Positions 1 to 30,673 of a DNA stretch of 30,673 nt are shown piece after piece. Within the stretch, counting starts at the first letter, position 1, and the number at the start of each line of letters is the position of its first letter. The DNA is from Candidatus Norongarragalinales archaeon (GTDB taxonomy: Archaea > Micrarchaeota > Micrarchaeia > Norongarragalinales > Norongarragalinaceae). The notes under the pieces are model-generated. The model did no database searches. It saw nothing but the letters and a program-made list of their open reading frames with translations, and was not told the DNA's origin. The position numbers and the translations under genes were made by a program. Where the stretch lies: positions 1-30,673 of the forward strand of contig DATDSY010000078.1 in the NCBI GenBank assembly GCA_035291125.1. Reading direction: 5' to 3'.

Positions 1-2853
1 ACCGAGGCGATTACGCGCAATTCTCACGAATTCCGGCCGTTAGGCATAGGCTACGCCAACCTCGGCGCGCTGCTGATGAGCGAAGGCTTGGCGTACGACG
101 GCGACGACGGAAGGAATTTCGCTGCAGCGATAACGGCGTTGCTGAGCGGCCACGCGTATTACGTTTCCACGCTCATCGCCAAAAAGCTCGGTGCATTCGG
201 CGGTTATGCGGCAAACGAAAAGCCGTTTTTGAATGTGATTTCCATGCACCGCGACGCTGCATACTCGATTCCAGAGGAAAACGTGGACCAAAACGTCTTG
301 CGCGAGGCGAGGGAAGCGTGGGATGCGGCGTTGGAAAGCGGAAAGAAAAACGGGTTCCGCAACTCGCAGATTTCGGTACTCGCGCCCACGGGCTGTCTTG
401 TTGGCGATTCCCTAGTTTCCACTGATAGAGGGCTGGTAAGGCTATCCACACTTGGAAACGCAAACGGCGACAGGTGGCAGGACGTTGATTTCGCAGTTTC
501 AACAGATGAAGGCAACAAACGCGCGACAAAATTCTTTATCAACGGGGTTGAAGCGACGCGAAAAATCAAGACTTCGGCGGGCTATGAAATACAGGGAACG
601 CTGAAGCACAAGATAAAAGTTGTAGACAAGCAATCCGGCAAGCTCGTTTGGAAAAAGTTTGCGGAAGTCGAAAAAGGCGACGTGGTGCCCCTCGCACTCA
701 ACACAATCATAGGCGACCCCAAGGCGGTTGCGCTGCCGCCGCTCGGCGAATATTATTGGGCAGGAAATTCGGAAGCAAAAGTTCCGAGAAACGTCACGCC
801 AGAACTTGCAGAACTCGTCGGCTATTTCATGGGCGACGGAAGCTTGCATAGCAAAGGCCTGCGCTTCTGCGTTTCGCAAGAAGACCAAGACGTGGTCGCC
901 CACTTGGCCGAATTGGTTAAAAAACTTTTCAACTTGGACGCGCATGTTTCACAGCAAACGGGATATATCGAAGTGGCAGTCCACAACGTTCCGCTAGTAA
1001 TATGGTGGGAAGCGTGCGGTTTTGCAAAAAAACCGCACGATGACGGCGGAACTGGCAAGGGTTACACGCCGCACATTCCGGACTCAATTCTCTACGCGAA
1101 CGACAAGAAAGTATACTCCGCATTCCTGCGGGGGCTTTTCGAGGCGGATGGAACGGTCACCAACGGCGCGCCCACGTGGACTACGGCATGCAAATCTTTT
1201 TCCAACGACGTCAAGAGCATGATGTTGGCGCTAGGGTATCCGACTACGACCAAAATAGACGTAAGCGGATGGGGACAGTCGGACATTTACGCGACGAGGA
1301 TACGCAACTTTTCATTCAACACGCAGTTCCTCAACGAAATCGGCTTCATTGGAATGAGGAAGACGAAGCTCGTCGCAGTGCAGTCGGCATACCAAGCGGG
1401 CAAGAATGATTTGATATACTTGCCGTCCGATGTGGCTTGCAACCAAAACGCAAGCGAAAGCTTGAGGAAAAATGCAATCCAATCGTTCAAGAGGAATTCT
1501 GCAGTAAGCAGGCAGCTTGCAGTCCAGCTTTACAAGGAAATCCACGACGAGCGGCTTGTGCAATCCATGAAATTCTTTTACGACGCCGTGGGCTCTAACG
1601 AGGACGGCGGAGAACAGCCGACTTTCGACTTGTCCGTCCCCGAGAACGTCACTTACACCGCAAACGGCTTCGTAAGCCACAACACCATCGGATTCCTGAT
1701 GGACTGCGACACCACGGGCGTGGAGCCCGACATCGCATTGATCAAGTACAAGTGGCTCGTGGGCGGGGGTCTCATGAAAATCGTCAACACCACGGTTCCC
1801 CTTGCGTTGGAAAAGCTGGGGTACAAGCAAAACGAAATCGTCGACATCATGGGTTATTTGAACGAGCACGAGACCATCGAAGGAGCTCCGCACTTGAAGC
1901 AGGCGCACTTGCCTGTTTTCGACTGCGCGTTCAAGCCTTCGAAAGGCATTCGCTCGATACAATACCTCGGCCACGTGCGCATGATGGCCGCGGTCCAGCC
2001 TTTCATCAGCGGGGCAATAAGCAAAACGGTTAACCTTCCGGCTGATGCTACTGCGGGTGACATTGAAAACGCGTACATGCAGGCGTGGAAGGGCGGGTTG
2101 AAGGCGATTGCAATATACCGAGACGGTTCCAAGCGAACTCAGCCTTTGACTACTTCGAAAACCGAGTCGAAAGCGCGTGGCGCTGAAGAGCGGATAGTAT
2201 ACATGCCCATGCGCCAGCGGTTGCCTGACGAACGCCAGGCAATAACTCACAAGTTTGCCATCGCCGGGCACGAAGGCTATATTACGGTGGGTTTGTATGA
2301 AGACGGGAGGCCTGGAGAGCTGTTCGTGACAATGGCGAAAGAAGGGAGCACGATATCGGGTTTGATGGACGCTTTTTCCACAGCCGTTTCCATCGCGCTG
2401 CAGTACGGCGTTCCGCTCAAGGTGTTGGCGAAAAAATTCAGCAACATGCGCTTCGAACCTTCGGGAGTCACGGGCAACGAGCAAATCCGGTTTGCGAAAA
2501 GCATTACCGACTACATTTTCAAGTGGCTGGCGTTCAAGTTCCTGGGAGACGGGGATTTGGAAGACTTGGGCTTCAACCCGGAAGAACGCAATTCCCTGCA
2601 GACCAAGCTCGACGCTTCGCTGCACAGGACTCTCGCCGACAAAGTCACCCCGCAATATTCCGAAAGCGGGGTTCCGACCGAGAAGATTTTGAAGGACGAG
2701 TCGAAAGTGCGGTTTGTGGAGCAAGGCAAGGAAGAGAAAACTTTCGAAAACCAGAGCGACGCGCCCGTGTGCGACGACTGCGGAAGCATCATGGTGAGAA
2801 GCGGCTCGTGCTACAAGTGCTTCAACTGCGGCTCGACCAGCGGATGCTCGTAA
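1..2853 (+). CDS. nrdJ: Class II (adenosylcobalamin-dependent) ribonucleotide reductase, 5'-truncated by the window edge, intein-containing
   Basis: Frame is open from base 1 (TEAITRNSHEFRPLGIGYANLGALLM...). Motifs: RPLGIGYANLG, VLAPTG|TIGFLMDCDTTGVEPD, QPFISGAISKTVNLP, GLKAIAIYRDGSK. C-terminal TSCPD-like region (GYITVGLYEDGRPGELF, FEPSG) and a CxxC...CxxC...GCS tail. Confidence 0.95.
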   Translation, partial: TEAITRNSHEFRPLGIGYANLGALLMSEGLAYDGDDGRNFAAAITALLSGHAYYVSTLIAKKLGAFGGYAANEKPFLNVISMHRDAAYSIPEENVDQNVLREAREAWDAALESGKKNGFRNSQISVLAPTGCLVGDSLVSTDRGLVRLSTLGNANGDRWQDVDFAVSTDEGNKRATKFFINGVEATRKIKTSAGYEIQGTLKHKIKVVDKQSGKLVWKKFAEVEKGDVVPLALNTIIGDPKAVALPPLGEYYWAGNSEAKVPRNVTPELAELVGYFMGDGSLHSKGLRFCVSQEDQDVVAHLAELVKKLFNLDAHVSQQTGYIEVAVHNVPLVIWWEACGFAKKPHDDGGTGKGYTPHIPDSILYANDKKVYSAFLRGLFEADGTVTNGAPTWTTACKSFSNDVKSMMLALGYPTTTKIDVSGWGQSDIYATRIRNFSFNTQFLNEIGFIGMRKTKLVAVQSAYQAGKNDLIYLPSDVACNQNASESLRKNAIQSFKRNSAVSRQLAVQLYKEIHDERLVQSMKFFYDAVGSNEDGGEQPTFDLSVPENVTYTANGFVSHNTIGFLMDCDTTGVEPDIALIKYKWLVGGGLMKIVNTTVPLALEKLGYKQNEIVDIMGYLNEHETIEGAPHLKQAHLPVFDCAFKPSKGIRSIQYLGHVRMMAAVQPFISGAISKTVNLPADATAGDIENAYMQAWKGGLKAIAIYRDGSKRTQPLTTSKTESKARGAEERIVYMPMRQRLPDERQAITHKFAIAGHEGYITVGLYEDGRPGELFVTMAKEGSTISGLMDAFSTAVSIALQYGVPLKVLAKKFSNMRFEPSGVTGNEQIRFAKSITDYIFKWLAFKFLGDGDLEDLGFNPEERNSLQTKLDASLHRTLADKVTPQYSESGVPTEKILKDESKVRFVEQGKEEKTFENQSDAPVCDDCGSIMVRSGSCYKCFNCGSTSGCS
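394..1683 (+). mobile_element. Intein (430 aa) with LAGLIDADG homing endonuclease, inserted in the RNR APTG|T motif
   Basis: Starts CLVGDSLV (Cys1), ends YTANGFVSHN followed by Thr. LAGLIDADG blocks LVGYFMGDGS and FLRGLFEADGT. Removing it restores APTG-TIGFLMDC. Confidence 0.95.
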
Positions 2854-2881
2854 ACGCTTTTTATCCGGGGGGGCAAAGGCA

Positions 2882-3397
2882 ATGGCAGGAAAGATTTACA
2901 CCAAGACCGGCGACGAGGGCTATACTAAAACAATGGCCGGCGAAAAGCTCGCCAAAAACGATGCGGTGGTCATAGCTAACGGCAAAATCGATTCGCTGCA
3001 AGCTTCGCTCGACGCTGCCCGCCTGCAATGCACGCAAGACAAGAGCCTTGCGGACAAGATTGATTGGGTGCAGGAAAAGCTGTGGCAAAGCGGCGGGGAA
3101 GTTTCCCTCGGAAGAACGGGGGGAATCGTGAAAAACCCGGTAACGCAGAAAGACGTGGAAAAACTAGAAGAGTGGATTGACGGGTATTGCGAAGGCAAGG
3201 AATTCCGCCAGTTCGTCCGCTTTCACTCTGCGAAGGCCATTGCGTTGAACGAATCGCGAGTGCGCTGCAGGGAAGCGGAAACCGCGCTCTTGCCTTTGCT
3301 CAACAAGCGGATAACGAGCGAAACGTTCAGGTTTTTCAACCGCCTGGGGGATTTTATTTACGCTGCTGCATGCGATTGTGAAGGCGCAGGGAACTGA
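2882..3397 (+). CDS. pduO: ATP:cob(I)alamin adenosyltransferase, PduO type
   Basis: N-terminal KIYTKTGDEG, then RVRCREAET and FFNRLGDFIY, resembling the PduO RxxxRRAER and YLNRLSD motifs. Directly follows nrdJ. Confidence 0.85.
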   Translation: MAGKIYTKTGDEGYTKTMAGEKLAKNDAVVIANGKIDSLQASLDAARLQCTQDKSLADKIDWVQEKLWQSGGEVSLGRTGGIVKNPVTQKDVEKLEEWIDGYCEGKEFRQFVRFHSAKAIALNESRVRCREAETALLPLLNKRITSETFRFFNRLGDFIYAAACDCEGAGN

Positions 3398-3402
3398 AGA
3401 AA

Positions 3403-3864
3403 ATGAAAAAAACATTTTTGGTTGCGGCGTTGCTGCTGGCACTGCTTTTTGCGGGATGCGTTTCGCAAGGCCAGCCTTCAGCCTCGCCTAGCGCAACAGC
3501 CGAGCTTTCGCAAGCGGCTACGCCGACAATTACACCTAGTCCAACTATCGAAAGCGGATTGCTTGAAATAAACGTGATAATCAACGCGCCCCCGCGCGAC
3601 TACTTAAAAACCATTCCCGTCGAAGTGGCGGAGGGCGCGAGCGCGCTGGAAGCTTCGGCAAAAGCGGTCGAGATTGGCGTTAAAAACTATTCTTTCGGAG
3701 CATACGTCTTCTCTGTGGACGGCATCAATGAAAGCAACAGCGAAGGCCTGTACTGGCAGTTCTATTTCAACGGCAAGCTCGCGCCCGTGGGAGCAAACGA
3801 CTTCAAGCTCTCGCAAAAAGGCATTCTCGAATGGCGTTTGGAAAAACCCCAGTTGGGCGGCTGA
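3403..3864 (+). CDS. Lipoprotein with a DUF4430 / transcobalamin beta-domain-like C-terminus
   Basis: Lipobox-like signal (MKKTFLVAALLLALLFAGC), Pro/Thr linker, then FVFSVDGINES...YWQFYFNGKLAPVGANDFKL, typical of DUF4430-like domains. Confidence 0.75.
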   Translation: MKKTFLVAALLLALLFAGCVSQGQPSASPSATAELSQAATPTITPSPTIESGLLEINVIINAPPRDYLKTIPVEVAEGASALEASAKAVEIGVKNYSFGAYVFSVDGINESNSEGLYWQFYFNGKLAPVGANDFKLSQKGILEWRLEKPQLGG

Positions 3865-3887
3865 AGCCGCAGCGAAGCAAAAAAAAA

Positions 3888-4502
3888 CTATTTTATTGCC
3901 TTTTCCAAAATCAGGAACGCGGCCCACGCGCCTCTCTCGCGGTCCAACGCCCTTTTCGCGAAACTCAAAAGGAAAACGCTGTTTTCGCGCGGCGTGAAGG
4001 CGGATGAAAGCAAAACCGAATCTTTCCGCGCGACCGCGTCGCGCGTTCCCAAAAACAAGAACCGGCCGTCCTTGAGTGAGAGGGAGAGCAATCCGTCGGA
4101 ACCGGCTTTCACCGCTGCATCGCGCACTGCTATGGAAACGCTGACCGAAGGTTCTGCTGCGACCGAACACTGCAAGCAGAAAGAAGGGCGTTCGAAAGTC
4201 GAGTAAAGCGGGGGCAATTGCTTCGCTCCGCCAACGCGCGCGCAAAGCCTTTCGAACAGCCGCACGCCCTTTTCCGAAAGCATGCTTCCCGCGCGTATTT
4301 TCCGTGCCAATCCGCGTGCCTCTAGAAACGCGGCTATCGAACGCACTGTACCTTCGCCCAAGTCTAGCGACTCTGCCAAATCCTTCCTTCCCACGAGCTT
4401 CTTCCGCCCGAGAATCCAGAATGCGCGCAGCACGTCTTCGAAAACGAATTTCGGCATCGGCCCGAAAGCCTTTTCCTCGGGCTTCAAAAGCGAAAAGTCC
4501 AT
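3888..4502 (-). CDS. Archaeal winged-HTH protein, PH0730/DUF4443-like; putative transcription regulator
   Basis: N-terminal HTH (VGRKDLAESLDLGEGTVRSIAAFLEARGLA...GSMLSEKG) plus an alpha/beta C-terminal domain (VRDAAVKAGSDG). Family recalled by pattern only. Confidence 0.6.
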   Translation of the reverse strand: MDFSLLKPEEKAFGPMPKFVFEDVLRAFWILGRKKLVGRKDLAESLDLGEGTVRSIAAFLEARGLARKIRAGSMLSEKGVRLFERLCARVGGAKQLPPLYSTFERPSFCLQCSVAAEPSVSVSIAVRDAAVKAGSDGLLSLSLKDGRFLFLGTRDAVARKDSVLLSSAFTPRENSVFLLSFAKRALDRERGAWAAFLILEKAIK

Positions 4503-4525
4503 AACGCAAACAAGCGGTTTCGTGC

Positions 4526-4571
4526 TTTTAAACTGGATGCATCATCCAAACGAATTAATATTGGATGCATC
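4526..4571. promoter_or_regulatory. Bidirectional TATA-like box plus palindromic operator-like repeats
   Basis: TTTTAAA at 4526-4532 lies ~24 nt from the ATG of the minus-strand HTH gene. TGGATGCATC occurs twice (4534-4543, 4562-4571). CATCCAA-N11-TTGGATG is an inverted repeat. Confidence 0.55.
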
Positions 4572-4603
4572 GAAGTCCGTATCCGATTACGCAAGGTGGG
4601 TTT

Positions 4604-6217
4604 ATGGACAGCAAAACTGCAATCGCAATAGTCTTTGCCGCGCTCGCGGCATTCTCAATCCCTGCACACGCTTTTTCCACCACTGCTGCGTTTGCGTGGC
4701 TTGACTCCCACCACACCGTCGGCTCTTACGGCTTTGCTGGCGCGAACGCGCTTGCGCTCACGGCTTTGGTAGAGTGGAGCGAAAACGCGCAGTTGCAGTC
4801 GCAGCTCGCAAACGCCATTAAGGCGGACCTGAACGACAACTCTTCCTGGAATTGGGCTGAGGCGGACTTGCCGTCGATTCAATTCTGGGCTTTGCACAAA
4901 ACAGGATTCGCTTCAACTGGAATCGATTCTGCAACGCTGTCGCAAAAGATTTTGGCTTTCAAAGGCCAGCATGGCGGGTTCACGGGATTGCAGGAGTGCG
5001 TTGCGAACTGCACCGACCCGAACTGGCAAAACCAAGTGTGGCAGCCCGTCGAAACCACTACAGATACAGCGTTGGTTTTGCTTGCGCTCGAAAGCGCAGG
5101 CACGCTGGATTCGCAAACCAAAAATGATGCCATTGCATTCCTTAGCACTTTGCAAAATGAAGACGGCTCGTTCAAGCAGTCTCTTTCCACCGGCGAAACT
5201 TCGCTCTACGCGTTGGGGCCTGATTTCGTTTCAACCACTTCGCTCGCACTGCAAGCAATGCAGCAAACCGGCTTCGGAGGAACGCCTGAGGCTGCAAAGG
5301 CAGTCGCTTTCCTAAAGCAGAAAGCCCGCTCGTGCTTCGGAAATTCCGGGAGCGTGTACGGGCCTTCGCGCGCGGCAGTCGCTTTCGCAAAATCGGGCGA
5401 AAACGCGTTTGCATCGTCAGCAGCAGCTTATGCAGCGCTCTCGCAAAAGCAGGACGGCGGTTTTGCCGACCCGCTTCGCTCGCAGTCCGACTCCAACGCC
5501 ATGGATACGGCAATGGCTTTGCTGGCGGCGAAAAACATTGCTGAAAACGCGGTTGCATGCGCGCCTTTGAGCGCTGCCCTAGCGTACAACACGCCTATTT
5601 TTCCGGGCAATGCGCAGCCCATGCGCATTACTGCAGAGGGGGCGGTGGAAAACGTTTCCTTCACTGTAACAAAGCCTTCCGGAGGGTTCGTCGAATTGCA
5701 GGCGCAGCAAACCCAGCAAGGGGTTTTCGAAACCGTTTTTTCCAACACAGCGGAAGCGGGGAATTATTCCATTCTCGCGACGATCATAGCCATGCAAGGC
5801 GGGAGGCTCGTGAAAAGCGGGGTTTTCGAAGTCAAAAGCGCTTCAGCCTCCCCCACTCCGACGCCCACGCCTACGCCAACACCATCCCCGTCAAACCAGG
5901 AGATAAAGGTCGTGTTTGTAACTCCCTATCCAACCCCCACTGCAACGCCGTCCATAACTCCTACTCCCACGCCTTCGCCAACGCCGCAGGAGCGTGAAAC
6001 TGCGAAGGAAAGCGTTTCGACAAAGCAAAACGAGGAAGCGACTACGCCGTCTGGCTTGACAGCGCTTGCCGCTGCAAAGCCGAACGCATGGTTTTCATTC
6101 AGCGTCGACGAAAAAAACATAGCGCTTTCACTCAACCCCATCGTTTTTATTAGCCTGCTCGCCCTAGGGATTATTTTCTCGTTATACAGGAAATGGAATA
6201 AAGTGAATTGGAAATGA
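4604..6217 (+). CDS. Secreted, C-terminally anchored prenyltransferase/squalene-oxidase-repeat (alpha/alpha barrel) protein
   Basis: ATG at 4604 after an AAGGTGGG RBS. Signal peptide (FSIPAHA|F). Repeats FKGQHGGF, LQNEDGSF, SQKQDGGF with DTALVLLAL, STTSLALQAM, DTAMALLA. Then a beta-rich domain, PT linker, C-terminal TM and basic tail. Confidence 0.75.
   Translation: MDSKTAIAIVFAALAAFSIPAHAFSTTAAFAWLDSHHTVGSYGFAGANALALTALVEWSENAQLQSQLANAIKADLNDNSSWNWAEADLPSIQFWALHKTGFASTGIDSATLSQKILAFKGQHGGFTGLQECVANCTDPNWQNQVWQPVETTTDTALVLLALESAGTLDSQTKNDAIAFLSTLQNEDGSFKQSLSTGETSLYALGPDFVSTTSLALQAMQQTGFGGTPEAAKAVAFLKQKARSCFGNSGSVYGPSRAAVAFAKSGENAFASSAAAYAALSQKQDGGFADPLRSQSDSNAMDTAMALLAAKNIAENAVACAPLSAALAYNTPIFPGNAQPMRITAEGAVENVSFTVTKPSGGFVELQAQQTQQGVFETVFSNTAEAGNYSILATIIAMQGGRLVKSGVFEVKSASASPTPTPTPTPTPSPSNQEIKVVFVTPYPTPTATPSITPTPTPSPTPQERETAKESVSTKQNEEATTPSGLTALAAAKPNAWFSFSVDEKNIALSLNPIVFISLLALGIIFSLYRKWNKVNWK
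5848..5985 (+). repeat. Pro/Thr/Ser low-complexity linker (SPTPTPTPTPTPSPS ... TPTPTPSPTP)
   Basis: Read directly in the translation; codons vary between units. Confidence 0.85.
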
Positions 6218-6738
6218 AAATTCTCGACAATGCAAAATTCGCATTAGGACTGGCATTGTGCGTGCTGGCAAGGCTATTCACAGTCGCGCCCAACGTCGAG
6301 CCGATAATGGGCTTTACAATGCCTTACGCCAAGAAGTACGGCAAATACGCCGGCTTGGCCTTCGCGCTCATCGCAATGGTTTCAATCGACTTTTTCACCC
6401 AACGGCTGGGATTGTGGACGCTTTACACCGCAGGCGCTTACGCGATAATCGGCTTTGCGGCTGGAAAGTTTTTCGAAACGCGCAAATCCAATCGCACAAA
6501 CTTTCTCACATTCGCTGTCGCAGGCACGCTTTTCTTTGACGTTGCAACGGCATTGCTGTTCGGATGGCAATTCCGCCAGCCCCTCGAGCTTACGCTGTTG
6601 GGGCAAATTCCATTCACCGCAAGCCACCTGCTTTCGAACTCTATTGCAGCTTTGCTCCTGTCACCCGCGATAGCGTGGGCTTTGGACCGAACCCCCTCGC
6701 CGGCGCTTTCACCCGATGCGGCTAAAAGGATAGCTTAA
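6214..6738 (+). CDS. ECF transporter substrate-binding (S) component, CbrT-like (probable cobalamin specificity)
   Basis: ~174 aa with about 6 hydrophobic segments. LARLFTVAPNVEPI resembles the CbrT-type PNV(Q/E)P motif. ATG overlaps the upstream stop (ATGA at 6214-6217). Confidence 0.7.
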   Translation: MKILDNAKFALGLALCVLARLFTVAPNVEPIMGFTMPYAKKYGKYAGLAFALIAMVSIDFFTQRLGLWTLYTAGAYAIIGFAAGKFFETRKSNRTNFLTFAVAGTLFFDVATALLFGWQFRQPLELTLLGQIPFTASHLLSNSIAALLLSPAIAWALDRTPSPALSPDAAKRIA

Positions 6739-6800
6739 AAACAAGCCGGCGCGAAGATTTTTCAAGCAACAAACTATACTCCAACGGTCCGGAGGGCGGT

Positions 6801-8024
6801 GTGAGATTGTCTACTTTTGAAAACGCGCTGAAACAACTCGAAAACGCATTCGCACTTTCAGGCGTAAGCCAAGAAACTCGGTTGCGCCTGCAAAACCCCC
6901 AGCGCATAATCCAAACAACTTTTCCCGTGCAAATGGACGGAGGGAAAGAACGCATTTTCTACGGCTACCGCGTGCAGTACGACAACGCTCGCGGCCCGTT
7001 CAAAGGCGGAATCCGCTACCACCCGAAAGTTGATTTGGATGAAGTGAAGAGCCTTGCATTCTGGATGGCAATCAAATGCGCCGTTGCAAACATTCCCTAC
7101 GGCGGGGGCAAGGGCGGAGTCGAAGTTGACCCGAAGCAATTGAGCAAAAGCGAGCTGGAAAGACTGAGCCGCTCGTTCATTCGTTCCATTGCAGATGCTA
7201 TAGGCCCGGACAAGGATATTCCAGCCCCGGACGTCAACACCACGCCCGAAATAATGGATTGGATGGAAGACGAGTACTCGAAAATAACCGGCGACACGAG
7301 CGGAGCGGTGATTACCGGCAAAAGCGTTGCGAACGGAGGGCACGAGGGGCGCGAGGATGCCACTGCGAGAGGAGGGTTTTTCGTTTTCCAGGAAGCGGCG
7401 AAAGCGTTCGGCATTCCTGCAAACGCAACGGCTGCAATCCAAGGCTTCGGCAACGCAGGCTGGTTCATGGCAAAATTCCTGCACGAAGCAGGATACAAAG
7501 TCGTTGCCGTAAGCGACTCGAAAGGCGGTATTTACGACGAAAAAGGATTGGACGTAGATTCGGTCAAGCAATTCAAGGATTCCGGGAAAAGCGTTGAGGA
7601 TTACGGCAAGGGAAGCAAAGTTTCCAACCAAGCGCTTTTGGAACTGCCGGTCGACGTGCTTGTTCCCGCCGCGTTGGAAAACCAAATCACCGAACAAAAC
7701 GCCCCGCGCATCAAAGCCAAAGTTATTCTCGAATTGGCGAACGGCCCGACCACTCCGCAGGCTGAAGAAATCCTTTCCAAACGCGGGATAACCGTAATTC
7801 CCGACGTGCTTGCTAACGCTGGCGGGGTTACGGGAAGCTATTTCGAGTGGAAGCAGAACAAGGAACGCGCAAAATGGAGCCTGGAAAAATACCGCGGCGA
7901 GCTCGAGAAAACAATGCGCATGGAATTCAATGAAGTCCTGCGCTTTTCGAAAGAGCACGAGTGCATCATGCGCACTGCCGCGTATGCGTTGGCGTTGCAA
8001 AGGATAGAGAAAGCAATGCACTGA
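6801..8024 (+). CDS. gdhA: Glu/Leu/Phe/Val dehydrogenase, most likely glutamate dehydrogenase
   Basis: GPFKGGIRYHP, GGGKGG, DIPAPDVNT, IQGFGNAG, ELANGPT, PDVLANAGGV..SYFEW. GGAGG RBS before the GTG. Confidence 0.92.
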   Translation: MRLSTFENALKQLENAFALSGVSQETRLRLQNPQRIIQTTFPVQMDGGKERIFYGYRVQYDNARGPFKGGIRYHPKVDLDEVKSLAFWMAIKCAVANIPYGGGKGGVEVDPKQLSKSELERLSRSFIRSIADAIGPDKDIPAPDVNTTPEIMDWMEDEYSKITGDTSGAVITGKSVANGGHEGREDATARGGFFVFQEAAKAFGIPANATAAIQGFGNAGWFMAKFLHEAGYKVVAVSDSKGGIYDEKGLDVDSVKQFKDSGKSVEDYGKGSKVSNQALLELPVDVLVPAALENQITEQNAPRIKAKVILELANGPTTPQAEEILSKRGITVIPDVLANAGGVTGSYFEWKQNKERAKWSLEKYRGELEKTMRMEFNEVLRFSKEHECIMRTAAYALALQRIEKAMH

Positions 8025-8025
8025 T

Positions 8026-8727
8026 TCACTTAAGCCCTTCCCACAGGATTTCTTCCTTTGACTCGACGCTCAACCCGTTGTCGTTTATCGTCAAAGGATG
8101 GATTTTCTTCGAGTGGTTTGTTCCGCGCATCTTTCGCACGAACATCGCGCGGTTGGGCGGAGAAAAGAACATTTGCAGCACGCCGTCCGTCAGGAATTCT
8201 TCGACCCCGAAGCGGGAGACCGCATGCTTTCCGGCAGGAGTTTCGCAAGTCAAGAGCGTGGTGCAGTCGAGCTTGCGCAACTCCTCGATCAGAGTGTAAA
8301 TAGCGAATCGTATTTGCCTTATGTCCTTCAGCCAGAATGCGAATGCGGTGACGCTGTCCACAACCAGGCGCTTGGCGTTGGTGCTCCGAGCCTTTTCTAT
8401 AATGCGTTCGACCTGCGCTTCTGGGCTGTCGAGAATCTCTTGCGTCGGCTCGAACTTGTAAATCTTTAGTTTACCCTCCCTCTCGAGGGAAACCAAATCC
8501 CACTTGAAGCGCTGGGTGTTCCACCAAATGTTGTGCGGGCCTTCCTCCATGGTAATGTAAACGCCGGGTTCGCCGTATTCCTTCGCGCCGTTGTACAAGT
8601 ACTCCATGCACAAAATACTTTTTCCCGTGCCCGCAGGCCCGGAAACTAGAATGCTGGACGCCTCAGGAAAACCGCCTTCAATCAATTCGTCCAAACCGGG
8701 AACGCCGCTCTTCACCCTATTCAACAA
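8026..8727 (-). CDS. Single-domain KaiC/RAD55-family ATPase
   Basis: RVKSGVPGLDELIEGG, Walker A GPAGTGKS, Walker B LVVDS, FLTDGV, VRKMRGTNH. Start is probably TTG at 8724 or 8727 after an AAGGTG RBS. Confidence 0.88.
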   Translation of the reverse strand: MLNRVKSGVPGLDELIEGGFPEASSILVSGPAGTGKSILCMEYLYNGAKEYGEPGVYITMEEGPHNIWWNTQRFKWDLVSLEREGKLKIYKFEPTQEILDSPEAQVERIIEKARSTNAKRLVVDSVTAFAFWLKDIRQIRFAIYTLIEELRKLDCTTLLTCETPAGKHAVSRFGVEEFLTDGVLQMFFSPPNRAMFVRKMRGTNHSKKIHPLTINDNGLSVESKEEILWEGLK

Positions 8728-17901: not shown

Positions 17902-18162
17902 TGGGGTCACGGAGAATCGAACTCCGATTTGCAGGTTTCTTCAAGAGGAGGAGAAACCAAGGTTTCTCCTATCTACTCCTCTTCCTTTTCACTGGAGGAG
18001 GCAACTTTTCACGTCATCTTCGCTTTCGCGAATTCAGAGCTCCAGTCTCAAAAAGCTCACAGGCCGGCGGCAGTCCGCGGCTGCCGTGCAACCGCATTCT
18101 CCGCCAACCTCACAAAACCAAGTATACTGGAGCCTGCCGTAATGCCACTATACCATGACCCC
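17902..18162 (-). tRNA. tRNA-Trp(CCA) with an intron at 37/38
   Basis: Exon 1 (18162-18127): GGGGTCA TG GTAT AGTGGCA TTAC G GCAGG CT CCA G. Exon 2 (17936-17902): A CCTGC AAAT CGGAG TTCGATT CTCCG TGACCCC A. Acceptor, anticodon and T stems pair fully; the D stem has one T-T mismatch. CCA end is not fully encoded. Confidence 0.93.
17937..18126 (-). ncRNA. 190-nt tRNA-Trp intron containing a probable box C/D guide for C34 2'-O-methylation
   Basis: ACTGGAGC (18046-18039) is complementary to pre-tRNA G31-G37 plus the first intron base and lies 1 nt before CTGA (18037-18034). The N+5 rule points to C34. It is followed by a TTCGC-GAAA-GCGAA hairpin and a C'-like GATGA. Confidence 0.7.
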
Positions 18163-18231
18163 ATCCCAAGGCCAATTTAATACTTGATTCGGTTTAGTTT
18201 TATTAATTGCTTTTCAAGGGGTTTTTTGGGA

Positions 18232-18885
18232 ATGTTGGTGGCTGGCGCTGACGATTGCGGGAGAGGGTGCGTATTCGGCGGGATGTTCATATGCGCGTTT
18301 GCAATCGACGACTCCAAGGAGGGAGAATTGCGCAAGCTCGGCGTGAAAGATTCGAAAATGCTTTCGCCCGAAGCGCGCGAAAAACTCTACCCCAAACTAA
18401 TCAAGATGGGCGACTACGCAGTTGTAGAGTACAGCGCCGAGAAAATCACGATGCTCATGCGCCGCAAGGTTTCACTCAACACCATGGAAGCGGCAATGGT
18501 CGCGGAAGCTTTGTCGCTGTTGCGCGAGAGGCCGAAGAAAGTTTTCGTCGACTCGCCTGACCCCGACCCGCATACTTTCGAACGCCGCATCCGCAAGTTT
18601 TTCGACCACGAAATCGAATTCGTTTGCGAAAACAAGGCCGACGTCAAATATCCAGTCGTTTCCGCCGCGTCCGTAATCGGGAAAGTGCTGAGGGACAACC
18701 AGATTGAGCGCTTGCACAAGGAAATCGGGGATTTCGGAAGCGGCTATACGCACGACCCGCGCACCGTCGCTTTTCTCAAGAAAAACTTTGACCGGCTGGA
18801 AGTGCAGAAGCACTTGCGCCAAGAGTGGAGCACCATCAAAAAGAACCATGCGCCCGCAGGGCAGGCGAAGCTCGGCGATTTCTAG
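18232..18885 (+). CDS. rnhB: Ribonuclease HII
   Basis: GADDCGRGCVFG (variant of GxDEAGRGP), GVKDSKML, VFVDSP, KADVKYPVVSAASVIGKVLRD, DFGSGYTHDP. Confidence 0.9.
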   Translation: MLVAGADDCGRGCVFGGMFICAFAIDDSKEGELRKLGVKDSKMLSPEAREKLYPKLIKMGDYAVVEYSAEKITMLMRRKVSLNTMEAAMVAEALSLLRERPKKVFVDSPDPDPHTFERRIRKFFDHEIEFVCENKADVKYPVVSAASVIGKVLRDNQIERLHKEIGDFGSGYTHDPRTVAFLKKNFDRLEVQKHLRQEWSTIKKNHAPAGQAKLGDF

Positions 18886-18954
18886 AAAAACAAAAAAAAG
18901 AATATTAGAAAAAGAAAAAATAGAAAAGAAAGAAAAAAATGAAAGGGGAAAAAC
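18886..18954 (-). terminator. Long oligo-T tract on the minus strand between convergent genes; probable terminator
   Basis: 69-nt A-rich stretch on the plus strand, read as repeated U runs after the stop of 18955-19644. Confidence 0.45.
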
Positions 18955-19644
18955 TCAAACGAGTTTTTCCAAGTCGTCTTCCTTCTTCTTTGCCACGCGG
19001 GCAACAGAGTCCTTCATTCCCAGGCCGATCGCTATTGCGAGACCCAAGCCGAATGCCAGGGACAGGGAGCCGAGCAACAGCAGGAAGGCCGTGCGCAGCA
19101 AGCTCGCGTCAGCGTTGGGAAGGAACAAAGGCAAGGCGATGACTACTGCAGTGTAGACGATAAACGCCTCGACGACCCAGCCCACGAGATTGCGGAATGG
19201 AATGCTAGAGCGCTTGATCATGTCCGTAAGGTAGTCGCCAGCGAGCAGCGCAATTATGAGGATTGCAACTCCCTGCACGAACATAGGCACGTAGCCCACG
19301 AACCACCGCACTAATTCGCCCAGAAACACCAGGCTGGTTATTTCAGCGGCTATTCCCAAAAACACGGCCAGCGTCAAGAGCTTGAGGACTTTGCTCAAAA
19401 GGTCTGTGAGCGTAAAGCCCATGAGCGCGTCGTGCAAGCCCCTCTTGCGCAATTCTTTCTCCATGCCGATTTGCGCGAGAAAGTGGTGCAAGAGCGAGAT
19501 GAGGAACATTGCCACTATCCAGCCTATGCCCAAAAACACTATTAAAATCAGAACGTCGAGAAGCCCGAACAGGAAATTAGTAAAGGCCGACCCCAACGCC
19601 ATAATAAGCCTGGAATACAACACGTCTAAAACCAAACCAATCAC
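18955..19644 (-). CDS. Polytopic membrane protein with conserved TM-helix repeats (MscS/CmpX-associated TM_helix type)
   Basis: Repeated units ...LILIVFLGIGWIVA... and YVPMFVQGVAILIIALLAG; ends SLAFGLGLAIAIGLGMKD. Confidence 0.65.
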   Translation of the reverse strand: MIGLVLDVLYSRLIMALGSAFTNFLFGLLDVLILIVFLGIGWIVAMFLISLLHHFLAQIGMEKELRKRGLHDALMGFTLTDLLSKVLKLLTLAVFLGIAAEITSLVFLGELVRWFVGYVPMFVQGVAILIIALLAGDYLTDMIKRSSIPFRNLVGWVVEAFIVYTAVVIALPLFLPNADASLLRTAFLLLLGSLSLAFGLGLAIAIGLGMKDSVARVAKKKEDDLEKLV

Positions 19645-19825
19645 CCCTATGCAAGCATTACAAAAACCCGCTTTAAAAAGGTTGCAGAAAGGGGGGCAAA
19701 GGCAAAGTTTATAAGGCGGCGGGGAAAGGAGTATTTATTACTATTTCTTGACGCGGAACATTTGCTTTCAGAATACATTCAAGCCAATTGATTTCGCACA
19801 AGGAAGAAGAGAGGTCGGTTTTTCA

Positions 19826-20215
19826 ATGGTCCAATACCACAAGCACTCGAGAACAAAGTCTTCAGGCAGCGGAGGCCTCAAGCGCAGGAACAGGAACAAG
19901 ACTCTCGCCAACTACGGCGGTTTCTTCTCGCGCTCGCACTTGAGCCAAAACGAAAAGGAGGACAGGAAGTCGTTCAACGTCATCGGCGGAGGGAGGAAAG
20001 TCGCTGCAGTAAAGCTGGCTTTCGCAAACCTCGTCGTCGAAGGCAAGACGAAGAAAGTCCGCATCAAAAACGTTTTGGAAAACCCAGCCAACCGCCACTA
20101 CGCGCGAGAAAACATCATCACCAAAGGCGCGATCGTGGAAACTGAGGCGGGCAAAGCGCGCATTACAAGCCGCCCAGGGCAAGACGGAATCGCAAACGCC
20201 GTTCTCGTAAAGTAA
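19826..20215 (+). CDS. rps8e: 30S ribosomal protein S8e (eS8)
   Basis: [70 protein letters not shown] before ATG 19826. Confidence 0.95.
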
Positions 20216-20229
20216 ATTCAACGCTGAAG

Positions 20230-20457
20230 ATGAGTGAAATGCAGTTCAAGGTTTTAAGGAAGACCGCGAAAGGCAACCTCTTGCTTTCCCCTTTGGAGGA
20301 AGCGGACGCCTCAAAATTGGAAAACAAGCACTTGTTTTACCAGGGAAAGAAAGCGGCGGTTGTCTCTGACGTGATTGCAAGCGTGCAAAAGCCGCTTGTG
20401 CTCGCAAAACCTTCGGTCGAAGTGCCTGCCGAAGGAATTTTGGAAAGCAAAAGGTGA
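20230..20457 (+). CDS. gar1: Gar1/Naf1-family H/ACA RNP protein
   Basis: 75 aa with KKAAVVSDVIASVQKPLVLAK (cf. G.V.DVFGPV..PY). Directly upstream of tfb, the usual archaeal gar1-tfb order. Confidence 0.7.
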   Translation: MSEMQFKVLRKTAKGNLLLSPLEEADASKLENKHLFYQGKKAAVVSDVIASVQKPLVLAKPSVEVPAEGILESKR

Positions 20458-20464
20458 AATTAAA

Positions 20465-21364
20465 ATGAAGTGCCCGGATTGCTCAAGCAAAAAACTGAAA
20501 GTCAATTCCGAACGAGGGGAAACCGTATGCATAAACTGCGGCCTCGTGATTGAGGAAAACATGGTGCAGGAAGGACCCGAATGGAGGGCTTTCGACGCCG
20601 AACAACGCGCTTCTCGCGCACGCGCAGGCGCTCCGTTGAAGTACATGAACCCCAACCGCGGGCTCGTTACTGAAATCGACCAATACAATAGGGACACTCG
20701 CGGAGGCAAAATCGCCCCGGCGCAGCAAGCGCAGCTCTACCGCATGCGCAAGTGGCACAAGCGCGCTTCCATTTCCAACAGCATCGAAAGGAATCTCGCC
20801 ATTGCTTTGACCGAATTGAACCGAGTCGCTTCGCATCTGGGCTTGCCGGAAATAATCCGCGAAAGCTCTGCGCTGTTGTACAGAAAATGCGTAGAAAAAG
20901 GTTTGATTCGCGGAAGGCAAATCGAAAGCGTAGTTTCCGCAGTCATTTACGCAATATGCCGCAAGTACGGAATTCCCCGCACTCTCGACGAGATTTCTGC
21001 AGTCGCGGAAATACCTAAAAAGGAAATCGGGCGCACTTACCGCCTTATCACCCAGGAACTGGGCTTGAAGATTCCTTTGACCAACCCCCAATTCTACATC
21101 ACTCGCTTCGTAACCGCCCTCAAGCTTTCCGGCGCGACTCAAAAGAAGTCGCAGGAAATCCTCGAGCAAGCCATGCAAAAAGGCTTGATAAGCGGACGCG
21201 GGCCTATGGGAGTGGCTGCAGCAGCAGTGTACATTGCATCAGTGCTTACGGGAGAGCGCAGGACGCAGAAGGAAGTGGCAGACGTTGCAGGGGTTACGGA
21301 AGTCACCATCCGCAACCGCTAACGCGAGCTCAAGCGCGCGTTGCAGCTTAAGGTAAGCATCTAA
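20465..21364 (+). CDS. tfb: Transcription initiation factor IIB (TFB), with an in-frame TAA at 21320-21322
   Basis: Zn ribbon CPDC...CINC, GPEWRAFD, ERNLAIALTEL, two cyclin repeats, QKEVADVAGVTEVTIRNR*RELKRAL. The homologous frame continues past the TAA to a second TAA at 21362-21364. Confidence 0.93.
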
Positions 21365-21369
21365 GCGCC

Positions 21370-21462
21370 TTATAGCAGAAGGCAAAAATATTGGAACTTT
21401 TTCTGCCTTCTGCGACTAGCGAAAAGCTGCAAAATTTCAAGTATTTCCGCTTTTCGCTATTA
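21370..21462. repeat. Double-hairpin interspersed element, copy 1 (87 nt between TTA trinucleotides)
   Basis: Perfect stems GCAGAAGGCA/TGCCTTCTGC and TAGCGAAAAGC/GCTTTTCGCTA. Near-identical to 25031-25131. Confidence 0.85.
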
Positions 21463-22551
21463 AGCTGAAAGGATTTTTTTCAATTCTTTTATTCCGGCGT
21501 CAGTCTTGACTCCGGTAGGCGTGAAGTGCGTGCGCTCGGCCTTAAACCCTTCCCCGCGCAATTCTTCTAGAATCGACTCCATTTTCTTTCTCGCCGCAAG
21601 CCCGTAGTGGTCCGCGAAATAGTGCACGTCGTAAAACCACGGCGGAAAATCCTGCTCTTTTTGCAAAAGCGAAAGCATTTTCGCAATATGCTCTTTCTCC
21701 GCGTAACCCCTTTTTTCGTTTAGCGCCACGAGCGCGTTCAAAAACTTCTTGTCGCAATACGCATCAAGCCACAGCGGCCCGCCGTAAAGCAGGCGATTGC
21801 CGCACTTGCACTTCGCCTTCCTCCCCTCGAAACGGCTGAGGCAACGGTCGCAATACGAAACAAAGCCAATTTTCTTCGGCTCGGGCTTTTTCTTTTCCAC
21901 GCGCGCGATGATTTTCACGTGATACCCTTCGAAAAAGCAGAACAGGGGCGTAACGCGCAAGTTCATTTCCGCCGCTTTGCGCACTGCAAAGCCGAGGAGA
22001 ATTCGCAAGGCGGTCTCGTGCGAAAAATCGCAGTACAACGGCTTGGCGCCGTAATCGCGCAGCGTTGGCGCATTTTTCTTCACAACGTTGGCGAGGTCGG
22101 TCGACGTGAAGCTCAGCGTGCCCGGCTTTTTCAACGCCAACAGCGTCGATTCGATGAACGGGGCGGGAGTGCCGAACGGGTCTATCTCGGCGAAATCAAA
22201 CGCGTTTTCGTTGGCGAAGCAAAAGTCGTTGAAATCCTGGCAGAACGCTTTCGTTTTTGCTGAAAGCTTGTTGAGGGAAACGTTTTTTCGGATGTACGGA
22301 AACGCCAGCGGGTTGGCGTCAACGAGCACGAGTTTTTTTATCGACGGATTCTCTTTCGCGTAGCGTATGCCCCTCGCACCAGTGGAGCAAAGACCGTCAA
22401 GCATGCTTTTGGGCTTTAATACGGCGACGGCAAGCGAACCCACGCTGCGCGAGAAAGCCATGCGCGGGTTGAAAAACACGGTCGAACGGTGGGGGTTGGT
22501 AAAACTGAGTTTCGAGACGCAAAGCTCGGTTTCGCCTTCCTTGATGCGCAT
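21460..22551 (-). CDS. trm1: tRNA (guanine-26-N2) dimethyltransferase
   Basis: VFFNPRMAFSR, LDGLCSTGARGIRY, AEIDPFGTPAPF, TSTD, LRILLG, GPLW, THFTPTGVKTDA. Start is ATG 22551 or 22563. Confidence 0.93.
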   Translation of the reverse strand: MRIKEGETELCVSKLSFTNPHRSTVFFNPRMAFSRSVGSLAVAVLKPKSMLDGLCSTGARGIRYAKENPSIKKLVLVDANPLAFPYIRKNVSLNKLSAKTKAFCQDFNDFCFANENAFDFAEIDPFGTPAPFIESTLLALKKPGTLSFTSTDLANVVKKNAPTLRDYGAKPLYCDFSHETALRILLGFAVRKAAEMNLRVTPLFCFFEGYHVKIIARVEKKKPEPKKIGFVSYCDRCLSRFEGRKAKCKCGNRLLYGGPLWLDAYCDKKFLNALVALNEKRGYAEKEHIAKMLSLLQKEQDFPPWFYDVHYFADHYGLAARKKMESILEELRGEGFKAERTHFTPTGVKTDAGIKELKKILSA

Positions 22552-22625
22552 AGTTGGTTCCATGAAACGAAAAGGAAGCGAGCAATAAAATACGCTTGCG
22601 TGCAAAACGGTAGGGTGCAAGAAAA

Positions 22626-23960
22626 ATGATAAGGGGAAAAATCGTTGCGAAAACAATGTCCACCAACCCCGACTATACGCTCTTGACTCCCGAAGGGTGG
22701 GTTGGCGTGAGGCAAGAGTCGAGCGAAAGCGACTTCGCAATCGACGACATGGTTGAAGCGGACGGAGAAAACGCTTCGAGCGTAAAGAAAATAGCGAGCC
22801 CAGACCTTGAACGGAAAATAGAACAGTTTCTTGAAGCCAACTCCGCGCCGAAGAAGGCGAAGCCGCTCGTCGACGACGAAGCCATGCGCAGCTTCGCCCC
22901 GGCGGCCGAAAAGGCTGGAACGTTCGTGGCGAGAAAGCTCTTGCAGCTGACTCCCGCGCTCATCCGGTTCAACGACGACTGCGACGGGATTTCCGCAGGC
23001 ATTATCGTGAAAAAAGCGATTGAAAGCTTCATTGAGGAAAAGGCTATTCCTTTCCCGAAAGGGTTCTTGAAAAACAAGCAGTGCAACTCCGCGATTTACG
23101 ATTCGGGCGACGCCGCTTTCGATTGCGAAAGCATGAATTACACCCAGTACGGAAAAAAGCCGCTGCTTTTCCTATTGGATTTCGGCGCGAATGAAGAGAG
23201 CGTGGAAGGCCTGCGGGCTGCAAAGGAAAACTTTGAGGTCGCGGTTCTCGACCACCACGTGTATTCCGAAAATGCCAAGGAACTGGCAAGCGTTTTTTTG
23301 AATCCCCTGGAATTCGGCGGGACGTCGTCGCACACTACAGGAATGGTGGCGTATGAATTTGCGCAAAGGCTTTCATCCGCGGAGGAAAAATACGCTTTTT
23401 ACTCGATGCAGTCCGACAAAAGCGTTTTTTGGGATTCTGCCGAACGCAAGGAAGCGCTGGTGCTGGATTTTCTCGCGAACCAAAACCTTTCCTTAGAAAA
23501 GTACGAGCACTCTCTCGAAAGCGAAGTCCAATTCCATTATCTCGAGGCTACGGCTCGGCTCGACGCTGCGTTCGCCAAAGCGCTGCGCTCTGCAAAGGGA
23601 GAGGCGGCCGGAAACGCGCTGCTAGTGCAAGCCAATCTCGATGGAGTGACCGTGAAAAACGAGTTTCCACCGAAAGGAAAGGTCCTCAACAAAATCCAAG
23701 AGCATTTCGAAAAGCAGAACGCGCTTGCGGCTAGCGTGGGATTCGATTCCACAACCATCCAATTCCGAGTGAGCAAGCCCCTGCACGCTCGCGGGTTTAA
23801 AGCCACGAAAATAATTGGGCTGGTGAAAGGCGAGTTTTCTAGGATAAACGGGGGAGGGCACGAGCAGGCTGCCGCAATGCGGTTCGAAAAGGATTATGCG
23901 AAAGCGGTTTTGGAAAAAACGCTTGAGCTTTGCAGGAAAGAGCTCGTTACTCTGGCTTAA
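22626..23960 (+). CDS. DHH-family phosphoesterase, RecJ-like (resembles a shortened COG1107/HAN-type protein)
   Basis: RFNDDCDG, LLDFGANEES, VLDHH, LNPLEFGG..HTTGM and a DHHA1-type GGGHEQAAA. No Zn-finger Cys pattern is visible at the N-terminus. Confidence 0.75.
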   Translation: MIRGKIVAKTMSTNPDYTLLTPEGWVGVRQESSESDFAIDDMVEADGENASSVKKIASPDLERKIEQFLEANSAPKKAKPLVDDEAMRSFAPAAEKAGTFVARKLLQLTPALIRFNDDCDGISAGIIVKKAIESFIEEKAIPFPKGFLKNKQCNSAIYDSGDAAFDCESMNYTQYGKKPLLFLLDFGANEESVEGLRAAKENFEVAVLDHHVYSENAKELASVFLNPLEFGGTSSHTTGMVAYEFAQRLSSAEEKYAFYSMQSDKSVFWDSAERKEALVLDFLANQNLSLEKYEHSLESEVQFHYLEATARLDAAFAKALRSAKGEAAGNALLVQANLDGVTVKNEFPPKGKVLNKIQEHFEKQNALAASVGFDSTTIQFRVSKPLHARGFKATKIIGLVKGEFSRINGGGHEQAAAMRFEKDYAKAVLEKTLELCRKELVTLA

Positions 23961-24993
23961 TGAAAAAGCGCGCTACTAGCGCGGCTATCGCCAAAACCGC
24001 AATCAGCCCGAATATCGCGATCGCAGCGTTTGGCTGCTTGCTTTCCACCAGCTGCACTTCCTGGTTGGAGGCTACTGCAACGGGCTGCTTGAACTGGCCA
24101 AGCACCTGCCCTTTGTTCAACACAGGAGAATCCATTTTTACGGTCACTGAAGCGGTTTTTTGCTCGCCAGGCTGGATTCCGTCGAAAAACAGCGTGACGA
24201 GAACGCTGCCTTTGGTTACTGTGCATTCAACCGAACACCCTAGAACATCGTCCACCGATTGCGCCAATTCGGAAGGCAATTCCTGCTGTATAGCAATTGC
24301 GCCCGTAGGCCTATCTCCGGCGTTTTCCGCCTTCACGAAAAGAACCGATGCATATCCTTTCTCGCCGTTTTTCAGAGAAATTTCCACCACTCCGTACAAG
24401 TCGTAAGAATAAGCTATGCGCACCACATCTGTAGATTGCACGTTTTCTACCACGACAACGCTTTTCCTGCTTGAAGCCGGGGGTTCCAGCGGGAAAGCAA
24501 CGGTTGCAATGTCTTGCGAAGACTGAGTGAGCTTCAAGTTGTCCAACTGGAAATCGCCGGTCTTGCCCGGCGTGATAATCGCATAGTAATCGTTTGAAAT
24601 TCCTGCAGCGGGTTTCGCCGCGATTTCCGCGATTGAAACCGAACTCCCGACCGCCCCTCCGGCTGCCGAGGGAGGCGCTGAATCGGAAACCGTGTTTACT
24701 GCTGAAGGCGCTGCAGGCACTGCGACTGCAATGTCGGCTGGAACCGCGTCGTCTGCAGCGTCGGCGGAATCAGAATCAGCATCAAAACTCAACAAGGCTG
24801 AAGCGATTGCGTAAGGCGTGGGCGTAAGGTTGAAAAGCCAGTTCGGCCCCATGACGCCCAGCACGAAAACTAAAGCGAAAAGAGCGACCACCGGCAAGCC
24901 GGCTTTCTTCCTGCTTTTCAGGGCAAAAGCCAAGCCTAAAACCCCGGCAATCAATAGGGCGAGAAAAAAATAGTGTTGCGGTGAAAAAACCAT
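23947..24993 (-). CDS. Hypothetical membrane protein: two N-terminal TMs, low-complexity linker, beta-rich domain(s), C-terminal TM
   Basis: Hydrophobicity pattern read by eye; Ala/Asp/Pro/Ser linker; ELPSELA...DGIQPGEQKT segment resembling Ig-like units. Confidence 0.65.
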   Translation of the reverse strand: MVFSPQHYFFLALLIAGVLGLAFALKSRKKAGLPVVALFALVFVLGVMGPNWLFNLTPTPYAIASALLSFDADSDSADAADDAVPADIAVAVPAAPSAVNTVSDSAPPSAAGGAVGSSVSIAEIAAKPAAGISNDYYAIITPGKTGDFQLDNLKLTQSSQDIATVAFPLEPPASSRKSVVVVENVQSTDVVRIAYSYDLYGVVEISLKNGEKGYASVLFVKAENAGDRPTGAIAIQQELPSELAQSVDDVLGCSVECTVTKGSVLVTLFFDGIQPGEQKTASVTVKMDSPVLNKGQVLGQFKQPVAVASNQEVQLVESKQPNAAIAIFGLIAVLAIAALVARFFIKPE

Positions 24994-25030
24994 GAAAAAC
25001 TAAGTGCGCCGGCGGGTTTAAAAGTTTGGT

Positions 25031-25131
25031 TTATAGCAGAAGGCAAAAATATTGGAACTTTTTCCCTGCCTTCTGCGGCTAGCGAAAAGCTGCAAAAAAA
25101 AAAGGTCGGTTGGCTCCGCTTTTCGCTATTA
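25031..25131. repeat. Double-hairpin interspersed element, copy 2 (95 nt between TTA trinucleotides)
   Basis: Same two perfect stems as copy 1; only the second loop differs substantially. Confidence 0.85.
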
Positions 25132-26721
25132 CTTCGAAGCCGCGCGTTTTATTGCCCTTAGCTTTTCCTTGAAGTTGCCTGGAAACGCAGATTGGCTTTG
25201 CTTGCCCCTAGAAAACAAGACTACGGCCACTAGTGCCGCGATTATCAACAAAGCCAAGAGCAGGCTGTTTTGAGAAACCGAAGTGAACAAACCCGTCAAT
25301 CCGGAAGGCTTTATCGCCTGTAAGGGCTTGCGCGCTATTTCCCTGCCTTCGCTTTTTATTACCAACACCGGCGAAAGCGCTTCCTCCGAAGTGGTTTGCG
25401 TGATCTTTACAAAAAGCGTCGCAGTCTCTCCCGGCCCGATTGAGCTTACGGTCGAAGACTCTACTTTCCACTGGGAAGGAATGCCCTCTATTTCGGCAGT
25501 CACGTTTTTCAAAGCCTCTGAAAAAGCATTCGTGATTGAAACGCTTATGTCCAGGACGTTGTCCGAACGCGTTTCGACAGACTGCACTGGCGCGGTCGCC
25601 GTGCAAGAGTCAACCTGGATTTTCACTTCAGCCTGCCCGAACAATCCTCTCGCCGAGCTTTTTGCGGTAACGAGAAAAGCGTTTTCGCCCGCCTTCAGGG
25701 AATCGGCAGGAATGCTTATCGCAAACAACGCCTTTTCTCCGGCGTTTAGCTGCACGAATTCTGGAGTCGACTGCGAGCTCTTGGGAATTTCTATTGCGAA
25801 AGAGTCGCGCGAAGTTCCGGTGTTTTCCACTATAGCGTTGAAAGAAATTTCCTCGCATTGCTTTCCTGAAACTTTCTGCGGCAGGCGCACCTGCCCCTCA
25901 AAAACGTCATCTACTTCAACGCAAACCGGGTTTTCAGCCAAAACCTGGCCGCTGTGCGACACTTGCAGCGAAACGTACCGCCTTCCGCCTTCAACCCGCT
26001 CGGGAAGAAATTCTATCCAGACTTCCTTCGATTCTCCCCTGCGCAGGGAAACGGCCCTCGGCGAAACGTATGAAGAAATTTCGTTCTCCGCGCCCACGGT
26101 CCTCAACTCGAAAGTCGAAGCAGCCCCGCGGTTGATTACGGTGAAAGGCCTGCGTGCCGTTTCGCCCGGCTTTATCTTAATGCAATAATCGCTTCCTGAA
26201 ATTTCCGCTTCAAAATCGGTAGGGTCGAAACGCGAAGAGTAAGCAACGGTGCTCCACGCGAAAGAGCCGTCCCCGTACGAACGCGGAGGCACGAACGAAT
26301 CCACTGCAACGCGGCTGTCGTCGTAAATGCTGCAGCGTTCCGGCGGGTTGGCCGCAACCAAAACCGACTTCTCGAGCGCTTCGCAACGCCCGTTCGCATC
26401 GCAAACGTCAGCCTTTACGCCAATGCGCTCGGTTCCCCTGAAGCAAAGCGGAGCCCAAAACTTAAGCCACGTCCCCTTCGCCCCCCTTTCGGGAACAATG
26501 ACGCCGTCGTCCTCGAAAAACCCGTTCAGCCCGCCCAAGTCGGCGCTGAAAGACGCGGTTCTTGCTATTCCATCGGTGTTCGTTATCCAAAAGTAAACCT
26601 TCCCTTCCGTACCGCGTATGGAAACGTGGTCGGAATTAGAATACAATTGCAAAGAGCTCGCGCTCGAAACGAAAAGCAAAGCGAAAAACAAGGCAAACGC
26701 TATTCCCTTCAAAAAATTCAC
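25129..26721 (-). CDS. Multi-Ig-like-domain surface protein with signal peptide and C-terminal TM
   Basis: Signal peptide (FVSSASS|L), Ig-like units (INRG...L.RGESKEV; VENTG...LNAGEK; IEGIPSQW...IGPGET), paired Cys, SGLTGLFT, TM, basic tail. Confidence 0.82.
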   Translation of the reverse strand: MNFLKGIAFALFFALLFVSSASSLQLYSNSDHVSIRGTEGKVYFWITNTDGIARTASFSADLGGLNGFFEDDGVIVPERGAKGTWLKFWAPLCFRGTERIGVKADVCDANGRCEALEKSVLVAANPPERCSIYDDSRVAVDSFVPPRSYGDGSFAWSTVAYSSRFDPTDFEAEISGSDYCIKIKPGETARRPFTVINRGAASTFELRTVGAENEISSYVSPRAVSLRRGESKEVWIEFLPERVEGGRRYVSLQVSHSGQVLAENPVCVEVDDVFEGQVRLPQKVSGKQCEEISFNAIVENTGTSRDSFAIEIPKSSQSTPEFVQLNAGEKALFAISIPADSLKAGENAFLVTAKSSARGLFGQAEVKIQVDSCTATAPVQSVETRSDNVLDISVSITNAFSEALKNVTAEIEGIPSQWKVESSTVSSIGPGETATLFVKITQTTSEEALSPVLVIKSEGREIARKPLQAIKPSGLTGLFTSVSQNSLLLALLIIAALVAVVLFSRGKQSQSAFPGNFKEKLRAIKRAASK

Positions 26722-26728
26722 CTCAATC

Positions 26729-26759
26729 GTTACTACCCTGCAGTTGGGACTATTTAAAG
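26729..26759 (-). promoter_or_regulatory. TATA box plus shared 17-bp element, copy 2
   Basis: Plus strand GTTACTACCCTGCAGTT-N5-TATTTAAAG, identical to 17821-17851 apart from the 5-nt spacer. Confidence 0.75.
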
Positions 26760-26787
26760 ATAGCGTTTCGCGGTGAAACCTTCTTTT

Positions 26788-26817
26788 TCACTACCCAATA
26801 GTAAATACATTTATAAA
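26788..26817 (+). promoter_or_regulatory. Palindromic site TCACTA-N5-TAGTAA just upstream of the trmB-like TATA (TTTATAAA, 26810-26817)
   Basis: Shares the ACTACCC core with the two 17-bp elements; forms an imperfect inverted repeat with a 5-nt spacer. Confidence 0.55.
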
Positions 26818-26966
26818 CAAGGATATGCAACATTTGCAGGTAGCGAAGGCAACAGCCAACCGCTGTTGCAAAGTAGCGATGGTGCAAGCCGACGCAGGCA
26901 GGTAACAAGTTACTCCTGGAAACAAGTAAAATAATAAAGGTGTGGTGTGTGAATTACTCCGATGCT

Positions 26967-27695
26967 ATGGCAGCCAATCCCGAAGTTTTAAACTCACTCA
27001 GGCAACTGGGCTTGAACCAATACGAGGCTAAGGCGTACTATGCTTTGGCTAACTTTGGAATTCACACTGCAGGAGAGCTTGCCGAACGCGCCGAATTGCC
27101 GCGGCCGCGCATTTACGACGTGCTGACGGAATTGCAGGGCAAAGGATTCGTTTTGATCCAGCAGGGCAGGCCCGTGAAGTACGCCGCGCTTCCTATAGGT
27201 GAAGCGGTTAAAACGCTGACGAAGCAAAGGCAGACCGGGCTCGAGGAAGAACTGGAGAAGATAGAAGACATTGGCAAAAAGCTTTCGCTGAAAATAAAAG
27301 CCCAGGGCGGGCAGGCATCTCCGATTGAAGATGCGATTTGGACGCTTAAGGGCCGAGAGGCGATTTACAGCAAAATTTCAGCCATGATTGCAAACGCGAA
27401 ACAGCACGTGACGATTGCGACGGACGAAAAGGGATGGATCCGCAAGAGCAAGGTGCACGGCAAGGAAATAGAGAAGGCATCGAAGCGCGGCGCTGAAATC
27501 ACAGTAATCACGCCTGCCTCAAATCCAGGCATGCAGGCAATACACGCGCAGAAAGAACTGCCGTCTAGAATGGTTTTGGCCGACGACCAGGCTCTGCTCT
27601 TCTTGAGCCCGAAGGAAGCGAAGGCTGAAGAGGAAATCGCATTGTGGCTCAATAACCCGCAATTCGTGCAAACGTTCAAGCAGGCTATAAAATAA
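26967..27695 (+). CDS. TrmB-family transcriptional regulator
   Basis: LRQLGLNQYEAKAYYAL...LPRPRIYDVLTELQGKGFV...PVKY, a coiled coil, WTLKGREAI, and a PLD-like effector domain (RMVLADDQALL). Alternative GTG start at 26949. Confidence 0.88.
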   Translation: MAANPEVLNSLRQLGLNQYEAKAYYALANFGIHTAGELAERAELPRPRIYDVLTELQGKGFVLIQQGRPVKYAALPIGEAVKTLTKQRQTGLEEELEKIEDIGKKLSLKIKAQGGQASPIEDAIWTLKGREAIYSKISAMIANAKQHVTIATDEKGWIRKSKVHGKEIEKASKRGAEITVITPASNPGMQAIHAQKELPSRMVLADDQALLFLSPKEAKAEEEIALWLNNPQFVQTFKQAIK

Positions 27696-27739
27696 GCTTT
27701 TTCGAGAAAACTCTAAAAATATAGCGCGGGAATTAAAAA

Positions 27740-28471
27740 TTATTCAGCTGCAGCCGGGGCGCTTGCCTCGGCTTCTTCCTTCGCCGGCTCTTCCTGCGTT
27801 GCAGCAGCTTCTTCCTTCACGCGCGCGTCCTGCTTTTCGGGAGACTCGTCCCTGTCCGCAGTCTTCTGGTCGATTTGCATCGCCTGGGCGACGTCGAACT
27901 CTTCGTACAACTCCGCCTTAGTGAGCTCCACGCGCTTCAAGGGATAGATTTTTACCAGCACCTTGTGCAATTCCGCGTTCAGCTGCTGGAACATGATCGA
28001 ACGAATGAAATCGCCGAAGTCGGCTGCTGCGCTTCTCCTCTTCAGTTCTTCCGCCAGAGCGTTGCGCAACCCCTTCTTCTGAGCGTCGGAGCAAGTTCCT
28101 TGAGTCACCATAAGGGCGCTCAGCTGGAATTCCACGCCGTCCTTCGACTTCAAGGGAATATGCAGCTCCAACGCATCGCGCCTCCTCCTAACTAGAGTTG
28201 AAATGTACTCTCGCGCGAGCGAAAAGCCTATGAACTTTGTGAACGCGTTCTTCCCGTTGATTTCGGAAACGCGCAATCTCACTGAAAAGTACAAGTGGGA
28301 AATGTCGCGGGTGACTTCCTTGAGAGGAATGGAAATCACGCGGTTCAAGAGGGTGGCTTCTTCGGTCGCCGGAATCGTGAGCGTGGTGTGCACTTCGCCC
28401 AAAAACTTCGGTGCAACCACCGTGTACCACTGCTTGGTCTTCCAAACGTCAATCGTCTTTTTTACAACCAT
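27740..28471 (-). CDS. rps3ae: 30S ribosomal protein S3Ae (eS1)
   Basis: DVWKTKQWYTVVAP, NRVI, AFTKFIG, REYISTLVRRRR, KIYPLKRVE; acidic Ala/Glu tail. Confidence 0.93.
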   Translation of the reverse strand: MVVKKTIDVWKTKQWYTVVAPKFLGEVHTTLTIPATEEATLLNRVISIPLKEVTRDISHLYFSVRLRVSEINGKNAFTKFIGFSLAREYISTLVRRRRDALELHIPLKSKDGVEFQLSALMVTQGTCSDAQKKGLRNALAEELKRRSAAADFGDFIRSIMFQQLNAELHKVLVKIYPLKRVELTKAELYEEFDVAQAMQIDQKTADRDESPEKQDARVKEEAAATQEEPAKEEAEASAPAAAE

Positions 28472-28496
28472 GTTCAAGCACGCAAAACCATTATTT

Positions 28497-28943
28497 TTAC
28501 TTCACTAGCAACGCCGCTTCCTCTGGAACGTACTTCCAGTGTTGAGGCAGGCGCTTTCCGCGGTAGTATCTCACCAGGCGGTTGATTTTAGATTCTATGT
28601 TGTGCAAATGCCTTCGGTTGTCCTTGTCCTTCTTGTTCGCAACCAAGTGCTTGCGCAAACGCACAGCCTTGCGCACCAAGTCAATCATGTCCGAAGGGTA
28701 TTGCGGCAAAACGTTTTTTTGCTTGAGGAAAGCGCTTATCGAAACGCCCAGCACTTTCTTGGCTTCAGGCACTCCGTGCTGGTCGCGCAGGACCAAGCCT
28801 ATTTTCGCGGGAGGAACGCCTTCTTTCGCAAGCTGTTCTATCACGTTCTCCAAATCGGCCTTGTCGGCCTTAGCCCACTTCGACTGGAAGGAAGGCTTGC
28901 GGCTCCGGCTCTTTCCTTTCTTACGCGTATGCATTCTCGCCAT
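28497..28943 (-). CDS. rps15: 30S ribosomal protein S15 (uS15, S13e-like)
   Basis: MARMHTRKKGKSRS, IGLVLRDQHG, KAVRLRKHL, IESKINRLVRYY. Confidence 0.96.
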   Translation of the reverse strand: MARMHTRKKGKSRSRKPSFQSKWAKADKADLENVIEQLAKEGVPPAKIGLVLRDQHGVPEAKKVLGVSISAFLKQKNVLPQYPSDMIDLVRKAVRLRKHLVANKKDKDNRRHLHNIESKINRLVRYYRGKRLPQHWKYVPEEAALLVK

Positions 28944-29062
28944 TTTTCAAAACCAACTCTAAACGTCAAAAACCCAGTAATCTTAAAGTTCGAATCCGCC
29001 GGGAGCGGTTAGAACGAGGAAAGAATATGCGAAAATCCCTTTAAAAAACCTTTTCTTGCGTT

Positions 29063-30673
29063 TCAAGACAGCGAAACCAGCACTGAATCGTTCTGCGCGT
29101 TCGGAACAGGCGAAAATTCTATTACCTTCACCCTTCCCACGCCCTTGATGTCTTCAGCCACGCTCGCCAGCCTCTTGCAAACAGCATCTCCCGCGCTTAT
29201 TCTCACTAGGTCCACTTCCGAGCCCAGCGACAAGCTTTTCTCAGCCTTCAACCGGCGTATTTGCGTCACTACCTCATGCAGCAAAGCGCCCAGCATTTCT
29301 GCATCCGGCTTTATCTTTTCTTTTTCAACTGCGGGCCAAGTGGAAATGTGAATGCTTCCTCCGTCCGCGAACAAATGCGAATAAATTTCTTCGGAAGTGA
29401 AGGGCGCGAAGGGAGCGAGCATCTTCAGGCAATCCCCTAGCGCAGCGCGCGCGCAGTACAACGCCGCGTTCCTCGATTCGTTCTTCTCGTCATAAACCCG
29501 GTACTTGATGTCTTCCAAATAAAAATCGCAGTACTCGTGCCAGAAAAACTCGTACAGCGCGCTTATCGCCGAATAGTAATCATGAGTTTCAAACGCCTGA
29601 GTGACGGTTTTTTTAGTCGAGTTCAGCCTGCTCAAGAGCCACTCGTCGACAACCCCTAGCTTTTCCGGCTTCCTCTCTACTTTCTCCATTTTCTCGACGA
29701 ATTTCGAAGCGTTCCAAAGTTTTACCAAAAAGCTTTTCGCCCTCTCGACTTCCTTCGGCGCGTAAGCGATGTCCTTTCCGGTCGACCCGCCTAGCGCGGC
29801 CCACTGGCGCAAGGCGTCAGCCCCGTATTTTCCAATCACGTCTTTCGCCTCTACGTAATTGCCGAGGCTTTTGCTCATCTTTTTCTTGTCTTCACCCTGC
29901 ACCATTCCATTCACAAGGAATTCCTTGAACGGGCTTTTGCCTGTAAGCATGAGGCAACGAAAAACAGTGTAAAAGCCCCACGTTCGGATTATGTCTGTGC
30001 CCTGGGGGCGCAAGGCCGCAGGATACAATTCTTTAAAGTTTTTTCCGTTAGGCCAGCCTGCGATTACCAACGGGGTTATGCTCGAATCTACCCAGCCGTC
30101 GCAAATGCTTTTTTCCCCTACGAGCTTTCCGCCGCAACCGCATTTTTCTGCCGGCGCGCTCGCAACCGACGGGTCGACAGGCAGGTCTTTCTCTTTCGGG
30201 AGAAAAACTTTCCCGCAATCGCTGCAATACCAGAACGGAATGGGAATTCCGAACACCCTCTGCCTCGAAAAGCACCAGTCCCACTCCAAGCCTTCAGTCC
30301 AGTCTTCGAAAAGCTGGTATGCGAATGCGGGATTCCACCTGGATTCTTTCGCCGCTTTCAGGATTTTCTCTTCGTTACCCTTGATTTTCATGAACCACTG
30401 CGTCGACAGTACGAGTTCAACGGGCTTTTTGCACCGGTCGTGAATTTTCACCATCTGCTGGAGCGGCGCCTGCCTTTCCAAAAGCTTTTCGCTCGCCAAC
30501 TCCTCGATTATTTTCACCCGCGCCTTTTCCAAATGCTCTCCCGAGTATTTCCCGGCATTCGTCAGCAGCCCTTTCTCGTCTATCGCCTTGATTACAGGCA
30601 GCGAATGCTGTTTCTGCCAAAGCAAATCCTGCTTGTCTCCGAAAGTGCAAACCATCACCGCGCCGCTTCCGAA
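29063..30673 (-). CDS. valS: Valyl-tRNA synthetase, C-terminal part (5' end beyond the window)
   Basis: Frame is open to the window edge: FGSGAVMVCTFGD, WDWCFSRQRVFGIPIP, DGWVDSS, RPQGTDIIRTW, KMSKSLGN, anticodon-binding domain. Confidence 0.95.
   Translation of the reverse strand, partial: FGSGAVMVCTFGDKQDLLWQKQHSLPVIKAIDEKGLLTNAGKYSGEHLEKARVKIIEELASEKLLERQAPLQQMVKIHDRCKKPVELVLSTQWFMKIKGNEEKILKAAKESRWNPAFAYQLFEDWTEGLEWDWCFSRQRVFGIPIPFWYCSDCGKVFLPKEKDLPVDPSVASAPAEKCGCGGKLVGEKSICDGWVDSSITPLVIAGWPNGKNFKELYPAALRPQGTDIIRTWGFYTVFRCLMLTGKSPFKEFLVNGMVQGEDKKKMSKSLGNYVEAKDVIGKYGADALRQWAALGGSTGKDIAYAPKEVERAKSFLVKLWNASKFVEKMEKVERKPEKLGVVDEWLLSRLNSTKKTVTQAFETHDYYSAISALYEFFWHEYCDFYLEDIKYRVYDEKNESRNAALYCARAALGDCLKMLAPFAPFTSEEIYSHLFADGGSIHISTWPAVEKEKIKPDAEMLGALLHEVVTQIRRLKAEKSLSLGSEVDLVRISAGDAVCKRLASVAEDIKGVGRVKVIEFSPVPNAQNDSVLVSLS

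Follow-up and report, generated by a model that had tools for sequence, protein, structure and literature searches.

We consider it probable that the first 6,738 nucleotides of the window (the whole analysed stretch of 30,673 nucleotides, i.e., the entire contig C78) carry a cluster for cobalamin salvage and use, belonging to a Micrarchaeota (DPANN) archaeon that is auxotrophic for B12, with steps for capture, import, activation and use of the vitamin. In archaeal form, it most likely represents a module that is known from lactic acid bacteria and is common in ultra-small bacteria. DPANN archaea and CPR bacteria, which live on other cells, are without most cofactor pathways, and to our knowledge little has been described of how they acquire B12 for making DNA precursors. 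The cluster and its hundreds of homologues point to one importer family and one transcobalamin-like capture device across two domains of life. They also offer concrete proteins for study, namely an S component that possibly has no need of an ECF motor and a candidate B12 binder split over two polypeptides, while the archaeal regulator family PH0730/DUF4443 gains a defined candidate operator.

The host assembly, a MAG of the Micrarchaeota, has 131 contigs totaling 898 kb and a completeness of 78%. An initial annotation of this DNA had described six adjacent genes with short gaps or an ATGA overlap; all six ORFs are present where it placed them, and the spacings are confirmed. The features are as follows.

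1-2853, plus strand: nrdJ, class II RNR, 5' end missing at the contig end, with a TSCPD C-terminal domain
394-1683, plus strand: intein in nrdJ with a LAGLIDADG homing endonuclease, 430 aa
2882-3397, plus strand: pduO (PF01923, 105.9 bits)
3403-3864, plus strand: DUF4430/SLBB protein, lipobox-type, membrane-anchored (PF14478, 41.1 bits)
3888-4502, minus strand: wHTH regulator (PH0730-like_N and DUF4443)
4526-4571, no strand: putative shared promoter/operator region, from direct reading of the sequence
4604 (or 4565)-6217, plus strand: (alpha/alpha)6-toroid surface protein (Prenyltrans/SQHop_cyclase_C)
6214-6738, plus strand: CbrT-like S component, DUF6580-related (profile match to 6FNP_A)

The gap between nrdJ and pduO is 28 nt, and that between pduO and the DUF4430 gene is 5 nt. 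The DUF4430 and HTH genes converge, 23 nt apart, and the HTH and toroid genes diverge, 101 nt apart. The toroid stop and the S-component start overlap in an ATGA at 6214-6217, which couples translation of the S component to that of the toroid protein. While the six gene descriptions stood, nrdJ is not a whole gene, being cut at its 5' end and interrupted by an intein, and the toroid start was moved to 4604.

The nrdJ frame is open from base 1 and covers only positions 422-960 of the NF005122 model; the N-terminal ~420 model positions are missing because the contig ends there. The portion present matches at E 2.8e-198; model positions 554-960 score 660.8 bits, and positions 422-554 lie at nt 1-396. 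It is only because of the missing N-terminal positions that the score falls under the full-length cut-off of 859, against which the intein-free orthologues of the relatives G003 and G004 score more than 1440 bits. PF02867 and PF12637 also match, and from its family the protein is predicted to be an adenosylcobalamin (AdoCbl)-dependent (class II) RNR. NrdJ is the sole RNR large-subunit match in the assembly (78% complete), and a search for NrdD across the same assembly found none. The intein is matched by PF14528, PF14890, TIGR01443 and TIGR01445, and its junctions can be read directly as APTG/CLVGDS and VSHN/TIGF (Cys1, then terminal His-Asn followed by Thr+1); the corresponding sites in G003, G004 and locus L004 hold no intein. 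The product of pduO matches PF01923 (Cob_adeno_trans) well above the cut-off of 24 bits, over profile positions 1-169 of 171, and scores 82.2 bits with TIGR00636, under that model's 108-bit equivalog cut-off. Its predicted function, which likewise follows from the family, is that of an ATP:cob(I)alamin adenosyltransferase.

The S component had been assigned to the B12 type, and this assignment is supported. A profile of its family (A1, 44 homologues) has a sole match in the PDB, the CbrT chain 6FNP_A (E 4e-9, 141 of 181 positions), and the window protein finds CbrT in a single-sequence search as well (E 5e-5). Motifs PNV[EQ]P and H..GN are common to the family and CbrT. The riboflavin S-component family PF07155 gives 26.4 bits, just under its cut-off of 26.7. 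PF20221 (DUF6580) does not match the window protein at E 0.01, and it matches 12 of the 44 aligned homologues; a relative 65% identical to the window protein is named DUF6580 by NCBI. A simple hydropathy scan of the 174 aa shows four clear hydrophobic segments, the S-component type having ~180 aa and six helices. Structure 6FNP is that of ECF-CbrT, and CbrT binds cobalamin and also transports it, the transport requiring the ECF module (PMC5997447). By these profile matches the window protein is a CbrT homologue, and its B12-rich gene neighbourhoods (see below) further mark it as a candidate cobalamin importer.

The calls of a DUF4430 domain and of an alpha-barrel surface protein also held. In the DUF4430 protein, a lipobox-like LLFAGC near the N-terminus is followed by a Ser/Thr/Pro linker and then by the domain itself at aa ~55-150, where PF14478 matches above its cut-off of 23.8 bits. 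A profile of this family (A3) retrieved from the PDB haptocorrin (2e-6), transcobalamin (1e-4), intrinsic factor (9e-4) and 3U7Z, which is a DUF4430 structure, and no others. The protein is thus a candidate B12 binder resembling the transcobalamin beta-domain. For the toroid gene, the most likely start is ATG 4604, which lies 4 nt downstream of a GGTGG and yields 537 aa, equal to the length on record (P0115). The product consists of a signal peptide, the toroid (aa ~20-330), a beta-rich domain, a Pro/Thr linker and a C-terminal TM anchor. It matches PF13243 (SQHop_cyclase_C) and PF00432 (Prenyltrans), and its AF2 model (pLDDT 94) has squalene-hopene cyclase as its top structural match (Z 24). 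We considered whether the toroid alone could be assigned to the transcobalamin alpha-domain type, and rejected this: terpene cyclases, A2M TED and prenyltransferases rank first in both profile and fold searches, and transcobalamin is absent among the top 50 structural matches.

The comparison of relatives bears on the partnership of these two proteins. In seven relatives (G012, G018, G019, G022, G027, G030 and G031), toroid and DUF4430 domains are encoded in one ORF, and Pfam confirms a C-terminal DUF4430 on the toroid orthologues of G012, G030 and G031. The top 14 PDB matches of an AF2 model of the G012 fusion are transcobalamin, haptocorrin and intrinsic factor, aligned across both domains. 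Elsewhere, DUF4430 followed by toroid forms a fixed gene pair (13 CPR and 5 archaeal loci), and 8 of 11 CPR loci have an AdoCbl riboswitch above gathering score directly upstream of the pair. The window toroid protein is therefore a candidate to capture B12 jointly with the DUF4430 protein.

The HTH protein matches PF22167, PF21715 and PF14544, and PDB entry 2P8T at 5e-10. Among 41 related genomes PF14544 occurs in 11, and in all 11 the gene adjoins the toroid gene in divergent orientation. The region between the two genes contains TTTTAAA (4526-4532), a palindrome TGGATG-CAT-CATCCA (4534-4548) and a second element, TGGATGCATC (4562-4571). The TGGATG-CAT-CATCCA palindrome is kept in G003 and G004, and G038 has a CATCC-GGATG palindrome. 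From this arrangement, the toroid-S operon is probably under the control of the divergent PH0730-like/DUF4443 HTH protein, acting at GGATG palindromes by the TATA box. The initial annotation had noted no recognizable cobalamin riboswitch, and indeed an Rfam scan of the whole window yielded zero families at gathering score, and thus no cobalamin or AdoCbl aptamer. The HTH gene would appear to occupy the place where CPR bacteria carry the AdoCbl riboswitch.

We surveyed the neighborhoods of the best 80 loci homologous to the S component in species-representative genomes, of which 56 are CPR and 24 archaeal, counting as cluster-type any RNR, pduO, DUF4430, toroid or HTH gene within the flanks. 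At least one such gene lies beside the S gene in 64 of these best 80 loci, usually a class II RNR with PduO, so that the predicted co-occurrence with nrdJ and pduO in relatives is borne out. The 56 CPR loci include 51 with a class II-like RNR and 36 with both RNR and pduO, and 13 of them have DUF4430 and toroid genes in addition; the 24 archaeal loci include an RNR in 7, DUF4430 in 10 and the HTH gene in 5. G003, G004 and L004 have kept the cluster, as has G038, where protein identities are 30-45% and pduO is on a separate contig. Among the 41 relatives, 17 of the 18 genomes with the S component also encode DUF4430, and each of the 18 has a B12-binding radical SAM gene or a match to RNR, the latter strong to the NrdJ model in 6 genomes. 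In G009, G018 and G019 the S component adjoins such a radical SAM gene and not an RNR. Since many relatives have the S component and DUF4430 without nrdJ or pduO, the genes for uptake have no fixed link to the RNR as such. Some S-component homologues occur in unrelated gene contexts.

At the level of the genome, searches of the 78% complete assembly did not find CbiB, CobS or FecCD/BtuC, and a GATase_3 search gave sub-threshold matches only. The expected genome-wide lack of cob/cbi genes is thus upheld for CbiB and CobS, provisionally given this completeness, and the archaeon appears to be a B12 auxotroph. Elsewhere the genome encodes two or three radical SAM enzymes of the B12-binding kind, which are likely to be further users of B12. 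NrdJ is the only RNR found but not the only likely user.

On this basis, we propose that the DUF4430/SLBB lipoprotein and the (alpha/alpha)6-toroid would act as the two transcobalamin domains, placed on two tethered proteins, and would capture corrinoid outside the cell. The captured corrinoid would be handed to the CbrT-type S component and, by homology, carried across the membrane, possibly driven by an EcfA-EcfT pair encoded elsewhere in the genome or by the S component acting alone like BtuM. PduO is predicted to adenosylate cob(I)alamin to AdoCbl for the class II RNR NrdJ, and the radical SAM enzymes would probably use the imported cobalamin as well, with the HTH protein as the probable regulator of the toroid-S operon. 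Several independent lines of evidence favor this sequence of capture, import, adenosylation and use, which had been put forward earlier as a complete module, with the RNR as consumer, that was undescribed for DPANN-type archaea. The module's completeness, the RNR as sole user and novelty in kind are the parts that did not stand. In particular, "complete" is too strong a word, because EcfA and EcfT lie on another contig, most relatives appear to have no EcfT and no cob(II)alamin (corrinoid) reductase was identified. The three findings that would have spoken against the proposal, namely an S component of a non-B12 family, failure of the DUF4430 and barrel calls, and no co-occurrence with nrdJ and pduO in relatives, were all looked for, and none was observed.

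It is important to consider other readings of the same genes. We regard it as very improbable that the S component imports another micronutrient, e.g., riboflavin or a nucleoside-related compound, with its adjacency to nrdJ and pduO reflecting co-inheritance and not common function. Although its best Pfam match is the sub-cut-off hit to the riboflavin family, several homologues lie in unrelated neighborhoods and the specificity of an S component is not readable from sequence alone, CbrT is the only match among solved S components (RibU, ThiT, BioY and FolT types included). Moreover, many species from two domains of life repeat the adjacency to pduO and to two unrelated B12 enzyme classes, the partner genes are under AdoCbl riboswitches in CPR bacteria, and a separate S component, accompanied by a riboflavin-kinase regulator, is encoded on contig C57. 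It is also unlikely, if less so, that the toroid is a generic surface protein of A2M/TED-like or terpenoid-binding type that has no part in B12 capture, leaving the vitamin to the DUF4430 protein and the S component. The nearest relatives of the toroid in sequence and fold (squalene-hopene cyclase, prenyltransferase beta and A2M TED) would fit such a role, as would the absence of a fused DUF4430 domain in the window protein and the existence of several clusters (G027, G033) with DUF4430 and S genes and no toroid gene nearby. However, the seven fusions have the transcobalamin domain order, the DUF4430-toroid pair is fixed in both CPR and archaeal loci and mostly preceded by AdoCbl riboswitches in the former, and the toroid and S-component genes of the window are coupled in translation.

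A further reading is a variant compatible with our preferred explanation, and we find it quite possible, if somewhat less probable than its opposite: the S component dispenses with an ECF module, as BtuM and solitary BioY do, and the EcfA and EcfT encoded on C57 serve the different S component beside which they lie. Of the 18 relatives that have the S component, 6 yielded an EcfT and 12 did not, including genomes 90-95% complete. G003 and G004, both of which have the full cluster, gave no EcfT, and a search of four CPR genomes with S, RNR and pduO genes found none either. BtuM provides a precedent as a solitary S-component-like B12 transporter (PMC6072759). On the other hand, the window genome and some relatives do encode EcfA/EcfT, the characterized homologue CbrT requires the module for transport (PMC5997447), and MAG incompleteness or divergent EcfT proteins could mask the module. 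A bolder, tentative and rather doubtful reading combines several of these points. It holds that the DUF6580/CbrT-like proteins of DPANN and CPR are ECF-independent cobalamin importers fed by a two-polypeptide, ligand-clamped surface "split transcobalamin", and that the Micrarchaeota PH0730-like/DUF4443 HTH protein is an unrecognized corrinoid-responsive repressor doing the job of AdoCbl riboswitches.

The salvage-and-use cluster extends published systems and introduces no new principle. For Lactobacillus delbrueckii, a cluster nrdJ-cbrS-cbrT-pduO has been published (Rodionov et al. 2009, as cited in Santos et al. 2018, PMC5997447), and a DUF4430 gene adjoins rtpR in L. rhamnosus (PMC9963975). 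The L. delbrueckii cluster likewise combines a class II RNR, PduO and an S component homologous to that of the window, by which a cell auxotrophic for B12 takes up cobalamin and adenosylates it for its RNR. However, the window S component is distant from CbrT (the profile match at E 4e-9) and belongs to a DUF6580-like branch typical of CPR and DPANN, the RNR is of the long NrdJ type and contains an intein, the ECF genes are unlinked and in relatives often undetectable, and two additional proteins are encoded, a toroid at the surface and a divergently oriented HTH regulator.

B12 scavengers combining toroid and SLBB domains were predicted in 2007 by Burroughs, Balaji, Iyer and Aravind as secreted or surface proteins of B12 non-producers, encoded with CbiO/CbiQ-type (ECF) transport genes, the archaeal examples known to these authors occurring mainly in B12 producers (PMC1796856). 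The window shares with these proteins, and with transcobalamin, intrinsic factor and haptocorrin, the combination of SLBB/DUF4430 with a surface alpha/alpha toroid, and fused relatives retrieve the three carriers first. It differs in that the domains lie on two membrane-anchored polypeptides with a regulator gene between them, in that the toroid is nearer to terpene cyclases than to the transcobalamin alpha-domain, and in that the archaeon is apparently an auxotroph. BtuM (PMC6072759) is similarly a small cobalamin membrane protein with the S-component fold, from a host without an ECF module, and in this respect resembles most relatives of the window S component; by contrast, the window genome has an EcfA/EcfT pair, and no sequence match to BtuM was detected for the window S-component family, whose profile A1 matches CbrT only.

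A further parallel is provided by operons of CPR/Patescibacteria with the layout S-RNR(II)-pduO-[AdoCbl riboswitch]-DUF4430-toroid (loci L046-L116), of which we found no published description. Their S, DUF4430 and toroid proteins are homologous to those of the window, and the partners, class II RNR and PduO, are the same. The gene order differs, however, and the CPR RNR is a monomeric, RTPR-like enzyme. In control, an AdoCbl riboswitch takes the place of the HTH protein, and the CPR toroids are larger and carry Ig-like domains.

The window comprises the entire contig C78 (30.7 kb), which belongs to a metagenome-assembled genome of 898 kb in 131 contigs (78% complete), whose closest named relatives are Candidatus Micrarchaeota. 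All six genes of the cluster listed in the initial annotation are present at their places, as established by open reading frames and by matches to Pfam and NCBI models, and their short spacing is borne out, including an ATGA overlap at 6214-6217. The features are as follows:

1-2853, nrdJ, its 5' end lost off the contig
394-1683, LAGLIDADG intein in nrdJ (430 aa; junctions APTG/C...HN/T)
2882-3397, pduO (PF01923, 105.9 bits)
3403-3864, DUF4430 protein (PF14478, 41.1 bits), with a lipobox-like LLFAGC and a Ser/Thr/Pro linker
3888-4502, divergent wHTH gene (PH0730-like_N and DUF4443)
4604 (likely start ATG) to 6217, alpha/alpha-toroid surface protein
6214-6738, membrane protein of 174 aa, the S component

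The N-terminal ~420 model positions of nrdJ are missing, as the gene runs off the contig end. For the toroid gene, ATG 4604 is the most likely start: it yields the recorded 537 aa, with GGTGG a few nucleotides ahead of it.

We consider it quite probable that this cluster serves to capture, import, activate and use B12. Searching 5.8 billion proteins for relatives of the S component yielded 111, in Micrarchaeota, Nanobdellota, Paceibacterota and other CPR groups, part of them named DUF6580. For a profile of 44 such relatives, the sole match in the whole PDB is 6FNP chain A (E 4e-9), with which it has the motifs PNV[EQ]P and H..GN in common. 6FNP shows the ECF transporter for vitamin B12 from Lactobacillus delbrueckii, ECF-CbrT, and the cbrT gene sits within an nrdJ-cbrS-cbrT-pduO cluster (PMC5997447). 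The core of the cluster is a published kind of system.

Gene neighborhoods point in the same direction. In species-representative genomes, S-component relatives are encoded at 508 loci, and the best 80 of these were annotated by phmmer and hmmsearch. Among the 56 CPR loci in this set, a class II-like RNR lies beside the S gene in 51, and RNR and pduO occur together in 36; in 13, these are joined by a small DUF4430 gene with a toroid gene after it. The 24 archaeal loci of the same set include an RNR in 7, DUF4430 in 10, DUF4430 plus toroid in 5 and a divergent HTH gene in 5. One metagenomic contig (L007) has the order S, RTPR-type RNR, pduO, DUF4430 and a combined Ig and toroid protein. Certain S-component homologues are found in unrelated neighborhoods.

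The genes that the initial annotation had grouped as one module do co-occur in relatives: among 41 genomes of the same order, 18 have the S component, 20 have DUF4430 and 17 have both. The full cluster is syntenic in two genomes of the same genus (G003 and G004) and at a homologous locus, L004. G038, which belongs to a different family, retains the cluster at 30-45% protein identity but has pduO on a separate contig, and partial clusters occur in G027 (nrdJ-DUF4430-S), G031 (RNR-S), G033 and G035. In G003, pduO is in two pieces in different frames (L024 10090-10591, G003:C81), reflecting a frameshift or an assembly error. The presence of PduO tracks the long NrdJ type across the 41 genomes. 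Seven genomes have the S component and DUF4430 without NrdJ and PduO; strong B12-binding radical SAM genes are present in every one of them. In three genomes without nrdJ and pduO, such a gene (~465-507 aa) adjoins the S component (G009:C14:8470-9278, G018:C33:2940-4866 and G019:C48:4133-5901). At least one candidate B12 enzyme is thus encoded in every one of the 18 S-component genomes, either as an RNR match, which in 6 is strong to the NrdJ model, or as a radical SAM gene of the B12-binding kind. In the source assembly, the only RNR match is the nrdJ of C78; because two or three radical SAM proteins in the genome have B12-binding domains, RNR is not the only likely B12 user.

As to capture, the PDB entries matched by a profile of 31 DUF4430 domains are limited to haptocorrin (2e-6), transcobalamin, intrinsic factor and 3U7Z, itself a DUF4430 structure. 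DUF4430 was assigned in the loci with a domain-only HMM, spot-checked with Pfam; an iterated HMM was discarded because it drifted onto toroid and Ig-domain proteins. The toroid is less straightforward. Its domain model is an (alpha/alpha)6 barrel (pLDDT 94). The structures that resemble it most are squalene-hopene cyclase (Z 24) and further terpene cyclases, along with A2M thioester domains and prenyltransferase beta subunits; transcobalamin is absent from the top 50 structural matches of the toroid alone. By these profile and fold searches, the toroid taken alone is no closer to the transcobalamin alpha-domain than to other toroids, and thus does not belong to that family. The model (m4652d3fa1c7d) also matches PDB 7TEM, an uncharacterized Yersinia pestis protein named 'putative exported protein YPO2471' (Z 22, rmsd 3.0 A), which ranks close to the terpene cyclases.

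Nevertheless, DUF4430 fusions, a fixed gene pair and riboswitches in CPR tie the toroid to B12. Among toroid homologues, which were collected by exhaustive search, the orthologues in G012, G018, G019, G022, G027, G030 and G031 combine the toroid and a C-terminal DUF4430 in one protein, a fusion that Pfam confirms in 3 of these 7 genomes and that has the same domain order as transcobalamin. A fold search of the PDB with the G012 fusion (AF2 model) fills its first 14 places with transcobalamin, haptocorrin and intrinsic factor, matched over both domains; their TM-scores are low because the domain orientation is different or uncertain. In CPR and DPANN loci, the DUF4430 and toroid genes form a fixed pair, with DUF4430 first. 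Of 11 CPR loci, 8 have a riboswitch of the AdoCbl or AdoCbl-II family, scoring above the gathering threshold, immediately upstream of this pair. These observations agree with a prediction made in 2007 that prokaryotic SLBB and toroid proteins encoded with CbiO/CbiQ-type genes are B12 scavengers in non-producers (PMC1796856). A complex prediction for the toroid and DUF4430 domains of the window scored 0.00, in a run without the ligand that joins the two domains of transcobalamin; this outcome neither supports their pairing nor speaks against it. At three other Micrarchaeota loci, including Fermentimicrarchaeum (L045, L054 and L057), the product of the gene between HTH and S is 425-445 aa long and has a CarboxypepD_reg/DUF4198-like Ig domain and no recognizable toroid; the L054 protein has an N-terminal DUF4430 domain.

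No Rfam match was found anywhere in the window. Of the 41 genomes, 11 have PF14544 (DUF4443), always next to the toroid gene and in divergent orientation to it. The 101-nt intergenic region contains TTTTAAA, then the palindrome TGGATG-CAT-CATCCA, plus a second TGGATGCATC. The first palindrome is kept within the genus, and G038 has a CATCC-GGATG palindrome. The sole solved relative of the HTH protein is the uncharacterized PH0730. Since the HTH gene has the same position as the riboswitch in CPR operons, it is a reasonable hypothesis that its product is a corrinoid-responsive repressor. In eight CPR loci (L081 5127-5208, L064 9883-9973, L101 11402-11528 and five others), the AdoCbl or AdoCbl-II riboswitch separates pduO from the DUF4430-toroid pair and does not precede the S-RNR-pduO genes; from this sequence arrangement, B12 repression there appears to be limited to the capture proteins.

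The energizing module is found elsewhere. The genome's one EcfA-EcfT pair is on contig C57 (L002 4132-8434), where it follows a riboflavin kinase (CTP-dependent, HTH-fused) and another S component of 289 aa; the cluster also has a 473-aa protein without Pfam match. It contains one EcfA, and its EcfT, short at 192 aa, is the sole EcfT found in the genome. This cluster is likely a riboflavin ECF transporter. Among the 41 relatives, EcfT turned up in 9, of which 6 are among the 18 S-component genomes; G003, G004 and the four tested CPR genomes with S-RNR-pduO gave none. Because most S-component genomes gave no EcfT, the S component might work without an ECF motor, as has been shown for BtuM (PMC6072759); we hold this tentatively, at slightly less than an even chance.

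The initial annotation's candidate complete cobalamin module stands in its reading of B12 capture, import, activation and use, which is well supported. 'Complete' is an overstatement, because the ECF module is unlinked and perhaps dispensable, no corrinoid reductase was identified, and absences rest on an incomplete genome. CbiB, CobS, FecCD/BtuC and NrdD were not found in the 78%-complete assembly, where GATase_3 gave sub-threshold matches only; these absences are provisional. We found no description of the cluster in open-access DPANN and Patescibacteria papers on cobalamin, ECF or RNR, which is weak evidence of novelty. The variant features are a binder split over two anchored polypeptides, an HTH protein replacing the riboswitch, and the frequent lack of EcfT.

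Upstream of nrdJ, Micrarchaeota relatives have NrdR and NUDIX genes (L003 1377-1832; L004 594-1043). Their NrdR is of bacterial type, with a Zn-ribbon and an ATP-cone, and its occurrence in an archaeon hints that the nrdR-nrdJ block came from bacteria. The source assembly, which misses the corresponding region, gave no NrdR match. The nrdJ intein is not present at the same site in G003, G004 or L004; L004 has an intein at another site, and the nrdJ genes of G027, G033, G035, G037 and G008 have several insertions. Glutamate dehydrogenase and a single-domain KaiC-like ATPase, with no evident B12 link, follow the cluster (6801-8784) and are syntenic in G003, G004 and L004.

Follow-up and report, generated by a model that had tools for sequence, protein, structure and literature searches.

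Two neighbouring genes in the window (the whole stretch of DNA analysed here, 30,673 nucleotides) encode a transcobalamin-beta-like lipoprotein and an alpha6/alpha6 toroid protein, which on balance we take to catch cobamides outside the cell for a salvage system of a DPANN archaeon that is auxotrophic for B12. The source organism (Micrarchaeota-type; genome 78% complete) is apparently a tiny, symbiotic-type archaeon that has no B12 synthesis of its own and needs the cofactor for its DNA building blocks. We propose that the DUF4430 lipoprotein, held on a short tether, would bind a corrinoid as the transcobalamin beta domain does, and that the long-stalked, non-catalytic toroid would close on the opposite face of the same ligand. 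The two chains would thus form a clamp that depends on the ligand, much as cleaved intrinsic factor does in IF30.Cbl.IF20. From there the cobamide would go to a CbrT-like S-component co-translated with the toroid, be imported by a shared ECF module, be adenosylated by PduO and be used by the class II ribonucleotide reductase (RNR), the only RNR found. Three elements of this scheme are inferred: that the ligand is B12, that a ternary clamp forms in trans, and that the cargo is handed to CbrT. The features of the locus are as follows.

1-2853, forward strand: class II (adenosylcobalamin-dependent) RNR, 3' part (NF005122, E 2e-213; TIGR02504, NrdJ_Z, E 2e-64)
2882-3397, forward strand: PduO-type ATP:cob(I)alamin adenosyltransferase (PF01923, E 3e-30; TIGR00636, E 3e-23)
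3403-3864, forward strand: stand-alone transcobalamin-beta-like (DUF4430/SLBB) lipoprotein, 153 aa (PF14478, E 2.5e-10)
3403-3462, forward strand: signal and lipobox of the beta lipoprotein (LFAGC; Cys20)
3463-3555, forward strand: Pro/Thr/Ser/Ala linker of the beta lipoprotein (~31 residues, 71% P/T/S/A)
3556-3861, forward strand: beta domain of the lipoprotein (DUF4430/SLBB)
3888-4502, reverse strand: PH0730-like/DUF4443 HTH regulator (PF22167, E 1e-8; PF21715; PF14544)
4503-4603, no strand: divergent promoter region (direct reading, repeat scan)
4604-6217, forward strand: secreted, C-terminally anchored alpha6/alpha6 toroid protein, 537 aa (PF13243, E 6.6e-8; PF00432, E 4.7e-6)
4604-4672, forward strand: signal peptide of the toroid protein
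4673-5563, forward strand: toroid domain
about 5576-5878, forward strand: beta-rich middle domain of the toroid protein, ~100 aa (about aa 313-430)
5879-6136, forward strand: Pro/Thr-rich stalk of the toroid protein
6137-6187, forward strand: TM helix of the toroid protein, then a basic tail
6214-6738, forward strand: CbrT-like (DUF6580) ECF transporter S-component (phmmer against 6fnp_A, E 7e-5)

Unremarked in an earlier, sequence-only reading of this DNA were the beta-rich middle domain of the toroid protein, the CbrT-like gene at 6214-6738 and the ATGA overlap that precedes it.

The beta lipoprotein

The sequence-only reading had taken the product of 3403-3864 for a DUF4430-like lipoprotein, and our searches bear this out: PF14478 (DUF4430) matches it with 41.1 bits against a gathering cut-off of 23.8, and it carries a signal peptide and a lipobox whose Cys is kept in the homologues. 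The AF2 model of the beta domain (pLDDT 92) has the DSSP order E E H E E E E, in which the helix (32-39) is followed by a hairpin (42-56). When this model was compared with the PDB by Foldseek, the best 19 matches were beta domains of transcobalamin (TC), intrinsic factor (IF) or haptocorrin (HC), or 3u7z, with query TM values of 0.75-0.84, and the family profile retrieved TCN1 (E 1.5e-5) and IF (E 6.7e-4) from the same database. The protein is a true homologue of the TC/IF/HC beta domain. A beta domain of this transcobalamin-like class would be expected to bind the nucleotide face of cobalamin.

A tree of beta domains separates every fused one from every stand-alone one, each kind making up a clade of its own (support 98/94). 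The window protein falls within the stand-alone ("solo") clade, a class present also in genomes with a fused toroid-beta protein. Since the two classes form separate clades, an origin of the window pair by fission of a fused gene is ruled out for the beta part, and the idea of a simple split has to be given up.

The toroid protein

That 4604-6217 encodes a separate barrel protein, and that each of the two proteins has a Pro/Thr-type stalk and a membrane anchor of its own, had likewise been read from the sequence. Both statements are upheld by the lipobox and linker of the beta protein, by the stalk and TM helix of the toroid protein, by the matches to PF13243 and PF00432 (the latter weak, its 26.7 bits lying just above the cut-off of 26.5), and by an AF2 model (pLDDT 92) showing an alpha6/alpha6 barrel of 12 helices. 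We preferred the start at 4604 to that at 4565, because a near-identical homologue (P0001) is 537 aa long and the ATG at 4604 has GGTGG in front of it.

The domain has the alpha/alpha toroid fold with QW-type repeats of the SHC-like class, and its nearest relatives in fold and sequence are squalene-hopene cyclase (SHC), drimenyl-diphosphate synthase, prenyltransferase beta subunits and the TED domains of A2M/C3. Such kinship would suit an enzyme, whether a prenyltransferase or a class II terpene cyclase, or else a TED protein of the thioester type, in either case with no relation to the DUF4430 neighbour. We nevertheless hold this to be very improbable: where SHC has its general acid D376, the 45 family members have V/T/I/A/L/P and in no case Asp, the DxDD site reads TTTD in the window toroid and S/D-S-V-D in the family, and neither D.DD (at any position) nor the thioester motif C[GA]EQ occurs in these 45 sequences. 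A toroid that lacks the DxDD acid is not a cyclase, and on motifs both terpene cyclase and TED protein are ruled out as identities of this protein. It is, besides, secreted and tethered outside the cell, strictly co-occurs with DUF4430 and is fused to DUF4430 in relatives. The earlier concern that the barrel might prove to be an enzyme fold with catalytic residues is therefore borne out for the fold, SHC being the closest, but not for the catalytic DxDD. Compared with SHC and other class II terpene cyclases (1gsz, 8paj), in which the DxDD acid is present, the window toroid consists of a single toroid domain and is extracellular. Prenyltransferase beta subunits, for their part, are marked by a Zn-binding Asp/Cys/His triad and by an alpha-subunit partner in the cytosol, whereas the window protein lies outside the cell. 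The motifs point to a non-catalytic secreted barrel.

The proposed likeness of the two proteins to the two halves of transcobalamin holds for the beta part, by Foldseek and by profile, but for the toroid goes no further than the alpha6/alpha6 barrel of 12 helices, its nearest structure being SHC. PF01122, the family of the TC alpha domain, gave no match at E<=10 to four toroid family members; TC, IF and HC are absent from the 60 best toroid profile matches in the PDB, and also from its best 30-50 structural neighbours (Foldseek PDB, VIA-wide, AFDB Swiss-Prot). Membership of the toroid in PF01122 is thus unsupported by both profile and fold searches. The segments STTSLALQAM and FGNSGSVYG, thought reminiscent of a transcobalamin region, are both present in the toroid, but the STT.LAL-type motif is generic to the toroid superfamily, since in alignment it coincides with a motif that recurs in the inner helices of SHC.

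The beta-rich middle domain is not a decayed DUF4430, an idea that we considered and dropped because hmmsearch scores lie near 0 and hhalign gives a probability of 0.7%.

Cis and trans arrangements of toroid and beta domain

Transcobalamin, intrinsic factor and haptocorrin (2bb5, 2pmv, 4kki) combine, like the window pair, a small beta (SLBB/DUF4430) domain with an alpha6/alpha6 barrel. Their alpha domain belongs to PF01122, their two domains form one chain and their client is endocytosis, whereas the window toroid is undetectable as a PF01122 member, the two window parts are separate membrane-tethered proteins, and an ECF transporter is their predicted client. The window pair is not known to have a His-on loop or a receptor-binding role. 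In IF itself, the two fragments left by cleavage jointly bind Cbl (PMC6257451).

We surveyed 151 genomes of the phylum, in which the counts are not independent because the sampled genomes are related. The toroid was found in nine of them, all nine with DUF4430 and CbrT, whereas none of the three occurs in the congeners G056 and G142. The search for fused orthologues that the sequence-only reading had suggested was successful: 12-13 of about 50-86 toroid relatives, about a quarter, carry barrel and DUF4430 in one chain. In the window the two lie on separate genes and form no single covalent chain. A solo beta gene adjoins the toroid gene in five of the six genomes whose toroid carries no beta itself, which fall in three separately supported clades of the toroid tree, but in 0/3 genomes with fused toroids; at one fused locus (L006) gene calling turned up no DUF4430 gene up to 8 kb away from the fused one.

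The sequence-only reading had the two proteins assemble in trans around B12 on the cell surface, an interpretation that our results support in part. The patterns could mean that a toroid which has lost its own tethered beta recruits the stand-alone lipoprotein in trans, with the corrinoid as glue, and that the resulting membrane-anchored, two-chain "proto-transcobalamin" feeds the ECF S-component, a proposal that we put forward tentatively. If it is true, prokaryotes would for the first time offer a receptor of the transcobalamin type that is experimentally tractable, and the TC/IF architecture would amount to a toroid of the SHC kind joined with an SLBB domain, swappable between cis and trans. 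A complex prediction with toroid residues 22-320 and the beta domain scored 0.02, a value that counts neither for nor against contact.

A rival arrangement, which we think rather unlikely, is that the DUF4430 lipoprotein alone binds the corrinoid and feeds CbrT, the toroid having a role in that pathway other than as a clamp half with this beta. In G018 a DUF4430 gene lies beside CbrT and the toroid is absent, and in G137 a solo DUF4430 gene lies beside CbrT and the toroid, with its own fused beta, is elsewhere; from these two genomes it follows that the beta alone may serve CbrT. The distinctness of the solo and fused clades fits such a receptor, as does the crystal structure of the isolated TC beta domain with CNCbl (5np4, among our Foldseek matches), which is equally a precedent for the clamp. 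The toroid might then be a distal antenna on its long stalk, catching corrinoids or stripping them from foreign carriers, or might bind another corrinoid form. Against a toroid independent of this beta speak its occurrence without DUF4430 in none of the nine genomes, the adjacency of the solo beta in five of six, and the fusions in relatives, which imply a shared ligand for the toroid and a beta domain.

Pairing of a toroid with a transcobalamin-like beta domain has already been predicted for bacteria, and the idea as such is not new. Burroughs, Balaji, Iyer and Aravind in 2007 proposed prokaryotic SLBB plus alpha/alpha toroid proteins as B12 scavengers (PMC1796856). Their systems share with the window a secreted or anchored SLBB and toroid, the presence of another SLBB paralogue alongside, a link to ECF (CbiO/CbiQ-type) transport and hosts without B12 synthesis, but are mainly Gram-positive and fused, whereas here a DPANN archaeon has a toroid without its own beta and a solo beta beside it. 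The kind of arrangement is known, though biochemically only predicted, and new here is its archaeal, DPANN member. In the literature searched, B12 binding has been demonstrated for none of the prokaryotic transcobalamin-like proteins predicted in 2007; small soluble ectodomains suit a direct test of B12 capture, and because the beta alternates between cis and trans in close relatives, nature itself provides an experiment on the assembly of the transcobalamin clamp.

A two-gene counterpart, likened here by description, is Lsa1839/Lsa1840 of the ECF-like operon lsa1836-1840 of Lactobacillus sakei, two separately encoded "transcobalamin subunits", one beta-like and the other alpha-like, for which a heterodimer enclosing a tetrapyrrole was modelled (bioRxiv 10.1101/864751). 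That pair is bacterial, its proposed ligand is heme and an NrdJ/PduO context is unreported for it, whereas the window pair is archaeal and accompanied by NrdJ and PduO.

Locus context, ligand and regulation

The genes follow the order B12-dependent RNR, PduO adenosyltransferase, beta lipoprotein, regulator, toroid and CbrT-like ECF B12 S-component, and sit in two tight operons: nrdJ, pduO and the beta gene are closely packed, with 5 nt between the pduO stop and the beta ATG, and the toroid stop overlaps the cbrT start in the ATGA at 6214-6217. Synteny is kept among relatives at about 50% identity. The class II RNR, whose gene is interrupted at about 394-1686 by an intein (intein N- and C-terminal models match), is the B12 consumer of the locus, and neither a class I R2 nor a class III RNR was found in the 78%-complete source genome. 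PduO turns imported cobalamin into AdoCbl. Its distribution (106 of the 151 phylum genomes) is non-discriminating, and it was undetected in all three fused-type genomes. This context is unusually clean, with the only RNR found being B12-dependent and accompanied by adenosyltransferase, beta, toroid and CbrT homologue, and may explain how genome-reduced DPANN archaea get a cofactor beyond their own synthesis.

The product of 6214-6738 is homologous to CbrT of ECF-CbrT (6fnp), the B12 transporter of Lactobacillus delbrueckii, which works without extra surface proteins (PMC5997447); its family profile matches 6fnp_A with E 1.2e-6 over 145 positions, and its homologues bear the names DUF6580 or ECF S component. 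EcfA and EcfT are encoded on another contig (C57) of the same genome, and the CbrT-like protein is the predicted membrane acceptor of the corrinoid. The 257-aa gene downstream of the fused gene at L006 has no CbrT homology. The locus follows the same logic as a Lactobacillus plantarum plasmid on which NrdJ, an adenosyltransferase and CbrVUT occur together (PMC6722938); a tblastn search of plasmids with toroid and CbrT, seeking that CbrVUT plasmid, gave no match.

We regard it as improbable that the ligand is something other than a complete cobamide, namely heme or another tetrapyrrole, an incomplete corrinoid, or an isoprenoid lipid held in the terpene-cyclase-like cavity. DPANN archaea rely on host lipids, and the folds closest to the toroid bind polyprenyl substrates. 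Heme was the ligand in the model of the L. sakei pair, CbrUVT is annotated as a cobyrinate-diamide uptake system (PMC8123684), and for archaeal SLBB proteins Burroughs et al. suspected a non-B12 metabolite because those archaea make B12 (PMC1796856). The last argument does not carry over to the source archaeon, which apparently cannot make B12. Incomplete corrinoids, moreover, could not be completed by the source archaeon, as CobS and CbiB (corrin completion) were not found in the source genome or in five relatives that are 89-95% complete, and it is NrdJ, PduO and a CbrT homologue that frame the locus.

An Rfam search of the window returned zero matches, hence no B12 riboswitch there. The regulator gene is divergent from the toroid gene, an arrangement kept in split and fused loci alike: it occupies the same place at L003-L005 and lies next to the fused gene at L006. 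Between the regulator and toroid genes TGGATGCATC occurs twice (4533-4542 and 4562-4571), in a region that also holds A/T-rich boxes besides the GGTGG ahead of the ATG. The first copy is part of the palindrome TGGATG-N3-CATCCA, and we suggest that the repeats are a putative operator.

Cobalamin context of the locus

The window encodes TFIIB and the ribosomal proteins S8e and S3Ae and is thus archaeal, and close homologues of its proteins carry the label Candidatus Micrarchaeota; its genome (G000) is a MAG of 0.9 Mb in 131 contigs, 78% complete. The region 1-6738 holds the following features.

Features of the region 1-6738 (strand where noted)
first gene: vitamin-B12-dependent class II ribonucleotide reductase (RNR, NrdJ) with intein
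394-1686: the intein (NCBIfam intein N- and C-terminal and intein-containing protein models, residues 132-564)
2882-3397: PduO-type cobalamin adenosyltransferase
3403-3864, plus strand: DUF4430 lipoprotein, starting 5 nt past the PduO stop
3888-4502, minus strand: PH0730-like/DUF4443 regulator
4604-6217, plus strand: toroid protein
6214-6738, plus strand: 175-aa membrane protein (CbrT-like), its ATG overlapping the toroid TGA as ATGA

The RNR intein contains an insert of homing-endonuclease size. The order NrdR-like, NrdJ, PduO, DUF4430, divergent regulator, toroid, CbrT-like, GDH is conserved on contigs where the toroid is only 50% identical.

The CbrT-like protein, with homologues annotated as DUF6580 or ECF S component, matched chain A of 6fnp, the vitamin B12 ECF transporter ECF-CbrT of L. 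delbrueckii (PMC5997447), both as a single sequence (E 7e-5) and as a family profile (E 1.2e-6 over 145 positions). The same genome has an EcfA-EcfT pair on a different contig (locus L002, G000:C57). One ECF ATPase gene is seen there, so that the ATPase may be homodimeric or a second gene may lie elsewhere; directly upstream (L002:3-716) is a 237-aa ORF without an NCBIfam match. Searches for CobS and CbiB gave nothing in the window's genome (78% complete) or in five relatives 89-95% complete, and the former also yielded neither the class I RNR small subunit nor class III RNR. Subject to the gaps in the genome, dNTP synthesis in this organism seems to depend on complete cobamide taken up from outside.

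The regulator (window 3888-4603, with its intergenic region) is of the HTH type and divergent from the toroid gene, an arrangement repeated beside unfused toroids (L003-L005) and beside a fused toroid-DUF4430 gene (L006). The intergenic region carries two operator-like copies of TGGATGCATC 29 nt apart, the first within the palindrome TGGATG-N3-CATCCA. No Rfam family was found in the window, and therefore no B12 riboswitch; in this lineage, which lacks riboswitches, the DUF4443 protein is a candidate for the control of B12 uptake.

The lipoprotein and the toroid

The sequence-only reading proposed a DUF4430-like lipoprotein at 3403-3864 and a separate stalked, membrane-anchored barrel at 4604-6217, and both assignments hold. 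The lipoprotein matches PF14478 (DUF4430) with 41 bits against a cut-off of 23.8. At its N-terminus are a signal peptide and a lipobox with a Cys that homologues share; a linker of about 31 residues (71% Pro/Thr/Ser/Ala) comes next. In a Foldseek comparison of the AF2 model of its beta domain (pLDDT 92, from a 12-sequence alignment), the best 19 PDB matches were all beta domains of haptocorrin (HC), transcobalamin (TC) or intrinsic factor (IF) or the DUF4430 structure 3u7z (query TM 0.75-0.84), after which the query TM fell to 0.43. The relationship is also detected at the sequence level, where the family profile retrieves TCN1 (E 1.5e-5) and intrinsic factor (E 6.7e-4).

The toroid protein (537 aa) matches PF13243 and PF00432, and its model (pLDDT 92, from a 45-sequence alignment) has twelve main helices. 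A signal peptide precedes the toroid, and a beta-rich domain of roughly 100 residues, which the earlier reading had missed, joins it to a Pro/Thr-rich stalk; a C-terminal TM helix and a basic tail follow. Profile comparison with DUF4430 led us to reject the idea that this domain is a decayed DUF4430. TC, IF and HC are missing from the best profile and structural matches listed for the toroid, and PF01122 (the TC/IF/HC alpha domain) gave no match even at E<=10. The toroid thus shares the alpha6/alpha6 fold class with the TC alpha domain (described in PMC6257451), yet no tool detected membership of the PF01122 family.

The fold is enzyme-like, and an enzyme with catalytic residues, such as a terpene cyclase, had been named as part of what would refute the two-protein B12 binder. 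We reject the barrel as an enzyme or a TED protein on its motifs and its extracellular location. In the HMM alignment to squalene-hopene cyclase (SHC), the family has S-S-V-D-T-A (T-T-T-D-T-A in the window) over D374-V-D376-D377-T-A, the general-acid position is V/T/I/A/L/P in 45/45 family members, and neither D.DD nor C[GA]EQ occurs in any of the 45. With the general acid lost across the family and no D.DD motif, a cyclase is ruled out. In the window's toroid clade, an extended beta-hairpin containing two Cys (C132, C136) is inserted at residues 126-151 (window 4979-5056), directly before the helix equivalent to the SHC DxDD helix; it is shorter in most other members and may act as a lid or contact the ligand.

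Stand-alone and fused beta domains

The toroid family is small (74 matches in 1.84 billion cluster representatives). Fused orthologues do exist: Pfam DUF4430 is in the same chain in 11 of 50 members scanned, and a family-specific HMM finds the order toroid-DUF4430 in 12 and the reverse in 1. Among 151 genomes drawn evenly from the phylum, the toroid occurs in nine, all within one order, DUF4430 in these nine and in G018, and the CbrT-like protein in these ten and 13 others; 8/19 genomes of the order have none of the three, including congeners of carriers (G056 of the window's genus, G142 of genus g12). To explain this pattern, the genes must have been gained or lost jointly at least twice, although the sampled genomes are kin and not independent. 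Beta, toroid and CbrT genes form a single cluster in five genomes (G000, G149, G132, G119, G126), and the toroid has its own DUF4430 in three (G143, G086, G137). None of these three has a PduO (PF01923) match, against 106/151 genomes of the phylum with one. Downstream of the fused gene at L006 (9848-10621) is a 257-aa protein that does not resemble the CbrT-like protein and has no Pfam/NCBIfam match.

In the DUF4430 domain tree, the fused copies without exception fall on one side and the stand-alone copies on the other (support 98/94). The stand-alone clade includes the window's beta protein, which we therefore regard as an orthologue of the solo, CbrT-associated paralogue, and also a second, solo copy present in every fused-toroid genome. 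The "split" binder of the sequence-only reading stands in that beta domain and barrel are on separate proteins; the beta protein is not a fragment freed by gene fission.

Two loci suggest that DUF4430 and CbrT are the core pair and the toroid an add-on. In G018, which has no toroid, a stand-alone-clade DUF4430 is directly upstream of a CbrT-like gene (C6:14464-15239), and in G137 a solo DUF4430 has the same position (C49:4476-5610), the toroid being fused and on another contig. These loci support the alternative that CbrT is served by the beta protein alone, with the toroid doing something else in the pathway. On the other side, toroids without their own beta domain have a solo beta gene adjoining in 5/6 genomes, across three separately supported toroid clades, and the solo gene lies away from the toroid in 3/3 fused-toroid genomes, with no DUF4430 gene called within 8 kb of the fused gene at L006. 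These numbers are small and consistent with trans-complementation. Fused and unfused forms are interleaved in the toroid tree with 5-6 changes, at least two of them forced by well-supported branches, although the tree is unrooted and does not fix their direction.

Proposed corrinoid capture and its precedents

We infer that beta lipoprotein and toroid could together capture a corrinoid and pass it to CbrT/ECF, PduO and NrdJ. The lipoprotein, on its linker of about 30 residues, would bind the corrinoid; a crystal structure shows the TC beta domain on its own together with cyanocobalamin (5np4). The toroid has the longer stalk, made up of the middle domain and about 86 residues of linker, and would then cover the other face; as a precedent, intrinsic factor cleaved into IF30 and IF20 retains tight Cbl binding in the form IF30.Cbl.IF20 (PMC6257451). 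The ligand would finally reach the CbrT-like S-component with a shared ECF module, and PduO would adenosylate it for NrdJ.

Burroughs et al. (2007), who defined the SLBB superfamily, described bacterial SLBB-toroid fusions in either order, with second paralogous SLBB genes; for these proteins, linked to CbiO/CbiQ-type transport in hosts without B12 synthesis, B12 scavenging was predicted, and for archaeal SLBB proteins another ligand was suspected, as those archaea make B12 (PMC1796856). An L. sakei ECF operon encodes beta-like and alpha-like "transcobalamin subunits" separately (Lsa1839/Lsa1840), modelled around heme (bioRxiv 10.1101/864751), and an L. plantarum plasmid joins NrdJ, an adenosyltransferase and CbrVUT (PMC6722938). 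The ligand of the window pair could also be an isoprenoid, heme or an incomplete corrinoid; of these, heme and the incomplete corrinoid are less likely given the NrdJ/PduO/CbrT frame and the failure to find CobS and CbiB. Because there are bacterial precedents, and the literature searched contained no paper tying Micrarchaeota to such a system, the pair is a new archaeal case of a known, predicted kind; it adds to that kind the existence of separate solo and fused paralogues of the beta domain and the pattern of their adjacency with the toroid.

Past the locus, several large proteins (412, 194, 681 and 1563 aa) are encoded at window 8823-17879; they have Pro/Thr/Ser linkers, appear to be secreted or anchored, and would fit a surface-rich episymbiont lifestyle.

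Follow-up and report, generated by a model that had tools for sequence, protein, structure and literature searches.

Rotated box C/D guide and dispersed hairpin repeat in a 190-nt tRNA-Trp intron of a Norongarragalinales-related Micrarchaeote

The tRNA-Trp gene, its intron and the processing machinery

The analyzed window, a stretch of 30,673 nucleotides, belongs to an 898 kb genome bin (78% complete), whose host is a Norongarragalinales-related Micrarchaeote. The sequencing runs containing the stretch are groundwater and soil metagenomes. On the minus strand, a tRNA-Trp(CCA) gene spanning positions 18162-17902 was detected by ARAGORN with introns enabled. It is transcribed divergently from the gene for RNase HII and is followed by an ORF for an Ig-like surface protein of 1563 aa. 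The 5′ exon (18127-18162) comprises tRNA positions 1-37 and the 3′ exon (17902-17936) reaches from A38 to A73. They are separated by a 190-nt intron at position 37/38 (17937-18126, all on the minus strand). Joining the exons yields a 71-nt tRNA-Trp(CCA), and removal of the intron restores the full tRNA with five of five anticodon-stem pairs. The intron proposed in the original prediction is thus borne out by both ARAGORN and the joined exons. At a low threshold, ARAGORN returned noise, and a second intron at 41/42 was dismissed, as no BHB is formed there.

The BHB of the intron is relaxed. Its central helix has three of four pairs with a C34.A mismatch, its outer helix consists of 1 bp, and its 3′ half (17937-17942) comprises the GAAG helix strand and the AA of the bulge. 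The strict hBHBh′ motif is not formed; what was found is the relaxed hBH form together with genes for a broad-specificity endonuclease and RtcB. A central helix of three out of four pairs is the norm among Micrarchaeia Trp introns (59 of 82). The EndA protein (386 aa) matches the epsilon2 enzyme of ARMAN-2 over its full length (PDB 4FZ2, E 6e-125), which fits the 3/4 central helix and the 1-bp outer helix; the ARMAN-2 enzyme cleaves relaxed BHBs (PMC3239211). Fibrillarin, L7Ae-family proteins and RtcB are also encoded in the genome. Nop5 is absent from this 78% complete bin and present in all four congeners.

In the rtcB gene (G000, C111, about 6197-6226, L291), the active-site motif GVGY/DINCG is interrupted by a hairpin insert of 30 nt that contains two stops. 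Inserts at the same site are 29 nt long in G004 (L287) and 33 nt long in G054 (L321), and one of 36 nt was found at another site in G032 (L317). Judged by its sequence, the rtcB insert is a candidate tRNA-type mRNA intron. Elsewhere in the window, a gene for a ribonucleotide reductase with a LAGLIDADG intein is located at 76-2853, and a 31-nt motif with a TTTAAA box lies upstream of two minus-strand genes (17821-17851 and 26729-26759), possibly as a common promoter or operator.

The intron had been described as unusually long. For comparison, 82 distinct Trp introns at 37/38 were collected from the class, 39 of them from the order. In the class the median is 89 nt, with 24 introns above 129 nt, 16 of at least 150 nt and 6 of at least 190 nt. 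In the order the lengths range from 43 to 289 nt with a median of 114 nt; 17 of the 39 exceed 129 nt, 10 reach at least 150 nt and the two longest have 278 and 289 nt. The Trp intron L091 has 133 nt. Within the genus, the alleles measure 86, 168, 190 and 190 nt. This genome also contains other long, hairpin-rich tRNA introns; those of two tRNA-Thr genes, for instance, measure 129 and 143 nt. A length of 190 nt therefore ranks high within the broad spread seen in this lineage, but is no outlier. Two findings had been named as counting against an unusual intron, namely similar lengths in relatives and an extra sequence without conservation or covariation. The former applies; of the extra sequence, nothing beyond variable hairpins is conserved.

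Guide elements and box order

The guide ACTGGAGCT (18038-18046) is followed by the D box CTGA (18034-18037). Under the N+5 rule its fifth base falls on C34, in a 9-bp duplex (-15.3 kcal/mol) that covers the first intron base of the target. A match of this quality is reached by 0.45% of shuffled introns. The proposed C34 guide is intact. The D box is invariant in the five aligned alleles of the genus, in all of which CTGGAG-N-TCTGA is unchanged while the adjacent sequence turns over. A C34 duplex of at least 6 bp was found in 48 of the 82 Micrarchaeia Trp introns.

The second element that had been proposed, GGTTTT with GTGA, places its fifth base on C39 as expected. The duplex has 6 bp (-5.5 kcal/mol; 1.6% of shuffles are as good), and this decayed guide (18114-18122) pairs across the 3′ splice junction. 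The D′-like box GTGA (18110-18113; GCGA in G002) seems, from its sequence, to have K-turn geometry with 18060-18054. The latter is the C′-like box GTGAGCT (18054-18060), which pairs with the D′-like box by G-U and C-G and is found at the same place in G001 and G002. The C-like box ATGACGT (18011-18017) is located downstream of D, in the rotated position. Overlapping it, GTGAAAAGT (18012-18004; GTGAAGAGC in G001) may be a decayed older C box. The C-like boxes are degenerate, with 4/7 and 5/7 of RUGAUGA. Both K-turn motifs are present, each with stem, 3-nt bulge, tandem G.A and C-G pair, and the second one covaries in relatives.

The order of elements in the intron is thus guide39, D′-like GTGA, hairpin P1, C′-like GTGAGCT, guide34, D, hairpin P2 and C-like ATGACGT. 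The published order in 26 archaea is C-guide39-D′-C′-guide34-D (PMC2584109, supplement 4). Instead of the canonical box order C-D′-C′-D, the tRNA-Trp intron shows D′-C′-D-C. With the C box shifted behind D, both kink-turns close locally and the splice junction comes to lie in the spacer between C and guide39. The intron would work like a classical tRNA-Trp C/D guide but does not follow its box order, and is a rotated variant of it.

The rotation is found throughout the class Micrarchaeia, where, of 27 dual-guide introns, 26 have the 39 guide upstream of that for 34. Of 12 distinct types, 11 show a pair between the seventh base of the C-like box after D and the base that ends the C34 guide (shuffle mean 6.2). 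Likewise, the final base of the intron is paired with the 39 guide in each of 25 distinct pairs (G:C 10, A:T 8, T:A 7; shuffle mean 8.5), a position that played no part in choosing these pairs; the shuffle counts overstate the significance, since relatives are not independent. The occurrence of three pair types argues for real selection despite this kinship. As the pairing reaches across the splice junction, the target would be the unspliced pre-tRNA, as in Haloferax. Based on the covariation in relatives, the GGTTTT-GTGA element is the homologue of the position-39 guide. This guide has at least 8 bp in 25 relatives, whereas it has 6 bp here, in G001 and in G002 and is absent in G004; it is decaying in this genus.

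The intron has no match to a C/D family of Rfam, even at E 10. Two hits to microRNA families were rejected as chance hairpin matches. Minimal Trp introns of 22-63 nt, which keep a single kink-turn and one or two guides, were observed in Micrarchaeia, Hadarchaeia, Bathyarchaeia and Aenigmarchaeota (L010, L036, L008, L161, L162, L164). In four further Trp introns the C34 guide apparently comes first (L160, L182, L197, L227).

It had also been suggested that the long intron carries extra guides or another RNA function. The candidate ends in GCCTCCTCCA-GTGA, and a multi-guide RNA can be drawn with ATGACGT as C box, GAAAAGTTGCCTCCTCCA as guide and GTGA as D box of a third unit directed at an rRNA or tRNA site. 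ATGACGT and GTGA are a guide-like 18 nt apart, and G002 has the identical segment, although this identity may reflect recent exchange. The bin is without rRNA, and the 16S and 23S sequences of four congeners served as targets. The best duplex of the identical segment with the rRNA of G002 has 8 bp including one G.U, which 129 of 300 shuffles match. None of the seven intron sequences in front of D-like words exceeded 8.5 against the 16S and 23S of G002 or G001, and the best genome-wide hits of the segment include none within a detected tRNA. In addition, the GTGA is deleted in the 97% identical strain L115, and the segment is rewritten as a different, perfect hairpin in G001 and missing in G004. 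It corresponds to an arm of hairpin B, the second hairpin of a dispersed repeat, and in 10 of 16 copies of this repeat the equivalent arm pairs with CCTCTTCC. A third guide was thus rejected and is very improbable, and another RNA function is likewise unsupported.

Hairpins, dispersed repeat and allele turnover

The intron folds with -74.3 kcal/mol (z = -4.2). Its extra sequence consists of about 50 nt in an enlarged P1 stem, 14 nt in P2 and the last 60 nt or so (18001-17943), which are a dispersed repeat. Hairpin P1 (18062-18109, -32.9 kcal/mol) closes the first K-turn and is reduced to about 10 nt in the 86-nt congener allele. Its inner helix GCGGTTGC/GCAGCCGC (18095-18077) is retained in all three long congener alleles. 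Hairpin P2 (18019-18032), with a GAAA tetraloop, forms the stem of the second K-turn; in most dual-guide relatives its counterpart is a loop of 3-6 nt. Two of the hairpins named in the original prediction are present, TTCGC-GAAA-GCGAA as well as GGAGAAAC/GTTTCTCC with its AAGAGG/CCTCTT extension. For the remaining one, CGGCAG/CTGCCG, pairing is possible, but it lies outside the lowest-energy fold and is broken in G001.

The segment 17943-18001 is an inverted copy of a double-hairpin repeat, in which hairpin B (arms 18001-17994 and 17985-17978) is followed by a linker and by hairpin A (17970-17949). A BLAST search with the locus matched this segment elsewhere in several genomes. A strict pattern identified 16 copies in 9 of 68 genomes and none in the control. 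The introns of other tRNAs (anticodon arm, T-loop) contain nine of the copies; two more immediately follow tRNA 3′ ends and another follows a C/D-like sRNA. In every one of these copies the GGAGAAAC/GTTTCTCC hairpin comes first. Two copies are inverted, both directly before the 3′ splice site of tRNA-Trp, and the remaining two occur in other contexts. Further copies in this genome were found in a tRNA-Met intron and between genes, some of them split by nested hairpins. For the copy in this intron, the opposite strand gives the more stable fold (-28.7 kcal/mol compared with -22.1 kcal/mol), with a G.U pair in place of a C.A mismatch, as is expected for an inverted insertion at the DNA level.

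The inverted repeat has the same position and orientation in the Trp introns of this genome (G000), of G001 and of two members of another family (G031, G049). A GAGAAACC/GGTTTC-like hairpin at the same place and in the same orientation before the tRNA-Trp 3′ splice site was observed in Aenigmarchaeota, another phylum (L165, L172). The site shared with G031, G049 and Aenigmarchaeota could reflect a selected role instead of repeated insertion.

The tag before the repeat is GTAG here and in four other copies; elsewhere it is TTAG, ATAG, GGAG or missing. Mobilization of the REP/RAYT type is unsupported, as no Y1 transposase was found in five genomes of the genus and the hairpin A pattern of the repeat flanks none of the 20 Y1 loci in the order. 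The C39 guide is complementary over 9 bp to the copies with the hairpin first. Retargeting was weighed for this, and copying at the DNA level or chance explains it equally well.

Several observations concern similar elements. Two intergenic copies of an element of about 100 nt (window 21370-21460 and 25031-25131, 85% alike) contain a GCAGAAGGCA/TGCCTTCTGC hairpin and probably belong to the same repeat system. In G001 (C1, about 212800; L275), a repeat copy is immediately preceded by a canonical C/D box sRNA that is not annotated. Many tRNA genes of this genome have introns in the D-arm, anticodon arm or T-loop (C83, C109, C116, C123, C61, C58, C34, C127, C14). These introns are built of TTTCTTT/AAAGAAA, GCAGAA/TTCTGC and GGAAAC/GTTTCC hairpin modules, and several were missed or mis-called by ARAGORN. 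The 16S genes of the genus measure 1492-2260 nt and the 23S genes up to 3687 nt, with the TTTCTTT/AAAGAAA module in some of the inserts (L136-L140, L144-L147). G003 has two different 16S sequences, for which bin contamination is possible.

The G002 allele is also 190 nt long, probably by coincidence. With G001 as outgroup, it would be derived by the loss of 27 nt between AGAAACCT-like direct repeats, the acquisition of a 28-nt hairpin that belongs to a different repeat type, and the loss of one G; hairpin A is lost in it. The 3′ end of the intron differs between the sibling species. In two independent runs, the depths of the two 5′-half alleles add up to that of one contig carrying the G002-type 3′ end (20 + 9.0 vs. 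28.7 and 41.3 + 16.7 vs. 58.1). In the same runs the 3′ hairpin of the window is unassembled at those positions and its flanks are assembled. These depths suggest a mosaic allele within the species and exchange between co-occurring species. L113 combines the RNase HII protein of this species with a G002-type intron and is possibly a chimeric contig, as both species co-occur in the samples; it was not taken as proof of such exchange. Between G002 and this genome, about 2-11 differences per 100 nt were counted across the tRNA and RNase HII, and 16-23 per 100 nt just downstream (window 17900-18800, L002). The low divergence suggests a recent exchange of this block between the species.

Interpretation and relation to known systems

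The locus is best explained as a normal, protein-spliced Micrarchaeota 37/38 tRNA-Trp intron, which carries the rotated box C/D guide of the lineage and owes its extra length to filler of repeat origin. We assign this reading a probability of about 80%. From the observed anatomy, covariation, repeat dispersal, allele turnover and gene content, we infer the following course of events. The two K-turns would form locally (D′-P1-C′ and D-P2-C) and bind L7Ae, Nop5 and fibrillarin, and the guide between them would direct Cm34 on the unspliced pre-tRNA. The guide at the 5′ end would be the ancestral position-39 guide, which with 6 bp is probably weak by now. The epsilon2-type endonuclease is predicted to cut the relaxed BHB, and RtcB to ligate the exons and probably to circularize the intron. 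The additional 100 nt or so would be tolerated where the guide has no need of them, as enlarged K-turn stems and as a repeat that seems to have been inserted in inverted orientation, at the DNA level, between the last C box and the 3′ splice site.

The repeat could instead be a selected structural part of long Trp introns, serving the protection of the 3′ splice site or a two-step (recursive) splicing. Its position and orientation are the same in G000, G001, G031 and G049, and the sequence GGAG-AA/A-CC mimics the 3′ junction; its central helix would have all 4 bp, compared with 3/4 at the true site, and after a cut there an intron of 27 nt would remain, its true site still intact. However, hairpin A sequesters the mimic (its eight inner pairs have probabilities >0.98), this hairpin is lost in G002, and the repeat is missing in most relatives including the congener G004, which makes a selected role unlikely. 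Slightly less probable still is a vestigial guide, with the intron being spliceable filler only that guides no methylation. The 6-bp C39 guide and its loss in G004 would fit this, as would the degenerate boxes, a mismatch at guide position -2 in G002, the many Micrarchaeia Trp introns without a guide and the reported dispensability of the guide in Haloferax (title of Joardar 2008, cited in PMC4090602). This is opposed by the invariance of CTGGAG-N-TCTGA in five alleles amid turnover, by the C34 duplexes of at least 6 bp in 48 of 82 introns and by fibrillarin and Nop5, which are kept in the genus. Finally, a fragmented metagenome bin whose contigs break at the repeat could give rise to an artifactual long intron by the collapse of repeats. 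This explanation is practically negligible and is refuted by the independent assembly L115 and run X1, which show the same intron with few differences; G002 and G001 have versions of 190 and 168 nt.

The preferred reading, a rotated guide with repeat-derived filler, can be compared with the intron-encoded dual guides of Haloferax volcanii (103 nt) and Pyrococcus (sR50) (PMC2584109, PMC7994747). The location at 37/38, the guide for 34, a homologue of the guide for 39 and the pairing with the pre-tRNA across the splice junctions are shared. So is the placement of the position-39 guide before D′ and of the C34 guide before D, and a hairpin may close the D′/C′ kink-turn in both. Here, in contrast, the C box stands behind D, the kink-turns close locally and a guide spacer contains the splice junction. 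The guide for position 39 has 6 bp, variable hairpins contribute about 100 nt more, and the BHB is relaxed, whereas it is a near-perfect hBHBh′ in Haloferax. ARMAN-2 (Ca. Micrarchaeum acidiphilum; PMC3239211) belongs to the same phylum and likewise has an EndA of the 4FZ2 type and many intron-bearing tRNAs, including T-loop introns. The introns tested there have 13-25 nt, and long introns built of repeats or a rotated Trp guide are not described in the excerpted text.

Transposed tRNA introns are known from Thermoproteales (Fujishima 2010, as summarized in PMC4090602). Relative to this summary, the recurring unit here is a module of about 45-60 nt and no whole intron, and this module is also found downstream of tRNAs and of a C/D-like sRNA as well as between genes, with nested insertions and with the inverted orientation in Trp introns. 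REP/BIME palindromes with their RAYT transposase as well as MITEs are short, dispersed palindromes, which occur in either orientation and in nested pile-ups. The repeat resembles them in being palindromic, dispersed and present in both orientations, and in several copies GTAG or GGAG precedes the hairpin by a few bases. It differs in that its tag is not constant, no Y1 transposase was found in the genus or with the repeat at its flanks, and the copies cluster in stable-RNA genes. Among the titles and abstracts searched, none describes the rotated layout or the repeat family. The locus adds the combination of rotated layout and repeat, the Trp-specific inverted orientation and sibling alleles that display the turnover.

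Two lineage-wide features come together in the intron, namely a rotated layout of the methylation guide and a hairpin repeat by which tRNA introns are built and enlarged. The sibling alleles of 86, 168, 190 and 190 nt separate the constrained parts (C34 guide, D box, kink-turns) from the free ones, and they provide a natural series for the assembly of rotated C/D RNPs and for the gain of sequence in tRNA introns. The published length range of archaeal tRNA introns, 11-129 nt (PMC4090602), needs revision, although this copy is itself unexceptional. More tentatively, and at somewhat less than even odds, the intron may record an undescribed mobile mini-element of DPANN archaea, which targets stable-RNA genes, is hidden by tRNA splicing, inserts in either orientation and is exchanged between co-occurring species. 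It would here be inverted, next to a splice junction resembling its own hairpin arm, and hosted by a rotated C/D guide that takes up any cargo in its spacer between C and guide39. If true, this would give a concrete DNA source for the gain and growth of archaeal tRNA introns.
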